Below, piece by piece: positions 1 to 64,000 of a stretch of 64,000 bases of DNA. Below the pieces are notes generated by a model. The model was given only the letters and a program-made list of their open reading frames with translations. It was not told where the DNA came from and did not search any database. The position numbers and the translations under genes were made by a program. The stretch is from positions 53,659-117,658 of the forward strand of contig URAF01000005.1 of assembly GCA_900545885.1 (NCBI GenBank), in the 5' to 3' direction. Position 1 is the stretch's first letter. Each line of letters opens with the position of its first letter. The DNA comes from an uncultured Eubacteriales bacterium (GTDB lineage: Bacteria > Bacillota > Clostridia > Christensenellales > CAG-917).

Positions 1-2
1 AC

Positions 3-449
3 GTGGCAATAGATACCGATATGTCGGGCGAGGACGTTTTTGCAAGATACAACGCCTCCGTCCCCGAAGATATGCGCGCCACGGAATGGTTTTCAATGGC
101 GAAAAATCCGAACTTAGCGGGCAGAATAACCGCGGCGGATTATATTTTCCCCGTTGAAGGCGGTTTGGAACTCGGCGACGAGTTCGTCGTAGAATACAAT
201 AAAAAAGGCGAAGACGTAAAAGAAAACGTGCGTTCGAGAATATATGCAACGGGCGTATCGGCGGAAGGGAAACTCACAATGAAACTTGCCGCGGGCAACA
301 CGACTCTTCGTGCCGACAGAGTTTTTGCCGCGCTTAAAGACCGTACGGAAGACGAGGCGGGACTTCCCGACACCCTCAAAACCGCACAATACGTTACGGA
401 AAACGGCGAATTCGTAAACGTGGACGAATGGCTCAAATCAATGGTTTAA
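3..449 (+). CDS. hypothetical protein, C-terminal part (frame open to the left window edge)
   Basis: The frame-3 reading frame is open from the first bases to TAA 447-449. Composition is coding-like. No family recognised. Confidence 0.5.
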   Translation: MAIDTDMSGEDVFARYNASVPEDMRATEWFSMAKNPNLAGRITAADYIFPVEGGLELGDEFVVEYNKKGEDVKENVRSRIYATGVSAEGKLTMKLAAGNTTLRADRVFAALKDRTEDEAGLPDTLKTAQYVTENGEFVNVDEWLKSMV

Positions 450-480
450 CGCGCAATTTTGCGCGTTAAACGCATTTTTC
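446..480 (+). terminator. intrinsic terminator
   Basis: Stem TTAACGCGC (446-454) / GCGCGTTAA (461-469), followed by T-run 475-479. The stop codon lies inside the stem. Confidence 0.7.
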
Positions 481-522
481 GGGCTAATTACAATCGAAAT
501 CAAATTTTTGGGATAAATAAAA

Positions 523-1986
523 ATGAAGGAGCTTTACATCGATTACAACCCTTTCTTCGTGCGCGCTGCGCTCGTCGAAGAGGGTGAACTCGTCGAGTTC
601 GGCGTTGAGCATGTTTCAACGCGCGGACACGTCGGGAACATCTACAAAGGCAAGGTCGAAAACGTGTTGGGCGGTATGAAAGCTGCGTTTGTCAACATAG
701 GTCTCGACCGCAACGGTTTTCTTTATCTCGGTGACGACGGCGACGAAAAACGCAAATGTTCCGCAAAAGCCTCCGATAAAATCTCGGCGGGCGACGTCAT
801 TATGTGTCAGGTCGTCAAGGAACAGTTCAATATGAAAGGCGCGCGTCTTACCACGGACGTAACTTTGCCGGGTTATTATATGGTGCTGTTGCCAAACAGT
901 CGCTTTTACGGTGTGTCGAGGAAAATCGAGGACGAAGGAAGACGCAGGTATCTCGAAGAACTCGTAAAATCCGTTTGCCCGCCCGATATGGGATTCATTG
1001 TCCGTTCGGCTGCAGTAAGAGCTCGCGACGAAGTGATAAAGCAGGAAGCGGCGTCGCTTGTAAATATCTGGCGAAAGGTTGAAAGCGATTACGAAAAAGC
1101 CGCCCCGATGTCAGTTGTGTTCCGCGAAGCGCAGTTTCTCGAACGAGTAATCCGCGACAACTACGGCGAAAACGTCGACCGTGTGATAGTCAACGACGCT
1201 GTGCTTGCCGAAAGTCTTGCTCCGAGAATGATTCGCGCGCAAGTTGATTTGTACGACGGAAAGCGCAACATCTTCAAACAGTTCGGAATATCCGAACAGG
1301 TTGAAAAGCTCACCGACAGACGCGTGGATTTGCCTGGAGGTGCGTATCTGGTTATCGACCGCACGGAAGCGCTAACAGTTATAGACGTTAACACCGGACG
1401 TTTTGTCGGCAGCAAAAACCTCGAAGATACGGTGTTCAAGACAAATCTTATCGCGGCAACAGCGATTGCAAAACAACTCCGCGCCAGAAACATAAGCGGA
1501 ATAGTAATTATCGACTTCATCGATATGCAACTCGACGAACACCGCAAACAGGTTGTCGAAGCGCTGCGTGCCGAGCTTAAAAAGGACAAGCTCAAAACTT
1601 CCGTCGTGTCAATGACCAACCTCGGACTTGTGGAACTTACTCGAAAGCGCACGCGTTTGCCTGCGGACAGTTTTCTTCTCGAACCGTGTAAAGGCTGTAT
1701 GGGCGGATACGTCGTTTCTTCCGCGCATATTGCTTTGAGATTACGTGACGAAATGATAGAATTTTCGTTGAAAAACGAGTTCGGGTCTATGCTTGTGCGA
1801 CTTAATCCCGAAATCTGCGAAAAGGTATTTTCGTCGCACGTAATGTCGCGAGAAGCCGCGGGGCTTTGGAAAGGCAAACGCATCTATCTTATTCCCGACG
1901 AAAACGTCGGGCGCGAAACCTTCGAAATCTCGGGTTCTTCAGACAAGATACTGACGTTGCCCGCAAACGCACGGCTGTTGTTTTAG
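523..1986 (+). CDS. rng: ribonuclease G/E-family endoribonuclease (RNase G-sized)
   Basis: 487 aa. It has the N-terminal S1-domain signature GNIYKGKVENVLGGMKAAFVNIGLDRNGFLY and the core segment AYLVIDRTEALTVIDVNTGRF. The length fits Rng/CafA rather than RNase E. Confidence 0.9.
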   Translation: MKELYIDYNPFFVRAALVEEGELVEFGVEHVSTRGHVGNIYKGKVENVLGGMKAAFVNIGLDRNGFLYLGDDGDEKRKCSAKASDKISAGDVIMCQVVKEQFNMKGARLTTDVTLPGYYMVLLPNSRFYGVSRKIEDEGRRRYLEELVKSVCPPDMGFIVRSAAVRARDEVIKQEAASLVNIWRKVESDYEKAAPMSVVFREAQFLERVIRDNYGENVDRVIVNDAVLAESLAPRMIRAQVDLYDGKRNIFKQFGISEQVEKLTDRRVDLPGGAYLVIDRTEALTVIDVNTGRFVGSKNLEDTVFKTNLIAATAIAKQLRARNISGIVIIDFIDMQLDEHRKQVVEALRAELKKDKLKTSVVSMTNLGLVELTRKRTRLPADSFLLEPCKGCMGGYVVSSAHIALRLRDEMIEFSLKNEFGSMLVRLNPEICEKVFSSHVMSREAAGLWKGKRIYLIPDENVGRETFEISGSSDKILTLPANARLLF

Positions 1987-2065
1987 GTTGCAAAAGCGGG
2001 GTTGCTGTGTTATTATATCCGTGTTCGGTTCGGGACTGAACGACTAAAACGCGGGAGGCGCGACT

Positions 2066-3052
2066 ATGAAATCGTGGCATATAGAGTGTCTTGAACGCAT
2101 CAAACTTGTTGAAAGCGTTCTGCACAAAGCCGAAGGCGAAGTCAAACTCAAAGTCTCTAAGGTGGCAATTTCGTCCACCGATTTCGCGTATTTTGCATCG
2201 GATTCTCCCGACAAGAACCCCGAACTTACGGTTCCAGGACACTCTGCGGTGGCGTACGTTTCCGAGGACGACCCGAACTCCGGGCTCAAAATGGGTTCTC
2301 GCGTGGTTATCAGTCCTTTTGTTCAGTACGAAGAACACGGTGTAAAAAAGGTCCGTGTTCTCGGAGTCGACACAAACGGACTGCTCAGCGACTTTGTGTC
2401 CGTACCTGCTGAAAACGTATACGTTCTTCCTGACGGCATACCCGACGATGAGGCGGTTTTTGCCGAATACATCGCACTCGGCAACAACGTGCTCAACAGC
2501 CTGAACGTAGACAAAGGCGATTTTGTCGTCATAGTCGGTGCGAGTACGCTCGGACTTGTCCTTGCGCAACTTGCGCTTTACTATCAGATGATACCTGTGC
2601 TTGTGGACCTGGACGCCGAGAAACTTGCGCTTGCGTCAAGTTGGGGTGTTTACTACGTTCTCAATCCGACCTACGACAATCTCGAACGCAGAGTCGAAGA
2701 AATCACCGGCGGCAGAATGGCGGAAGCGTCCGTTTATGTCGGTGACGGTGTTCCTTTCAACTGCGCATTGCGAGTCGTAAAAGACAAAGGCGAAGTAGTC
2801 ATTGCGGGCTATTCCGTACGCGCGGGTCACGAAGTCGACGTCAGCGTCATACTGTCCAAGCAACTTACAATGACGGGCGTTGCTGACGGATACGGCGAAA
2901 TGCCTTCGGCAATAAATCTGCTTGCGAACAGAATTATAAAGACGGACGGACTGATAAGTTCACGCATCAACTTCGACGAAGTGCCCGAAACCGTTGCGCA
3001 ATCCGCCGAATATCCTTACCAGTACAACAAAATCGTCGTGTCCATGGACTGA
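2066..3052 (+). CDS. medium-chain dehydrogenase/reductase (MDR) family protein lacking canonical Zn ligands
   Basis: 328 aa with SD GGGAGG upstream. It shows a Rossmann GASTLGLVLAQL motif and MDR layout. The positions usually reading ICGSD / GHE read ISSTD / GHS, and there is no structural-Zn Cys loop. Confidence 0.7.
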   Translation: MKSWHIECLERIKLVESVLHKAEGEVKLKVSKVAISSTDFAYFASDSPDKNPELTVPGHSAVAYVSEDDPNSGLKMGSRVVISPFVQYEEHGVKKVRVLGVDTNGLLSDFVSVPAENVYVLPDGIPDDEAVFAEYIALGNNVLNSLNVDKGDFVVIVGASTLGLVLAQLALYYQMIPVLVDLDAEKLALASSWGVYYVLNPTYDNLERRVEEITGGRMAEASVYVGDGVPFNCALRVVKDKGEVVIAGYSVRAGHEVDVSVILSKQLTMTGVADGYGEMPSAINLLANRIIKTDGLISSRINFDEVPETVAQSAEYPYQYNKIVVSMD

Positions 3053-3151
3053 CGCTGTTCCGACAGACGATAAAGGTATTTTTGTTTTTTATAGAAACAA
3101 ATTCAGACAACGAAGTTGCGGAGTTGTGAAGTCGCGAAGTCGCAAGTTACA

Positions 3152-3180
3152 AGTGCGCGGCAGCGCACTTTTTTATTTTG
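3152..3180 (+). terminator. intrinsic terminator after the MDR gene
   Basis: Stem AGTGCGC (3152-3158), loop GGCA, stem GCGCACT (3163-3169), then TTTTTTATTTT. Confidence 0.75.
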
Positions 3181-3700
3181 ATTTTTTCAGCATGTGAGTT
3201 TCAAACGATAAACTAACGTCAGTCCACGCGTGGTTTGTCAGCAACTCTTGCTTGTGTGTTGTAATTATACTTTGGCGTGTAAAAACCGATTTTTACTTTC
3301 TATGTTGTGGCAACTTTGCAATAAAACACGATACGTATATTATAGGTGCGTATGTATTGATTAAACAGGCATAAACGCTGTGTATATCGTTTTATCAAAA
3401 CACGATACGTGCGCAATAAGGGCGCTTTCAGGATTGCAGAGCGATTTTGTGGGTTCAAAAGTCATAAATTAAAGTGTTGTCGGTTTGAAATGCCGTCGTA
3501 AAAGCGCTTAAATGACTGATATAACCGATTAAAGGTATTTGCATTTCTCATTAATACACGATAAGTGTTTTAAAAAGATATAACAATTACGTGTTGGAGA
3601 TACGTCGTTGAAGAAGTGAGGGAAAATAATGTGGCGGATTTGTTGACGGGAGTAAATTGGCTACCTTGCAAACTGGTTGATTGCAAGATGATTGCAAAAA

Positions 3701-4240
3701 TCAATCAAGCAAGGTGTCGTGAATGAGCGCGTAAGTCTGCGAGGCTTTATCGACCCAGCTTTTGTAGAGATATTTTGCAAGTTGGCGGTTCGCAACGACC
3801 AGTTTCAGTTCCATAAGTGTTGCGATGTCGCTGTTAATCTTCATTATGACGGTGTAGGTTCCATCAGCATTCTTCGAGTAGTCGCAGAAATACGACTGGC
3901 GCTTTTTGAAACGCATTCTGTTTTCGCGTGCATATGCGTTGATATCGTCGCGTATGGACGAAGGTATGCGCGTAAAGAACAGCGCAAGACAACCTATTCC
4001 GTCCTGCGTTATGTTGATGCAGTCGCTTTTGGGAACGCGGTAAAGCAAATTTGTTTCGACAAGTTCGTTCAGGTACTGCTTGCAGTCCATATAACTCAAC
4101 CAGTCGTTGTCCGAAGTGCATACGTCAAGCACGGTGGCTTCCGAAAGCGGTATAGCCATCCTGTCGAAAACAAACAAGATTATGAGTTTCTGAACCTTGC
4201 TGTCCAGCCTTGCTGTTACGCCGTCCTGTTCGTAATCCAA
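3701..4240 (-). CDS. DUF4364-family protein (putative small regulator of Clostridia)
   Basis: The sequence pattern KVQKLIILFVFDRMAIPLSEATVLD...YLNELVETNLL matches my memory of DUF4364. The track start (TTG at 4255) overlaps a GGGGAGG SD at 4247-4253. TTG at 4240 lies 6 nt after that SD and is preferred. The opposite-strand ORF 3692-4414 is junk-like. Confidence 0.6.
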   Translation of the reverse strand: MDYEQDGVTARLDSKVQKLIILFVFDRMAIPLSEATVLDVCTSDNDWLSYMDCKQYLNELVETNLLYRVPKSDCINITQDGIGCLALFFTRIPSSIRDDINAYARENRMRFKKRQSYFCDYSKNADGTYTVIMKINSDIATLMELKLVVANRQLAKYLYKSWVDKASQTYALIHDTLLD

Positions 4241-4569
4241 CGTACGCCTCCCCAAATAGAATGGAAGAAGAGTTTAGCACTATTTTTGCGCTATTTCAAG
4301 ACTTTAACGGAAAAATTTTGCAAGACACAAGTACTTGCGCACAAGGTTTTTTCAAACACAAATTTTAATTTACTATTAACTATGGATAATATTATCGAAA
4401 GTGGTAAAAGCTGACTGTCTGCCGCGTCAGAATAATTGATATTAATGTGTTTGAGAATAACGTAATTCCGTGGTGCGTGCGGCGTCTTTGCCGTAAAACC
4501 ACGTTTGATGACCGAGATATCCATTTGACAATCAATACTGTTGTGTGCGCCTTTTGCGGCATGATAAAG

Positions 4570-4600
4570 AATAAAAAAGACGCGTACTTGACGCGTCTTT
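4570..4600 (-). terminator. intrinsic terminator of the M20 peptidase gene
   Basis: Stem AAGACGCGT / ACGCGTCTT (4577-4585 / 4591-4599). On the minus strand it is followed by a T-run (complement of A-run 4573-4578). Confidence 0.75.
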
Positions 4601-4642
4601 GCAGTAGTGTCGGATTTGCTTGTTGGATTTTATTGCTGACGA

Positions 4643-6118
4643 TTACTCGGCAAGCATTGTGTCGAGGCATTGCACAAAGAATTGCGTTGCCTTTTCCAGT
4701 TGGTCAACGTGCAGGCGTTCGTTGATACCGTGAATTCGGGACTGGTCGTCAAGCGAATTGATGAAAGGTCCGAAACGGAAAACGTTGTCGGTCAGCGGAT
4801 TGTAGAAGCGAGCGTCGGAGGCTGCAATGAACATGTAAGGCGCGACCACTATGTCGTCGAAGGTGTTGCATATGGTGTCGCGCAATCTTTCGTATGCGGC
4901 GCAGTGTACGTCGGCTTCGGGAGAAGGATTGGAGTAGGAGAGCAGATTGACTTCGACGTCTTTGCCTAGCAGTTTTTCGAGATAAGCTTTCACGTCGTCG
5001 GCAGTCTCGCCCGTTATCATTCGGTAGTTGATGTTTGCACGCGCTTCTTTGGGGATTACGTTTCTGGCGTCGCTGCCCCAAAGCATGGTGGGGGCAAAGG
5101 TTGTTCGCACCAAAGCGTTGGTCATGGGTGCGGCTTTTGTGAATATGAATTTGACGAGGGGAGCAAACACGTCGCGGTTGGTGAGGACGAATTTGAATGC
5201 GCCTTTGCAGTACGGAGACAGCGCTTTGAAGGTTTCTTTGGTCATATTCGTCCACGTGGTTTTCATGGGGTGTGATTCGACTTTTGCGACGGCTTCGGAA
5301 AGCACTCCGACGGCTGTCGGCGGTTTGGGGTTGGACGCGTGTCCGCCCGATTTTTTTACTACGAGTTCGAGGTCGCCGTTGCCTTTTTCGCATGCGCCGA
5401 TGAGTGCTACGGTATGCGGAATTCCGAGCAGTTTTCCGTCGAGAACGGTACCGCCTTCATCGATTACGAATTCCATCTCAACGCCTTTTGCTTTGAGATA
5501 TTTTACTATGTTTGCAGCGCCGCTTGTGGAGTTGCCGGGTTCTTCGTCGTGACCGAAGCAAAGGTACAAATCACGCGCGAATTTCTTGCCTTGCGCAAGG
5601 TGATATTCGACTGCTTCCAAAAGAGCAATCATATGGCTTTTCATGTCTTGTGCACCCCTGCCGTAAATGTATCCGTCGTCAGTCAGCACAGCTTCGAACG
5701 GGTCGTATTCCCAACCGTCTTTAGGGGCAGGAACAACGTCGATATGACTGAGATAACAGCCGCCTTTGAGAGCGGGATTTGTGCCTTTTATGCGGTATAT
5801 GAGGCTGTAACCTTCTATTATCGTGCGTTCGGCATTTGCGTGCAGAAGAGGATAGGTTTTTTCAAGCCAATTGCGGTAATCGATGAAAGGCTGAATGTTG
5901 TCTACGTAATCTTCTACCATAGAAACTGTGGGAATACGTATGGCTTCGCGAAGATGTTGAACTGCTGCATTTTTGTCTATTTCAGGCAATTTGCCTGCTT
6001 TTCCCGTAGGGATTTTTGGACGGTTGAGTGCTGTTCTTATAATCAGTGCAAGAAAGAAAAGAACTATAACTGCGGCAATAGTTCCGCCTATAACGGCTCC
6101 GATGTTGACCTGTGGCAT
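4643..6118 (-). CDS. M20/M25/M40-family metallopeptidase with N-terminal membrane anchor
   Basis: 491 aa with SD GGAGG upstream. The N-terminal TM helix is IGAVIGGTIAAVIVLFFLALII. M20 motifs present: SHIDVVP, GRGAQDMK, FGHDEEPG. Confidence 0.85.
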   Translation of the reverse strand: MPQVNIGAVIGGTIAAVIVLFFLALIIRTALNRPKIPTGKAGKLPEIDKNAAVQHLREAIRIPTVSMVEDYVDNIQPFIDYRNWLEKTYPLLHANAERTIIEGYSLIYRIKGTNPALKGGCYLSHIDVVPAPKDGWEYDPFEAVLTDDGYIYGRGAQDMKSHMIALLEAVEYHLAQGKKFARDLYLCFGHDEEPGNSTSGAANIVKYLKAKGVEMEFVIDEGGTVLDGKLLGIPHTVALIGACEKGNGDLELVVKKSGGHASNPKPPTAVGVLSEAVAKVESHPMKTTWTNMTKETFKALSPYCKGAFKFVLTNRDVFAPLVKFIFTKAAPMTNALVRTTFAPTMLWGSDARNVIPKEARANINYRMITGETADDVKAYLEKLLGKDVEVNLLSYSNPSPEADVHCAAYERLRDTICNTFDDIVVAPYMFIAASDARFYNPLTDNVFRFGPFINSLDDQSRIHGINERLHVDQLEKATQFFVQCLDTMLAE

Positions 6119-7210
6119 AAAAACCTCCGAAAAGGAAAGAAAACATCAAAAAAGAAGTGTTTGTTTCCTTAAATTAATGTTTTCTTAATTATAAACAATA
6201 GAAATGACCATTTCAATAAGAAATTGGTTTTGAGAGGATAAAAGCACAACAAATAGCCAAATGCACGAGAATAATAAGCAAGTTTAAGAAAGCGCTCATT
6301 AGGTAAAAGAACGTGCTTGTATCGCTCGAAAATCACTGTAATTCGTACAGGTAAAGGGAAATGGCACGAAAAGAAACAAATGTCCTGTAAGAAAATCGAA
6401 ACAAAGATTTAGAAGCAATATTTGAAATGTCTTAGAAAAAGCGTATTCGAAGAAGAAAAAGAAGCAATATGCGTCATGTCGCTCTAAAAAGAGCAAGTAT
6501 AAAGAAAAAGTCCGAAAACTTGTGCGATAAGGCTCATAAGTGGAAAAAGCCCGAATGTAGCTTGAAAGATAGTGAAAAAGCGGCAAAGTATTATTGAAAC
6601 GGCGAATTTTTATAAAACAAGACAAGGTTGTAGTCTCTAAAAATGCTGTTTTTAGAAAAGTATTATCAAAAACGCCGTATTTTACAGTAAGAGAAGACTG
6701 AAAAGCTCGGAAAGTGCTGTTGTTGCTTTGATAGTGTGCAAATTTAGCAAAATGCCACAAAAATGACTGGGGGAAGCCGAAATTGATGATAAAAGCCGTA
6801 GCAACAAATGAAACTATGCTTTTTTCTTGAAAATACTGTTATAAGTCGCAAAATGCCATAAAACAGTTCTTTTTTGTGCCATTGGGATATATTTTTTAGG
6901 AAAAAGACGGAAAATGGACTATTTGTGGGGTGAATATGGTGAAAATGTGGATAAACAACGATTGCAAAAATGACAATTAACCTCAGAAAAACAATGTTTT
7001 TATGCATTATTTATAAAATATGATTTACTTGTAGCATCTCAAATTGATTGCTTTTCGGTCGAGAAAGAGGTTTTTCGGCGGCTTTGTCTTTTTGTCGTCA
7101 GACTTAACTGTTTAATTTGTTTCGGGTTTGGGTATTTCTTGGAGCGGATTTGGTGTGATTTAGTAGCGATTAATGGAGAATTTCAATTTGCCGTCGAGCG
7201 TTTTTTTGTG

Positions 7211-7240
7211 TTGACACTTATATTGTTTTGGTTGTAATAT
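7211..7240 (+). promoter_or_regulatory. sigma-70-type promoter of pck (long 5' UTR)
   Basis: TTGACA (7211-7216), 18 nt spacer, TAATAT (7235-7240), with TG at 7233-7234 (extended -10). The predicted UTR is about 210 nt. Confidence 0.55.
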
Positions 7241-7459
7241 GTATAATCGAAAGAATAGTAAGCGTGCATATTGCGTGCGTTGTGTGTGACGCGTATGCGT
7301 ATCTGCGCCTGCGTCGTGTGTGGTAGTGCCTGCATCTTCAATGTTCGTTTGACATAGTCGTACGGATTTTGCGGAAACTGTATGTGCCTTGCCGTTCGGT
7401 TCAACAGTAATTACAATTTGCGGATGCCGCTCAATGCGGATACCGCTTCGGAGGTAATA

Positions 7460-9229
7460 ATGAAATTTGACAACAAAGGAGTCCAGAAGTTCGTGGACGA
7501 CAGCGTCGCGCTTTGCACCCCCGATAAGGTCGTTCTTATCGACGGTTCCGAAGAACAGCTCGAGTCTCTCAGAAAAGAGGCTATGGCCACCGGCGAAATG
7601 ATTCAGCTCAATCAGGAATTGCTCCCCGGTTGCTATCTCCATCGTACCGCAGTCAACGACGTCGCACGTGTGGAAGGCCGTACTTTCATCTGCACCGAAA
7701 AAGAAGAAAACGCAGGTCCCACCAACAACTGGATGCAGAAAGACAAAGCCTACGAATTGCTCAAAGGTATCTATAAGGGTGCCATGAAAGGAAGAACAAT
7801 GTACATCATTCCTTTCTCCATGGGCGCTATCGGTTCTCCTTTCTCCAAAATCGGTATCGAACTCACCGACAGTATCTACGTTGTTCTCAACATGGCAATC
7901 ATGACCCGCGTCGGCAGCAAGGTTCTCGAAACCCTCGGTGACAGCGACGATTTCGTCCGCGGTCTCCATGCAAAAGCCGACCTCGACGAAGAAAAGAGAT
8001 ATATCTGCCAGTTCCCCGAAGACAACACCATTATGTCCGTCAATTCCGGTTACGGCGGAAACGTTCTTCTCGGCAAAAAGTGCTTCGCGCTCCGTATCGC
8101 TTCCTATCAGGGACGCAACGAAGGCTGGCTTGCGGAACATATGCTCATTCTCGGTCTCGAAAAGCCCAACGGCGAAACCAAATATATCGCGGCGGCATTC
8201 CCTTCCGCTTGCGGCAAGACCAACCTCGCAATGCTCATTCCTCCCAAGGAATTTGCGGATAAGGGTTACAAAATCCATACCGTCGGCGACGACATCGCAT
8301 GGATCAGAGTAGGCAAGGACGGCAGACTTTACGCCATCAACCCCGAAAACGGTTTCTTCGGCGTTGCTCCCGGCACCAATGCAAAGTCCAACCCCAACGC
8401 GCTCGCAACCACCAGAAAGGGCACCATTTTCACCAATGTTGTTCACAATCTCGAAAACAACACCGTGTGGTGGGAAGGTCTCGATAAGAATCCTCCCAAG
8501 AACGCAATCGACTGGAAGGGCAATCCCTGGACGGAAGAAGACAGAGCAAACGGCGTGAAGGGCGCACACCCCAACTCCCGTTTCACCGCTCCCGCAAAGA
8601 ACTGCCCCTGCATTTCCGACGAGTTCGAAAATCCCCAGGGCGTCCCGCTCGATGCAATCATCTTCGGTGGCCGTCGTGCCAAGACCGCGCCCCTCGTTTA
8701 TGAAGCGAGAGATTGGGCAAACGGCGTGTTTGTAGGTTCCATCATGGCATCCGAAACCACTGCCGCGGCAAGCGGAGCAGTCGGTGTTGTCCGTCGTGAT
8801 CCTATGGCAATGTTGCCTTTCTGCGGATATCACATGGGTGATTACTTCCAGCATTGGCTCGATATGGGCGAAAAAGTTGCAAAGAAGCCTAAGTTCTTCA
8901 ACGTCAACTGGTTCCGTACCGACGAAAACGGCAACTTCCTGTGGCCCGGTTTCGGCGACAATATGCGCGTACTCGACTGGATTATCCGTCGTACCGAAGG
9001 TACCGTCGACGCAGTCGAAACTCCTATCGGATACGTTCCTCGTCCCGAAGACATTAACCTCAACGGCACCGACCTCACCACCGAAGACGTGGCAAATCTC
9101 CTTTCCGTTGACAAGGAACTTTGGAAAGAGGATGCCGAGGGTATTGAAACCTTCTATGCGAAGTTCGGCGACAAACTTCCCGCACAGCTGCGCAAAGAGC
9201 TCGATACTTTGAAGGAGAACCTCAAATAA
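7460..9229 (+). CDS. pck: phosphoenolpyruvate carboxykinase (GTP)
   Basis: 589 aa from ATG 7460, with SD GGAGG at 7450-7454. It carries the GTP-PEPCK P-loop FPSACGKTNLAML and conserved blocks GDDIAWI, NPENGFFGVAPGT, PNSRFT. The first 26 codons of the track ORF are UTR. Confidence 0.95.
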   Translation: MKFDNKGVQKFVDDSVALCTPDKVVLIDGSEEQLESLRKEAMATGEMIQLNQELLPGCYLHRTAVNDVARVEGRTFICTEKEENAGPTNNWMQKDKAYELLKGIYKGAMKGRTMYIIPFSMGAIGSPFSKIGIELTDSIYVVLNMAIMTRVGSKVLETLGDSDDFVRGLHAKADLDEEKRYICQFPEDNTIMSVNSGYGGNVLLGKKCFALRIASYQGRNEGWLAEHMLILGLEKPNGETKYIAAAFPSACGKTNLAMLIPPKEFADKGYKIHTVGDDIAWIRVGKDGRLYAINPENGFFGVAPGTNAKSNPNALATTRKGTIFTNVVHNLENNTVWWEGLDKNPPKNAIDWKGNPWTEEDRANGVKGAHPNSRFTAPAKNCPCISDEFENPQGVPLDAIIFGGRRAKTAPLVYEARDWANGVFVGSIMASETTAAASGAVGVVRRDPMAMLPFCGYHMGDYFQHWLDMGEKVAKKPKFFNVNWFRTDENGNFLWPGFGDNMRVLDWIIRRTEGTVDAVETPIGYVPRPEDINLNGTDLTTEDVANLLSVDKELWKEDAEGIETFYAKFGDKLPAQLRKELDTLKENLK

Positions 9230-9263
9230 TCATTTGATTGTAACGTAATCAAGCGAAAATTCA

Positions 9264-9292
9264 CAGTCCTTGCCGCGTTACGGCAAGGACTG
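9264..9292 (+). terminator. hairpin terminator after pck (weak U-tract)
   Basis: Stem CAGTCCTTGCCG (9264-9275) / CGGCAAGGACTG (9281-9292). It lies inside the spurious 5' extension of the next track ORF. Confidence 0.6.
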
Positions 9293-9329
9293 CGATATTA
9301 ACGCGAGAAATAAATTAAAAGGAACTTTT

Positions 9330-10976
9330 ATGGAACTGTACCAAAGATTTTTGACCGAAAACGTTGACAAAAACGGGATGCTCCAAAGCGTTGACTTTCA
9401 TGCTCCCGACAACTTCAATTTCGGCTTCGACGTGGTCGACTACTACGGCACCGAGGAGCCGGATAGAAGAGCCATGATTTGGGTGTCCAACGAGGGAGAA
9501 GAAAAAGTTTTCACCTTCGGGGATATGATGCGCAAATCCGCACAGACGGCTAACTATCTCAGAGCCCTCGGCATTATTAAGGGGGACAGAGTCCTGCTCG
9601 TCCTCCGCCGTCACTGGGAATTCTGGCCGATTATCGTCGCTCTTCACAAAATCGGTGCGATATGCATACCCGCAACCGACCAGCTGAAAGAGAAAGACTT
9701 TGTGTACCGCTTCGACGCCGCGGGCGTAAAAGCCATTATCTGCACGGCGTCGGGGAAGGTTTCCGATGAGGCGGAAGCAGCGATAAAACGTTGCCCGCAA
9801 GTTGAAATCAAAATCATTGCAAACGGTACGAAGGAAGGGTGGCGTTGTTACAACAGCGAAGTCGAAGGTTACTCCGACGTTTATCCCCGTCCTACGGACG
9901 ACAGTTGTCCCATGCGCGACGAACTGATGCTGATGTACTTTACGTCAGGTACTACCGCATATCCGAAAATCGCGGCGCACGAACATACTTACGCGCTTGC
10001 GCATTTCCTCACCGCAAAATGGTGGCATAACGTTCGCAAAGACGGTATCCATTTCACGGTTGCGGAAACCGGTTGGGGCAAAGCAGTATGGGGTAAACTG
10101 TACGGTCAGTGGCTGTGCGGGGCGTGCGTGTTTACGTACGACTTTGAGAAGTTCGACCAGGAAAAACTGCTCGGTATGATTGAGAAGTACCGCATTACGA
10201 CTTTCTGTGCACCGCCTACGATTTACCGTTTTATGATCAAAGCCGACCTCAGCAAACACGACCTCAGTTCGCTTGAGTATATAACCACGGCGGGCGAAGC
10301 CGTCAACCCCGAGGTGTTCAATCAACTTAAAGCGGCAACAGGACATACATTGATGGAAGGATTCGGTCAGACCGAAACGACACTGACCATTGCCAACCTC
10401 AAAGGTATGATTCCGAAGCCGGGCAGTATGGGTAAGCCCACGCCTATTTACAAACTGAAACTCGTGGATGCAAACGGAAACGACACGCCTATGGGAGAAG
10501 CGGGCGAAATCTGCATCGATATAAGCGAGGGCAGACCTTACGGACTGTTCCGTGAATATTATCGCGACCCCGAAAATACGGCGAAAGTCATGCACGACGG
10601 ATTGTATCATACGGGCGATATGGCATATCAGGACGAGGACGGCTATTTGTTTTTTGTCGGTCGTACTGACGACATCATCAAGTCGAGCGGATACCGCATC
10701 GGACCGTTTGAAATCGAAAGCGTGCTTATGGAACATCCCGCCGTTCTGGAATGCGCGGTCACGGGCGTGCCCGACCCGACGAGAGGGCAGGTTGTAAAAG
10801 CAACGATTGTTCTGACCAAAGGTTATACAGCGAGCGACGAACTCAAAACGGAAATTCAGCAGTTTGTCAAACGGCTTACTGCACCGTATAAATATCCCAG
10901 GGTAATCGATTTTGTGTCGGAATTGCCGAAAACGATATCCGGAAAGATAAGAAGAACGGAACTCAGAAGCAAATGA
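9330..10976 (+). CDS. AMP-forming acyl-CoA synthetase (medium-chain/ACSM-like)
   Basis: 548 aa from ATG 9330. AMP-binding motifs present: YFTSGTTAYPK, GEICI, YHTGDMAY, and C-terminal PKTISGKIRR. Confidence 0.85.
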   Translation: MELYQRFLTENVDKNGMLQSVDFHAPDNFNFGFDVVDYYGTEEPDRRAMIWVSNEGEEKVFTFGDMMRKSAQTANYLRALGIIKGDRVLLVLRRHWEFWPIIVALHKIGAICIPATDQLKEKDFVYRFDAAGVKAIICTASGKVSDEAEAAIKRCPQVEIKIIANGTKEGWRCYNSEVEGYSDVYPRPTDDSCPMRDELMLMYFTSGTTAYPKIAAHEHTYALAHFLTAKWWHNVRKDGIHFTVAETGWGKAVWGKLYGQWLCGACVFTYDFEKFDQEKLLGMIEKYRITTFCAPPTIYRFMIKADLSKHDLSSLEYITTAGEAVNPEVFNQLKAATGHTLMEGFGQTETTLTIANLKGMIPKPGSMGKPTPIYKLKLVDANGNDTPMGEAGEICIDISEGRPYGLFREYYRDPENTAKVMHDGLYHTGDMAYQDEDGYLFFVGRTDDIIKSSGYRIGPFEIESVLMEHPAVLECAVTGVPDPTRGQVVKATIVLTKGYTASDELKTEIQQFVKRLTAPYKYPRVIDFVSELPKTISGKIRRTELRSK

Positions 10977-10980
10977 AAAT

Positions 10981-11011
10981 AAGCGGCAAGAAATTGCCGC
11001 TTTATTTTTTT
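10981..11011 (+). terminator. intrinsic terminator
   Basis: Stem AAGCGGCAA / TTGCCGCTT, followed by TATTTTTTT. Confidence 0.85.
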
Positions 11012-11012
11012 C

Positions 11013-11071
11013 TGCATTGGGGACGGAGCAAAAGTGCAAAAATTATGCAAAATAGCTCCGTCCCCAATGCA
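11013..11071. repeat. left 59-bp hairpin repeat (17-bp stem, 25-nt loop)
   Basis: TGCATTGGGGACGGAGC (11013-11029) pairs perfectly with GCTCCGTCCCCAATGCA (11055-11071). Confidence 0.9.
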
Positions 11072-11079
11072 TAAAAATG

Positions 11080-11108
11080 TTGACTTGGAGAGGAAAAGAA
11101 AATATAAT
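11080..11108 (+). promoter_or_regulatory. sigma-70-type promoter of the transposase gene
   Basis: TTGACT (11080-11085), 17 nt spacer, TATAAT (11103-11108). Confidence 0.7.
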
Positions 11109-11126
11109 GTAGTAAAGAGGTGGATT

Positions 11127-11888
11127 ATGTCGAGAATTGCAAGAAAAGATTGTCAGAGCAGTTGTTTTCACATCATTGTTCAAGGTTTGGACAAGGAAAA
11201 TATTTTCAGTAGCGGCAGGATGAAAAGAGAGTACCTTGCCGATATCGAAAAGTTCAAAGACGAGCACGGTGTGAAGGTTCTGGGGTACTGCGTGATGAAC
11301 AATCATTGCCATCTTGTTCTGTTTTGCGAAAATATTGAAGAACTCGGAAATTTCATGAGAAGGGTGAACGGAAGATTTGCCCAGTTTTATAATTATACCA
11401 ATAACAGAACAGGGTATGTCTTCAGAGACCGTTTCAGAAGTCAGGCAATTACCAACGACGAATATATGACAAATTGCTTGGTTTATGTGCACAATAATCC
11501 TGTTAAAGCTGCGATTGTGTCAGATTGTGAAGATTATGCGTATTCAAGTATGCGCTGTTACACCGAAAGACACGGGCTTGTTGATTTCGATGCCGCGGCT
11601 AAGTTTTTTGATGTAGATGCAGAAAACGTAAGGGCGATTATGGAAGAAAAGTCTGCGGCTTGCGATATAGATTGTCCCGAGTGGGCGGACATCAAGGAAG
11701 AAACGGACAGACAAGAAATGATTGAAAAAGTCCTTAGACGGAACGGATACAATGCGGCGTTTTTCAAGAAGGATACGGAGCGTTTTGCGAAATTGGTGAG
11801 GGAGCTGAAAGAGTGTGGAATGTCGCAGACGGAAATTGCTGCGGCGCTGAACGTCGGAAGGGGAAGAGTGCAGTACGCGTTGAAATGA
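11127..11888 (+). CDS. HUH (Y1) tyrosine transposase, RAYT/IS200 superfamily, with C-terminal HTH tail
   Basis: 253 aa from ATG 11127, with SD AAAGAGGTGG. The HUH motif is HCH in VMNNHCHLVLF. The catalytic-Tyr block is LVYVHNNPVKAAIV. The C-terminal HTH-like segment is MSQTEIAAALNVGRGRVQYAL. Confidence 0.8.
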   Translation: MSRIARKDCQSSCFHIIVQGLDKENIFSSGRMKREYLADIEKFKDEHGVKVLGYCVMNNHCHLVLFCENIEELGNFMRRVNGRFAQFYNYTNNRTGYVFRDRFRSQAITNDEYMTNCLVYVHNNPVKAAIVSDCEDYAYSSMRCYTERHGLVDFDAAAKFFDVDAENVRAIMEEKSAACDIDCPEWADIKEETDRQEMIEKVLRRNGYNAAFFKKDTERFAKLVRELKECGMSQTEIAAALNVGRGRVQYALK

Positions 11889-11893
11889 TTTTA

Positions 11894-11952
11894 TGCAATG
11901 GGGACGGAGCAAAAGTGCAGAAATAATGCAAATTTGCTCCGTCCCTAATGCA
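11894..11952. repeat. right 59-bp hairpin repeat
   Basis: TGCAATGGGGACGGAGC (11894-11910) / GCTCCGTCCCTAATGCA (11936-11952). There are 6 differences to the left copy, 2 of them in the stem. Confidence 0.9.
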
Positions 11953-12131
11953 GGAAAATGGGAAGATTAAAGAGAACTTAACTGTAATTAACACTTTACG
12001 AATAGAAAAAAAGCAATGATAATATAAATATGCATATAGTTTTGCTCGCATAGCGTACGCGCGTGTAAGCGTAAAGGGGCGTGCGCGAGAGCGCGGGCAA
12101 ATGGGAAGAAAGGCTATCAAGAGGTGGGATT

Positions 12132-15100
12132 ATGAGAAACAACCGAAACAGCTCGAGAAACTTCTTTGTCAACTTTGTGCGCTTCGGCATGCTGGCGATG
12201 TGTTTCGCCCTTGTGTTTGCGCTGGTTCTGAGCGGCGGTATTTTTGATTTGGGTTCGTCTTCCGACGGCATAGCTTTAGCTGTCGATAACGGCGGAAAAA
12301 CATTGGCGGTGCCTTCACCTGCTAATGCTGATGCCAATTATTTTGGCATGACCGATCATACAAAAAGTTCATGGACGGGAACCGTTAATTTCAACCAAAC
12401 TAAATTTGACGCAAGCAATGTCAGTGGACATGTTCATGGCGAAACCGGTGTAACCTCAACAGTTCGAAGTTATGGAACGGGAAGTGTCGAGTTGGGAAGT
12501 TCTGACTATATTACTGTTGCACCCTATGTTAATGCAGGCGCAATCAATGTTGATTTGTCAGGGTTTGTCGGCACCATGTTGCAAAATTCAAACATTGAGG
12601 TCGATGTTACTGTAAATGCGGAAGTTTATAAGGGATATGTTGGCAACTGGTCTGGACTTGGTGCATATGCAACAAATGAAGTTTATGACGCAGAAACCAT
12701 GTGGGGAAAAACCGCAAGCAACAATGTAGTTATTGGTTATGAAACTTGTGTTGGTGGTGGCGGAGACGAAAAATGGACGGCAAGAACGGCAACAACAACT
12801 TTGAAAGGAGATTATAAAAATCTGCTTATTGTTTTTGCAATGCGTGGCACAAGTTCTATGTGGTTCTCGTATCGTGCAGAAACTGGTATTAGAAATATTT
12901 CGGTTACTTATACTGTCCGCGTTGTTGGTATTTCTGAAAATGCAAATACGACAATTTCTGACGGTGCTGCTCCTCGAATTGAGTCTTTCGGAGAGACAGT
13001 GCCTTACCGTACATCCGCGGACGCAAGCGATTGGACGGTTAAGCCTAATACGGGAAACAGTGAAATTGACTCGGCAATCAGAAAGCAACTCGAAGGTGCT
13101 GTCGATACAGAACTCGATGTTGATGTGCTTGCCACAGGCGGTACTGTTAATCTTAAATCCTATACCAGTCAAAAATTGACGGTATCGGGTATTCCCGGTG
13201 ACATTTACAAAAAAACCACGTTGAATTTCAACGATTATATGAATTATTTCAATTTGGGTGAAGTGTCTTCCGATGTCAATCCAAATCTTGCTGCAGGTAT
13301 TAAGCAGATAGATATCGGCGAAACCGTAATTAACCTTTATGAAAGTACATTAGAAAAACAGATTGTTGTAGATGAAGAAGTCGTAGGTTATGCGAAGATA
13401 GTAAAAACTTCTCGTTCAAAGGTTCAGTTGCAGATGTATTTCTACAAAAATGCAACATTCAATGTCAGACTTGTGGACTACGGCGGATCTTCGATGACGT
13501 TGAAGTACACTGTTTCTGGCATAGATACTGCAGCTCCAGACAGTTCTGCTATCGACTTTTTGCTTTCGGCGGATAATTTCGTCGGAAAGCTGGCGGCGGA
13601 AGGAAATAATTTCTCACTTACAAACTGGTTTACAAACAGCAGATTGGCAGAAGTCATGGAGGGTATTAAAACCAGTGAAGACGAAGTTATCGATGCGTCC
13701 GGCGCAACTCCTTACCTTTGGTATTACGATGTCAAATACTCCCAAAATTTGACTTCTGATTTCTTTACACTGACACCTCCCGACGGTTTTGAATACACGT
13801 CGGCTTATTTTGCAAGCAAGGTGCCAGCTGCTGTATATTCTATCGGCGATTTCAGTTATGACTTTGCTAACGGCGGAATTTACAGAACCGGAGTTCAGCC
13901 TATAAGCGGCAATGCTCCCAAGGGTGCAGGTTACTACATATTCACTTTTTATATGATGGATTTCTCCGGAAACGTTTATCAGGGGAATGCTTCTTACTAT
14001 GTGAAGGTTGATAACGTTGCGCCTGAAAACACCGTTACCGTAAATGCGGGTGACATTCAAATTGTTCCTTCTTCTCCTGCAGAGGGTCAGCTTGCCAACG
14101 GAAGTTGGGTAAACCAGAACATTACTGCGACGGTTGCCTGGAATATGAACATTTCCGGCAATAAGATTTCGTTTGAATACAACGGCGACACTTACGTCGT
14201 GTATTTCCGCGCAGACGGTGATACTTATAAAGTCGCAAAAATAACCAAAAACAATTCCGACGTGTCGGATTGGGACAGCGGTAACTCTTACACCGTTAAA
14301 GACGGTGAAACCGAACTGTTCACCTTCAATTTCTCCGAAAGCGGCGGAAAAGGTACGTTTGCCATAACGTTCACGGGCTATGACGCCGCAGAAAAAGCAT
14401 ACTTGCTCGATACAACCGTTTTGTTTACGGTTCTTAACGACGGCGACAACGACGACGGCGAAACCGGTCTTTCCAGATTCGATTCGAGTTGGACTTTCGG
14501 CGGTGTTGGCAACATCGCAATCCGCATTGACAAGGTTGCTCCCGCGAATCCCGTTCTCACCACGGACAATTCCGACGAAATGACGGATAACAAGTTCGTG
14601 AATATTGATTCCAACGGAAATCTTTATGTGCCTGAAAACAGAAACTGGTTCAACTCCGCTTGGGACGTTTACGCGTTTCTGCGACTTGCGGGCGATGTTG
14701 ACGTAACAGCGAACGAATTTGCAACTCTGCAACTTTGGGTAAAAAATTATACCGACATTGCGGAACTCGAAAAAGTTAATTTGAGAGTTTTGTTTGAAAC
14801 GGAAATGCTCAACGCAGAAGGTAAATCATGGGATTATTCCAAGACGTATGGTGTTGAAGATATTCTCGACAACAACGTTTATATCGATTTCAAAGAAACG
14901 GCAGGTGAAACCGCGGGTCTGCGCGTCGTGTTCGTACAGCTTACGGACGCCGCAGGCAACAAGAGTGCGGTGCAGGCGTTTGTCATTCTGGTTGACGCAA
15001 ATGTCTACACGCTCAATGCCGAAGTTGCCGAGGAATATTTCGATTTAATCGACGGTATCGGTAACGTAAACTTCAGATACACCAACACCAGCGGCAACAC

Positions 15101-18100
15101 ACAGACCGAATTCAGACGCGGCGAATGGTCTCGTCTCGAAATTACGGGACTTGACGCCAAGTACGTTCCTTATCAGATTTACAAGGACAATTTCAACGAA
15201 CCGCAATCGTTGATGTACAGTAACGAAACCACGACGAAAGAGTTCTTTACCGAAGCAATTCGCGAAGGCTTGCTTAATTATGTCAGAGTAAACGGACAAA
15301 ATGCGAACATTATCGAAATGGCGATTGACCGCAGCGACTCTATTGCGGCGTTGCCTTTCGGTGAGGGTTATGCAAAACTCTGGATTTCCTTCCGCGAAGT
15401 AGTCACGTACGAGCCCACAAGCACCAACGTTGAGTATACGGGCAAAGAAACTGTGGTTCCGTTCACTGTATCTAACGAAAAGGCACGCGATTTGGTGAAA
15501 ATCGTTTGGGAAAACGAAAGTGTGCCTGTGACGGTCGGCACGTACGGTTTGTATCTCGAACTCGATACAACGCACGAGCTGTCCAAGTTCTACGTGGGCG
15601 ATAGAACAGATATAATAGCTTATAATATTATACCTGGTAACATTATTATTACCGCGCACGGAACGTCCGTGTACGGGTCGAAAATAAATATAACCGTGGA
15701 TATAGACAAACCCGAGGGCGTGGAACTGACTTCGGGCATGTTCGGCGTCGACAGCGTCGAGGCATTCCCGTTTGTCGGCAACTACAATCTCAAAAAAGTC
15801 GAGGATTACGAGTTTGTCAATCCGGATGACGCGAAAAACTATAAAATCACTTATATTCTCGGTGTATATACCGTAACTCCCAGAAATCTCGAAATTACCT
15901 TCCTCGGCGCGACAAAAGCGTACGGTAATGTTGACCCGAAGATTTCGTTCAGTTTTGCAAAAGGAGATTATCAGGGCTCGTTTGCCGGAATATTCTCCGG
16001 CGAGGGGGTTACATACAAAGAGGACGGAGACAGACTGATTGTCACCGTTCCCGCTTCCGCTGTAACGCGCGAAAGAGACTTCAACGAGTTCGGTTACGAA
16101 AACGCGGGCAAATACGCATATAAGGGTATTTCTACTTCCGCCATCGGTCTCAACAAGAACTTCACGATGTCTATGGCTCTTTCGGGACACGGCGTGTTCG
16201 AAATTACAAAACGTCCGATTACCGTAACTCCCGTTGTTGACCAGGTTCTTTATTCGCTCGACGCGAAAGTGGCATACAAACTCGCCGAACAGGACGCGGC
16301 ATTTGCGCCTCAACTTGCGGGATTGTTCCTTGCGGTAGGCGATAAAGTAGGTTCGGAAGGCAACACTTATCAGATTGCTCTCGGCGACCTTTCTGTGCTT
16401 GATAACTTTGTAGTCAGCGTTGCCACAGGTTATACGGTAACGGTTGTTCTCGACGACGGCGGCAACGTCATCAATCTTACCTTCAAGGATAAAGAACTGT
16501 TGCAAATCCTCTTCGGCGACGTGTTCGATATCAGCGTGCTTACTAATCTTAACAACTACGATCCCAAAGGTGTCGGCGTTGACTTTACGCTCAAACTCGG
16601 TGCGGAAGTGGTCGGATACGATTTCGGCGCGGACAAGTTTACGAACGGTGCAGGCGCGTATGCAATCAGAGTGTACGTCGAGAGCTACAAGGACAAGACA
16701 GGCGCAGACGTCAAAGACAAATATAATTTCGTGTTCAAGGATTGCGAATATTTGTTTGTCAATCCCGCAACCGTAACCGTCACGCCCGTACTTGAAAACA
16801 ACAAGAAGATTTACGGCGACATCGACAACTGGAACTTTGCGTTCACGTTCTCCGGTGCGCTCGTCGATGCGGGTTATATGCCCGAATCCAACCAGGTCGG
16901 CGGCAAAATCGTGCGTGCCCTGTATCGTGCAGACGGAACGTTCGTGCAGATTGGCGGACAGTTTGACCGCGCAAACGATCTGGACGGCAACATTACCGCA
17001 CAGGGTCACTACTACGGCGCGTACGTGCTCGAAACCCTGTATTCTTCCGACCCCAACATCGTGCTCGAACTTGACAAAGAAGCGTTTGACGCGTTGCGTT
17101 TCACCGTTTCGCCCAGACCTATCAATGTGAACGATGCAGTGTTTACGGGTAAGGACAAGAACAACGACGGAACGAGCTATGTTGTCTATAAAGGCGAGAA
17201 CGAAAAACGTACCGCAATCAACATCGGCAGGCTTATCGCAAGAATTACCGACGACGTCTGGGTCGATTTCGTTGCAAACTACGTTGACGGAAACGGCGCT
17301 GAACAGGCGGGTCAGGGTAGCTGGAACATCAACTTCCACGATTTCGTCCTCAAAGGCGACGACGCGCGCAACTATATTCTTACGGGAGACGCAAACGTTG
17401 TTCTTACGGGCGCGTTCAAGATCAACGGCACCACGGTTGCCGAAATTACAATCACCAAGAACGATTTCAGCGTGAACAAGGTTTACGACGGTACGTCTTC
17501 CATGACTATCGACGATATCGACATCGCGCTCAGTTCTCCTCTTTGCGGTCTCAACGTGGTCTTCTCCAAGGGTAGCTTCGGCACCAAGGACGCAGGCGTT
17601 GACATCTCGGTCGGTTCTATTACGCTCATCGTAAAAGGCGTTGTCGGCATCAAGACGCAGGATACCGACATCTCAATCACCGACGACGGCAAAGACAGCA
17701 CAATTACAATCAACAACGTATTTGCGGCAATTCAACCCCGTACGATTGACCTCGACGAAGTCATTCTGCAAATTCCGTCCGAACGCAACTACAACGGCAC
17801 TAACGAAGTCGCGATAGGTTATATGCTTTCGGGCAACGTCTTGCAGACGGGCGACAGCATCGAAACTCTCGGAGCGAAGTTCCCCGCTACCGTTCCTTCC
17901 AAGGACGTTCAGGGCGACAAAGAAAACCCCAAAGCACAGGATATTACGTTCGGTGAACCTACTTTGGCGACGGGCAACTACGCGTTCGGTTTCACCGCTG
18001 ACGACATCAATGCGGCGTATGCGGACGTAACTCTTACCATTATCCCCGCAGACATCTCGCTTGACATCATCGCGGCAGGCAAAACCTATTTCGGAAGTGC

Positions 18101-21100
18101 GGGACTTGTTTACGGCGCGGATATCACCGTCAATGGCATTAAGGTCAACTCCGAACCTATCGTAGGTTGGGGCGATACCGATAACGTTACCGTAAACGGT
18201 CAGGACAGCGCGACTTACACCCTGTGGAACCAGAGTACGGACAAAGAAGATTTCTACGTACAACTCGGTGCGGACGGCAACGTCAGACTCCACGACCTCA
18301 AAGTTACGGGACTTGACATCGAAATCACTGGTAATCCCGTCAACTATAACCTTACGATAAACGACAGCAACGAGTACGTATTCGGTGAGATATTCCCGCT
18401 CAATCCCGTCAAGGTCAGCATCACGCTCAACGATCTCTCCGTAAAAGACAAGGTTTATGACGGTACTATCGATGCGGAACTCAACGATGTCGACCTCGGA
18501 AATTACGGCGTGACCTTCAACCAGGACAAAGATTATCTGTCCCTCGGTTATAAGGCACAGTTCAACACCAACAATCCCAACGTTCAGAAAGGTGTGGACG
18601 TCAAAATCAGTTCCGTTAAACTCGTAAGTGAGAACGCGGGATTGCTCGCAAGCTACTATATCGACATCGCAAGCCTTACCTGTACGCTCAAAGCGGCAGG
18701 CAACATCGTTGCGGCTCCTCTTGCAGTCGACTTCGACCTCTCCAAGACTTACGACGGAAACGTGTTCGAAAACGTGTCCGTGAAGTATACGCTCAGCGGA
18801 TATGCACAGACTGCCGACCAGAGCGGATATTCCGTCAACTTCGTCACGGGTGCCTTCGATGACCCCAATGTCGCGAAGGACATCAACGGAGATTTGACCA
18901 CCGTAAGCGGCAAGGTGTTCGGTTTCGAACTCGTCAGAAACAACGGCGTAAACAACTACAGACTGGTCTTTGCGTCTACAACCGATAATCTCCAAGGCTA
19001 TATCAAAGTTGCGGAAACGGGCAGTCTGCCTGCGACCGACGATCAGAGTAGACCGCTTTACTACTATGAGTTCAACGCAGCAACCGATCGTATAGTCATA
19101 AAAGAAGCAGATTGGAACGCGTTCACTGACGAAGAGAAAAAGACTGAGGAAGGCAAAGCAGTCAACATCGTTGCGGCATATGTTGAAGGTGACGTTAAAT
19201 ATTATGTGCTCGACGGTACGCCCACAGGCGGAATGACGTCCACCAAGTCCCTGAACGAAAGCGGCGCGGACGGCATAATCGAACCCGCACTCATCTCTTA
19301 CACCGTAAACGTCAATCCCGCAACGGCGGAAAGAGACCCCTTCAAGAAGGTCTTTGACGACAGCAATGCGACAATCAAAGCAGATGCGGAAGGCGGCAAC
19401 GGCTGGTATTACGGCGGTCGCGGTGCGGAAGGCAACGACTTCGAATTCGTGCTCGGCGGCGAATACGGCTTCGAAATCAAAGATTTCTCCGTATACTATG
19501 AATCTTCTGCAGTCGGCAACGGCGTGAACGTGGTGTTCAGAATAGATTCGTTTGAGATAATCGGTGGAGGTTCTATCGAAATCGGCGAATCCAACAACTT
19601 CACGTTGCTCGGTGGTGAAGGCTACAAGAAAGCGGTCGGTACAATTACGGCAAAATCCGTTGACGTGGCGTTCGGAAATGTCAAGGAAGACGGCAAAGTC
19701 CACTTCACATACGGCGACACTCACGAATATACTTACACCTATACCACCGGTGGTAAGGAAATCAAACTTGCAAAAGACGCCGACGGTAAGACTTACGGGT
19801 ATGTTGCGGTAGCCGATTACACGGCGGCAGGTTTTGCGGCAACCGATTACACGGGCAGACGCTACAACATCAACGAAGAAACGGGTGCATTTGAACTCAA
19901 CGAAGAAGGCGCATACATCCGCATAGCCGGTACGTTCGGCGATATTGCTCCTGCAAACGAAGCATCCATCGTCAACGCAGGCGAATATGAAGTCAACAAT
20001 GTAAGCGGCAAAGCAGACAACTTCACCTACGCGTTTGTGGCGGGTACGGTGGTAGTTGACAAAGCGGCGCTCACTGTCGGTGTAAGCAACGAGAAACTTC
20101 AAAAGGAATTTGCCTCTTCCGTCTATCCCGACCTTGCATTCGTAATTTCTACGGGTGAAATCAAAGCCCCCGATACGGAAGCTCAAATTCTCGCAGAGTT
20201 GAAGAAAGGCGCCAAGTACTTTATCTTTACGGCGGAAGGCGTCAAGGGCGGTGCGGTCGTTGACAGGTCTATGATAAGTGCAGACCTCGAAGGCGGTGCG
20301 TATTACGCACTCGACGTAGAAGGTGCGCTTCAAAACTACGACGTCAAACTTGACAAGACTTATACGCTCGACATCGTTCTTCCCGAACTCACGGGACTCT
20401 CGACTGCCTCCGGTGTGTTCGAAAAGACTTACGACGGCATAGCGGTTGACGACGCGAATGCGTTTGCTGCGAAGTACATCAAGGGAACGCAGTCCGGTGA
20501 TACGTTCTCGCTTGCATGGGCTGGCGGCACGGTCGCGAAGAATGCGGGAGATTACAACTGGACTATCACCGTAACCCGCAGCCTCGGCAAAGATGCAACC
20601 GATGCGAAAGAGTACACCATAAGCGCAACGATAAGCGGCGAATATGCAGTTCTGAAACGCAACGCAACTCTTACTACAAACGAGAAGTATGACTTCACTT
20701 ACGACAAGACGGACAAGAAACTCGACGAAAGCCAGTTCGTAGTGTTTGGAGCCGTTAATGGTGAAGATGTTGCGTCGGCAATCAAGGTTTCCTACAAATA
20801 CGGCGACGTCGTAACCGACGTGATGCGCGACGCAAAGACTTACGGTGTGATTGCGGAAATAACCGACGCCACCATGGCAGGCAACTACAACCTCATCAAC
20901 GGTATCGGCAACGTAACCGTCAAGAAAGCAAACATCACGGTTGCAGTCAATCCCGAATCCAAGTATCAGTATGTAACGGGCGGCACTACAATTAACCCCG
21001 CACATATCGATTTCACGGTTCCCGAAGGATTTGACAAAGCCGACTTCACCGTCAAGTACACAGCATCTTCTACGGGCACGGTGTCTTCCGTCAACGAACC

Positions 21101-21857
21101 CGGTGTGTACAGCTACACCATCACTTACGTTGACGCAAACTACAATATCGTCGGCGGCATCGGCACTCTGACGGTTGCGATGAACGAAATCGCGTTCGTC
21201 AAGGACGATACGGTTTACGCAAGCATCAAGTTTACCGACGCGGTCACCGTTCCTTATAAACTGAACTACACCGAAATCACCGAAGACGGCAGCCTCAACA
21301 GCCAGACTTACTGGAACTTCGTCAACGATTATGTCGTTGCAAACCTCGGTGACAAGAAGAACGAAGCCACTACCGAAGGCGTTGTCGCGGTGTCGCTGTC
21401 CAACGGTTCGACGGAAATTCGTCGTCTTGACCAGCAAATGACGGTAAGCGTGAGCATGCCCGCAAACGTTGCTTCCATGGACGGCTACAAGGCATACTAT
21501 GTCAACTCCGACGGTCAGCTGGTGGAAATTTCGGACTACGAAGTTGCAAACGGCTACTTCACTTACACGACGGATTACATCGGCGACCTCGTGTTCGTCA
21601 AGTTCGCGGCAATCGCGCTACCTATGTGGATCTGGATACTTGTCGGCATTCTCGCACTGCTCATTATCATCGCGATTATCCTTGCGATAGTGATCAGCCA
21701 GAAACGCAAAAAGATGCCCATGTACGTTGAAGCTCCCGCGGCGGCAGACGCTTCCGAAGCGGCGGCGGACGTCGAAATCATCGAGTACTATGACCCCGAC
21801 AGACCCGAAGTCGTGAACAAGAACAAGAAACCGCCTATCATCGGTATCAGAAAGTAA
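12132..21857 (+). CDS. giant surface protein with MBG (YGX-type) and YDG repeats; N-terminal signal/anchor and C-terminal TM anchor
   Basis: 3241 aa from ATG 12132, with SD AAGAGGTGGG. N-terminal hydrophobic segment FGMLAMCFALVFALVLSGG. It has more than 15 repeats of the type TVTPRNLEITFLGATKAYGNVDP / VKDKVYDGTIDA / LSKTYDGNVFE. The C-terminal TM is LPMWIWILVGILALLIIIAIILAIVI, followed by a basic/acidic tail. There is no LPXTG. Confidence 0.85.
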   Translation: MRNNRNSSRNFFVNFVRFGMLAMCFALVFALVLSGGIFDLGSSSDGIALAVDNGGKTLAVPSPANADANYFGMTDHTKSSWTGTVNFNQTKFDASNVSGHVHGETGVTSTVRSYGTGSVELGSSDYITVAPYVNAGAINVDLSGFVGTMLQNSNIEVDVTVNAEVYKGYVGNWSGLGAYATNEVYDAETMWGKTASNNVVIGYETCVGGGGDEKWTARTATTTLKGDYKNLLIVFAMRGTSSMWFSYRAETGIRNISVTYTVRVVGISENANTTISDGAAPRIESFGETVPYRTSADASDWTVKPNTGNSEIDSAIRKQLEGAVDTELDVDVLATGGTVNLKSYTSQKLTVSGIPGDIYKKTTLNFNDYMNYFNLGEVSSDVNPNLAAGIKQIDIGETVINLYESTLEKQIVVDEEVVGYAKIVKTSRSKVQLQMYFYKNATFNVRLVDYGGSSMTLKYTVSGIDTAAPDSSAIDFLLSADNFVGKLAAEGNNFSLTNWFTNSRLAEVMEGIKTSEDEVIDASGATPYLWYYDVKYSQNLTSDFFTLTPPDGFEYTSAYFASKVPAAVYSIGDFSYDFANGGIYRTGVQPISGNAPKGAGYYIFTFYMMDFSGNVYQGNASYYVKVDNVAPENTVTVNAGDIQIVPSSPAEGQLANGSWVNQNITATVAWNMNISGNKISFEYNGDTYVVYFRADGDTYKVAKITKNNSDVSDWDSGNSYTVKDGETELFTFNFSESGGKGTFAITFTGYDAAEKAYLLDTTVLFTVLNDGDNDDGETGLSRFDSSWTFGGVGNIAIRIDKVAPANPVLTTDNSDEMTDNKFVNIDSNGNLYVPENRNWFNSAWDVYAFLRLAGDVDVTANEFATLQLWVKNYTDIAELEKVNLRVLFETEMLNAEGKSWDYSKTYGVEDILDNNVYIDFKETAGETAGLRVVFVQLTDAAGNKSAVQAFVILVDANVYTLNAEVAEEYFDLIDGIGNVNFRYTNTSGNTQTEFRRGEWSRLEITGLDAKYVPYQIYKDNFNEPQSLMYSNETTTKEFFTEAIREGLLNYVRVNGQNANIIEMAIDRSDSIAALPFGEGYAKLWISFREVVTYEPTSTNVEYTGKETVVPFTVSNEKARDLVKIVWENESVPVTVGTYGLYLELDTTHELSKFYVGDRTDIIAYNIIPGNIIITAHGTSVYGSKINITVDIDKPEGVELTSGMFGVDSVEAFPFVGNYNLKKVEDYEFVNPDDAKNYKITYILGVYTVTPRNLEITFLGATKAYGNVDPKISFSFAKGDYQGSFAGIFSGEGVTYKEDGDRLIVTVPASAVTRERDFNEFGYENAGKYAYKGISTSAIGLNKNFTMSMALSGHGVFEITKRPITVTPVVDQVLYSLDAKVAYKLAEQDAAFAPQLAGLFLAVGDKVGSEGNTYQIALGDLSVLDNFVVSVATGYTVTVVLDDGGNVINLTFKDKELLQILFGDVFDISVLTNLNNYDPKGVGVDFTLKLGAEVVGYDFGADKFTNGAGAYAIRVYVESYKDKTGADVKDKYNFVFKDCEYLFVNPATVTVTPVLENNKKIYGDIDNWNFAFTFSGALVDAGYMPESNQVGGKIVRALYRADGTFVQIGGQFDRANDLDGNITAQGHYYGAYVLETLYSSDPNIVLELDKEAFDALRFTVSPRPINVNDAVFTGKDKNNDGTSYVVYKGENEKRTAINIGRLIARITDDVWVDFVANYVDGNGAEQAGQGSWNINFHDFVLKGDDARNYILTGDANVVLTGAFKINGTTVAEITITKNDFSVNKVYDGTSSMTIDDIDIALSSPLCGLNVVFSKGSFGTKDAGVDISVGSITLIVKGVVGIKTQDTDISITDDGKDSTITINNVFAAIQPRTIDLDEVILQIPSERNYNGTNEVAIGYMLSGNVLQTGDSIETLGAKFPATVPSKDVQGDKENPKAQDITFGEPTLATGNYAFGFTADDINAAYADVTLTIIPADISLDIIAAGKTYFGSAGLVYGADITVNGIKVNSEPIVGWGDTDNVTVNGQDSATYTLWNQSTDKEDFYVQLGADGNVRLHDLKVTGLDIEITGNPVNYNLTINDSNEYVFGEIFPLNPVKVSITLNDLSVKDKVYDGTIDAELNDVDLGNYGVTFNQDKDYLSLGYKAQFNTNNPNVQKGVDVKISSVKLVSENAGLLASYYIDIASLTCTLKAAGNIVAAPLAVDFDLSKTYDGNVFENVSVKYTLSGYAQTADQSGYSVNFVTGAFDDPNVAKDINGDLTTVSGKVFGFELVRNNGVNNYRLVFASTTDNLQGYIKVAETGSLPATDDQSRPLYYYEFNAATDRIVIKEADWNAFTDEEKKTEEGKAVNIVAAYVEGDVKYYVLDGTPTGGMTSTKSLNESGADGIIEPALISYTVNVNPATAERDPFKKVFDDSNATIKADAEGGNGWYYGGRGAEGNDFEFVLGGEYGFEIKDFSVYYESSAVGNGVNVVFRIDSFEIIGGGSIEIGESNNFTLLGGEGYKKAVGTITAKSVDVAFGNVKEDGKVHFTYGDTHEYTYTYTTGGKEIKLAKDADGKTYGYVAVADYTAAGFAATDYTGRRYNINEETGAFELNEEGAYIRIAGTFGDIAPANEASIVNAGEYEVNNVSGKADNFTYAFVAGTVVVDKAALTVGVSNEKLQKEFASSVYPDLAFVISTGEIKAPDTEAQILAELKKGAKYFIFTAEGVKGGAVVDRSMISADLEGGAYYALDVEGALQNYDVKLDKTYTLDIVLPELTGLSTASGVFEKTYDGIAVDDANAFAAKYIKGTQSGDTFSLAWAGGTVAKNAGDYNWTITVTRSLGKDATDAKEYTISATISGEYAVLKRNATLTTNEKYDFTYDKTDKKLDESQFVVFGAVNGEDVASAIKVSYKYGDVVTDVMRDAKTYGVIAEITDATMAGNYNLINGIGNVTVKKANITVAVNPESKYQYVTGGTTINPAHIDFTVPEGFDKADFTVKYTASSTGTVSSVNEPGVYSYTITYVDANYNIVGGIGTLTVAMNEIAFVKDDTVYASIKFTDAVTVPYKLNYTEITEDGSLNSQTYWNFVNDYVVANLGDKKNEATTEGVVAVSLSNGSTEIRRLDQQMTVSVSMPANVASMDGYKAYYVNSDGQLVEISDYEVANGYFTYTTDYIGDLVFVKFAAIALPMWIWILVGILALLIIIAIILAIVISQKRKKMPMYVEAPAAADASEAAADVEIIEYYDPDRPEVVNKNKKPPIIGIRK

Positions 21858-21880
21858 GGCAAACTTAACCAAACAGAATA

Positions 21881-21912
21881 TGCACCGCGCTCAAAGCGCG
21901 GTGCATTTTTTT
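21881..21912 (+). terminator. intrinsic terminator
   Basis: Stem TGCACCGCGC / GCGCGGTGCA, followed by TTTTTTT. Confidence 0.9.
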
Positions 21913-21958
21913 CAAAACGGACAATGTTGCGACGATGTTAATTATCGTAATTTCGGTA

Positions 21959-21987
21959 TTGCACCCGATATTTTAATGTTGTATAAT
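21959..21987 (+). promoter_or_regulatory. sigma-70-type promoter of the rpiB-ntp operon
   Basis: TTGCAC (21959-21964), 17 nt spacer, TATAAT (21982-21987). Confidence 0.6.
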
Positions 21988-22020
21988 AATTATAATATAT
22001 TATCAGGGGGTAATATCCTT

Positions 22021-22473
22021 ATGAGTAAAATCGCCATAGGCTGTGACCACGGCGGCATAGTGCTGAAAGACAGCGTTGTTGCCACTCTCAAAGAACTCGG
22101 CGCAGAGGTCGTCGATTTCGGAACATACGACACTTCTTCCGTAGATTATCCCGTGTACGGGCTCAAAGTCGCGGAAGCCGTTGCTTCGGGAGAGTGCGAC
22201 GCAGGCGTGCTTATGTGCGGTACGGGTATCGGCATTTCCATATCCGCAAACAAAGTCAAAGGCATACGGGCGGCGGTTACCACCAACACGTTTATGGCAG
22301 AAATGACCAAACGTCACAACAATGCAAACATTATTTCTCTCGGCGGCAGAGTAATTACGCCCGAAGAAGCACACGATATTGTTGTCGCTTGGTACACGGC
22401 TGAATACGAAGGCGGCAGACACCAGAAACGCCTTGATATGATTGCCGACATCGAAAGCAAATACTTCAAATAA
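22021..22473 (+). CDS. rpiB: ribose-5-phosphate isomerase B
   Basis: 150 aa from ATG 22021, with SD AGGGGG. RpiB/LacAB motifs present: IAIGCDHGG, LMCGTGIGISISANK, EGGRHQKR. Confidence 0.9.
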   Translation: MSKIAIGCDHGGIVLKDSVVATLKELGAEVVDFGTYDTSSVDYPVYGLKVAEAVASGECDAGVLMCGTGIGISISANKVKGIRAAVTTNTFMAEMTKRHNNANIISLGGRVITPEEAHDIVVAWYTAEYEGGRHQKRLDMIADIESKYFK

Positions 22474-22484
22474 CCGAGGGGTTT

Positions 22485-22805
22485 ATGATTGAAGAGGTTC
22501 TGAAAGAGATAACTGAAGCCGAAGAACAGGCGGAAACCAAACGCCGTGAGGCTTTTCAGCGCGGAAAAGAAATTGTTTTGCAGGCGGAAACGGAAGCCGA
22601 AAAGCAGAAGAAAATGACCGCGGAACAATGCAAAGCCGACATGAAAGCCGCGCTTGCCGAAGCGGAAGCCAAGGCGGCGGCGCGTCGTACGGTTATCATC
22701 GAAGAGGGCGAGGCGGCGGCGAAGAAGCTGGTCGCGTCCAAGAAAAAGCAGATAGAGAAAGCGGCGGACGAACTGCTCGCCGAATTTGTCGGAAAATACC
22801 GTTAG
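22485..22805 (+). CDS. ntpF: V-type ATPase small stalk subunit (G/H-like; position of E. hirae NtpF)
   Basis: 106 aa, charged and helical (EAEEQAETKRREA...). It is the first gene of the ntp-ordered operon. Confidence 0.7.
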   Translation: MIEEVLKEITEAEEQAETKRREAFQRGKEIVLQAETEAEKQKKMTAEQCKADMKAALAEAEAKAAARRTVIIEEGEAAAKKLVASKKKQIEKAADELLAEFVGKYR

Positions 22806-22806
22806 T

Positions 22807-25325
<2,519 letters not shown>

Positions 25326-25326
25326 T

Positions 25327-25902
25327 ATGTCCAAACAAGCGATAATCGAAAAAATCCTGTCCGACGCGGACGCGCAGGCACGGGCGACAATCGAAGAAGC
25401 CGAAAAAAAAGCGGACGAAATAATTTCGCTTGCGGCGGAGCAGTGCAAAAGTTATCTTGCCCGCAACAAGAGCGATATTGACCGCGCGGTCAAAGAGGTT
25501 GCCGAACGCGCCGAAACCGTAGCGGAACTCGACGCACGCAAACTGTTGCTGAAAGCCAAGTCCGAAGTGCTTGACGAGGTTTACGCGCTTGCTTTGAAAA
25601 AGGCGCGCGAACTCGACAAAGCCGACTATAAGAAAGTCGTCGAAGGAATGCTCAAATTCGCAGAAGACGGGGATAAAGTTACCGTTTCGGCGCGTGAAAA
25701 GGGCATTGTGACCAAAAAGATGGTCGACGATGCGGCAAAAGCAAAGGGCGCGAAACTTGCGCTCGACTCCGAATACGGCGATTTCGACGGCGGCGTGTTG
25801 CTTACGGGCAACGGTATCGACAAGAACTTCACCTTTGAAGTCGAGTTCGCTTTGCTCCGCGACGCGACGGAAGCCAAAATAGCCAAGGAACTCTTCGGTT
25901 GA
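25327..25902 (+). CDS. ntpE: V-type ATPase subunit E
   Basis: 191 aa. It has a long N-terminal charged helix and a C-terminal globular part, and sits in the operon position of ntpE. Confidence 0.85.
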   Translation: MSKQAIIEKILSDADAQARATIEEAEKKADEIISLAAEQCKSYLARNKSDIDRAVKEVAERAETVAELDARKLLLKAKSEVLDEVYALALKKARELDKADYKKVVEGMLKFAEDGDKVTVSAREKGIVTKKMVDDAAKAKGAKLALDSEYGDFDGGVLLTGNGIDKNFTFEVEFALLRDATEAKIAKELFG

Positions 25903-25904
25903 TT

Positions 25905-26879
25905 ATGTCTGACAAATTCATTTTCCAGAACGCACGGATAAAATCCATGGAAAACCGCTTGCTCGGTCAGCAGCAGCTGCAACGGCTTGCGGAGGCTTCT
26001 TCCGTGCGCGAAATGCAGAAGGCGCTCGGCGAAATGGGGTTCGGAATTGCGGCGGCAGGCGAAAACGCAGGCGTTGACAGAATGATTGAAGCCGAAGAGA
26101 AAAACGCCCTTGCCGTGCTCAAAGAGTTCAACGTCGACGGCGCGCTGGACGCACTTGTTCTGGAAGCGGACTATCACAATCTCAAAGCATTGCTCAAAGC
26201 CTCTGTCACGGGCGAGAAAAATCCCGTGCTCGGTGCGGAAGGGCTTTACAATACGGAAGTTCTGCGCGACGGAACGGAAGGCGACTACCACGCTTTGCGC
26301 CCGTTGATGGCGGACGCAGTGCGCGCGGTGGAAAAGAGCCTTGCGGAGGGACGTCTTACTCCTCACGGCATTGACTGCACGGTGGACAAGGCTATGTTCC
26401 GCGATATTTCCGAAACGGCGAAAAAGGGCGGAGAAGCGGTCAAGGCATACTACGTGTTCAAGACCGATTGCGTCAACATTTCTTCTTTTCTCCGTTGCCG
26501 CAGACTGGGACTTCCCGAAAAGCTGTTCGAAGAAAACTTTATGCCGGGCGGAACTCTCGGAGAGGATTTCTTCCTTTCCGTCTACGACGCTTCGCTCGAC
26601 GTGTTCCGCGACAAATTCAAGTTCACGCCCTATCAGTCTCTCGTTGCAGAGGCGGTCGACGGCGGCAATCTCGTTGCGTTCGAGGTTCAGGTGGACAATT
26701 TGTTGCTGGATATGTGGCGCAAACGCAAGGACGATATGTTCTCGTGCGCGCCCGTTGTCGGCTACTACTTCGGCAAACTCGCCGAAATCAAAGCCGTAAA
26801 ACTGGTGTTCGCAGGCGTTAAAAACAACGTCGAACCCCGTTTAATCAAAGAAAGGATGCGTGATATTTATGGTGCGTGA
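25905..26879 (+). CDS. ntpC: V-type ATPase subunit C (d-like)
   Basis: About 324 aa from ATG 25905. It starts MSDKFIFQNARIKSMENRLL, typical of prokaryotic V-ATPase C. Confidence 0.85.
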   Translation: MSDKFIFQNARIKSMENRLLGQQQLQRLAEASSVREMQKALGEMGFGIAAAGENAGVDRMIEAEEKNALAVLKEFNVDGALDALVLEADYHNLKALLKASVTGEKNPVLGAEGLYNTEVLRDGTEGDYHALRPLMADAVRAVEKSLAEGRLTPHGIDCTVDKAMFRDISETAKKGGEAVKAYYVFKTDCVNISSFLRCRRLGLPEKLFEENFMPGGTLGEDFFLSVYDASLDVFRDKFKFTPYQSLVAEAVDGGNLVAFEVQVDNLLLDMWRKRKDDMFSCAPVVGYYFGKLAEIKAVKLVFAGVKNNVEPRLIKERMRDIYGA

Positions 26880-27198
26880 CGGTATTGCGGTCGTCGGTGA
26901 CAAGGACTCCGTCCTCGCTTTCAAGGCGATAGGTCTGGACGTCTTTCCCGTCGAGGGCGAAATGGAAGCGCGCGAGAAGGTCAAACAACTCGCCCGTTCC
27001 TATTCCGTTATTTTCGTCACCGACCAGATTGCAAAGCAAATCAGCTCGCTTTTGTTGAGATACAAGGCGCGCCCTTATCCCGTCGTCGTTCCCATTCCTT
27101 CCGCCGAAGGCAACTCCGGTTTCGGTATGCAGGGAATAAAAGCGGACGTCGAAAAGGCTATCGGCGCGGATATTCTGTTTGATAGAGAGGATAACTAA
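26869..27198 (+). CDS. ntpG: V-type ATPase subunit F (position of E. hirae NtpG)
   Basis: 109 aa from ATG 26869. It shows the [24 protein letters not shown] pattern. Confidence 0.85.
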
Positions 27199-28961
27199 TG
27201 CAAGTCGGAAAAATTGTCAAGGTTTCGGGACCGTTGATTATCGCCGAGAATATGGCGGAGAGCAAAATGTACGACGTCGTGCGCGTCAGCGAAAAACAGC
27301 TCATCGGCGAAATCATCGAACTCAGAGGCGACCTCGCTTCCATTCAGGTCTATGAAGAAACCAGCGGACTAGGTCCCGGTGAAAACGTATATTCCACGGG
27401 TTCGCCCCTGTCCGTCGAACTCGCTCCCGGTCTTATCGAGAGTATTTTCGACGGGATTCAGCGTCCCCTTGCCAAGTTGCGCGAGGTGTCGGGCGACAGA
27501 ATCGCACGCGGCGTCACCGTCAACGCTATCGACCACGAGAAAAAATGGGATTTCGTTCCCGTCGTCAAAAAAGGCGACAAGGTCGAGGCGGGCAACGTGC
27601 TCGGTACGGTGCAGGAAAACGTGCTCGTGTTGCATAAGATTATGGTGCCGTTCGGAATTTCTGGCACCGTCAAAGAAATAAAGAAGGGCAGTTTCAACAT
27701 AGAACAGACCATCGCGGTCATCGCCACCGAAAGCGGCGACAAGGAAGTTTGTATGTTGCAGAAATGGCCCGTCCGTAAGGGCAGACCTTACGCCGAAAAA
27801 CTCGCTCCCCGTGCTCCGCTTGTTACGGGACAAAGAGTTATCGACACGCTGTTCCCCATTGCAAAAGGCGGCGTGGCGGCGGTTCCCGGACCTTTCGGAA
27901 GCGGCAAAACCGTCGTTCAGCACCAGCTTGCAAAATGGGCGGACGCGGATATCATCGTGTACGTCGGCTGCGGCGAACGCGGCAACGAAATGACGGACGT
28001 TCTCAACGAGTTCCCCGAACTTGTCGACCCTCACAGCGGACAGCCGCTTATGAAACGTACCGTCCTTATCGCAAACACTTCGGACATGCCCGTTGCGGCG
28101 CGCGAAGCATCCATTTATACGGGTATCACAATCGCCGAATATTTCCGCGACATGGGTTATTCCGTAGCAATCATGGCGGACTCCACTTCGCGTTGGGCGG
28201 AAGCGCTCCGCGAAATGAGCGGCCGACTTGAAGAAATGCCCGGTGAAGAAGGCTATCCCGCATATCTTTCTTCCCGTCTTGCCGAGTTCTACGAAAGAGC
28301 AGGACTTGTCAAGGTTCTGGGCGGCAACGGTCGCGAAGGTGCAATTACGGCAATAGGCGCGGTTTCGCCTCCCGGCGGCGACTTGTCCGAACCCGTTGCG
28401 CAAAGTACGTTGCGTATCGTCAAAGTCTTCTGGGGATTGTCCGCGTCGCTTGCGTACAAACGTCATTTCCCTGCGGTCGACTGGCTGACGAGTTATTCGC
28501 TGTACGCCGACAGACTGGGCGACTGGTACGCCGAAAACGTCGGCGACGACTGGGTTCCGCTCCGTTCCGCAGCGATGAGAATTTTGCAGGAAGAAGCCTC
28601 GCTCGACGAAATCGTCCGACTTGTCGGTATGGACGCGCTGTCGCCGTATGACAGACTTACCATGGAAACGGCAAAGTCCATTCGCGAAGACTATCTGCAC
28701 CAGAACGCTTTCCACGAAGTTGACACTTATGCGTCACTCGAAAAGCAAAGACGTATGCTCGGGCTCATCATCGAGGAAGACAAACTCGCAAGAGAGGCTC
28801 TCGAAAAGAACGTCGACATAGAGGACATTCTCGAACTGCCCGTAAAAGAGCAGATAGGCAGAGCGAAGTATATTTCCGAGGACGAGCTTGACAAGTTCGA
28901 CGCGCTCGAAGTCGAACTCAAAAAAGAAATGCTTGCACTCTCCGACGAAGGAGGAATGTGA
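27198..28961 (+). CDS. ntpA: V-type ATPase catalytic subunit A
   Basis: 587 aa with Walker [11 protein letters not shown]-subunit-specific blocks are present, and the start overlaps the ntpG stop (TAATG). Confidence 0.97.
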
Positions 28962-28963
28962 CA

Positions 28964-30343
28964 ATGTTGAAAGAATACCGTACAATACGAGAAATCGTCG
29001 GACCTCTGATGCTGGTTGAAGGCGTCGAGGGCGTAAAGTACGACGAACTCGTCGAAATCAGACAGGAAAACGGCGAAATCCGAAGCGGCAAGGTGCTGGA
29101 AATCAACCGTGACAAGGCGCTTGTCCAGTTGTTCGAACCGTCGCAGGGCATAAAGATGTCCACGTCCAAAGCGCGTTTTCTCGGCAGAAGCATAGAACTC
29201 GCCGTGTCCGAAGAAATGCTGGGCAGAGTTTTCGACGGTATGGGTCGTCCCCGCGACGGCGGCGCACCCATTATTCCCGAAAAGAAAATGGACATCAACG
29301 GTCAGCCTATCAACCCCGTTGCGCGCGACTATCCCAACGAGTTCATTCAGACGGGCATAAGCGCGATTGATGGATTGAATACGCTTGTCCGCGGACAGAA
29401 ACTTCCCGTGTTTTCGATGTCGGGTCTTCCGCACGCCGAACTTGCGGCGCAGATTGCAAGACAGGCAAAAGTCATAGGCTCCGACAGCAAATTCGCGGTC
29501 GTGTTCGCAGCAGTCGGTATAACGTTCGAAGAAGCGGACTTCTTCATTTCCGACTTCCGCAAAACGGGCGCGATAGAACGCGCGGTTATGTTTGTCAACC
29601 TTGCAAACGACCCCGCAGTCGAACGTATCGCAACCCCGCGTATGGCGCTCACCGCGGCAGAATATCTCGCGTACGAAAAGGATATGCACGTTCTCGTCAT
29701 AACCACGGACATAACCAACTACGCCGAAGCGCTGCGCGAAGTTTCCGCCGCCCGTAAAGAAGTTCCCGGACGCCGCGGATACCCCGGATACCTGTACACC
29801 GACCTTGCTACAATGTACGAAAGAGCGGGACGTATCGTCGGCAAGAAAGGGTCGATTACGCAGATACCTATTCTTACAATGCCCGAAGACGACAAAACCC
29901 ACCCGATACCCGACCTTACGGGTTACATCACGGAAGGGCAGATTATGTTGTCGCGAGAACTATACAAGAAAGGTCTGACGCCGCCTATCGACGTTCTGCC
30001 TTCGCTCAGCCGACTGAAAGACAAAGGTATCGGCGCAGGCAAGACCCGTGAAGACCACGCGGACACCATGAACCAGTTGTTCAGCGCGTACGCACAGGGC
30101 AAGGAGGCAAAGGAACTTAGTTCAATTCTCGGCGAAGCCGCCCTTACCGAAGTGGACAAGAAGTTTGCTCGGTTTGCAGAAGAATTCGAAAAGCAATACG
30201 TTTCGCAGGGTTTCCACACCAACCGCACGATTGAAGAAACCCTTGACCTCGGCTGGAACCTGCTGTCCCTGCTCCCGAGAAGCGAACTGAAACGTATCCG
30301 CGACGCATATCTCGACAAGTATCTCAAAAAGTCGGAGCAATGA
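28964..30343 (+). CDS. ntpB: V-type ATPase subunit B
   Basis: 459 aa from ATG 28964, 9 nt after SD GAAGGAGG. It starts [21 protein letters not shown] and has conserved B-subunit blocks. Confidence 0.97.
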
Positions 30344-30372
30344 CCGACTTTACCAAAATAAAACGGTAAACT

Positions 30373-31002
30373 ATGGCAAAACTCAACGTCAATCCAACGA
30401 GAATGGAGCTGAGACGGCTCAAAACCCGTCTTAAAACTGCCACCCGCGGACACAAACTTCTGAAAGACAAGTCCGACGAAATGATAAGGCAGTTTATGCT
30501 CTATATACGCGAAAACAAACGCCTGCGTGAAGAAGTGGAAGGCGAGCTTTCGCAAGCGTTGAAAGAGTTTATGCTGGCGCGTGCGGTGTCGAGCGACGCT
30601 GTCATAGAAGAAGCGGTCGCAATGCCCGGCGTCAAAGCCGAACTCAAAACGTCGGAGAAAAACGTGATGAGCGTAGGTGTTCCCGAATTCGAAATCGTCG
30701 AACACGAAAACGCAGACCTTTATCCGTATTCCTTTGCGGGCGTAACTTCCGAACTTGACAATTCAATCGCCACGCTGTCCACGCTGCTCGGCAAACTTTT
30801 GAAACTTGCCGAAGTGGAAAAGACGTGCAATATGCTTGCGGACGAAATCGAGAAGAACAGACGCCGCGTCAACGCGTTGGAGTACGTAATGATTCCGCAA
30901 CTCAAAGAGACGATAAAGTATATAACGATGAAACTCGACGAAAACGAGAGAAGCGCCACGATACGACTTATGAAAGTCAAGTCGATGATAGAGAACAGAT
31001 AA
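30373..31002 (+). CDS. ntpD: V-type ATPase subunit D
   Basis: 209 aa. It starts KLNVNPTRMELRRLKTRLKTATRGHKLLKDK, typical of subunit D. Confidence 0.95.
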   Translation: MAKLNVNPTRMELRRLKTRLKTATRGHKLLKDKSDEMIRQFMLYIRENKRLREEVEGELSQALKEFMLARAVSSDAVIEEAVAMPGVKAELKTSEKNVMSVGVPEFEIVEHENADLYPYSFAGVTSELDNSIATLSTLLGKLLKLAEVEKTCNMLADEIEKNRRRVNALEYVMIPQLKETIKYITMKLDENERSATIRLMKVKSMIENR

Positions 31003-31101
31003 TCTGTTCTGCTGTCGTTTCTTTTCGTTGCATTACAGTGACAACGAGAGAGTGCAAACCGCAACGAACCGATTGTCGAAAAAGCAATTTCAAATCAGAA
31101 C

Positions 31102-31136
31102 AACCGCCCGCAAACTTGCGGACGGTTATTATTTAA
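31102..31136. terminator. hairpin between convergent ntpD and queH (probable bidirectional terminator)
   Basis: AACCGCCCGC (31102-31111) / GCGGACGGTT (31118-31127) with one mismatch, then ATTATTT. Confidence 0.55.
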
Positions 31137-31146
31137 TCGTAAATAA

Positions 31147-31734
31147 TCATTCTGTCGGGAAGTCGGGGAAACCGCAACCGCAGTAGTGTTGACGGTAAAG
31201 TCCGTATTCTTTGCAAAGTTTAACAGAAGTGAGATATCCGTCTTTTTTCTTGAAATCGGAACATAGATATTCGACGCCGAATTTCTCTCCGCATTCTTCG
31301 CCTATTGCGTTTATCAGCTTTGCGTTTTTTCTGGGGCTTACAGTCAGAGTGGTTGCAAAATAATCGTACTCGTCCTTGTGTGCGGCAAGATATTTCGCCG
31401 TTTTGCCGAGTCGCAGTCGGAAACATTCCGTACACCTTGCGCCGCCTTCGGGCAGGTTTTCCATACCGTGTACAAGGTCCGTGTATTCGGTTTCGTTCTG
31501 TTCGGGGACGATGAGTTTTATTTGCGGGAAATGCGCCAAAAGCTGTTTTAATGTGTCAAGACGTTTGATAAACTCCGATTTCGGCAAAATATTTGGGTTG
31601 TAGTAGTAGAGCGTGACATCGAAGAAGTCCGCGATTGCAGGAAGTACGCCAGCGGCGCACGGTCCGCAGCATACGTGCAACAAAAGGCGTTTGGCTGCGC
31701 TTTGGATTTCTTTTGCCTCGTCGACGGTTCTCAT
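31147..31734 (-). CDS. queH: epoxyqueuosine reductase QueH (DUF208)
   Basis: 195 aa. The QueH Cys pattern is present: LLLHVCCGPCA, CTECFRLR, HYCGCG. There is no SD; see the leaderless finding. Confidence 0.85.
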   Translation of the reverse strand: MRTVDEAKEIQSAAKRLLLHVCCGPCAAGVLPAIADFFDVTLYYYNPNILPKSEFIKRLDTLKQLLAHFPQIKLIVPEQNETEYTDLVHGMENLPEGGARCTECFRLRLGKTAKYLAAHKDEYDYFATTLTVSPRKNAKLINAIGEECGEKFGVEYLCSDFKKKDGYLTSVKLCKEYGLYRQHYCGCGFPDFPTE

Positions 31735-31740
31735 ATTCCG

Positions 31741-31769
31741 ATTCTAGCACTTATGCGTGCTTTTCACAA
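31741..31769 (-). promoter_or_regulatory. queH promoter (leaderless geometry)
   Basis: The minus strand reads TTGTGA (31769-31764), 17 nt spacer, TAGAAT (31746-31741), CGGAAT, then ATG (31734). Confidence 0.6.
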
Positions 31770-31811
31770 CGGATTGACGCTTTTTCATTTTAGAGTATTT
31801 GCCGCGACGGG

Positions 31812-31840
31812 TTGAGCGCGCGCGCATTGTATGATATAAT
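31812..31840 (+). promoter_or_regulatory. sigma-70-type promoter of the ABC/lipoprotein operon
   Basis: TTGAGC (31812-31817), 17 nt spacer, TATAAT (31835-31840), with TG at 31832-31833 (extended -10). Confidence 0.65.
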
Positions 31841-31856
31841 CGCTGTGAGGTGAGTT

Positions 31857-32534
31857 ATGGGCAATTCCATTCTTAAAGCGGAAGGTATCCGCAAAATTTA
31901 CGTTTCCGATACGGTGCAGACGGAAGTGCTGAAAGGCGTCGACGTCAGCGTGGGCGAAGGGGAGTTCGTCGCCGTTGTCGGTGAATCCGGCTCGGGCAAA
32001 TCCACTTTGCTTTACATTCTTGCTGGCATTGACAAGCCGACGGACGGAAAAGTCGAACTTCTCGGCAAAAACCTCTCCGAAATTTCCGACGACGAAATGG
32101 CGGGGTTGCGTCGCCGTGACGTATCATTTGTCTATCAGTTCGACAATCTCGTTCCTCATCTCACGGCTTACGAAAACATAGTTTTGCCCCTTCTTCTCGA
32201 CAAGAAAAAAGAAAAGGATTTTGCGGCGGAAGTCCGCGAAGTCTGCGAATTTTTGGGGATTGCCGAAAGATTGCGCAATCTTCCGTCCCAACTGTCGGGC
32301 GGTGAACAACAGCGTGTCGCGCTTGCCCGCGCTCTCGTGACTTCGCCGAAACTCATTTTTCTCGACGAACCTACTGGCAGTCTGGACAGGGAAAGAGGTA
32401 CGCAGGTTATGGAACTGCTCAAAAAAATCAACACCGAAAAGGGTGTTGCGCTCCTTATGGTCACGCACTCTGCGGCGCACGCCGCTTACGCTTCGCGAAC
32501 CGTCGAAATCGAAGACGGGCGCATAAAAGACTGA
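31857..32534 (+). CDS. ABC transporter ATP-binding protein (MacB/LolD/YbbA type)
   Basis: 225 aa with Walker A GESGSGKST, signature LSGGEQQRV and Walker B LIFLDEPTGSLD. Confidence 0.9.
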   Translation: MGNSILKAEGIRKIYVSDTVQTEVLKGVDVSVGEGEFVAVVGESGSGKSTLLYILAGIDKPTDGKVELLGKNLSEISDDEMAGLRRRDVSFVYQFDNLVPHLTAYENIVLPLLLDKKKEKDFAAEVREVCEFLGIAERLRNLPSQLSGGEQQRVALARALVTSPKLIFLDEPTGSLDRERGTQVMELLKKINTEKGVALLMVTHSAAHAAYASRTVEIEDGRIKD

Positions 32535-32550
32535 TTTCCGAAACACGGGT

Positions 32551-34998
32551 ATGGTATTCTCCCTTGCGCTGAAAAACATAAAAGCAAAACCGCTCCGTAT
32601 GGTGGCGACGATTGCCGTCATCGCGCTTTCGGTTGCGATGTTTTTCTGTATGTTTGCGTTCGGGGACGCCGTGTACGATTATATTTACGCCGTCGAAACC
32701 GCGGACGCGGGAAACAGCGACCTTAAAATAGTGGGGAAGAGCAACGGCGACAGACTTGCTTTCGTCGACCCGCTTTACGACGTCGAAGGCATTGAAACGA
32801 TAGTACCGACGTTGTCGCTGTATGCACTCGTCAAGAGAGAGGGAGCGGCGGACGAGTATGTGCGTTTGCGCGGCTTTGACGCCGACCGCACGGAAGCGTT
32901 GCAAAAGTTCAACGTCAAAGAGGGCAATGCAAGCGACCTTGCCGCAAATTCCAGCAACGTTGTCATTTCCGAAAAAGCCGCGGAACATTTCGGACTAAAA
33001 GTCGGCGACGCCGTATCAATCGTCAGCCTTTATTCCGCTTCGCGCACCGTTTCTTTCCATATCGCCGCAATCGCGGAAAACGACGGATATTTCCTTTCCG
33101 ACTCACCGTTCACAATAATCGGTACCGTCGACGACGGTATTGCGCGTCTGCTTGTGCCGGGCGGAAATGCTCTTTACAACGAAATTTACGTCAAAGTCGC
33201 AGACGGCGCGGATATCGAACAGGTCAAAAAAGATATTGCCGCAATCGACGACTACAAAGACCTCAAAGTCGATTACAGCTCCGATACGGGATACGTTCAG
33301 ACGCAAGCCGACGGCATTGCCGCACCGATTACCATTTCGGGCATCGCGGTGGCGTTGCTGTGCGTAGTGAGCGTTGTTCTCATATTCGTGCTCGGGATTG
33401 CTGATAAACGCGCGTATGCCGCAAAACTTGCCGTAATCGGTGCGACGCGCAGGCAGCTGTTAGGAATTTTCCTTGTCGAAAGCGCGGTGTTGGCTTTTGC
33501 GGGCGCCGTTCTCGGCGCAATCCTTGCAAGCGGCGTTTTCGTGTTGCTTTTGCAAGTCGTTTTGTCGTCGGTCATTTCCTTCTCTGTCAACGGACTTTTG
33601 CTGTTCGGAGCAACCGTGCTCGGATTTGCCGTGGCGTTTGTCGCCGCGCTTTATCCTCTCTACAAAGTATTTTCTTCCACCGCTCGAGAAAATCTGCTTG
33701 CGGTTTCGAAGAAGAGCAGTGCGGGACTTGTCGTTGCGGCGATTGCAACCGCACTTACGGTTGCGTGTTTTGTTGCAGCGGAATTTGCACCTGCCGCGTC
33801 GGGTGCACTGTCCGTCGTTGCCTTGATTGCGCTTGTTGCGACGGTTGCGGCGTGGATACCGTATGTTGTGCGCGGGGCTGCAAAGCTTATGACAAAATCC
33901 TCGTCCCCGCAAGTCAAAGTCGCAGGTTACGCCGTGTGCCGCGAAAAACGCGCCACGCGTACGTCGCAGACTCTTGTCGTCGGCGTGCTCGTCGTAATGT
34001 TGCTATTTATGGCGTGGTCGCTCACGACTTCCATTTTCTCCGATTTTACCGCCGAATTCGAAAATATGATACTTGTGACCAACGTTCCGTCGTCCGTCGA
34101 AACCGAAGATTTCAAAAAGGTGGACGGAGTGGAGTCCGCAACGCTTATGGTTTGGCGGCAGGCGGAAATTCAAGGTGAGGGCATGGATTTGCATACCGTC
34201 AATATGCTTGGGTCGGCGGACGCTCTCGACCTTATAGATTTTGAGTACATTACGCCGCGCGACACGGTTGAAAAACGGCTTGCCGAGGGCGGTTATGTCA
34301 TTCTCGATTACTCGGTGTCCGACCTCTACGGGGTGAAAGAAGGCGACGAAGTGAGCCTTATCGTGGACGGCGAACAGAAAACGTACATCGTAGGCGGAAT
34401 AGTGCAGCACGCGTTCTTCGGCGGAAGGTACGTCATTATCTCGCGCGATACATTGGAACAGGATTTCGGAGTCGCCGCCGACACGGTCGTTCTCTCCGTA
34501 TCGGGCAACGTGAGCGAAGTCGCCGAAAACGTGCGCTCGGTATTTGCGGACAATAACTATTACGCCGTGCCAGCGATTGAAGCATACAAGTGGGATACGC
34601 AATCGCTTGACAACATTTTCGACCTTATCGGCACGCTTGCTTTCGTGCTCGCGTTGCTTGTTTACATTGTAGCGTTGTCGGGTGTCGTCGTCGGACGGTC
34701 GCATTCCGAACGCACGCGCGGAACTCTGCTTTGTGCGGGTATGTCGCAAAATATGCTGCTCGGCAGCGAAATATGGGAACACGCGATTGTCGCTCTTTGC
34801 GTATTTGCCGTTGCGCTTCCCGCGTCCGCGCTCGCAACTCTCGCGCTTATCGGCGCAATCAAACTTTTCGGGCTGTATTACGCATTCACCTATCAGGCGT
34901 GGGTGGTAGTCGTTGCGGGACTGGTTATGTCATTGCTTTACGTCGCAATTCCGCTTATGTACGGGTTCAAGCGTAAATACGGTATGAGGAGGTCGTAA
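32551..34998 (+). CDS. ABC transporter permease with two FtsX/MacB-type modules (YbbP-like)
   Basis: 815 aa. It has about 10 predicted TM segments and two large extracytoplasmic inserts, one after the first TM and one after the TM near residue 480. Confidence 0.8.
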   Translation: MVFSLALKNIKAKPLRMVATIAVIALSVAMFFCMFAFGDAVYDYIYAVETADAGNSDLKIVGKSNGDRLAFVDPLYDVEGIETIVPTLSLYALVKREGAADEYVRLRGFDADRTEALQKFNVKEGNASDLAANSSNVVISEKAAEHFGLKVGDAVSIVSLYSASRTVSFHIAAIAENDGYFLSDSPFTIIGTVDDGIARLLVPGGNALYNEIYVKVADGADIEQVKKDIAAIDDYKDLKVDYSSDTGYVQTQADGIAAPITISGIAVALLCVVSVVLIFVLGIADKRAYAAKLAVIGATRRQLLGIFLVESAVLAFAGAVLGAILASGVFVLLLQVVLSSVISFSVNGLLLFGATVLGFAVAFVAALYPLYKVFSSTARENLLAVSKKSSAGLVVAAIATALTVACFVAAEFAPAASGALSVVALIALVATVAAWIPYVVRGAAKLMTKSSSPQVKVAGYAVCREKRATRTSQTLVVGVLVVMLLFMAWSLTTSIFSDFTAEFENMILVTNVPSSVETEDFKKVDGVESATLMVWRQAEIQGEGMDLHTVNMLGSADALDLIDFEYITPRDTVEKRLAEGGYVILDYSVSDLYGVKEGDEVSLIVDGEQKTYIVGGIVQHAFFGGRYVIISRDTLEQDFGVAADTVVLSVSGNVSEVAENVRSVFADNNYYAVPAIEAYKWDTQSLDNIFDLIGTLAFVLALLVYIVALSGVVVGRSHSERTRGTLLCAGMSQNMLLGSEIWEHAIVALCVFAVALPASALATLALIGAIKLFGLYYAFTYQAWVVVVAGLVMSLLYVAIPLMYGFKRKYGMRRS

Positions 34999-36800
34999 TG
35001 GCAGGTTACGGATTTGACCGCTCGGGATATAAAGAAAACCGTGGAAATCGCACGGGGCGTTCCGTACGGTTTTGCGTGGTTGCGTTGTTTGTCGCTCTGG
35101 TGGTCCTGTGTGCGGCGGTGCTTACTGCCTGCAACGACAACAGAGATACGACCGACTACCGCCGCAGAGCCACGGACGGTGTGACGTCCAACCTCGTCGC
35201 CGCGATAAACGAGAACTGGTCTTACGCAATGAAAGACGAGGATATCCTGAAAATGGACAATCCCGGCACTTACGTCGTCGCTTGTATCTGGGCGGAAAGA
35301 GCGGGTAGCTTTTTGTATTCTTCCGATATTCAGACCGCAAAGATTCAGTCGCTTGCCGATTTTCTCGCAACCGACGAAGGGAAAAACGTGGTGCGCGAAA
35401 CCGCGGACAATCTCGACGGTATAATAACTATGATGAACACGGTCGGATTTACTTCGGGCGACGTTCAGGAAACCGTGTTTGACGGGGCGATTTTCGTTGT
35501 GAGTCAAGCGCAGAACATTTACGAAACCGCAAAAGACAAACTCGATTATTTGCTTGCACGCGCTACGGGAGCGGCAAGAACAAACATAGAAAAAGCCTTG
35601 CAGAACACGGAAAACGTACTTGCGGTTTACCGTGAAAATCCCGATTTCGTGTCGGATACCGTTGCCGCACTGAAAGAGGCGGAAACGGGCATAAAGGCGC
35701 TTGCCGATTTCAGTTACCGTACGGCGTGGATTTTCGGCGGCGGTGAAAACGGCGACAATCTGGGCGGATTGCTCGGCGCATTCCAGTCGGGTGCGTTGGC
35801 CAACATTTCCGACAGAGAGCTTTTCGTGTATCTTGACGGTGTGGTGGGCGATATTCGCGACCTGCGCGCCGCGCTTACCGACCAAGAGATTTCCGCATTG
35901 TCGAGCGCGTTGCAGGCAGTCGAAAATATGTTGTCCACGGCGGTGCTGCCCACCGAACTTTTCGAAAACGTGACGGCAAGTTCGGGAACCACCAGAATGG
36001 ACAATCTCCTCAAACAGATTTCAAATATGCAGTTTGCGGTCGACTGGTTGCAGGACGGAACGGATTTCCTTCTCGCTGCCTGCGACTTGATTTACGAGAA
36101 AGACTCCGACGGGCAGTATACTTATCGGTTTGTCAACAGAGTGAAACAGGCAGTCGCTGACAAAGAAGACAAGTACACGAGTGTGAACGGGTATATTCTT
36201 TTTACGGAAATGCTCGTGAAAGCAATGGAGAGCACCCCGTGTGCCGATTTGCAGAACGCCGTCGGCAGATACGAAGCGGAAACCGACCTCGGCAAACTTG
36301 CGGTTATGTTCGGTGTAGAGGGTGCATTGCAATTTACAGAACAGGTGCAATCAGATGATGAACAAGTTGAATCGAATAAAAATATAGAATTTTATTCGTT
36401 GTACCTTAATTTGCAATCATTCAAAGCCATATATAGGACTTATAAGGCAACTGGCATAAGCATGGAAAAAGTTATCTCTGCGGCGAACTTAATTCTTCAA
36501 AAGATAGGAGAGGTAACACAGATAACATTCGTGGATGATGCGAAATATGAGAATATTGTTAGCACGGTTTATAATTATTTAACAGCAGAAGCGGAAGCAC
36601 GAAAGCATGCAGTTGTAGATAGTTTGAAGCATAGATTGGAAAAAGCATACGAAGAGTTAAATAATCTCAAAGAAATTGCATCTTTTGAAATTATAGGTGA
36701 TCAAACATCAGAGGAAACAATCAGCGAAATTAAGAATAAGTCGCAAGACTTTTTCCAGAAACTTGATAATTTCTGGGCTATTGTAAGAGGCCAAAAGTGA
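34998..36800 (+). CDS. putative lipoprotein of unknown function, helical
   Basis: 600 aa. ATG 34998 overlaps the permease TAA, and SD GAGGAGG lies 5 nt upstream. The signal peptide has a lipobox, VLTAC. No family recognised. Confidence 0.75.
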   Translation: MAGYGFDRSGYKENRGNRTGRSVRFCVVALFVALVVLCAAVLTACNDNRDTTDYRRRATDGVTSNLVAAINENWSYAMKDEDILKMDNPGTYVVACIWAERAGSFLYSSDIQTAKIQSLADFLATDEGKNVVRETADNLDGIITMMNTVGFTSGDVQETVFDGAIFVVSQAQNIYETAKDKLDYLLARATGAARTNIEKALQNTENVLAVYRENPDFVSDTVAALKEAETGIKALADFSYRTAWIFGGGENGDNLGGLLGAFQSGALANISDRELFVYLDGVVGDIRDLRAALTDQEISALSSALQAVENMLSTAVLPTELFENVTASSGTTRMDNLLKQISNMQFAVDWLQDGTDFLLAACDLIYEKDSDGQYTYRFVNRVKQAVADKEDKYTSVNGYILFTEMLVKAMESTPCADLQNAVGRYEAETDLGKLAVMFGVEGALQFTEQVQSDDEQVESNKNIEFYSLYLNLQSFKAIYRTYKATGISMEKVISAANLILQKIGEVTQITFVDDAKYENIVSTVYNYLTAEAEARKHAVVDSLKHRLEKAYEELNNLKEIASFEIIGDQTSEETISEIKNKSQDFFQKLDNFWAIVRGQK

Positions 36801-36819
36801 CGACATCTTTTCGTCACAG

Positions 36820-36848
36820 TTGACAAATGCGGCGGAGCGGTATATCAT
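36820..36848 (+). promoter_or_regulatory. sigma-70-type promoter of the ACT-like/ABC importer operon
   Basis: TTGACA (36820-36825), 17 nt spacer, TATCAT (36843-36848). Confidence 0.65.
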
Positions 36849-36935
36849 AATCACACAACGGCAATCCCAAACGATGACGTAGTTCGGAGTGTAAGACGGC
36901 GGCAATAGAAAGAAGTTTACCCGAAAGGGATTTTT

Positions 36936-36967
36936 CGCCATCGTCTTTACGGTGGCGTTTTTGTTTG
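36936..36967 (+). terminator. leader (attenuator-type) intrinsic terminator
   Basis: CGCCATCGT (36936-36944), loop CTTT, ACGGTGGCG (36949-36957; one G-U pair), then TTTTTGTTTG. It lies between the promoter and the first gene. Confidence 0.6.
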
Positions 36968-37030
36968 TCGTGGGCATGCAGACCGCGACAGCGGGAAAGA
37001 ATTAAATAAACGACGGAAAAAGAGGCAGTT

Positions 37031-37279
37031 ATGAAAAGGATAGGTGTAGTCGGAATAGTTCTCAAAGGCGACAGAGCGGTTGCCGTGGAAATGCAGAAAG
37101 TGTTGTCGGATTTTGCAGACATAATCGTGGGACGAATGGGAGTGCCGCGAGAAGAAGCAAACGCAATCGCGCTTATCGTCGAGGGTTCGCAGGAAAGAGT
37201 TTCGGCACTTACGGGCAGACTCGGCAAATTTCCGGAGCTTTCCGTCAAATCCGCAATGACGTCTTTTGAAATTGAATAA
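37031..37279 (+). CDS. TM1266-family ACT-like small protein ('iron-only hydrogenase system regulator' family)
   Basis: 82 aa with SD AGAGG. The patterns IIVGRMGVP and VSALTGRLGK match my memory of TIGR03959-type proteins. Confidence 0.6.
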   Translation: MKRIGVVGIVLKGDRAVAVEMQKVLSDFADIIVGRMGVPREEANAIALIVEGSQERVSALTGRLGKFPELSVKSAMTSFEIE

Positions 37280-37330
37280 TACGCAAATAAATATGTTTAA
37301 GTGCCTGAAACGACACATAAAGAGGTGAAT

Positions 37331-38335
37331 ATGAAAACAAACATCAAAAAAATCGCGGCACTCGCGCTTGTTGCCTTGCTGGTTGTAGTGCTTTCCGTAG
37401 GTCTTGCGGCATGCAACGACAATAAAGGAAACGGCGAAACCAAAAGCGTAGAAGTTGTATATTACGCCGACGGTGCGGCAGTGCAGGCGGCACTTGCCGC
37501 AGGCGTTATAGATTACGGCGTGGTCGGCGAACCCGCGGCAACCGCGGGCGCAAATAAAGGCTTTACCGTCGTTATGGACATTCAGGCGGAGTTCAACAAA
37601 GCGACGGGCGGTACAAGCGGTTTCCCCATGTCTTCGACTTTCGTCAAAAACAGTCTTGCGGCGAACAAGGATTTTGTCGACGCATATCTTGCCGCGCTCA
37701 ACGACAATCTTGCATATATTCAGGAGAACGCCGCAAACATGACGGCCTTGCTCAAAGCCGCGGGCAGCAATTCGGCATATCCTGCACCCAGCATTCCCAA
37801 GTGCAACGTCGGAGTATACTCGGGCGATGACGTAAAGACCGCGGTTGCAGATATGATGAAAACCCTGCACGGTACGCAGTCTGTCCCCGACAGCGTGTAT
37901 TATGACGAAACTGCCGCAACCGCACAGGGTGAGGGCAGCGGAACTATTAAGATATACGTCCCCGACGGAGCGCCTTTGCTTGCCGTGGCAAATCTTGCGA
38001 CAAAGAACGTGGCGACTGTAAACGGTTATTCCGTTGAAGTAATTGTTGCCGCGGCAAACGAAATAAGCACTGCAATGGCAAGCGGCAAAGCGGATATAGC
38101 GATTCTGCCCGCCAACGCAGGCGTAAACCTCATCGCAAACAAAGGTGCGGCCTACAAATTCCTTTGCTCCAACACGCAGGGAATACTCTATATGCTTGCG
38201 AAAACCGAAAATGCGAACGGCACGATTGTGCCTGCCGACCTTGCGGGCAAGAAAGTCGGTTGCATAGGTTCGGGCGCCGTTCCGCAGTACGCCGTCGAAA
38301 AGGTGCTGACTGCGGCAGGACTGAAACTCGCATAA
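37331..38335 (+). CDS. ABC substrate-binding lipoprotein, SsuA/NMT1 (NitT/TauT) fold, apparently circularly permuted
   Basis: 334 aa from ATG 37331, with SD AAAGAGGTG and lipobox GLAAC. See the finding for the segment-order argument. Confidence 0.75.
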   Translation: MKTNIKKIAALALVALLVVVLSVGLAACNDNKGNGETKSVEVVYYADGAAVQAALAAGVIDYGVVGEPAATAGANKGFTVVMDIQAEFNKATGGTSGFPMSSTFVKNSLAANKDFVDAYLAALNDNLAYIQENAANMTALLKAAGSNSAYPAPSIPKCNVGVYSGDDVKTAVADMMKTLHGTQSVPDSVYYDETAATAQGEGSGTIKIYVPDGAPLLAVANLATKNVATVNGYSVEVIVAAANEISTAMASGKADIAILPANAGVNLIANKGAAYKFLCSNTQGILYMLAKTENANGTIVPADLAGKKVGCIGSGAVPQYAVEKVLTAAGLKLA

Positions 38336-38386
38336 TAACCTAAACTAACAAAATAACGGTAAAACAACAAACGACAATAAATCGGT

Positions 38387-39178
38387 ATGCTGAAAACGGC
38401 AAGTGTAAAAACTCCGCGCAAAGCGGCAATAGGCAGATTGCTCGGCAACGTCTTTTATCCCGTGTGCGCTTTTGCGTTCGTAATCGCGGTGTGGGCGATT
38501 GTTGCGGCTGTCAAAAATCTGCCAATACTGTTCCCGTCCGTGGGAGAGATATTCCGCGCGCTCGGCGACATTCTGTCCGACGGCGAAAGCTGGCGGGCGG
38601 CGGGTATGACGCTTGGCAGAATAACGGGCAGTTTTCTGTTGTCGTTGCTTTTTGCCGCGGTACTTGCCACGGCGGGCGCTTTTGTAAAACCCGTTCACAA
38701 GTTCGTGCGCCCGCTTGTGACCGTTTTGCAAGCCGCGCCTACAATGGCGGTAATTCTGCTTGCTGTTGTGTGGCTCGACAACTCCGAAGTGCCGTTGCTT
38801 GTCGGATTTTTAATCTGTTTTCCTCTGCTGTACAACACGTGCCACACCGCGCTCGAAAGCGTGGACGGCGAACTGTTGGAAATGGCAGACGTCTATCATA
38901 TGCGACCGGTTGACAAGCTGACGGGCATATACCTTCCCGCCGTTTTCCCCGTTGTGACGGAAGGCGCGAAAAGTGCGGTTTCGCTTACGGTCAAAGTCGT
39001 CATTGCGGCGGAGGTTCTTGCACAGACTCGCGTGAGTATCGGACTGCTTATGCAACAGGACAGCGTTATGTTCGAGATTGCCGATCTGCTTGCGTGGACG
39101 GTGTTCGCGATAGTATTGAGTTTCCTGTTGGAAGGCATTATAGTCGGCGTTCAGAAGCTCAGGGAGGTGCTGAGATGA
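38387..39178 (+). CDS. ABC transporter permease (NitT/TauT family)
   Basis: 263 aa with about 6 TM segments and a binding-protein-dependent transport inner-membrane layout. Confidence 0.8.
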   Translation: MLKTASVKTPRKAAIGRLLGNVFYPVCAFAFVIAVWAIVAAVKNLPILFPSVGEIFRALGDILSDGESWRAAGMTLGRITGSFLLSLLFAAVLATAGAFVKPVHKFVRPLVTVLQAAPTMAVILLAVVWLDNSEVPLLVGFLICFPLLYNTCHTALESVDGELLEMADVYHMRPVDKLTGIYLPAVFPVVTEGAKSAVSLTVKVVIAAEVLAQTRVSIGLLMQQDSVMFEIADLLAWTVFAIVLSFLLEGIIVGVQKLREVLR

Positions 39179-39912
39179 GCGGACTTCGGATTGACAATCT
39201 CAAAGTTGCCTACGGTGAAAACCGCGTTTTCGACGGGTTCGGCATATCCTTCGAACAGAACACCGTAAACGTAATTCTGGGCGGTTCGGGCGTCGGTAAA
39301 ACGACACTGCTCAACGTGATTGCGGGGCTTGTGCCGTATAGCGGGAGCGTGTCGGGTGCGGACGACAACATTTCTTATATTTTTCAGAAAGACAGGTTAA
39401 TCCCTGCAATAAGCGTGTATAAAAACCTTGATTTGGTGTTGCGCAACAAAATCAAGGACAAGAACGAGCGCAAAGAAAAGATAGAAAACATGCTTGCCGA
39501 ACTGGAAATTCTGTCGGAGCGCGACAAACTTCCGACCGCCCTCAGCGGCGGACAGGCGCAACGCGTTTCCATGGCGCGGGCATTTCTTTATCCGTCCGAT
39601 ATTCTGCTTATGGACGAACCGTTCAAGGCGTTGGATATCGGATTAAAAAGCAGGTTGTTTTCCGCCTTTGACAAGTTGCTTGCGGAGTCGCCCAAAACCG
39701 TGGTGTTCGTCACACACGACGTAGAGGAGTGCCTTTTTGCCGCGGACAGATATTTTGTTCTCGGCGGGTCTCCCGCGGACGTTGTGCTTTCGGGGGAGAT
39801 TGCCGTCGGCAGAAAACAAAGAAAAGCCGATATGCCCGAACTTGTGTCGGCGCGCGCGCGTCTTTTCGGCGTTCTCGGCGCTTACGGTTCGGACGGCGGC
39901 GCGGAAAACTGA
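39175..39912 (+). CDS. ABC transporter ATP-binding protein (NitT/TauT family)
   Basis: 245 aa from ATG 39175, with an ATGA overlap with the permease. Walker A GGSGVGKTT, signature LSGGQAQRV, Walker B ILLMDEPF. Confidence 0.9.
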   Translation: MSGLRIDNLKVAYGENRVFDGFGISFEQNTVNVILGGSGVGKTTLLNVIAGLVPYSGSVSGADDNISYIFQKDRLIPAISVYKNLDLVLRNKIKDKNERKEKIENMLAELEILSERDKLPTALSGGQAQRVSMARAFLYPSDILLMDEPFKALDIGLKSRLFSAFDKLLAESPKTVVFVTHDVEECLFAADRYFVLGGSPADVVLSGEIAVGRKQRKADMPELVSARARLFGVLGAYGSDGGAEN

Positions 39913-40022
39913 TTGCCGCGGTTTTTGTTTTGTGTGTGATTGGCGGGGTTCGGCGTGTGTTTTGAGTTGCGCATTCGGGCTCTGCCTTTTGCGTACTTTC
40001 TGTGTTTAGTGGGCGCATTTGC

Positions 40023-40051
40023 TTGACAGTCCGCTTGCGTATGGATATAAT
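40023..40051 (+). promoter_or_regulatory. sigma-70-type promoter of rpmE
   Basis: TTGACA (40023-40028), 17 nt spacer, TATAAT (40046-40051). Confidence 0.75.
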
Positions 40052-40129
40052 AAAGAAACTTTATGTCATATGCGCGTAGCTCCTTTGGCGCGTGTGGGCG
40101 TAAAAATCAGTAAAAAACAGGAGTAAACT

Positions 40130-40336
40130 ATGAAAGAAGGCATCCATCCGGATTACCACACCGTCACCGTGCAATGCGCGTGCGGAAATACGTTCCTTAC
40201 GGGCACGACCAAGAAGACCGACGTCCTCAAAGTCGAAATCTGCTCCAAGTGCCATCCGTATTTCACCGGCAAGCAGAAACTCGTTGACACCGGCGGTCGT
40301 GTCGACAAGTTCAAGAAGAGATACAATCTCGACTGA
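40130..40336 (+). CDS. rpmE: 50S ribosomal protein L31 (Zn-ribbon type)
   Basis: 68 aa: [10 protein letters not shown]...CACG...[13 protein letters not shown]. Confidence 0.97.
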
Positions 40337-40348
40337 CAACGATGAAAG

Positions 40349-40378
40349 ATGCAGACTGCACCGCAGTCTGCATTTTCG
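40349..40378 (+). terminator. intrinsic terminator
   Basis: Stem ATGCAGACTGC / GCAGTCTGCAT, followed by TTTT. Confidence 0.85.
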
Positions 40379-40463
40379 TATGCGCGCGCGAGGGCGCACC
40401 GCGTAAACACGCGAGGGCGCGGAGCGCGATTCGGCAAAAAACCAAGTTACAGCATTTATTTTT

Positions 40464-42350
40464 ATGCCCGACGTAAAAGAGGACGGAATTTCCGAAAAGA
40501 AATCGAAAAAAACGCGTAAAGCCGAAGTCGGCAAGGTTGTCCGTCGCACTTCTATCGGCGGTCAGGCGGTGCTCGAAGGCGTTATGATGAAGAGCGCGAC
40601 TTCGGTTGCAACCGCGGTGCGTACGGAAACGGGTGAAATCACCGTCGAGTCCAAACGCCTCAAAGACCCCAAGAAGAAGAGCGTGTTTTTCCGTCTGCCT
40701 TTTGTACGCGGGGTTGTCAATCTCTGTTCGCAACTTTATATGGGCATCGGCATTCTGATGCGCTCGGCGGAAGTTTACGGCGATTTTGCCGAACCCACGA
40801 AGTTCGACAAATGGGTCGCCGAAAAGTTCAAGGTCAACCCGATGCACATTCTCACCGTGTTTTCTCTGGTGCTCGGTCTGTTGCTTGCGGTGGGGCTTTT
40901 CGTTTTCCTGCCCAACTTCCTTACGGGGCTCATTTTCGAGATACCCGGAGTAGTGCAGCATCCCGCATATTACAGCCTTTGCGAAGCAGCGATTATGCTT
41001 GCCATTTTCGTCGGTTACATTTTGTCTATCACGCTTATGAAGGACATTCGCCGCGTGTTTATGTACCACGGGGCGGAGCATAAGGTCATAAGCTGTTACG
41101 AACACGGGCTCGACCTCACCGTAGAAAATGCGCGCAAAATGCGCACCGAACACAGCCGTTGCGGAACGACGTTCATGTTCTTTGTCGTGGCGGTCAGCAT
41201 AATCGTTTTCGCGCTCGTGAACTGGATGCTTGACGAAATAGGCTGGACTTCGGACAGCAGCGTCGTGAACGCGTTTATCAAACTCGGCGTCAAACTGCTG
41301 TTCCTGCCCGTCGTTGCGGGAATTTCCTACGAATTGCTCAAACTTCTTGCAAAGTCGGACAACATAATATTCAGAATTCTGCGTGCGCCCGGTATGCTGT
41401 TGCAGAAACTCACGACCAGACAGCCTACCGACGATATGCTGGAAGTCAGTCTTACGGCGTTCAAAACCGTGCTCGCAATGGACGAGAACCCCGATTTGCC
41501 CGAAAGCAAATTCGACGTTAAAGTTCCAATGAAGTTCGTGCGTACAAAGATTGCGGAAATCGCAAAAGGTGCGGACGAGAGCGACATAGACTGGATTATT
41601 GTCGAGGTCACGGGCAAAAAACGCAGTGAACTCGCTCTTACGGGGTCGCTTACCAAAGAGCAGTTCGAAGCGGCGAAATCCGTCGCGCAGAAACTCGCGG
41701 ACGGAAAGCCGTTGCAATACGCGCTCGGAACGACGGAGTTCTACGGCATAAAACTGTCCGTCAATCCGTCTGTGCTTATCCCGCGTCCCGAAACCGAAGA
41801 ACTTGCCGAAAAAGTCGTGAATTTTGTAAAGTCCAAAGGTGACGCCGCAAACGTGCGAGTGCTCGATTTGTGTACGGGCAGCGGGGCGATTGCGATAGCA
41901 GTTGCGCTCAATACCGGTTGCAAGGTTGTTGCGACTGACATATCCGCCGCGGCGGCGGAAGTCGCAAAAGCCAACGCGTTGAGCGCGGGCGTTTCCGTCG
42001 ACGTGAGAACGGGCGACCTTTTCGACGCTGTCAAGGGCGAAAAGTTCGACATCATCGTCACAAATCCGCCTTATATTCCCTCGGCGGACATTGCCACGCT
42101 GGACGGCAAAGTCAAGGATTTCGAGCCGATTTCCGCTTTGGACGGCGGTGCCGACGGGCTTGACTTCTATCGCAGGATTGCCAAAGACGCGGCAGACTAT
42201 CTCGCGGAAGGCGGGGAGTTGTGGTGCGAATTCGGAATGGGACAGGCAAACGACGTTGCTGCGTTGTTCGACGGGTTCGACACCGAAATTTTCAAGGATA
42301 TGGAAGGCGCAGACAGAATGTTGCACGCCGCAAAAAGGAAAGATATATGA
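40464..42350 (+). CDS. prmC: fusion protein: DUF1385 membrane domain + release-factor glutamine methyltransferase PrmC
   Basis: 628 aa in a single frame. The N-terminal half has [23 protein letters not shown] and several TM segments (DUF1385). The C-terminal half has [21 protein letters not shown], the SAM motif [12 protein letters not shown] and the NPPY motif IVTNPPYIP. The start codon is uncertain because there is no SD. Confidence 0.8.
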
Positions 42351-43432
42351 AAATCAGCGAAGGAATGCTCGCAAAACTCCAAAAAATCAAAGCCCGTTAT
42401 CACGAAGTAGGTGATATGCTGGCGCGTCCCGAAATTATTTCCGACCAGTCGGCGTTCAAAGCTTTGTCCAAAGAACATTCCGATTTGCAGCCGATAGTCG
42501 AGTGTTTCGAAGTTTACACCACTCACAAGAACCACTTTGACGAGTGCACCGAAATGCTGTCCGTGGAACAGGACGCCGAAATGCGCGAAATGCTGAAAGA
42601 GGAGCTCGACGAGTTGCGCGAAGCTCTCGACCGCGACGTGAACGACCTCAAAATTTCCATGTTGCCCAAAGACCCCAACGAGGACAACAACGTCATCATA
42701 GAAATCCGCGCGGGAGCGGGCGGCGACGAAGCCGCACTGTTCGGCACGGAACTTATGAAAATGTACCGCCATTACGCCGACCGCAACCGTTGGAAGGTGG
42801 AAGAAATCAACATGAACTACACCGAACTCGGCGGCGCGAAGGAGCTCGTGTTCATGATTGCGGGCAAGGGCGCGTACGGTAAACTCAAATTCGAAAGCGG
42901 CGTTCACCGCGTTCAGCGCGTGCCCGAAACGGAGTCGCAGGGCAGAATTCATACGTCTACGGTTACGGTTGCCGTTCTGCCCGAAGCCGAGGACATCGAA
43001 GTCACAATCAACGAAAACGACCTCAAAATCGACACTTACCGCAGCGGCGGCGCGGGCGGGCAGCACGTCAACAAGACGGAGTCCGCAATCCGTATGACGC
43101 ATATACCCACGGGTATAGTCGTCGAGTGTCAGGACGAGCGCAGTCAGATAAAAAACAGAGAAAAGGCTATGAAGGTGCTCAAATCACGTCTTTACGACTA
43201 TTACCAGTCGCAGGCGGACAAGGAGTACAGTGAAACCCGCCGCGCGCAGGTCGGTACGGGCGACAGAAGCGAACGTATCCGCACCTACAATTTCCCGCAG
43301 GGCAGAGTTACCGACCACCGTATCGGGCTTACGCTTTACAGCCTTGACAAATTCATGCTCGGAGAAATGGACGAAATGATTTCCGCTTTGTCCATTGCAC
43401 TGCAAAACAAAATGTTGGAGAACATCGATTAA
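42347..43432 (+). CDS. prfA: peptide chain release factor 1
   Basis: 361 aa from ATG 42347, with an ATGA overlap and SD AAAGGAAAG. It has the PxT tripeptide region [16 protein letters not shown] and the GGQ motif [14 protein letters not shown]. Confidence 0.95.
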
Positions 43433-43444
43433 AGGAGACGGATT

Positions 43445-44836
43445 ATGATTGTCAAGTACAACAAGAACCATCACGTCATCGAAGAACACGCCTACAAGCC
43501 CAGTCTGCAGGACGTAGCGCACCCCAATCTTCACCGCAAGATTTTTACATACGGCGAAATTCCGAAAACGGCGTTCAATATGCGTCACGTTCCCATGGAA
43601 TGCCCGAAAGACATATTCATCACCGACACGACTTTCCGCGACGGACAGCAGGCGTGCAAACCTTTTGCAGTCAAGGACATCGTCAATCTGTACAAAATGC
43701 TCCACCGTCTGGGCGGTCCCAACGGACTTGTAAGACAGAGTGAGTTTTTCCTTTACAGCGACAAGGACAAGGAAGCCATAACCAAGTGTCTCGAACTCGG
43801 ATACGACTTCCCGCAGATTACCTCGTGGATACGCGCAAACGAAAAGGATTTCGAACTGGTCAAACAGTTCGGCATCAAAGAAACGGGCATTCTGGTGAGC
43901 TGTTCGGACTACCACATCTTCAAGAAGATGAATCTTACCCGCGCGCAGGCTATGGAGAAATATCTCACCATAGTCAAAAAAGCCCTCGAACGCGGTATCG
44001 TTCCGAGATGCCATTTCGAAGACATCACGAGAGCGGACTATTTCGGATTTGTCGTGCCGTTCGCAATCGAGCTCATGAAACTTTCGCAAGAGAGCGGCAT
44101 ACCCATCAAAATCCGTGCCTGCGACACTATGGGCTACGGCGTGACCTATCCCGGCACCGCGCTTCCGAGAAGTGTACAGGGCATAATCTACGGTTTCCGT
44201 TACTATGCGGAAATCCCGTCCGAACAACTCGAATGGCACGGACACAACGATTTCTATAAAGCGGTCACCAACTCCGCAACCGCGTGGTTGTACGGCTGTT
44301 CTTCCGTCAACGCGACATTGCTCGGCATCGGCGAAAGAACGGGCAATACGCCGCTTGAAGCCATGGCAATCGAATACGCGTCGTTGCGCGGTACGACGGG
44401 CGGAATGGATTTGTCCGTAATTACGGAAATCGCCGACTACTTCGAACACGAAATGGGATTTGAAATTCCCGAACGCACGCCTTTCGTCGGCAAGAACTTC
44501 AACGTGACCAAAGCGGGTATTCACGCGGACGGAATGTTGAAAGACCAGGAAATCTACAACATTTTCGACACCGAAAAAATCCTCGGCAGACCCGCGAGAG
44601 TGGTCGTCGACAGTTTCAGCGGAATTGCGGGTATTGCGTTCTGGATTAACTCTTATTATTCCGTGCCCGCCGATATGAAAATCGACAAGCGCGACCCGCT
44701 CATTGCGGCAATCAAAGAGCACGTCGACGCGCAGTACGCTCTCGGCAGAACCACGGTTATCAGCGACGAGGAACTTGCGGAAATGTTCCGCGAACTCGAC
44801 CCCGAACGTTACGCGCAGTTCAGCAAATTCGAATAA
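43445..44836 (+). CDS. HMGL-like (isopropylmalate/homocitrate synthase family) enzyme; Re-citrate synthase candidate
   Basis: 463 aa with SD AAGGAG. The TIM-barrel motif is FITDTTFRDGQQ, with HGHNDFY and a metal-ligand pattern. The specific activity is an inference. Confidence 0.6.
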   Translation: MIVKYNKNHHVIEEHAYKPSLQDVAHPNLHRKIFTYGEIPKTAFNMRHVPMECPKDIFITDTTFRDGQQACKPFAVKDIVNLYKMLHRLGGPNGLVRQSEFFLYSDKDKEAITKCLELGYDFPQITSWIRANEKDFELVKQFGIKETGILVSCSDYHIFKKMNLTRAQAMEKYLTIVKKALERGIVPRCHFEDITRADYFGFVVPFAIELMKLSQESGIPIKIRACDTMGYGVTYPGTALPRSVQGIIYGFRYYAEIPSEQLEWHGHNDFYKAVTNSATAWLYGCSSVNATLLGIGERTGNTPLEAMAIEYASLRGTTGGMDLSVITEIADYFEHEMGFEIPERTPFVGKNFNVTKAGIHADGMLKDQEIYNIFDTEKILGRPARVVVDSFSGIAGIAFWINSYYSVPADMKIDKRDPLIAAIKEHVDAQYALGRTTVISDEELAEMFRELDPERYAQFSKFE

Positions 44837-44910
44837 CAGACAACGACTGCGGCGGCGGTTCAATCCGCTCGCGGCGCGCGTGCGCATCGACGTGCGCACC
44901 AAAATAGGGC

Positions 44911-44939
44911 TTGTATTTCTATAATATTTTTTATAGAAT
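44911..44939 (+). promoter_or_regulatory. promoter with embedded AT palindrome (operator-like)
   Basis: TTGTAT (44911-44916), 17 nt spacer, TAGAAT (44934-44939). The inverted repeat TTCTATAA (44917-44924) N6 TTATAGAA (44931-44938) fills the spacer and -10 region. Confidence 0.5.
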
Positions 44940-44955
44940 ATAAGCGGAGGTGACT

Positions 44956-45387
44956 ATGATAAAACTCATCACCGGAGCAAAAGGCACCGGCAAAACCAAA
45001 ATCATCATCGATATGGCAAACGACAACGTCGAAACCGCAAAAGGCGACATTGTCTTTCTCACCGACACGGACAGATATATGTATTCGCTCCGCTATCAGG
45101 TACGCGTCATCAACACCGACATTCTGAAACGCGCAGGCGAAAAAGTGTTGAACGAACGAGAACTCATCGGCTTTATCAAAGGCATTCTCGCGGGCAATCA
45201 CGATATAGAAAGTTTCTACATCGACGGCGCGCACCGTATGCTCGGCAGAAAAGTGACCGAAATGGAAGACTTCTTCACCGACATTTACGCCGTTGCCAAG
45301 AACACCGAAACGAGATTTATTCTCACAGTCAGCGAAAACGAGGAGAATTTCCCCGAATTTCTCAAAAAGTATCAAGGAGAAGTATGA
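44956..45387 (+). CDS. small P-loop NTPase of unknown function
   Basis: 143 aa from ATG 44956, 5 nt after SD GGAGG. Walker A is GAKGTGKT. The stop overlaps the thrC start (ATGA). Confidence 0.7.
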   Translation: MIKLITGAKGTGKTKIIIDMANDNVETAKGDIVFLTDTDRYMYSLRYQVRVINTDILKRAGEKVLNERELIGFIKGILAGNHDIESFYIDGAHRMLGRKVTEMEDFFTDIYAVAKNTETRFILTVSENEENFPEFLKKYQGEV

Positions 45388-46871
45388 AATATCTCAGCAC
45401 CAGAGATTCTTCCAAAGTCTATACGGCTGCGGAAGCAATCGTTAAAGGTATATCCGATGACGGCGGACTGATTGTTCCGTCGTCTTTCCCGATTATCGAC
45501 GGAAAACTGCTCGACAAACTCTGCGATATGGACTATCCCGAAAGAGCGGCAACCGTACTCGGAATGTATCTCGAAGAGTTCTCTTACGACGAACTTCTCG
45601 ACTACGCGCGCAAAGCGTATTCCCGTTTCGACGGTGACGATCCCTGTCCGCTCGTAAAAGTGGAAGACGGTCTTTATATGCTGGAACTCTGGCACGGACC
45701 CACGTTCGCGTTCAAGGATATGGCGCTCACGCTTTTGCCGCATCTCCTCGTTGCGTCCAAGAAGAAACTGGGCGACAACGGCAAAACCCTCATTCTCGTC
45801 GCAACCAGCGGCGATACGGGCAAAGCGGCGCTCGAAGGTTTCAGAGACGTCGAGGGCACGGAAATAATCGTATTCTATCCCGCAAAAGGCGTCAGCGCGA
45901 TGCAGAAACTGCAAATGACCACCCAGCAGGGCGGCAACGTGCACGTGGCGGGCATCAACGGCAACTTCGACGACGCGCAAACCGCAGTCAAAGCCATTTT
46001 CACGGATAAGGAAGTAATAGACAAACTGAAATCCCACGGCATCGAAATGTCGTCGGCGAACTCCATCAACTGGGGCAGACTGGCACCGCAGATTGCATAC
46101 TACGTTTCGGCGTACTGTGACCTGCTGACAAGCGGCGAAATAAACAAAGGCGACAAAATCAACTTCGTCGTGCCCACGGGCAACTTCGGCAACATACTTG
46201 CGGGTTACTATGCCTACCGTATGGGCATTCCCGTCGGCAAGCTCATTGTCGCGTCCAACGCCAACAACATTCTCAGCGACTTCTTCAATACGGGCAAATA
46301 CGACGTCAACCGCAACTTCTTCAAGACGATGTCGCCTTCCATGGACATTCTCGTTTCCAGCAACCTCGAACGCTTGTTGTTCGAAGTGTCGGGCAGAGAC
46401 GCGAAGAAGATAGCGGGCATATATTCCGACCTCAAAAAGTTCGGCAAATTCGAACTCGATATGTCCGAACTCGACCTCGATGTGTTCGAGGCGGGCTGGG
46501 CGGACGAAGAGGACACCCGTGAGGCTATGGCGAATTTCTTCGACCTCGACGACTACGTGCTCGACCCGCATACGGCGGTTGCCGTCAGCGTGTACAGCGA
46601 CTACGCGGACGAAACGGAAGACGAAACGCCCACCGTCGTAGTGTCTACGGCAAGTCCTTATAAGTTTGCCTGCGACGTGTACAACGCCGTCGCCGACGCT
46701 CGCGAAACGGACGTCGAAAAAGCCGTTATGAAATTGCAGATGTTCACGGGAGCGGAATGTCCCGAAGGTATTCTGCAACTCAAATCCCTGCCCGTAAGAC
46801 ACAAAACCGTAATCGAAAAAGACGGCGCAAAACAGGCTGTCTACGATTTCGTGTTGGACAACGAAAATTGA
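45384..46871 (+). CDS. thrC: threonine synthase (long form)
   Basis: 495 aa. It has the PLP-lysine motif GPTFAFKDMAL, ATSGDTGKA and NSINWGR. Confidence 0.95.
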   Translation: MKYLSTRDSSKVYTAAEAIVKGISDDGGLIVPSSFPIIDGKLLDKLCDMDYPERAATVLGMYLEEFSYDELLDYARKAYSRFDGDDPCPLVKVEDGLYMLELWHGPTFAFKDMALTLLPHLLVASKKKLGDNGKTLILVATSGDTGKAALEGFRDVEGTEIIVFYPAKGVSAMQKLQMTTQQGGNVHVAGINGNFDDAQTAVKAIFTDKEVIDKLKSHGIEMSSANSINWGRLAPQIAYYVSAYCDLLTSGEINKGDKINFVVPTGNFGNILAGYYAYRMGIPVGKLIVASNANNILSDFFNTGKYDVNRNFFKTMSPSMDILVSSNLERLLFEVSGRDAKKIAGIYSDLKKFGKFELDMSELDLDVFEAGWADEEDTREAMANFFDLDDYVLDPHTAVAVSVYSDYADETEDETPTVVVSTASPYKFACDVYNAVADARETDVEKAVMKLQMFTGAECPEGILQLKSLPVRHKTVIEKDGAKQAVYDFVLDNEN

Positions 46872-46896
46872 CGTTTTAACACAATCAGGAGTTTAT

Positions 46897-47925
46897 ATGC
46901 CCGAAAATAACGATAAAACGCAAGTTGAGAAAAAGAAAATCGTGCTGAGCGGCATTCAGCCTACGGGTACGATTACGCTCGGCAACTATCTCGGTGCCGT
47001 TGCCAACTGGGGCAAAATGCAGGAAGAGTTCGAGTCGGTGTTCTTCATCGCAGACCTTCACGCCCTCACCGTAAAACGCGAACCTGCGGAGTTCAGACAA
47101 GCATGCACGAGTTTCTTCGCGCAGCTGCTTGCCTGCGGTATCGACCCCGAAAAAGCCGTGCTTTATTTCCAGTCGCACGTTCACGAACACGCCGAACTGC
47201 AATGGATTCTCAACTGCAACACCTATGTCGGAGAAGCGTCCAGAATGACGCAGTTCAAGGATAAGAGCGCAAAGCACGCCGACAACATAAATATGGGACT
47301 TATGGATTATCCCGTGCTTATGGCTGCCGACATTCTGTTGTTCCAGACCTCGCTTGTTCCCGTCGGCATCGACCAGAAACAGCACCTCGAACTCACCCGT
47401 GACATAGCAATCCGTTTCAACAACCGTTACGGCGACACGTTCACCGTGCCCGAACCTTACATTCCCGCCACGGGCGCAAAGATTTGTTCCTTGCAGGACC
47501 CCACGGCGAAGATGTCAAAGTCCGACCCCGACGCAAACGCAACCGTGTCCGTCATCGAGGACGAGGCGAGCATTGTCCGCAAGTTCAAACGCGCGGTTAC
47601 CGACAGCGGCAACGAAATCGTCGCGCGTGAAGACAAGCCCGGCATTACAAATCTGCTCAACATTTACGCCGCAATCGAAGGCAAGACCGTGGAACAGGCC
47701 GAACGCGAGTTTGCGGGGCAGGGTTACGGCACCTTCAAAATTGCGGTCGGCGAAGCCGTCGCCGCGAAGTTCAAACCCGTGCGCGAAGCGTATCTTCGTT
47801 ATCTCGGCGACAAGGCGTATATGGCGGAAGTCGCAAAAGCGGGCGCGGAAAAGGCAGCGTGGATGGGACGCAGAACGCTTGCCAAGGTCAAACGCAAAGT
47901 CGGACTCGTGTCTTTCGACAAATAG
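46897..47925 (+). CDS. trpS: tryptophan--tRNA ligase
   Basis: 342 aa with SD AGGAG. It has SGIQPTGTITLGNYLG (HIGH-region equivalent), the KMSKS motif and GYGTFK. Confidence 0.95.
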   Translation: MPENNDKTQVEKKKIVLSGIQPTGTITLGNYLGAVANWGKMQEEFESVFFIADLHALTVKREPAEFRQACTSFFAQLLACGIDPEKAVLYFQSHVHEHAELQWILNCNTYVGEASRMTQFKDKSAKHADNINMGLMDYPVLMAADILLFQTSLVPVGIDQKQHLELTRDIAIRFNNRYGDTFTVPEPYIPATGAKICSLQDPTAKMSKSDPDANATVSVIEDEASIVRKFKRAVTDSGNEIVAREDKPGITNLLNIYAAIEGKTVEQAEREFAGQGYGTFKIAVGEAVAAKFKPVREAYLRYLGDKAYMAEVAKAGAEKAAWMGRRTLAKVKRKVGLVSFDK

Positions 47926-48117
47926 TGCGGGATTTTTTCGGTAGGTGCGGTGTGTGCGTTAAACCTACGGGTGCGCGTTTATTGCGTGGCGCGTGTTAAA
48001 AAGCGTGGTGCGTGTAAAACCGCAATATGCGCCTTGAACCGCAACGCCGCAAAACAGTATTGTCCGTATTATTAATTTTATATTAAGGTTATAATCGTAA
48101 AGTTGCAGAGGTGAATT

Positions 48118-48978
48118 GTGTTCGGTTACGTCATACCCGACAAGAATAATATGTACATCAAAGACTTCAACGTCTTTCAGGCATATTATTGCGGGCTGTG
48201 CAAGGCGCTTGCCAAAACCGGCGGACCCGCAACCAGACTTTGCACCAACTACGATACGACGTTCTACAATGCGCTGTTGCATTCGATAGCGGGCAAAGAG
48301 GTCAGATTCGAGCGAAAACTCTGCCTTTTCAACGGCAAGAAAAAGGCGGTTGTGAAGTGTGACGAACTGACTGCAAAAGTTGCGGACATATCCGTGTTGC
48401 TTGTTTACTACAACGCGGACGACGACGTAAAGGACGGCAAGAAGTCCCGCGCTTTCGTCAAGGGCAGGTTGTATGCAAGAAAACGCGCCGCCGCGCGCAG
48501 GTTGCCCGTCATCGACAAACTCATGCGCGACAGCTTTGCAAGGCTTGCCGTGCTTGAAAAGCGGAACTCGGACAACATCGATATGGTTGCGGACTGTTTC
48601 GCGTCGCTCATGCGCGACATAACCCGCGAACTGGTGCCTACGGACGAAAACGTCGATACGTTCACTTACAATATGGGCAGGCTGGTTTATCTGTTCGACG
48701 CCGTCGACGACGTTGAAAAGGACGAACAGAAAGGGCGGTACAATCCTTTGCTTGCGGCGTACGGAAAGTGCGGCAGCAAGGCGGAGTTTCTGGAAAAAAA
48801 CGCGAAGGAACTGGATTTTCTTCTGCGTTCAACCTATAATAGAATGGTCGGAGCGTACAACGCCATGAACATAGTCGTCAGCGAAGGAATGCTGTCGAAC
48901 ACCGTTTATCTCGGCGTGAATATGCAGATGGAGCGATTGCTCAAAGGAGAAGAAAAATGCCAAATGACCCGTTTGTGA
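48118..48978 (+). CDS. DUF5685-family protein
   Basis: 286 aa with a GTG start, 4 nt after SD AGAGGTG. The N-terminal pattern FGYVIPDKNNMYIKDFNVFQAYYCGLCKAL matches my memory of DUF5685. Confidence 0.6.
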   Translation: MFGYVIPDKNNMYIKDFNVFQAYYCGLCKALAKTGGPATRLCTNYDTTFYNALLHSIAGKEVRFERKLCLFNGKKKAVVKCDELTAKVADISVLLVYYNADDDVKDGKKSRAFVKGRLYARKRAAARRLPVIDKLMRDSFARLAVLEKRNSDNIDMVADCFASLMRDITRELVPTDENVDTFTYNMGRLVYLFDAVDDVEKDEQKGRYNPLLAAYGKCGSKAEFLEKNAKELDFLLRSTYNRMVGAYNAMNIVVSEGMLSNTVYLGVNMQMERLLKGEEKCQMTRL

Positions 48979-49634
48979 TTCTGGGTGTCGAAAAAGGCGC
49001 GTCGCAGAGCGAAATTCTGGAAGCCTACAAGAAGAAACGCGAGTACTATTCCGCTCACGTATTCGACGAGGGCGAAGCGGGGGCAGACGCCGCCCGTATG
49101 TTGGAAAAACTCGACGCGGCATATCAGGACGCAATGAGTTATTCTCACGAAAACGCAACCGTTGACGGCGGAGAAGGAAACAGCGGACAGTTTGACGCTG
49201 TCAAGGCCGCAGTCAGCGCGAGAGATTTCGCAAAGGCTCAGTCGTTGCTTGACGATATGTATTACCGCGGCGGCGAATGGCACTATTATCAGGCGATAAT
49301 CTTCTACGAAAAGAACTGGCTCAACGAAAGCAAAAAGCAACTCGAGCTTGCTGTCGACATGGATCCGGAGAACGAAAAGTACAAAAAAGCTCTGGAAAAC
49401 ATGAAAAAGAAAATCGACGGCAGCAACGCTTTCAACGGAGCGCAGCAGGGCGCTGACGGTCAGCAACAGAACGGACAACAGTACCAGTCCCAGCAGACCT
49501 ACGCAACACAGCGCAGTTATCAGCAACAAGCTCAGCCTACGGCGGCGGACGGATGCTGTCAGGCTTGCCAGTGCGCAATCTGTGCGGACTGCTGCTGCGA
49601 ATGCATGGGCGGCGACCTGATACGTTGCTGCTGA
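48957..49634 (+). CDS. J-domain-like/TPR-like protein with Q-rich linker and Cys-rich C-terminal tail
   Basis: 225 aa with SD AAGGAG. It has a J-like N-terminus (DPFVILGVEKGASQSEILEAYKKK) but no HPD. The tail is CCQACQCAICADCCCECMGGDLIRCC. Confidence 0.7.
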   Translation: MPNDPFVILGVEKGASQSEILEAYKKKREYYSAHVFDEGEAGADAARMLEKLDAAYQDAMSYSHENATVDGGEGNSGQFDAVKAAVSARDFAKAQSLLDDMYYRGGEWHYYQAIIFYEKNWLNESKKQLELAVDMDPENEKYKKALENMKKKIDGSNAFNGAQQGADGQQQNGQQYQSQQTYATQRSYQQQAQPTAADGCCQACQCAICADCCCECMGGDLIRCC

Positions 49635-49647
49635 CACAACACGACGA

Positions 49648-50280
49648 ATGAAAAGAAAGGGCAGACTGTCACCAAGGACGGCAACTTACGCGCTTGCGCT
49701 TGCGGGAATATCCGCCGCGCTTGCGCTTTTGTTTGTCTGGCTGGGCGTTGTGGTGAGATACGTCACAATTGCCATGTTTGCTGCGGCGGGGTGCGCGGTA
49801 ATGGTGCCCATATCCAAAAAATATTACGCGTCGGGCATATTCGCTTACGCAGTATCCGCGGGGCTGTCATTTTTGGTGGGCGACATCACGGCCGTTACGG
49901 GATACGTCATTTATTTCGGACCAATGGCGGTCATATCCGCGATAATGTGGGAGAAGAACGTCAAATGGTTCATTTCCTATCCCGTTAAAATCGTATTCAT
50001 AAATGCCGCGCTTGCCGCGCTTTACTACGGTTTGCAGGCAATCGAAGTCATAGCCCCCGACGTTGCGGCAAGGTTCGATTATTGGGCGATTGCAATTCTC
50101 GGAACCGTCGGCTTGTTGCTCATTGACCTGCTTATGCAGTACGTATATGCCACTATGCGCAAGATAACGGCACGCGTTATCCGTGACAAAAACACCGCGG
50201 AAGTCACGGCGGAAGAGATAAGGCAGGAAGACGAAAAAGAGGACGAGGACAACCCGTTCGGCGACGATTTCAGAAAGTAA
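49648..50280 (+). CDS. multi-pass membrane protein, unknown function, acidic C-terminal tail
   Basis: 210 aa with 5-6 hydrophobic segments and the tail EEIRQEDEKEDEDNPFGDDF. Confidence 0.65.
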   Translation: MKRKGRLSPRTATYALALAGISAALALLFVWLGVVVRYVTIAMFAAAGCAVMVPISKKYYASGIFAYAVSAGLSFLVGDITAVTGYVIYFGPMAVISAIMWEKNVKWFISYPVKIVFINAALAALYYGLQAIEVIAPDVAARFDYWAIAILGTVGLLLIDLLMQYVYATMRKITARVIRDKNTAEVTAEEIRQEDEKEDEDNPFGDDFRK

Positions 50281-50402
50281 CGGCGATACCGCAGTGCGAT
50301 GTACACGAACGGGAATGAACCCGAACACGTTGTTTGTCAACGTGACGCAAGCGATGTAAACAATCAAGGAGCGTCAAAGTGTCAAAATTAAAGAAAAACA
50401 CA

Positions 50403-50431
50403 AAACAGGCAGTTTATATGCCTGTTTTTTC
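50403..50431. terminator. bidirectional intrinsic terminator (convergent genes)
   Basis: Stem AAACAGGC / GCCTGTTT, flanked by an A-rich stretch upstream and TTTTTT downstream. Confidence 0.8.
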
Positions 50432-50525
50432 ATTGTAAAGTTGGTTTTGCGTTTTGATTGAAGATTGTTTTTTGCGTCCGGTATCTGATTGACTTGGCAA
50501 TATCGTTGCAAACAGAATAGGGAAG

Positions 50526-50858
50526 TCAGAGGTTCAGGAACTTCACTCCCGCGTACATAACGTCTTCTATCGAGCGGTTTTTCAGGGAGTAATAAATGAT
50601 TTTGCCGTCGCGGCGCTGACGTACTATGTCCGCCACACGCAGAAGTCGCAACTGGTGCGAACAGGTGGTCTGGTTCAGCCCGAGAACGTGAGCAAGGTCG
50701 CCTACGCACATTTCCGAAATAGACAGAGCGCATATTATCTTTGCACGCGTGGCGTCACCGCACGCCGAAAAGAACTCCGACAGCGTGTGCAGGGTTGCGT
50801 TGCGCGGCACGTAATCGCGTATGAGCTGAACGGTTTTGTCGTCAAGCAATGTTTCCAT
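50526..50858 (-). CDS. ArsR/SmtB-family transcriptional regulator
   Basis: 110 aa. The wHTH pattern is DATRAKIICALSISEMCVGDLAHVLGLNQTTCSHQLRLLR. Confidence 0.9.
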   Translation of the reverse strand: METLLDDKTVQLIRDYVPRNATLHTLSEFFSACGDATRAKIICALSISEMCVGDLAHVLGLNQTTCSHQLRLLRVADIVRQRRDGKIIYYSLKNRSIEDVMYAGVKFLNL

Positions 50859-50949
50859 ACCCGAATTATAATTCCCACGCGCGCGAAAATTTTGTGTAAC
50901 TTTGTCGAGGTTCTACGCATATTGTGATAAAAAGTCGGAGGTGTCGCGT

Positions 50950-51144
50950 ATGACTTTCAACGAAAACTGGTTTCTGTTTCTGCTCATCGTTATGGCGGTG
51001 TTCGCCTCCGACGGGACGGTTTCGAGCACGGAAACAGCCGTTATGATTGCAATTCTGTTCGCTTTGACCGTAGCGGGTCCCACACTGGTTTCGTCGGATA
51101 CGGACTCCGACGCCGACGACCGCAACTGTTTCTGCAACAAATGA
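50950..51144 (+). CDS. small two-TM protein ending in CFCNK
   Basis: 64 aa from ATG 50950, 6 nt after SD GGAGGTG. It is divergent from arsR. Confidence 0.5.
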   Translation: MTFNENWFLFLLIVMAVFASDGTVSSTETAVMIAILFALTVAGPTLVSSDTDSDADDRNCFCNK

Positions 51145-51261
51145 GCCCAGATAATTTTTTTCGCTGTTTGATTTGATTCGATACAAATAAATTCACGGTA
51201 ATTTGGGAACTCGCACGTGCGCATTGCTCCGCGCACGTGCGCAACTCGCGCCCGAAATCTA

Positions 51262-51290
51262 TTTACTATTTTCGGCTTAAAGGGTATAAT
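51262..51290 (+). promoter_or_regulatory. uvrC promoter (leaderless geometry)
   Basis: TTTACT (51262-51267), 17 nt spacer, TATAAT (51285-51290), AACCCC, then GTG (51297). Confidence 0.5.
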
Positions 51291-51296
51291 AACCCC

Positions 51297-53240
51297 GTGG
51301 ACTTCAAAGCGAAACTCAAAGACGTGCCGGAAAATCCCGGCGTTTATATGATGCTCGACAGCGACGGGGAGATTATCTACGTTGGCAAAGCCAAAAATCT
51401 CCGCGCACGCCTTCGTCAGTATTTTTACCGTTCGGGCAACAAAACCGCAAAGGTTATGGCGATGCTCGAACACGTCGCGGATTTCAGGTACATCATCTGT
51501 CCGAGCGAAGTCGACGCGCTCGTCACCGAGAATAACTTAATTAAGAAACATACGCCCAGATACAACATTCTGCTCAAAGACGACAAGGCGTATCCTTTCC
51601 TGCGTATAGATATGCGCGAGGATTATCCCGCGATAACGCTTGTGCGCAAACTGCGAAACGACGGAGCAAGATATTTCGGACCGTATATGCAGTCCGTCAA
51701 CGTCAAGGATATTTTCGACCTTATACACACGGCTTTTCCCGTCAGGGACTGTCGCCGCGATTTGTCCAAGCCTTCCCGTCCTTGCCTGAACTACCATTTG
51801 GGCAGGTGTGTCGCGCCGTGTTCGGGAAAGGTGAGCAAGGAAGAGTATCACGCGGAGATTGGAAAAGTCATTGCGTTCTTGCGCGGAAACGACAGGGAAG
51901 TGGAGCGCGTTCTCAACGAGAAAATGATGAGGTTCGCCGAAGAAGAGAACTTCGAAGTCGCGCTGAATTACAAGAACAAACTCAAAGTCCTCGACAACAT
52001 CGTGCGCAAACAGGTTAGCGCGTTGCCCAAAGACTTCAACCTGGATATATTCGCATACGAAACCAACGGGGTGCTCGGTGCGGTCAATATGCTGGTAGTC
52101 CGCGGCGGCAAACTGGTCGGCGGCGAGAACAGGGTTTTCGAGTCGGCGGACGAGGATATAGCGTCATACATTTTCCAGTACTACGCGCACAATGCACCCG
52201 TATGCGACGAAGTCGTAACCGACGGAGTGGAAAACGCCGACGCTCTGGAAAAGGCGGTGTCCGAGCTTGCGCACAGAACCGTCCGCGTCGTCGAACCCAA
52301 ACAGGGAGTCAGACGGCAGTTGCTTGATTTGTCGCATTCCAACGCTTCGCACGCCATGGAGAAACACGGAACGACGGAAGAACGGAAGAGAGTGCGCACC
52401 GAAGGGGCGGTTGTGCAACTTGGAGAACTGCTCAATCTGCCCGTGTTGCCCAACAGAATAGAGGCGTACGACATATCGCATATATCGGGCACGGACAAAG
52501 TCGCGAGTATGGCGGTTTTCGAGGGCGGCGAACCCAAAAAGTCGCATTACCGCAAGTTCCGCATCAAAACCGTGGAAGGCAACAACGACTTTGCCTGTAT
52601 GAAAGAAACACTTACGCGCAGGCTCAAAAGATTGGAAGAAGGCGACGACGAGAGTTTCGGAACTCCGCCCGACCTCATTCTTATAGACGGCGGCAAAGGA
52701 CAGCTTGCTTACGCTTTGGAAGCGTTGCGGGAGTGCGGCAGGGAAGACCTCGAAATTTTGTCGCTTGCAAAACGCGAAGAAGAAGTTTTTCTGGGGAGCG
52801 ACCCCAAACGCGCAATCATACTTCCCCGCGACAGCGTGGCATTGCAGATGTTGCAGAGAGTACGTGACGAAGCGCACAGATTTGCAATCACCTATCACAG
52901 GACTTTGCGTTCTAAACATATGTCCGAAACCGTGTTGCGGCAGATTGAGGGCATAGGCAAAAAGCGCGCCAACGCGCTGATTGCGGCGTTCGGGTCTGCG
53001 GAAAACGTAAAGCACGCGTCGGCGGAAGAAATCGCGGCAATCGACGGTTTTTCGTCCGCCCTTGCAAGGGAAATCCTCAAAAAACTGAACGGCGCGGGTA
53101 TCGCGACGGACAACAGCGCAGATAACGGCGGCGGTAAAAGTGACGCAAGTTTTGCGAGCGGAGTTGACAGCGTTGACGGCGTTCAGGGTAGTTCTGTCGG
53201 GAACGGCGGCGGGAGTGACGCCGACGGTGGCGCGGAGTGA
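51297..53240 (+). CDS. uvrC: excinuclease ABC subunit C
   Basis: 647 aa from GTG 51297. This gives the typical N-terminus MDFKAKLKDVPENPGVYMMLD. It has GIY-YIG (EIIYVGKAKNLRARL), an endonuclease domain, an HhH region, and an unusual ~50-aa G/S/D-rich tail. The start position is inferred. Confidence 0.9.
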   Translation: MDFKAKLKDVPENPGVYMMLDSDGEIIYVGKAKNLRARLRQYFYRSGNKTAKVMAMLEHVADFRYIICPSEVDALVTENNLIKKHTPRYNILLKDDKAYPFLRIDMREDYPAITLVRKLRNDGARYFGPYMQSVNVKDIFDLIHTAFPVRDCRRDLSKPSRPCLNYHLGRCVAPCSGKVSKEEYHAEIGKVIAFLRGNDREVERVLNEKMMRFAEEENFEVALNYKNKLKVLDNIVRKQVSALPKDFNLDIFAYETNGVLGAVNMLVVRGGKLVGGENRVFESADEDIASYIFQYYAHNAPVCDEVVTDGVENADALEKAVSELAHRTVRVVEPKQGVRRQLLDLSHSNASHAMEKHGTTEERKRVRTEGAVVQLGELLNLPVLPNRIEAYDISHISGTDKVASMAVFEGGEPKKSHYRKFRIKTVEGNNDFACMKETLTRRLKRLEEGDDESFGTPPDLILIDGGKGQLAYALEALRECGREDLEILSLAKREEEVFLGSDPKRAIILPRDSVALQMLQRVRDEAHRFAITYHRTLRSKHMSETVLRQIEGIGKKRANALIAAFGSAENVKHASAEEIAAIDGFSSALAREILKKLNGAGIATDNSADNGGGKSDASFASGVDSVDGVQGSSVGNGGGSDADGGAE

Positions 53241-53257
53241 TTTTAAAATATTACAAG

Positions 53258-53286
53258 TTGAGAATTATCGCGCGTTGATGTATAAT
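53258..53286 (+). promoter_or_regulatory. sigma-70-type promoter of hprK
   Basis: TTGAGA (53258-53263), 17 nt spacer, TATAAT (53281-53286). Confidence 0.6.
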
Positions 53287-53306
53287 TGATATTCCACGGA
53301 GGATAT

Positions 53307-54266
53307 ATGGCTACGTCCGAAAAAGATAAGGAAAGAAAAACTTTTTACGTGTCTCCCGAAAAGTTCGCAAAAGACCTCGACTTGACGTTGGTTTATGCGC
53401 CCGAAGGGGATTTGTGTTTCCGTTCGACCGCAACCAACCGTCCCGGTATGCTGTTTGCGGGATTCGACGAATTTTTCCCCGCGCACCGCATTCAGGCACT
53501 CGGCAACGCGGAAATGGCGTACCTCAATTCTCTCGGGGAGAAGTTCCGTGAAATGCAGCTCGACAGGCTGTTCTCGAAACGCGTGCCCTGCGTTATCGTG
53601 TCGCAGAACTACACGGTGGGCGAGAGTATGACGGAAATCGCGAAACGCTACGGCGTGGCGCTTTTTGTCAGCAAACAGACGACGTCGGCAGTCGAAAGCG
53701 ACTGCGTGCACTATCTCACGACCGCGCTCGCGGAAAGCGATACCATTCACGGCGAACTGCTTGACATAAGCGGTATAGGCGTGTTGCTCCTCGGCGAAAG
53801 CGGAATAGGCAAATCGGAAACCGCGCTCGAACTCGTGCACCGCGGTCATATGCTTGTTGCGGACGACCTTGTCGAAGTCAAACGCATAAAGAACAAAATT
53901 TACGGTTATCCCTCCAAGATGACGGCAAACCTTCTGGAAGTTCGCGGAGTGGGTCTCATCGACGTCGAGGCAATGTACGGCGTCGGCGGCGTGCTCAACC
54001 AAAAACGTATCCACCTCGTCATCGAAATGGAGAAGTGGGACGACAACAAGAGTTACGACAGACTGGGTGACGAAGCGTTGACGTACGACATACTCGGCGT
54101 AAAGTTCCAGCGCATAGTGGTGCCCGTGTCGGCGGGACGAAACCTTGCCGTCGTTATAGAAGCCGCAAGCCGAAACTTCCGACTGAAAAGCATGGGCAGG
54201 GACGCGCTCGACGAACTGTCTCTGCGACTTATGGAAAAGAACAGACCCCGAGAAATCGACAACTGA
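53307..54266 (+). CDS. hprK: HPr kinase/phosphorylase
   Basis: 319 aa from ATG 53307, with SD GGAGG. It has the P-loop LLGESGIGKSETALEL and the LVADD and GRNLAVVIE blocks. Confidence 0.95.
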   Translation: MATSEKDKERKTFYVSPEKFAKDLDLTLVYAPEGDLCFRSTATNRPGMLFAGFDEFFPAHRIQALGNAEMAYLNSLGEKFREMQLDRLFSKRVPCVIVSQNYTVGESMTEIAKRYGVALFVSKQTTSAVESDCVHYLTTALAESDTIHGELLDISGIGVLLLGESGIGKSETALELVHRGHMLVADDLVEVKRIKNKIYGYPSKMTANLLEVRGVGLIDVEAMYGVGGVLNQKRIHLVIEMEKWDDNKSYDRLGDEALTYDILGVKFQRIVVPVSAGRNLAVVIEAASRNFRLKSMGRDALDELSLRLMEKNRPREIDN

Positions 54267-54335
54267 ATAAGCGGGCATTGCCGAAAGGTGTGCGGCGGGC
54301 AGGATTAAAAACGCGACGTCGGCATACAATTCGGT

Positions 54336-55313
54336 ATGAACCTTGACGACAAAAAGAAAACCGAACTTGGCGCGGACGAAAAATCGCGTTCGGAAACGGC
54401 ATTGCAGGCGGACGCGGAATATGCGAACGCAACGGAACTCGTGGACGAACTTGCAACCGAACTCGGAGTGCGCGTGCTTGCCGACGTTTCGGCAACCGAA
54501 CTTACGACGTTCCGCGGCGGCGGAACCGTGAAAAGAGTGTATGTTCCCCAAACCGTCGGAGTATTCGCGGAGTTTATGCGCAGGACGACGGAGACAATCG
54601 GCGTGCCGCCTTACGTTCTCGGCGGCGGCTCGGACACTCTCATAAAGGACGGGGAAGTGCGCCGTCCCGTTGTGTGGACGAAAGACCTTTGCGGCATAAC
54701 TTTGCGGTCGGGAAAAGTCGTTGCGGAATGCGGCGTTAAAATTTCCGCGCTCATTGCGTTCGGCAGAAAACACGGGTTGGGCGGAATGGAGTTCTTGCAA
54801 GGCGTGCCCGCAAGCGTCGGCGGAGCCGTAAGGATGAATGCGGGAGCGTTCGGGGCAGAAACGAGTGATTATATTGACACAATAACGTGTTTAAGTGCCG
54901 ATTTTGGCAAAACGCTGGAAATTCCGCGTGACGAAGTCGGGTTCGGATACCGAAAAGGCGCGGAGTATACGGTGGTTTCGGCGACGTTTGCGCTTGCCGA
55001 GATGAGCCGAGAAGAAAGTGCCGCGAGAGCCGCCGAGTTCTTAGCGATGAGAAAGCGCAGGCAGCCTGCTTTTCCGTCCTGCGGGAGCGTGTTCAAAGGT
55101 GCGGAGTTGCCCGCGGGATATTATATCGACCGCGCGGGGCTCAAAGGCGTGAGAAAGGGCGGTGCCGTCATTTCTCAGAAGCACGCGAACTTTATCGTCA
55201 ACGAAGGCGGTGCGTCCGCCGCAGATTATCTTTGGCTTGCGGATTTTGCCCGCGAGCGCGTGAAAACGCTTTTCGGAGTGGAACTCCAAAGAGAGTTCGA
55301 ATTGTTGGAATAA
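54336..55313 (+). CDS. murB: UDP-N-acetylenolpyruvoylglucosamine reductase
   Basis: 325 aa. It has TFRGGG, GVPASVGGAVRMNAGA, SCGSVFK and a charged ~35-aa N-terminal extension. There is no SD. Confidence 0.9.
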   Translation: MNLDDKKKTELGADEKSRSETALQADAEYANATELVDELATELGVRVLADVSATELTTFRGGGTVKRVYVPQTVGVFAEFMRRTTETIGVPPYVLGGGSDTLIKDGEVRRPVVWTKDLCGITLRSGKVVAECGVKISALIAFGRKHGLGGMEFLQGVPASVGGAVRMNAGAFGAETSDYIDTITCLSADFGKTLEIPRDEVGFGYRKGAEYTVVSATFALAEMSREESAARAAEFLAMRKRRQPAFPSCGSVFKGAELPAGYYIDRAGLKGVRKGGAVISQKHANFIVNEGGASAADYLWLADFARERVKTLFGVELQREFELLE

Positions 55314-55350
55314 CCGCGTCGGATGCGGAGTTACGGAGGATAAATCCGTT

Positions 55351-56130
55351 ATGGAAATCTGGGGAGATTATCACATTCATACGTGTGCCAGCGACGGGCA
55401 GGGACACGTCGCGGACAAGTTTGCCTGCGCAAGCGCACGTGGGTTTACCGAAATTGCGGTTGCCGACCACGGGTTCGGCGCAATTCTGTTGGGGCAGACG
55501 AGAAAGAAGTTTGACGCGCAGACCGCCGACGTGCTGAAAGCCAACGCGATGAAGTCCGTAAAGGTGTATCAGAGCATAGAGTGCACGCCTCTCAACGAGA
55601 ACGGCGACCTCGACGCTCCCGACGACATCATAGAGAGATGCGACGTGCTGCATATGGGGTTTCACAGGCTTATGAAACCGCACGTCATACGCCGCAACCC
55701 GACTTATTTCCTTGTCAACGGCTGGGGTACGTCCTCGGCGCGTGACGAAGAAGAACTGGTCGAGTTCAACACCCGCGCTTATCTCAACGCGCTCGAACGC
55801 TATCCCGTCGATATAATATGCCATCTCAATCACAGGGCAAAAGTCGACGTCAAGCGCATAATCAAAGTCGCCGAAGAAAAGGGCATATACATCGAACTCA
55901 ACGAAAAACACATCGAAACGTTGGAGGGTTGCATCGACATCTTGTTGCAGTCCGACGTCAGGTTCATTATGGGTTCGGACGCGCACCGCACCGACAAGGT
56001 GGGGTCGTTTGTCAGGGTAAAGGATTTTATCGCAAGACACGGCGTGCCCGAAAACAGAATATGCGGAGTGGGAATATCGCCCGTTTTTCACTCCCAAAAA
56101 GGTTTTGCTCCGAAACGGGAGGACATATGA
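55351..56130 (+). CDS. PHP-domain phosphoesterase
   Basis: 259 aa with SD GGAGGA. The PHP metal motifs are YHIHTCASDG, AVADHG and GSDAH. Confidence 0.8.
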   Translation: MEIWGDYHIHTCASDGQGHVADKFACASARGFTEIAVADHGFGAILLGQTRKKFDAQTADVLKANAMKSVKVYQSIECTPLNENGDLDAPDDIIERCDVLHMGFHRLMKPHVIRRNPTYFLVNGWGTSSARDEEELVEFNTRAYLNALERYPVDIICHLNHRAKVDVKRIIKVAEEKGIYIELNEKHIETLEGCIDILLQSDVRFIMGSDAHRTDKVGSFVRVKDFIARHGVPENRICGVGISPVFHSQKGFAPKREDI

Positions 56131-57089
56131 CATTCAAAGAAAACGCAAGCAACGAACTTCTTACCGTTCTGCCTGCCGACGAAAAAGGCATTCTGGCTTT
56201 TCTCTGTGCGGCGGCGAAACAGGCGGGTTCGATAAACATCTGCGCAAAACGCAAAAATCTCGTGTTTGCGCTGTCGTCCTATGCCGAGTGTCTGGCGGTG
56301 GTGGATATGCTGAAAACGCTTTATCCCACCGAGTTTGAAATCAGCATGGAACACGTAAAATCGGGGTCGCGCAAGGGTAACACTTCGTACAGCGTCGCCG
56401 TGCCTACCGGGTTCACGAAACAGGCTCTTTCCGATTTGCACCTCGTGTCCGACGACGGAAAGGAAGACGAAAGCGTAATCCCCGATTTCGTGACGGAAAA
56501 CCGAGCGCTTGCGCTCAGTTACCTCAAAGGTCTGTTCATGGTGTGCGGCAGCGTTTACGTTCCGTCGCACGGAGAGGACGACGAAAAACGCGAAGGATAC
56601 CATTTCGAGTTTATGGTCGAAGACGAGCAGTCGGCACAGGAGATAAGCGAACTTCTGCACAGGCTGGGCGTCAACGCGAAAATCAGCGAGCGCGGGGCGA
56701 ATTTCCTTGTCTATCTCAAAGACAAGGACGAAATTCTCACTATGCTTGCGCTTCTCGACCTCGGCGACAGCGTTCTGAGGCTCAAATCCATAATCGACGA
56801 ACGCGAAACGGCAAACAGCATAAACCGCGTCACTATATGCGAAGCCGCAAACCTCGACAAAACGTATGCGGCGGCGTCCAAACAGCTTATGGAAATCGGC
56901 ATAATCGAAGAGCGCGACGGGTTGGACTCGTTGAGTCCCGCTTTGCGTGAAACGGCTTGCGCCAGAATGGAGTATCAGCAGGCGAGTATGAGCGAACTTG
57001 CGGAAATTCTCGGCATAACCAAAAGTTGTCTGAACCACAGACTCCGCAAAATCTCGGAAATCGCGGGAGCGGATACGGACGCACAATAA
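56127..57089 (+). CDS. whiA: DNA-binding protein WhiA
   Basis: 320 aa from ATG 56127, with an ATGA overlap. It has a degenerate LAGLIDADG-like middle region and the C-terminal HTH MSELAEILGITKSCLNHRLRKI. Confidence 0.9.
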   Translation: MTFKENASNELLTVLPADEKGILAFLCAAAKQAGSINICAKRKNLVFALSSYAECLAVVDMLKTLYPTEFEISMEHVKSGSRKGNTSYSVAVPTGFTKQALSDLHLVSDDGKEDESVIPDFVTENRALALSYLKGLFMVCGSVYVPSHGEDDEKREGYHFEFMVEDEQSAQEISELLHRLGVNAKISERGANFLVYLKDKDEILTMLALLDLGDSVLRLKSIIDERETANSINRVTICEAANLDKTYAAASKQLMEIGIIEERDGLDSLSPALRETACARMEYQQASMSELAEILGITKSCLNHRLRKISEIAGADTDAQ

Positions 57090-57110
57090 CGACGGATAAC
57101 GGAGATACAA

Positions 57111-60100
57111 ATGAGTGATTTCGTACACTTGCATTTACACAGCGAATACAGCCTTCTCGACGGTGCGATAAGGCTTATGCAGAACGTTTTGTCCGATAAG
57201 GAGTCGGACAAAATCCTGCACGTTTCGCCTCTTTGCGACGCGCTCAAAGAAATGGGTATGAATGCGGTCGCAATCACCGACCACGGCAACCTTTACGGTG
57301 TACATACCTTCGTCAGCGCTATGCGCGACCACGGCATCAAACCCATTATCGGCAGCGAATTTTACGTTGCGGACAACCTTTACGTGAAAACGCCCGAAAA
57401 TCTGCACAAGCGCGACCACCTTATCCTGCTTGCAAAGAACCTCACGGGTTACAAAAACCTCATGAAACTTTCCACGATTTCCTTTGTGGACGGTTTTTAT
57501 ATGAAACCGAGAATCGACCTCGACACTCTCGAAAAGTATTCCGAAGGTCTGATTTGCTGTTCGGCGTGTCTTGCGGGCGGCATTCCGTCGCTGCTTCTCA
57601 AAAACGACTACGAAGGCGCGAAAGCGTACGCGTTGCGCCTGAAAAATATGTTCGAGGAAGGGGACTTCTACATCGAATTGCAGGACCACGGACTCGAAGA
57701 AGAAAAACGTATTCTCAATACGCTTGTCAAACTTGCCCGCGATATAGGCGTCAAGGTCGTCGCAACCAACGACGTACACTATCTGCGCCGCGAGGACGCC
57801 GACATTCAGGACACGATGATGTGCATCAACCTGCAATGCAAAAAGACGGACTCGGTAAGCGTGCGTTTCGACAACGACAATTTCTATCTCAAAAGCGGCG
57901 AGGAAATGGAAGAGCTTTTCTCGTGGATACCCGAGGCAATCGAGAGTACGAGAGAAATCGCCGACAAGGTGGACGGTGACTATTTCGTCGTCAAGTACAA
58001 AAAGACGTTCATTCCGCACTTTGAAACGGAAGATATGAACGGCAGGGATTCGCGGCAGTACCTTTACGACCTTGCGTGGAAGAACATTCACCGCAGATAC
58101 TCGGAAATCACGCCCGAAATTCAGCAACGACTGGACTACGAACTCGGCGTAATCAACCAGTGCGGTTTCAACGACTACTTCCTGATAGTCTGGGACTTCG
58201 TGCACGCGGCAAAACAGCGCGGCATTCCCGTAGGCCCCGGACGAGGCAGCGGCGTCGGAAGTCTTGTTGCGTATTCGATAGGCATAACCGACGTTGACCC
58301 GTTGCGCTATAATCTGCTGTTCGAGCGTTTCCTTTCCGTCGAACGCGTATCCATGCCCGACTTTGATATAGACTTCTGTTTCGTACGCCGTCCCGAAATC
58401 ATCGAGTACGTCGTGGGCAAATACGGCGCGCCCAACGTTGCGCAGATTATCGCGTATTCCACGATGAGTGCGAAGGCGGCGGTCAAGGACGTCGCGCGCG
58501 TCTTCGATGTTCCGTACACCGACGCCAACAACTGGGTAAAAGACATTCCCGTCGGTAAGGTTCTGCTCCGCCAGTGCCTTTCGCCGTCGAGCAAACTGTA
58601 CTCGGAAGATTTTGCCAAACTTTACAATTCCAATCCCACGGCGAAAAACGTCATCGACACCGCAATTCAGCTGGAAGGCATGCCGCGACAGACGTCGATG
58701 CACGCGGCGGGCGTCGTCATTTGCGGCGACCCGATTGTCGAGCACGTTCCGCTTTCGAGAAACGGCAACGATATAACCACGCAGTTCGATAAAACCATGG
58801 TCGAGGCGCAAGGGTTGCTCAAAATGGACTTCCTCGGTCTCAAAACCCTTACCGACATAAGCGAAGCTCTCAAACTTGTCAAAGAGGACAAGGGCAGGGT
58901 TATCGACTTCAACGAACTCGGTTACGAAGACCCCAACGTTTACAACCTCATTGCCAGCGGCGACTGCGAAGCCGTGTTCCAGCTCGAAGGCGGCGGCATA
59001 AAGAAGTTCATGATGCAGTTGCAGCCGAACAGCCTCGAAGACGTCATGGCGGGCATTTCAATGTACCGCCCGGGCCCCATGCAGTTCCTTGACATCTTCA
59101 TTCAGGGCAAACGCAACCCGCAGGGCGTCAAGTACGCGCACCCGTTGCTCAAAAAAGTTCTGGAAACCACTTACGGCTGCATCGTCTATCAGGAACAGGT
59201 CATGCAGATTGCGCAGATTATAGCGGGCTATTCTTTCGGCGGCGCGGACATAATGAGACGTGCGATAGCAAAGAAAAAGCTCGACGTCCTTATGGAACAG
59301 AAAGAAATATTCCTGCACGGCGGCGTTCTGCCCGGCGACACCACGCAACGTCATATTCCCGGAGCGGTTGCAAACGGCGTCAGCGAAGAGATTGCGGCGG
59401 AACTGTTCGAACAGATACTGAAATTCGCCGAATACGCGTTCAACAAATCTCACGCTGCGGCGTATGCCGTACTTGCGTATCAGACGGGCTTTTTGAAATG
59501 CTACTATCCCACGCACTTCATAACCGCCGTTATCAACAACCGCATAACCAACGCCGACGAAACCAAACACTACATCAACTATCTGCGCCGTATGGGCGTC
59601 AAGATACTTGCTCCTGACATCAACCGTTCCAAAAAGGTATTTTCCATCGAAAACGACAACGTCCGTTACGGGCTTATGGGCATTAAGAACGTCGGCGAGC
59701 AGGCTATGGAATTCGTTCTCCGCGAACGCGAGAACGGACCTTTCACCGACATACGCAATTTCATCGAGCGTTGTTCCGGGCAGGTCAACAAGCGCATGAT
59801 AGAAAGCCTTATAAAAGGCGGTGCGTTCGATTCTTTCGGCAAAACGCGTTCCACGCTCATGGCGTCTTACGAGCGCATAATGGACGCCGTGAACAGCGAC
59901 AAAAAGAATAAGATGGACGGGCAGATGTCCTTGTTCGACGACCTCATCGAAGACGTAACGGTCAAGTACACCGAGCTTCCCGAATACGACAAAATGCATA
60001 TTTTGGCGGGGGAAAAAGAGGTCCTCGGCATGTACGTCAGCGGTCACCCTCTCGACGACTATTCCGACACGCGGCACGAATTCGATTTCGACACGTCGAT

Positions 60101-60683
60101 GCTATTTGTCAAGGACTACGACGAAAACGGCGAAGAAGTGTCCAAAGTAAACTCCGAACTCGGCGGACGCACGGTGAGAATGGGCTGTATCATTGAGTCG
60201 TACGAACGCAAGATGACGGGCAAACAACAACGGTTTGCGGTGGGACGTCTTGAAGACAGAGAAGGCGCAATCGCGTTTTCCATGTATCCCAGAGCATACG
60301 AACAGTACGGAGCTTTGCTCGACGGCGACGCGCCCGTCAAAGTGTACGGCAAAATCGACCTGCGCGACGAGAGCGAACCCAAAATCAGCGTGGAAAAACT
60401 CGAACCGTGGCAGAATTCGCAGAAGAAGGAGAGCAATTCAGCAAGCGGCAAAGAAGTGGTGTACGTTTTCATAGAAGACGACACCGTGCGCAAACTTGTC
60501 GCGGGCGTGCTTGCAATGTTCCCCGGCGAAGTTCCCGTCAGGGCGCAGGTGTGCGAAAACGGCAAAATGTGCCTTAAATCCTTCAAGCAGACCGTCGAAC
60601 CCTGCGACGAACTCATTCGCAGAATAGCAAACATAGTCGGCGACGCGAGAGTGCGTTACGACAAGCCTTCCGTCAAGAAATAA
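57111..60683 (+). CDS. dnaE: DNA polymerase III alpha subunit (DnaE type)
   Basis: 1190 aa. It has an N-terminal PHP domain (FVHLHLHSEYSLLDG), polymerase core blocks (GRGSGVGS, PDFDIDF, HAAG) and a C-terminal OB region. Confidence 0.97.
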   Translation: MSDFVHLHLHSEYSLLDGAIRLMQNVLSDKESDKILHVSPLCDALKEMGMNAVAITDHGNLYGVHTFVSAMRDHGIKPIIGSEFYVADNLYVKTPENLHKRDHLILLAKNLTGYKNLMKLSTISFVDGFYMKPRIDLDTLEKYSEGLICCSACLAGGIPSLLLKNDYEGAKAYALRLKNMFEEGDFYIELQDHGLEEEKRILNTLVKLARDIGVKVVATNDVHYLRREDADIQDTMMCINLQCKKTDSVSVRFDNDNFYLKSGEEMEELFSWIPEAIESTREIADKVDGDYFVVKYKKTFIPHFETEDMNGRDSRQYLYDLAWKNIHRRYSEITPEIQQRLDYELGVINQCGFNDYFLIVWDFVHAAKQRGIPVGPGRGSGVGSLVAYSIGITDVDPLRYNLLFERFLSVERVSMPDFDIDFCFVRRPEIIEYVVGKYGAPNVAQIIAYSTMSAKAAVKDVARVFDVPYTDANNWVKDIPVGKVLLRQCLSPSSKLYSEDFAKLYNSNPTAKNVIDTAIQLEGMPRQTSMHAAGVVICGDPIVEHVPLSRNGNDITTQFDKTMVEAQGLLKMDFLGLKTLTDISEALKLVKEDKGRVIDFNELGYEDPNVYNLIASGDCEAVFQLEGGGIKKFMMQLQPNSLEDVMAGISMYRPGPMQFLDIFIQGKRNPQGVKYAHPLLKKVLETTYGCIVYQEQVMQIAQIIAGYSFGGADIMRRAIAKKKLDVLMEQKEIFLHGGVLPGDTTQRHIPGAVANGVSEEIAAELFEQILKFAEYAFNKSHAAAYAVLAYQTGFLKCYYPTHFITAVINNRITNADETKHYINYLRRMGVKILAPDINRSKKVFSIENDNVRYGLMGIKNVGEQAMEFVLRERENGPFTDIRNFIERCSGQVNKRMIESLIKGGAFDSFGKTRSTLMASYERIMDAVNSDKKNKMDGQMSLFDDLIEDVTVKYTELPEYDKMHILAGEKEVLGMYVSGHPLDDYSDTRHEFDFDTSMLFVKDYDENGEEVSKVNSELGGRTVRMGCIIESYERKMTGKQQRFAVGRLEDREGAIAFSMYPRAYEQYGALLDGDAPVKVYGKIDLRDESEPKISVEKLEPWQNSQKKESNSASGKEVVYVFIEDDTVRKLVAGVLAMFPGEVPVRAQVCENGKMCLKSFKQTVEPCDELIRRIANIVGDARVRYDKPSVKK

Positions 60684-60730
60684 ACTTGGTCGGATAAACA
60701 TTTTCGGATAAATACAGTCGGATATAAAGC

Positions 60731-60760
60731 CGCGGCGGACGTATCTTTTCGTCCGCCGCG
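60731..60760 (+). other. GC-rich hairpin after dnaE (no U-tract)
   Basis: CGCGGCGGACG (60731-60741) / CGTCCGCCGCG (60750-60760). Confidence 0.6.
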
Positions 60761-60862
60761 CATGTAAAGCAACGTTAAGATTTTCCGCAATTCGCCTACG
60801 GTTTGCCCGTGGTATGTTGCGGACAACGATTTTTGACAAACGCACGTTTATGTGCGTTTAAC

Positions 60863-60895
60863 CTTATCCGCATTGCGGGTAAGATTATTTTTTTG
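60863..60895 (+). terminator. canonical intrinsic terminator in the dnaE-pfkA spacer
   Basis: CTTATCCG / CGGGTAAG stem (one G-U pair), then ATTATTTTTTT. It is preceded by the hairpin AAACGCAC/GTGCGTTT at 60838-60859. Confidence 0.65.
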
Positions 60896-60896
60896 C

Positions 60897-60925
60897 TTTA
60901 CTTTTTAACTATTCGATTATATAAT
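60897..60925 (+). promoter_or_regulatory. sigma-70-type promoter of pfkA
   Basis: TTTACT (60897-60902), 17 nt spacer, TATAAT (60920-60925). Confidence 0.6.
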
Positions 60926-60976
60926 GAATGCGTATACGCGCTTTTTGGCGTAAGTCCTACAAAAAGAGGTAAGTTT

Positions 60977-61966
60977 ATGGCGAAAAACACCCCCAACAAG
61001 GAAAAGAAACTTGCAATTCTCACCAGCGGCGGCGACGCGTCCGGCATGAACGCATGTATCAGAGCGGCAGTCCGTTATGCTATGAGCAAAGGATACGAAG
61101 TTTACGGCGTGCGTCACGGCTACGTTGGACTTATCAATGACGATATATTCGAAATGAAATACAGCAGCGTTTCCAACTGCGTGCATACGGGCGGTACCAT
61201 TCTCCGCACGGGCAGAACAAGCGAATTCAAGAAACCCGAAGTTCTGCAAGCCGCTGTCCACAACCTCACCAAACGCGGCATTCACAACCTCATCGTCATC
61301 GGCGGCGACGGTTCTTTCCGCGGAGTAGAGGACATTCACCAGAACGCCGACATCAACGTTATCGGCATTCCCGGTACCATTGACAACGATATGGGTTACA
61401 CCGACTACACAATCGGTTTCGACACTGCGTGCAACACCGTTCTCGACGCCATGCTCAAACTGCGCGACACCATCACTTCTCACGACAGAATAATGGTTCT
61501 CGAAGTCATGGGCAGAGCCTGCGGCGACATCGCGCTTTATACCTCCGTTGCGGGCGGCGCGGAATACGTCATTCTTCCCGAAGCTCCCGTTGACGTCGAC
61601 GCAATCGCGGCAAGCGTCAAGAAAGGTTTCGACAAAGGCAAGACCTCGACCATTATCGTGCTTGCAGAAGGCAGAGTCGATGTAAAAGACGAACTCATGG
61701 AAAAGGTCAAAGCGTCCACGGGCAGAACGGTCAACCACATCGCATTGAGCTACATTCAGCGCGGCGGCACGCCTTCGATGTTCGACAGAGTTCTTGCAAG
61801 CCGTATGGCGGTGCGTGCAGTCGAACTCATCGAATGCGGGCAGAGCGGCAGAGCGGTCGGCGTACGCGGCGGCGACCTCATCGATATGAACGTCATCGAA
61901 GCGCTCAACTACAAAAAGGAATTCGACACCCAGCTTTACAACATCGCACAGAAAATCAGTAAGTAA
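60977..61966 (+). CDS. pfkA: ATP-dependent 6-phosphofructokinase
   Basis: 329 aa from ATG 60977, with SD AAGAGG. It has LTSGGDASGMNA, IGGDGSFRG, GIPGTIDND and MGRACGD. Confidence 0.95.
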   Translation: MAKNTPNKEKKLAILTSGGDASGMNACIRAAVRYAMSKGYEVYGVRHGYVGLINDDIFEMKYSSVSNCVHTGGTILRTGRTSEFKKPEVLQAAVHNLTKRGIHNLIVIGGDGSFRGVEDIHQNADINVIGIPGTIDNDMGYTDYTIGFDTACNTVLDAMLKLRDTITSHDRIMVLEVMGRACGDIALYTSVAGGAEYVILPEAPVDVDAIAASVKKGFDKGKTSTIIVLAEGRVDVKDELMEKVKASTGRTVNHIALSYIQRGGTPSMFDRVLASRMAVRAVELIECGQSGRAVGVRGGDLIDMNVIEALNYKKEFDTQLYNIAQKISK

Positions 61967-62009
61967 GTTTTCGGAATATTGCGTTTTCAAACCGAAAACC
62001 GCGCACTAC

Positions 62010-62046
62010 AAAAACAGACTCCCTTGCAATCGCAGGGGAGTTTTTG
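62010..62046. terminator. bidirectional terminator between pfkA and luxS
   Basis: ACTCCCTTGC (62018-62027) / GCAGGGGAGT (62032-62041), flanked by AAAAAC upstream and TTTTT downstream. Confidence 0.8.
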
Positions 62047-62112
62047 TATTGTCTTTTTAGTATCGTCTTTTTTTTCTATTCGTGCTTTGTTTTGTTTAAG
62101 CAGGTATTATAT

Positions 62113-62580
62113 TCAGTCGGGGTAGACGAAACGACGGTTTTTCGCAAGGTCGTCGCGGTATTTCTGTACGTAGTATTTTGCCATGTTCAGGTTCTGTTCG
62201 GAGAAGTTGCCGCATTCTTTGGGACGTGCGCCCGGCACTTCGCCGTCGTACGAAAGTATGAAGTCGCACATCGCGATTACGTTGTCCGCAACGTCTTCGG
62301 ATTTGAGGTCGCCGAACATAAGAAGATAAAATCCCGTTCTGCAACCCATAGGTCCGAAATATACGATGTCGTTTGCACGTGCGGAGTTGCGAAGATACGT
62401 CGCGCCAAGATGTTCGATTGTGTGCACGGCGGGCATATCCATTACGGGTTCGCGGTTGGGCATGGTAAAGCGGAGGTCGAACGTTGTGACCGTCACACCG
62501 TCGCGGGAGTCTTTGCGCGATACGTAAAGCCCGGGCATAAGCGTCAGGTGGTTGATGGTGAAACTTTCTATCGTTTTCAT
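62113..62580 (-). CDS. luxS: S-ribosylhomocysteine lyase
   Basis: 155 aa with SD AAGGAG. The metal motif is HTIEH, with a downstream GPMGCRTGFY. Confidence 0.95.
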   Translation of the reverse strand: MKTIESFTINHLTLMPGLYVSRKDSRDGVTVTTFDLRFTMPNREPVMDMPAVHTIEHLGATYLRNSARANDIVYFGPMGCRTGFYLLMFGDLKSEDVADNVIAMCDFILSYDGEVPGARPKECGNFSEQNLNMAKYYVQKYRDDLAKNRRFVYPD

Positions 62581-62906
62581 TTTGCCGATTGAAACTCCTT
62601 GACTGTCGTTTACGGAATTTTACCATTCCGCGCGGATTCTTGCAAGTGTAATGTATGAGCGCAAGTCGCGGATTGTCATTTTTGCGGCGGAACACGGTTT
62701 TCGGAAAAGACTCTTTTGTGAATGCTTTTTTCTTTCGTCAGCCGATTTTTGGGTGTTCGGCCGTCAATTGCGGCGCATTTGCGCACATTGCGCACGTAAT
62801 TTGCGCGCGCGCCAAAGATGTCCGTCTTTTTGCTTGCGAATTCCGCGCAAAAAAGTTATTATATTGTCGACGCAGATTTCTGCCAAATTCGTTTTAAGGA
62901 GTCGTT

Positions 62907-64000
62907 ATGAAAAATTTGAAAGGTGCGTGCATTTTCGGTCAGAGCGGCGGTCCCACTTCCGTTATCAACAGCAGTGCGGCAGGCGTTTTCATCGAAGCGC
63001 TCAAACAGGACAACATCACCGCCGTTTACGGCGCGGAACACGGTATCGTCGGTATCCTCGGCGAGAAATTTTACGATATGTCCAAAGAGGACCCCAAAGA
63101 GCTGGAACTCTTGAAATATACTCCTTCTTCCGCTCTCGGTTCCGCCCGCTATAAACTCAAAGACGCGGCAGAGGACGACACCGATTACAAACGTATTCTC
63201 GAAGTGTTCAAGAAATACAACATCCGCTATTTCTTCTACAACGGCGGCAACGACAGCATGGACACCTGCAACAAGGTCAGCAAATATTTGCAATCCGTAG
63301 GTTACGACTGCAACGTCATCGGCGTGCCCAAGACCATCGACAACGACCTTTACGGCACCGACCATTGCCCCGGATACGCAAGTGCGGCGAAATACATTGC
63401 AACCACCATTATGGAATGCAACCTCGACGCCAAAGTGTACAACTTCGGTCTTGTCTGCATCATCGAAGTTATGGGAAGAAACGCGGGTTGGCTCGCGGCT
63501 TCCGCTGAACTTGCAAACTACAAGGGTCTCGGCGCAGACCTCATTTATCTGCCCGAAATGCCTTTCGACGTGGATAAATTCGTGGCTGACGTCGCGGCTG
63601 TCTGCGAAAGAAACGACAACAAGTGTATCGCAGTTGTTTCCGAAGGCCTCAAAACCGCGGACGGCAAATACGTCGGCGACTTCAAAGCGGGCGCAAACGA
63701 CTTGTTCGGACATGCAACTCTCGGCGGTCTTGCCGGCATTCTCGGCGGCATAATCAAAGAACGCCTGAACGTCAAAGTCCGTCCCATCGAACTCAGCCTT
63801 ATGCAACGTTGCGGCGCACACCTTGCGTCCAAAGTCGACGTTGAGGAAGCATTCAACGCGGGCGCGTTCGCAGTCAAATCCGCAGTCGCGGGCGAAACCG
63901 ACAAAATGGTCGTTTTCGAAAGAGATTACAACGCGAAAGAGTATTCCTGCAAACCCGTTCTTATGCCTCTCGAACTTGCGGCAAACACCGAAAGAACGGT
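62907..64000 (+). CDS. pfp: PFK-family enzyme with PPi-type signature (diphosphate--fructose-6-phosphate 1-phosphotransferase candidate), 3' end beyond window
   Basis: It is not in the ORF track because there is no in-window stop. I translated it by hand from ATG 62907 (SD TAAGGAG): MKNLKGACIFGQSGGPTSVINSS...YNGGNDSMD...GVPKTIDNDL...MGRNAGWL... The frame is open to nt 64000. Confidence 0.85.
   Translation, partial: MKNLKGACIFGQSGGPTSVINSSAAGVFIEALKQDNITAVYGAEHGIVGILGEKFYDMSKEDPKELELLKYTPSSALGSARYKLKDAAEDDTDYKRILEVFKKYNIRYFFYNGGNDSMDTCNKVSKYLQSVGYDCNVIGVPKTIDNDLYGTDHCPGYASAAKYIATTIMECNLDAKVYNFGLVCIIEVMGRNAGWLAASAELANYKGLGADLIYLPEMPFDVDKFVADVAAVCERNDNKCIAVVSEGLKTADGKYVGDFKAGANDLFGHATLGGLAGILGGIIKERLNVKVRPIELSLMQRCGAHLASKVDVEEAFNAGAFAVKSAVAGETDKMVVFERDYNAKEYSCKPVLMPLELAANTERT

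Follow-up and report, generated by a model that had tools for sequence, protein, structure and literature searches.

Does the Y1 tyrosine nuclease gene at this locus, bracketed by twin 59-bp palindromes, represent an insertion sequence lying between its own ends, or a resident gene accompanied by the repeats that its product recognises? The preliminary description of the DNA left the choice between a single IS and a REP-like system undecided. Our analysis of the window (the whole 64-kb stretch of DNA that was analysed) and of related loci favours the second answer. At a probability of roughly 0.8 we read the locus as a RAYT-type REPtron/TIRtron, that is, a chromosomally fixed single-copy gene for a Y1 HUH nuclease/transposase of single-stranded DNA with a putative C-terminal DNA-binding domain, flanked by the short repeats that the enzyme recognises. 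As far as the sequences can tell, a REP/RAYT-like, vertically inherited nuclease with cognate repeats is to be preferred over an active IS. The features of the locus are compiled in Table 1.

Table 1. Features of the Y1 locus, in window coordinates.
Feature	Position	Strand	Remarks
Intrinsic terminator of the upstream AMP-binding gene	10981-11002	+	just 5' of the left palindrome
Left palindrome, 59 bp	11013-11071	.	two hairpin units head to head with a 7-nt spacer between them
Unit L1	11013-11038	+	TGCATT-GGGGACGGAGC-AAAAGTGCA
Core GGGGACGGAGC in L1	11019-11029	+	family-wide invariant part is GGGGACGG
Unit L2	11046-11071	-	second half of the left palindrome
Further copy of GGGGACGGAGC	11055-11065	-	
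Promoter TTGACT-17-TATAAT	11080-11108	+	sigma-70-type, 11/12 match
Shine-Dalgarno sequence GAGGTGG	11117-11123	+	3 nt 5' of the ATG; read from the sequence
Y1/HUH tyrosine nuclease gene	11127-11888	+	253 aa, RAYT-like
HUH motif H60-C61-H62 (NHCH)	11304-11312	+	aligns to HMH of TnpAREP
Catalytic Tyr motif Y120-V-H-N-N-P125	11484-11501	+	within YVHNNPVKAAIV
C-terminal helical domain, putative helix-turn-helix	11709-11885	+	residues ~195-253
Right palindrome, 59 bp	11894-11952	.	starts 6 nt past the Y1 stop codon
Unit R1	11894-11919	+	
Further copy of GGGGACGGAGC	11900-11910	+	
Unit R2	11927-11952	-	
Further copy of GGGGACGGAGC	11936-11946	-	1 mismatch
Hairpin unit, 26 nt			sequence TGCATTGGGGACGGAGCAAAAGTGCA

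The open reading frame had been called an HUH Y1 transposase of the RAYT branch on the basis of an HCH motif and a catalytic tyrosine block, and profile searches bear this out. The Pfam domain PF01797 (Y1_Tnp) is matched over residues 14-124 with 34.8 bits against a cutoff of 23, as it is by all 29 aligned homologs, and the RAYT equivalog NF047646 of NCBIfam (REP_Tyr_transpos) scores just short of its cutoff (77.7 vs 80 bits). By sequence as well as by fold the best match in the PDB is E. coli TnpAREP (4er8). An AlphaFold2 model of the protein (mean pLDDT 86) has the beta-alpha HUH fold, and its top Foldseek matches are 4er8 (E=1.6e-6, TM 0.70), 2xma, 2a6m and 2vjv. H60, H62 and Y120 are invariant in the 29 homologs despite an overall divergence of 50-70%, and so are N124 and P125 of the tyrosine motif, which aligns to YIYINP of TnpAREP. 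Its form YVHNNP is the 'Y...NP' signature that defines class 2 (Quentin 2018, PMC6006769), as opposed to the 'Y...Q' of IS200. Y137-S-S140 is likewise conserved in the homolog alignment. The extra C-terminal helix-turn-helix reported before corresponds to a region modelled with helices at residues 195-206, 217-229, 234-241 and 245-252; its matches to Sigma70_r4, HTH_28 and HTH_23 (E ~0.005) are all sub-threshold, and scattered HTH matches occur among family members, so that we infer a putative HTH. Taken together, sequence and modelled structure support the assignment to the Y1/HUH enzymes of the RAYT branch, and the closest described group is TnpAY1 subclass 2.1/TIRYT. The promoter and Shine-Dalgarno sequence ascribed to the gene are present, and the unit does lie between the terminator of the AMP-binding gene and the giant gene, which starts at 12132.

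The same-orientation repeats are as first described: the palindromes are identical at 53/59 positions in direct register and at 47/59 as reverse complements, and their loops agree at 21/25 positions directly vs 15/25 when inverted. Around the 25-nt loop the 17-nt arms of the left copy (TGCATTGGGGACGGAGC) are perfectly complementary, and those of the right copy, with two degenerate positions, at 15/17. As single-stranded DNA the two fold with energies of -26.9 and -24.7 kcal/mol (z ~ -9.5), which none of 200 shuffles equalled. The 17-mer arm occurs four times in the 64 kb, always within the two palindromes, where 0.08 occurrences are expected, and among the short-range inverted repeats of the window these two are the longest pair. 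Each palindrome is composed of two units joined head to head in a REPIN-like manner. In the units of the left palindrome the stem ends 0 nt 5' of the octamer GGGGACGG and resumes 5 nt 3' of it, with one T.G wobble, which is the modal geometry of the units found beside homologs.

Elsewhere in the 64-kb window we found no solo copy of the hairpin. A lone GGGGACGG at positions 58-65 on the minus strand has no flanking stem and was discarded, the octamer count being that expected by chance. A search of Rfam reached no gathering score (best RF02526, 39 vs 64 bits) and otherwise returned generic hairpins only, and a literature search with the core sequence gave only unrelated eukaryotic primer matches. 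The GACG within the core prompted a comparison with the CGTC-tagged REPs of Di Nocera. These have 8-9 bp stems, loops of 4-5 nt and a terminal CGTC, occur mostly in alpha-proteobacteria and lack an associated transposase; the window hairpins differ from them.

The same hairpin type accompanies the gene family well beyond the window. Among 85 homolog loci examined for flanking motifs, about 55 carry GGGGACGG-type motifs, usually on the plus strand upstream and on the minus strand downstream; some have single units, and at one (L173) an exact GGGGACAG stands beside the homolog. Stems of 6 bp or more surround the 8-mer in 57% of the units, vs 10% and 6% in two controls, with unit gaps around the 8-mer of 0-1 and 5-6 nt. 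Stems are diverse (94 distinct ones among 139 units), and the anatomy of the repeat unit can be given as a lineage-variable stem of 6-10 bp with a 13-15-nt loop that holds the conserved GGGGACGG. Palindromes from many phyla share this core; in a member of the Armatimonadota (L097) an identical GGGGACGGAGC palindrome stands beside a classic subclass 2.1 protein with NHVH/WQ/YVERNP motifs.

Six related gut Clostridia (L126, L128-L131 and L050) have gene and hairpins at one and the same chromosomal site, between the AMP-binding gene and the giant gene, and the neighbouring genes at this site are 76-92% (PEPCK) and 81-100% (AMP-binding gene) identical. Three more distant relatives (L213, L214 and L216) lack the unit, hairpins included; their empty sites have kept the terminator and hold no GGGGACGG hairpin. 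Hairpins persisting in relatives without the ORF, as terminators of neighbouring genes, had been named as the observation that would speak against an element, and none is seen at these sites. The AMP-binding gene is already provided with a terminator (10981-11002), so the palindromes do not serve it as one. The identity matrices of Y1 are congruent with those of its neighbours; Y1 diverges about 4-8 times faster, with catalytic residues invariant and a dN/dS of ~0.16-0.4. Because the synonymous divergence of Y1 exceeds that of the adjacent gene, allelic replacement by recombination may account for this instead of simple fast vertical evolution.

Between lineages the repeats at this site change in a characteristic way. 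Five unrelated stem sequences occur, all with the common core and geometry, and within one locus all four arms change together, a concerted stem replacement in four units. There has been one inversion of the gene, in L050, where it is reversed relative to its neighbours, and one flip of a palindrome. The preliminary description had set the locus apart from REPtrons for its non-inverted repeats. The direct register stands, and the distinctiveness was overstated: in L128, L130, L131 and L050 the left palindrome mirrors the right one, and the direct orientation in the window is a flip specific to its species. Moreover, the inverted-repeat layout is embedded in each 59-bp palindrome, since this consists of two units in inverted orientation. 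The idea that the giant gene, which varies between strains, recombines at the hairpin does not hold, as the similarity between the window and L126 crosses the right hairpin to position 12260 and ends inside the giant gene. That the arrangement of hairpins and gene is not accidental, as claimed at the outset, is supported by its conservation together with the gene across relatives and phyla.

Dispersed copies were found in other genomes. Solo hairpins far from any Y1 gene occur in the genomes of L050 (L099 and L103) and L097 (L053). In Acetoanaerobium (A. noterae DSL2), a cultured relative whose Y1 protein has NHVH/FQ/YIHNNP motifs, the gene is single-copy and its flanking repeat is present at 33 places in 2.63 Mb. 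A genome scan found at least 120 palindromes, the copy numbers per genome being lower bounds, and tblastn together with the family HMM placed a Y1 gene beside only 2 of the 120 listed, a rarity that we take to reflect solo dispersal and not missing association. Of 112 matches among those listed, about 11 have no stem extension, including the ones in Streptomyces and Methanomicrobiales; in DNA rich in G+C these may have arisen by chance, and we make no claim for archaea.

If it acts like E. coli TnpAREP and IS608 TnpA, the Y1 enzyme would bind the hairpin in single-stranded DNA, for instance on the lagging-strand template, cleave it through Y120 with the help of an HUH-bound metal and rejoin the ends. 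Such cleavage and rejoining could copy or homogenise hairpin units across the genome and at the flanks of the gene itself, and binding at the left palindrome would probably allow the gene to regulate its own expression.

How do other explanations compare with this reading? It is very unlikely, in our view, that the locus is an autonomous, currently mobile IS of the IS200/IS605 type with the hairpins as ends and the whole 0.94-kb unit as the transposing entity, even if several features would suit one. The unit is a discrete block when compared with the empty sites of relatives, it combines hairpin ends with a gene of the Y1 transposase family, this gene is inverted in L050, and since each flank is a palindrome, each end offers a GGGGACGG unit on the same strand, a requirement of IS200/IS605 chemistry. 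A mobile element, however, would hardly keep to one site, with a congruent phylogeny, across six related lineages, nor would the exact protein be expected in a single context in all 10 contigs that encode it. We found no near-identical second copies and no tnpB at the locus, the protein has the class-2 'Y...NP' in place of the 'Y...Q' of IS200, few members of the family occur on plasmids or phages, and in Acetoanaerobium it is the repeats that are multi-copy and the gene that is single-copy. An origin of the palindromes by chance or replication slippage, unrelated to the gene, has practically nothing to recommend it except that inverted repeats can occur in AT-rich intergenic DNA. It is already refuted by the folding and arm statistics given above, by the occurrence of the same core beside homologs at dozens of loci in several phyla and by the five unrelated stems with a shared core at one site.

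That the hairpins are mainly regulatory or structural elements of DNA or RNA (operators for the HTH domain, and insulators or terminators separating the AMP-binding, Y1 and giant genes) and that Y1 is a domesticated DNA-binding regulator which no longer cuts seems to us improbable as well. The position of the palindromes would fit such a role: the -35 hexamer of the Y1 gene starts 9 nt past the end of the left palindrome, with TTGAC(A/G) at the same hairpin-relative position in L128, L130, L131 and L097, and the right palindrome follows the stop codon closely (Table 1). A gene that is fixed and vertically inherited, with an HTH-like C-terminal domain as predicted by the model, would also be in keeping with it. 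Against a non-cutting protein stands the invariance of the two histidines and the tyrosine in the 29 homologs; neither palindrome is called as a terminator because no T-run follows it; and a purely local role leaves the solo copies far from Y1 genes unexplained. As a secondary function of the hairpins, regulation is compatible with a resident nuclease and its cognate repeats.

The window locus itself is ordinary biology and no new kind of system. Its interest lies in the group to which it leads, since subclass 2.1/group 1 is the largest and least studied RAYT group and comprises the most widely distributed class-2 Y1 nucleases, for which the main survey reported no associated hairpins. Judged by their sequences, the loci would provide a compact definition of the substrate, namely a small hairpin whose loop of 13-15 nt contains GGGGACGG. 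Tentatively, and with clearly less than even odds, we propose that the GGGGACGG-loop hairpin is the cognate, possibly nick-bearing site of subclass 2.1/group 1, with a core near-constant across at least seven bacterial phyla and stems that are free to vary, a pairing of variable stem and conserved loop reminiscent of the origins of rolling-circle Rep proteins, and that the dispersed palindromes are REPIN-like populations which these enzymes keep up in many lineages, gut Clostridia among them. If true, this would overturn the published lack of REP-like partners for subclass 2.1 and offer one simple substrate with which biochemical work on the group could begin. The shared site offers an evolutionary series at one position, with presence and absence, inversion, palindrome flip and concerted stem turnover, and together with a cultured organism that has one gene and about 33 repeats it makes the action of the enzyme on the repeats directly testable. 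For annotation, such units should be named RAYT/TIRYT-type domesticated nucleases with cognate repeats and not 'IS200 transposases'.

Among the named systems, IS608 and ISDra2 TnpA (IS200/IS605, subclass 1.1) share with the window protein the HUH/Y1 fold and presumably the recognition of hairpins in single-stranded DNA. The hairpins of their two ends, however, differ from each other and lie subterminally on the same strand, and cleavage takes place outside them, whereas the window has one palindrome twice; the elements are multi-copy and identical, have 'Y...Q' and often tnpB, none of which applies at the window locus, and IS200/IS605 TnpA consists of the ~150-aa core only, without the extra domain of the window protein. 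The REPIN-RAYT systems of Pseudomonas (Bertels & Rainey 2011; groups 2 and 3) are alike in several respects: two inverted units pair into one long hairpin, each RAYT gene lies between REPINs of the family that it is thought to mobilise, and inheritance is vertical, with concerted evolution of the repeat sequence. They belong to another RAYT group with another motif, and REPINs number hundreds per genome, in contrast to none dispersed in the 64 kb of the window and ~33 on the Acetoanaerobium replicon. In the E. coli REPtron (TnpAREP, RayT/YafM; subclass 2.2) the gene is similarly single-copy, vertically inherited and flanked by cognate hairpins that are also dispersed in the genome, and the inverted REP pairs (REPINs/BIMEs) correspond to the window palindromes. 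In E. coli REPs, though, the conserved sequence is GT[AG]G, placed at the 5' foot of a bulged stem rich in G+C; the window hairpins have no such foot and carry GGGGACGGAGC instead, with the loop conserved and the stem variable. TnpAREP itself is 165 aa long, has no HTH tail and is ~16% identical to the window protein.

The closest counterparts are the TIRYTs and TIRtrons of Di Nocera 2013 (PMC3733652), with the repeat motif GGGGWSAS, some self-complementary repeats and moderately abundant dispersed families. TIRYT has been equated with TnpAY1 subclass 2.1 (Quentin 2018) and with the group 1 RAYTs of Bertels 2017 (PMC5581495). For subclass 2.1, Quentin 2018 describes proteins of ~238 aa with a C-terminal HTH_23, HTH_28 or Bac_DnaA_C domain and a proximal 'SS' motif, and found no REP-like sequences around the genes. 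We found no cleavage chemistry in the literature for any member of subclass 2.1/group 1, and the parts of the TIRYT and subclass 2.1 texts that we could consult contain no description of a variable stem with a conserved loop. The published motifs of the subclass are NHVH/NH[YF]H, W[EQ]/FQ and YIELNP/Y[IV]HLNP, to which NHCH, FR and YVHNNP of the window protein are near but not exact; the window octamer GGGGACGG fits GGGGWSAS at 7/8 positions, position 7 being G, and each window flank, in distinction to a TIRtron, is a complete head-to-head dimer. Points of likeness are a Y1/HUH protein of ~240-250 aa that has a proximal 'YSS' and, putatively, a tail like HTH_23/HTH_28, a gene of low copy number between inverted repeats with a GGGG-led octamer, some of them self-complementary, flanking repeats that are moderately abundant elsewhere in the genome (here seen in relatives) and a wide, patchy taxonomic range that includes Clostridia. 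The arrangement most probably belongs to this already described class (TIRYT/TIRtron, subclass 2.1, group 1 RAYT), which the preliminary description had not named.

The RAYT-like gene in the window encodes a Y1/HUH enzyme (Y1) with intact catalytic residues that is genetically coupled to a hairpin repeat, which has solo copies and evolves in concert. As stated in the preliminary description, the two 59-bp palindromes enclosing the gene are direct copies of each other (identity 53/59); over a 72-nt extension the identity is 88%. The ORF between them was confirmed together with its promoter and the GAGGTGG that follows before the ORF. Of the 17-nt arms claimed for each palindrome, those of the left one are indeed perfect, whereas those of the right one are not fully complementary. 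Folded as single-stranded DNA the palindromes reach -26.9 and -24.7 kcal/mol (z about -9.5), which none of 200 shuffles equalled, and no other short-range inverted repeats in the window are as strong. The arm occurs at four places in the 64 kb, all at the two palindromes (0.08 expected), and no solo hairpin copy was found within the window. A sub-threshold Rfam match to the Streptococcus sRNA SSRC34 (RF02526; 39 bits versus a gathering score of 64, E=0.001) at 10978-11102 covers the terminator and the left palindrome and is probably a generic structure match.

Features of the Y1 locus (window coordinates)
Feature	Position	Relation	Description
Terminator of the upstream AMP-binding gene	10981-11002		
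Left palindrome	11013-11071	direct copy of right one	perfect 17-nt arms, 25-nt loop
Y1 promoter	11080-11108		TTGACT-17-TATAAT, 11/12 match
Y1 ORF	11127-11888		253 aa, NHCH and YVHNNPVKAAIV
Right palindrome	11894-11952	direct copy of left one	15/17 arm complementarity
Giant surface-protein gene	12132-21857		3241 aa

The proposed transposase family held for Y1, which passed Pfam Y1_Tnp with 34.8 bits (cutoff 23) and scored 77.7 bits, just under the cutoff of 80, with NCBIfam 'REP-associated tyrosine transposase'. Its sole PDB sequence match was E. coli TnpAREP (4ER8). The same structure ranked first (E=1.6e-6, TM 0.70 on target), ahead of ISDra2 and IS608 TnpA, in a Foldseek search with an AlphaFold2 model for which 29 homologs were used (mean confidence, pLDDT, 86). 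Residues 13-147 are modelled as a beta-alpha core and residues 195-252 as a C-terminal helical bundle, with a low-confidence linker at 187-193; H60, H62, Y120, N124 and P125 are invariant in the family alignment. As to the extra C-terminal HTH suggested earlier, all HTH profile matches in the C-terminal region were sub-threshold, so that we only infer the HTH.

Among 85 loci retrieved via the Y1 protein, approximately 55 carried GGGGACGG-type motifs adjoining the gene, usually on the plus strand 40-230 nt upstream and on the minus strand 16-400 nt downstream. Single repeats are small hairpins of the form x-GGGGACGG(nnn+A/T)-x' (e.g. GTTGTCAA...TTGACAAC in locus L186). In 57% of units the octamer was enclosed by a perfect stem of 6 bp or more, compared to 10% when flanks were swapped and 6% for random positions. 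The stem stops 0-1 nt 5' of the octamer and restarts 5-6 nt 3' of it, and 94 distinct stems occurred among 139 units. The window units show the same geometry (TGCATT / AAGTGCA, gaps 0 and 5). Each of the 59-bp palindromes thus consists of two units joined head to head, and this dimer can fold either into a single long hairpin or into two small ones. A layout different from single units or palindromes was seen in L136 (43-190 and 944-1020), L147 (2339-2395), L134 and L140, with three to four tandem units upstream and an equal number inverted downstream.

A scan for GGGGACGGAGC-N15-35-GCTCCGTCCC in one genome per species yielded at least 120 stretches; the matches listed were spread over Clostridia, Burkholderiales and other Proteobacteria, 'Bacteroidaceae'-labelled MAGs, Omnitrophota, Syntrophia, WS1, Armatimonadota, Bacillales and others, and a single genome often had several of them. 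In 85 of 112 listed matches the stem was longer than specified by 4 bp or more, which identifies these as genuine palindromes, while about 11 of the 112 may be chance matches. Only 2 of 120 listed loci contained a Y1 homolog (tblastn or family HMM), and most of these palindromes are thus solo copies. They are depleted inside long ORFs (47% versus 88% of random positions, with a crude ORF definition). Solo palindromes with the stem type of the relative L050 lie on other contigs (L099, L103) of its genome, the Armatimonadota genome of homolog locus L097 has one (L053), and Ca. Limadaptatus (Clostridia, L010) carries an L131-type palindrome without the gene. The complete 2.63-Mb replicon of the cultured Acetoanaerobium noterae encodes one full-length homolog (NHVH / FQ / YIHNNP), whose 54-nt upstream repeat region occurs at 33 places in the replicon and essentially nowhere else in the other 7.3 Gb searched. 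Four near-identical repeats over 4 Mb of the complete Petroclostridium sp. X23 genome (L101, L106, L108, L120) have a non-palindromic inner part and are a different architecture with the same 11-nt core. The Y1 family is rare on plasmids and phages; full-length homologs (29-33% identity) were seen on viral-classed IMG/VR contigs (L206-L208), with a GGGGACGTACC unit about 120 nt upstream, and in phage record MT835484.1.

All 10 contigs with the exact Y1 protein share one context. Six relatives (L126, L128-L131, L050) have the same neighbours (PEPCK 76-92% and AMP-binding gene 81-100% identical, giant gene downstream), and colinearity of the DNA extends from the AMP-binding gene into Y1. The Y1 proteins of relatives are 44-53% identical to that of the window, and their identity matrix has the topology of the neighbours: ((L128, L130, L131), window), L050. 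Y1 diverges faster than the AMP-binding gene (dN 0.22-0.50 versus 0.04-0.16) at a dN/dS of about 0.16-0.4; since its dS is also higher, replacement of Y1 through recombination among relatives is possible. Five lineages at this one site carry five unrelated stems (TGCATT, AAACAATT, TTCCATTT, CGGACTCCT and TTTCCTCTT) with core and geometry constant. Within a locus all four arms have the same variant, and in L128-L130 this includes an A-to-G change at position 9 of the core; the arms thus evolve in concert. The direct orientation, described earlier as unusual, is real but a lineage-specific flip, found in the window's species only, whereas the palindromes of L128, L130, L131 and L050 are mirror images; in L050 the Y1 gene is also inverted relative to its neighbours. 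The suggested presence/absence comparison showed that L213, L214 and L216 (AMP-binding gene 69-76% identical) lack both Y1 gene and GGGGACGG hairpin, the giant gene directly following the AMP-binding gene. Y1 and its hairpins thus form a discrete block, gained (or lost) entire and passed on at one fixed place since then.

The slot between AMP-binding terminator and giant-gene promoter looks like an insertion hotspot: L212 (6909-7271) has a 120-aa PF05635 (23S_rRNA_IVP / Avd-like) gene amid 'agttatattg' repeats there, and L211 (6645-7100) long inverted repeats. Directly right of the right palindrome, all unit-bearing loci (window 11953-11975; L128, L130, L131) carry (a)atgg(g/a)aagattaaa, a motif that may belong either to the end of the unit or to the insertion site. 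An alternating purine/pyrimidine tract (e.g. gcatagcgtacgcgcgtgtaagcg; window about 12040-12110) upstream of the giant gene is kept in all relatives, whether they carry the Y1 unit or not (L212, L213, L214, L128); Rfam gave no match for the tract, which may act as a leader or regulatory element. In L126, a strain with Y1 and AMP-binding genes 99-100% identical to the window, the N-terminal part of the giant gene (12260-13913) is unalignable (39% amino acid identity), and from 13913 onwards the nucleotide identity is again about 90%; this pattern suggests that the region varies between strains in a cassette-like manner. PEPCK (7382-9229) is 85% identical in L126 and the adjacent AMP-binding gene 99.8%, which implies a recombination breakpoint between the two genes.

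By analogy to IS608 TnpA and E. coli TnpAREP, Y1 would bind the hairpin in single-stranded DNA, cleave via Y120 with an HUH-bound metal and rejoin the ends, and such cutting and rejoining would copy or homogenise hairpin units. The hairpin with variable stem and conserved loop resembles rolling-circle Rep origins, and a cut within the loop is therefore a speculative option. The -35 hexamer starts 9 nt beyond the end of the left palindrome, and a hairpin is equally placed in L128, L130, L131 and L097, which suggests autoregulation of the Y1 gene.

The original identification of the element is supported, and the comparative series defines a substrate with which an uncharacterised and very widespread group of nucleases can be tested. 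The locus is neither an IS200/IS605 element nor a canonical GTAG-REP REPtron, and its architecture fits TIRYT/subclass 2.1. TnpAY1 subclass 2.1 (median 238 aa, C-terminal HTH_23/HTH_28/DnaA_C, 'SS' proximal motif) was equated with TIRYTs by Quentin et al. 2018 (PMC6006769). On both sides of TIRYT genes lie inverted repeats with GGGGWSAS in common, and some of these are self-complementary and reach moderate numbers in the genome (Di Nocera et al. 2013, PMC3733652). The corresponding group 1 of Bertels et al. 2017 (PMC5581495) has the widest distribution of the groups, with Clostridia among its members, and its flanking 16-mers have about 12 copies. The papers contain no biochemistry, and the term TIRYT appeared in the literature only in Di Nocera 2013 and Quentin 2018. 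The window locus shares the architecture and 7 of 8 octamer positions but differs in NHCH, YVHNNP and octamer position 7; L097, a relative with the same repeat, has textbook subclass 2.1 motifs. Quentin et al. 2018 (PMC6006769) stated that REP-like structures were not found for subclass 2.1; the small-hairpin anatomy and the solo populations described here extend that picture.
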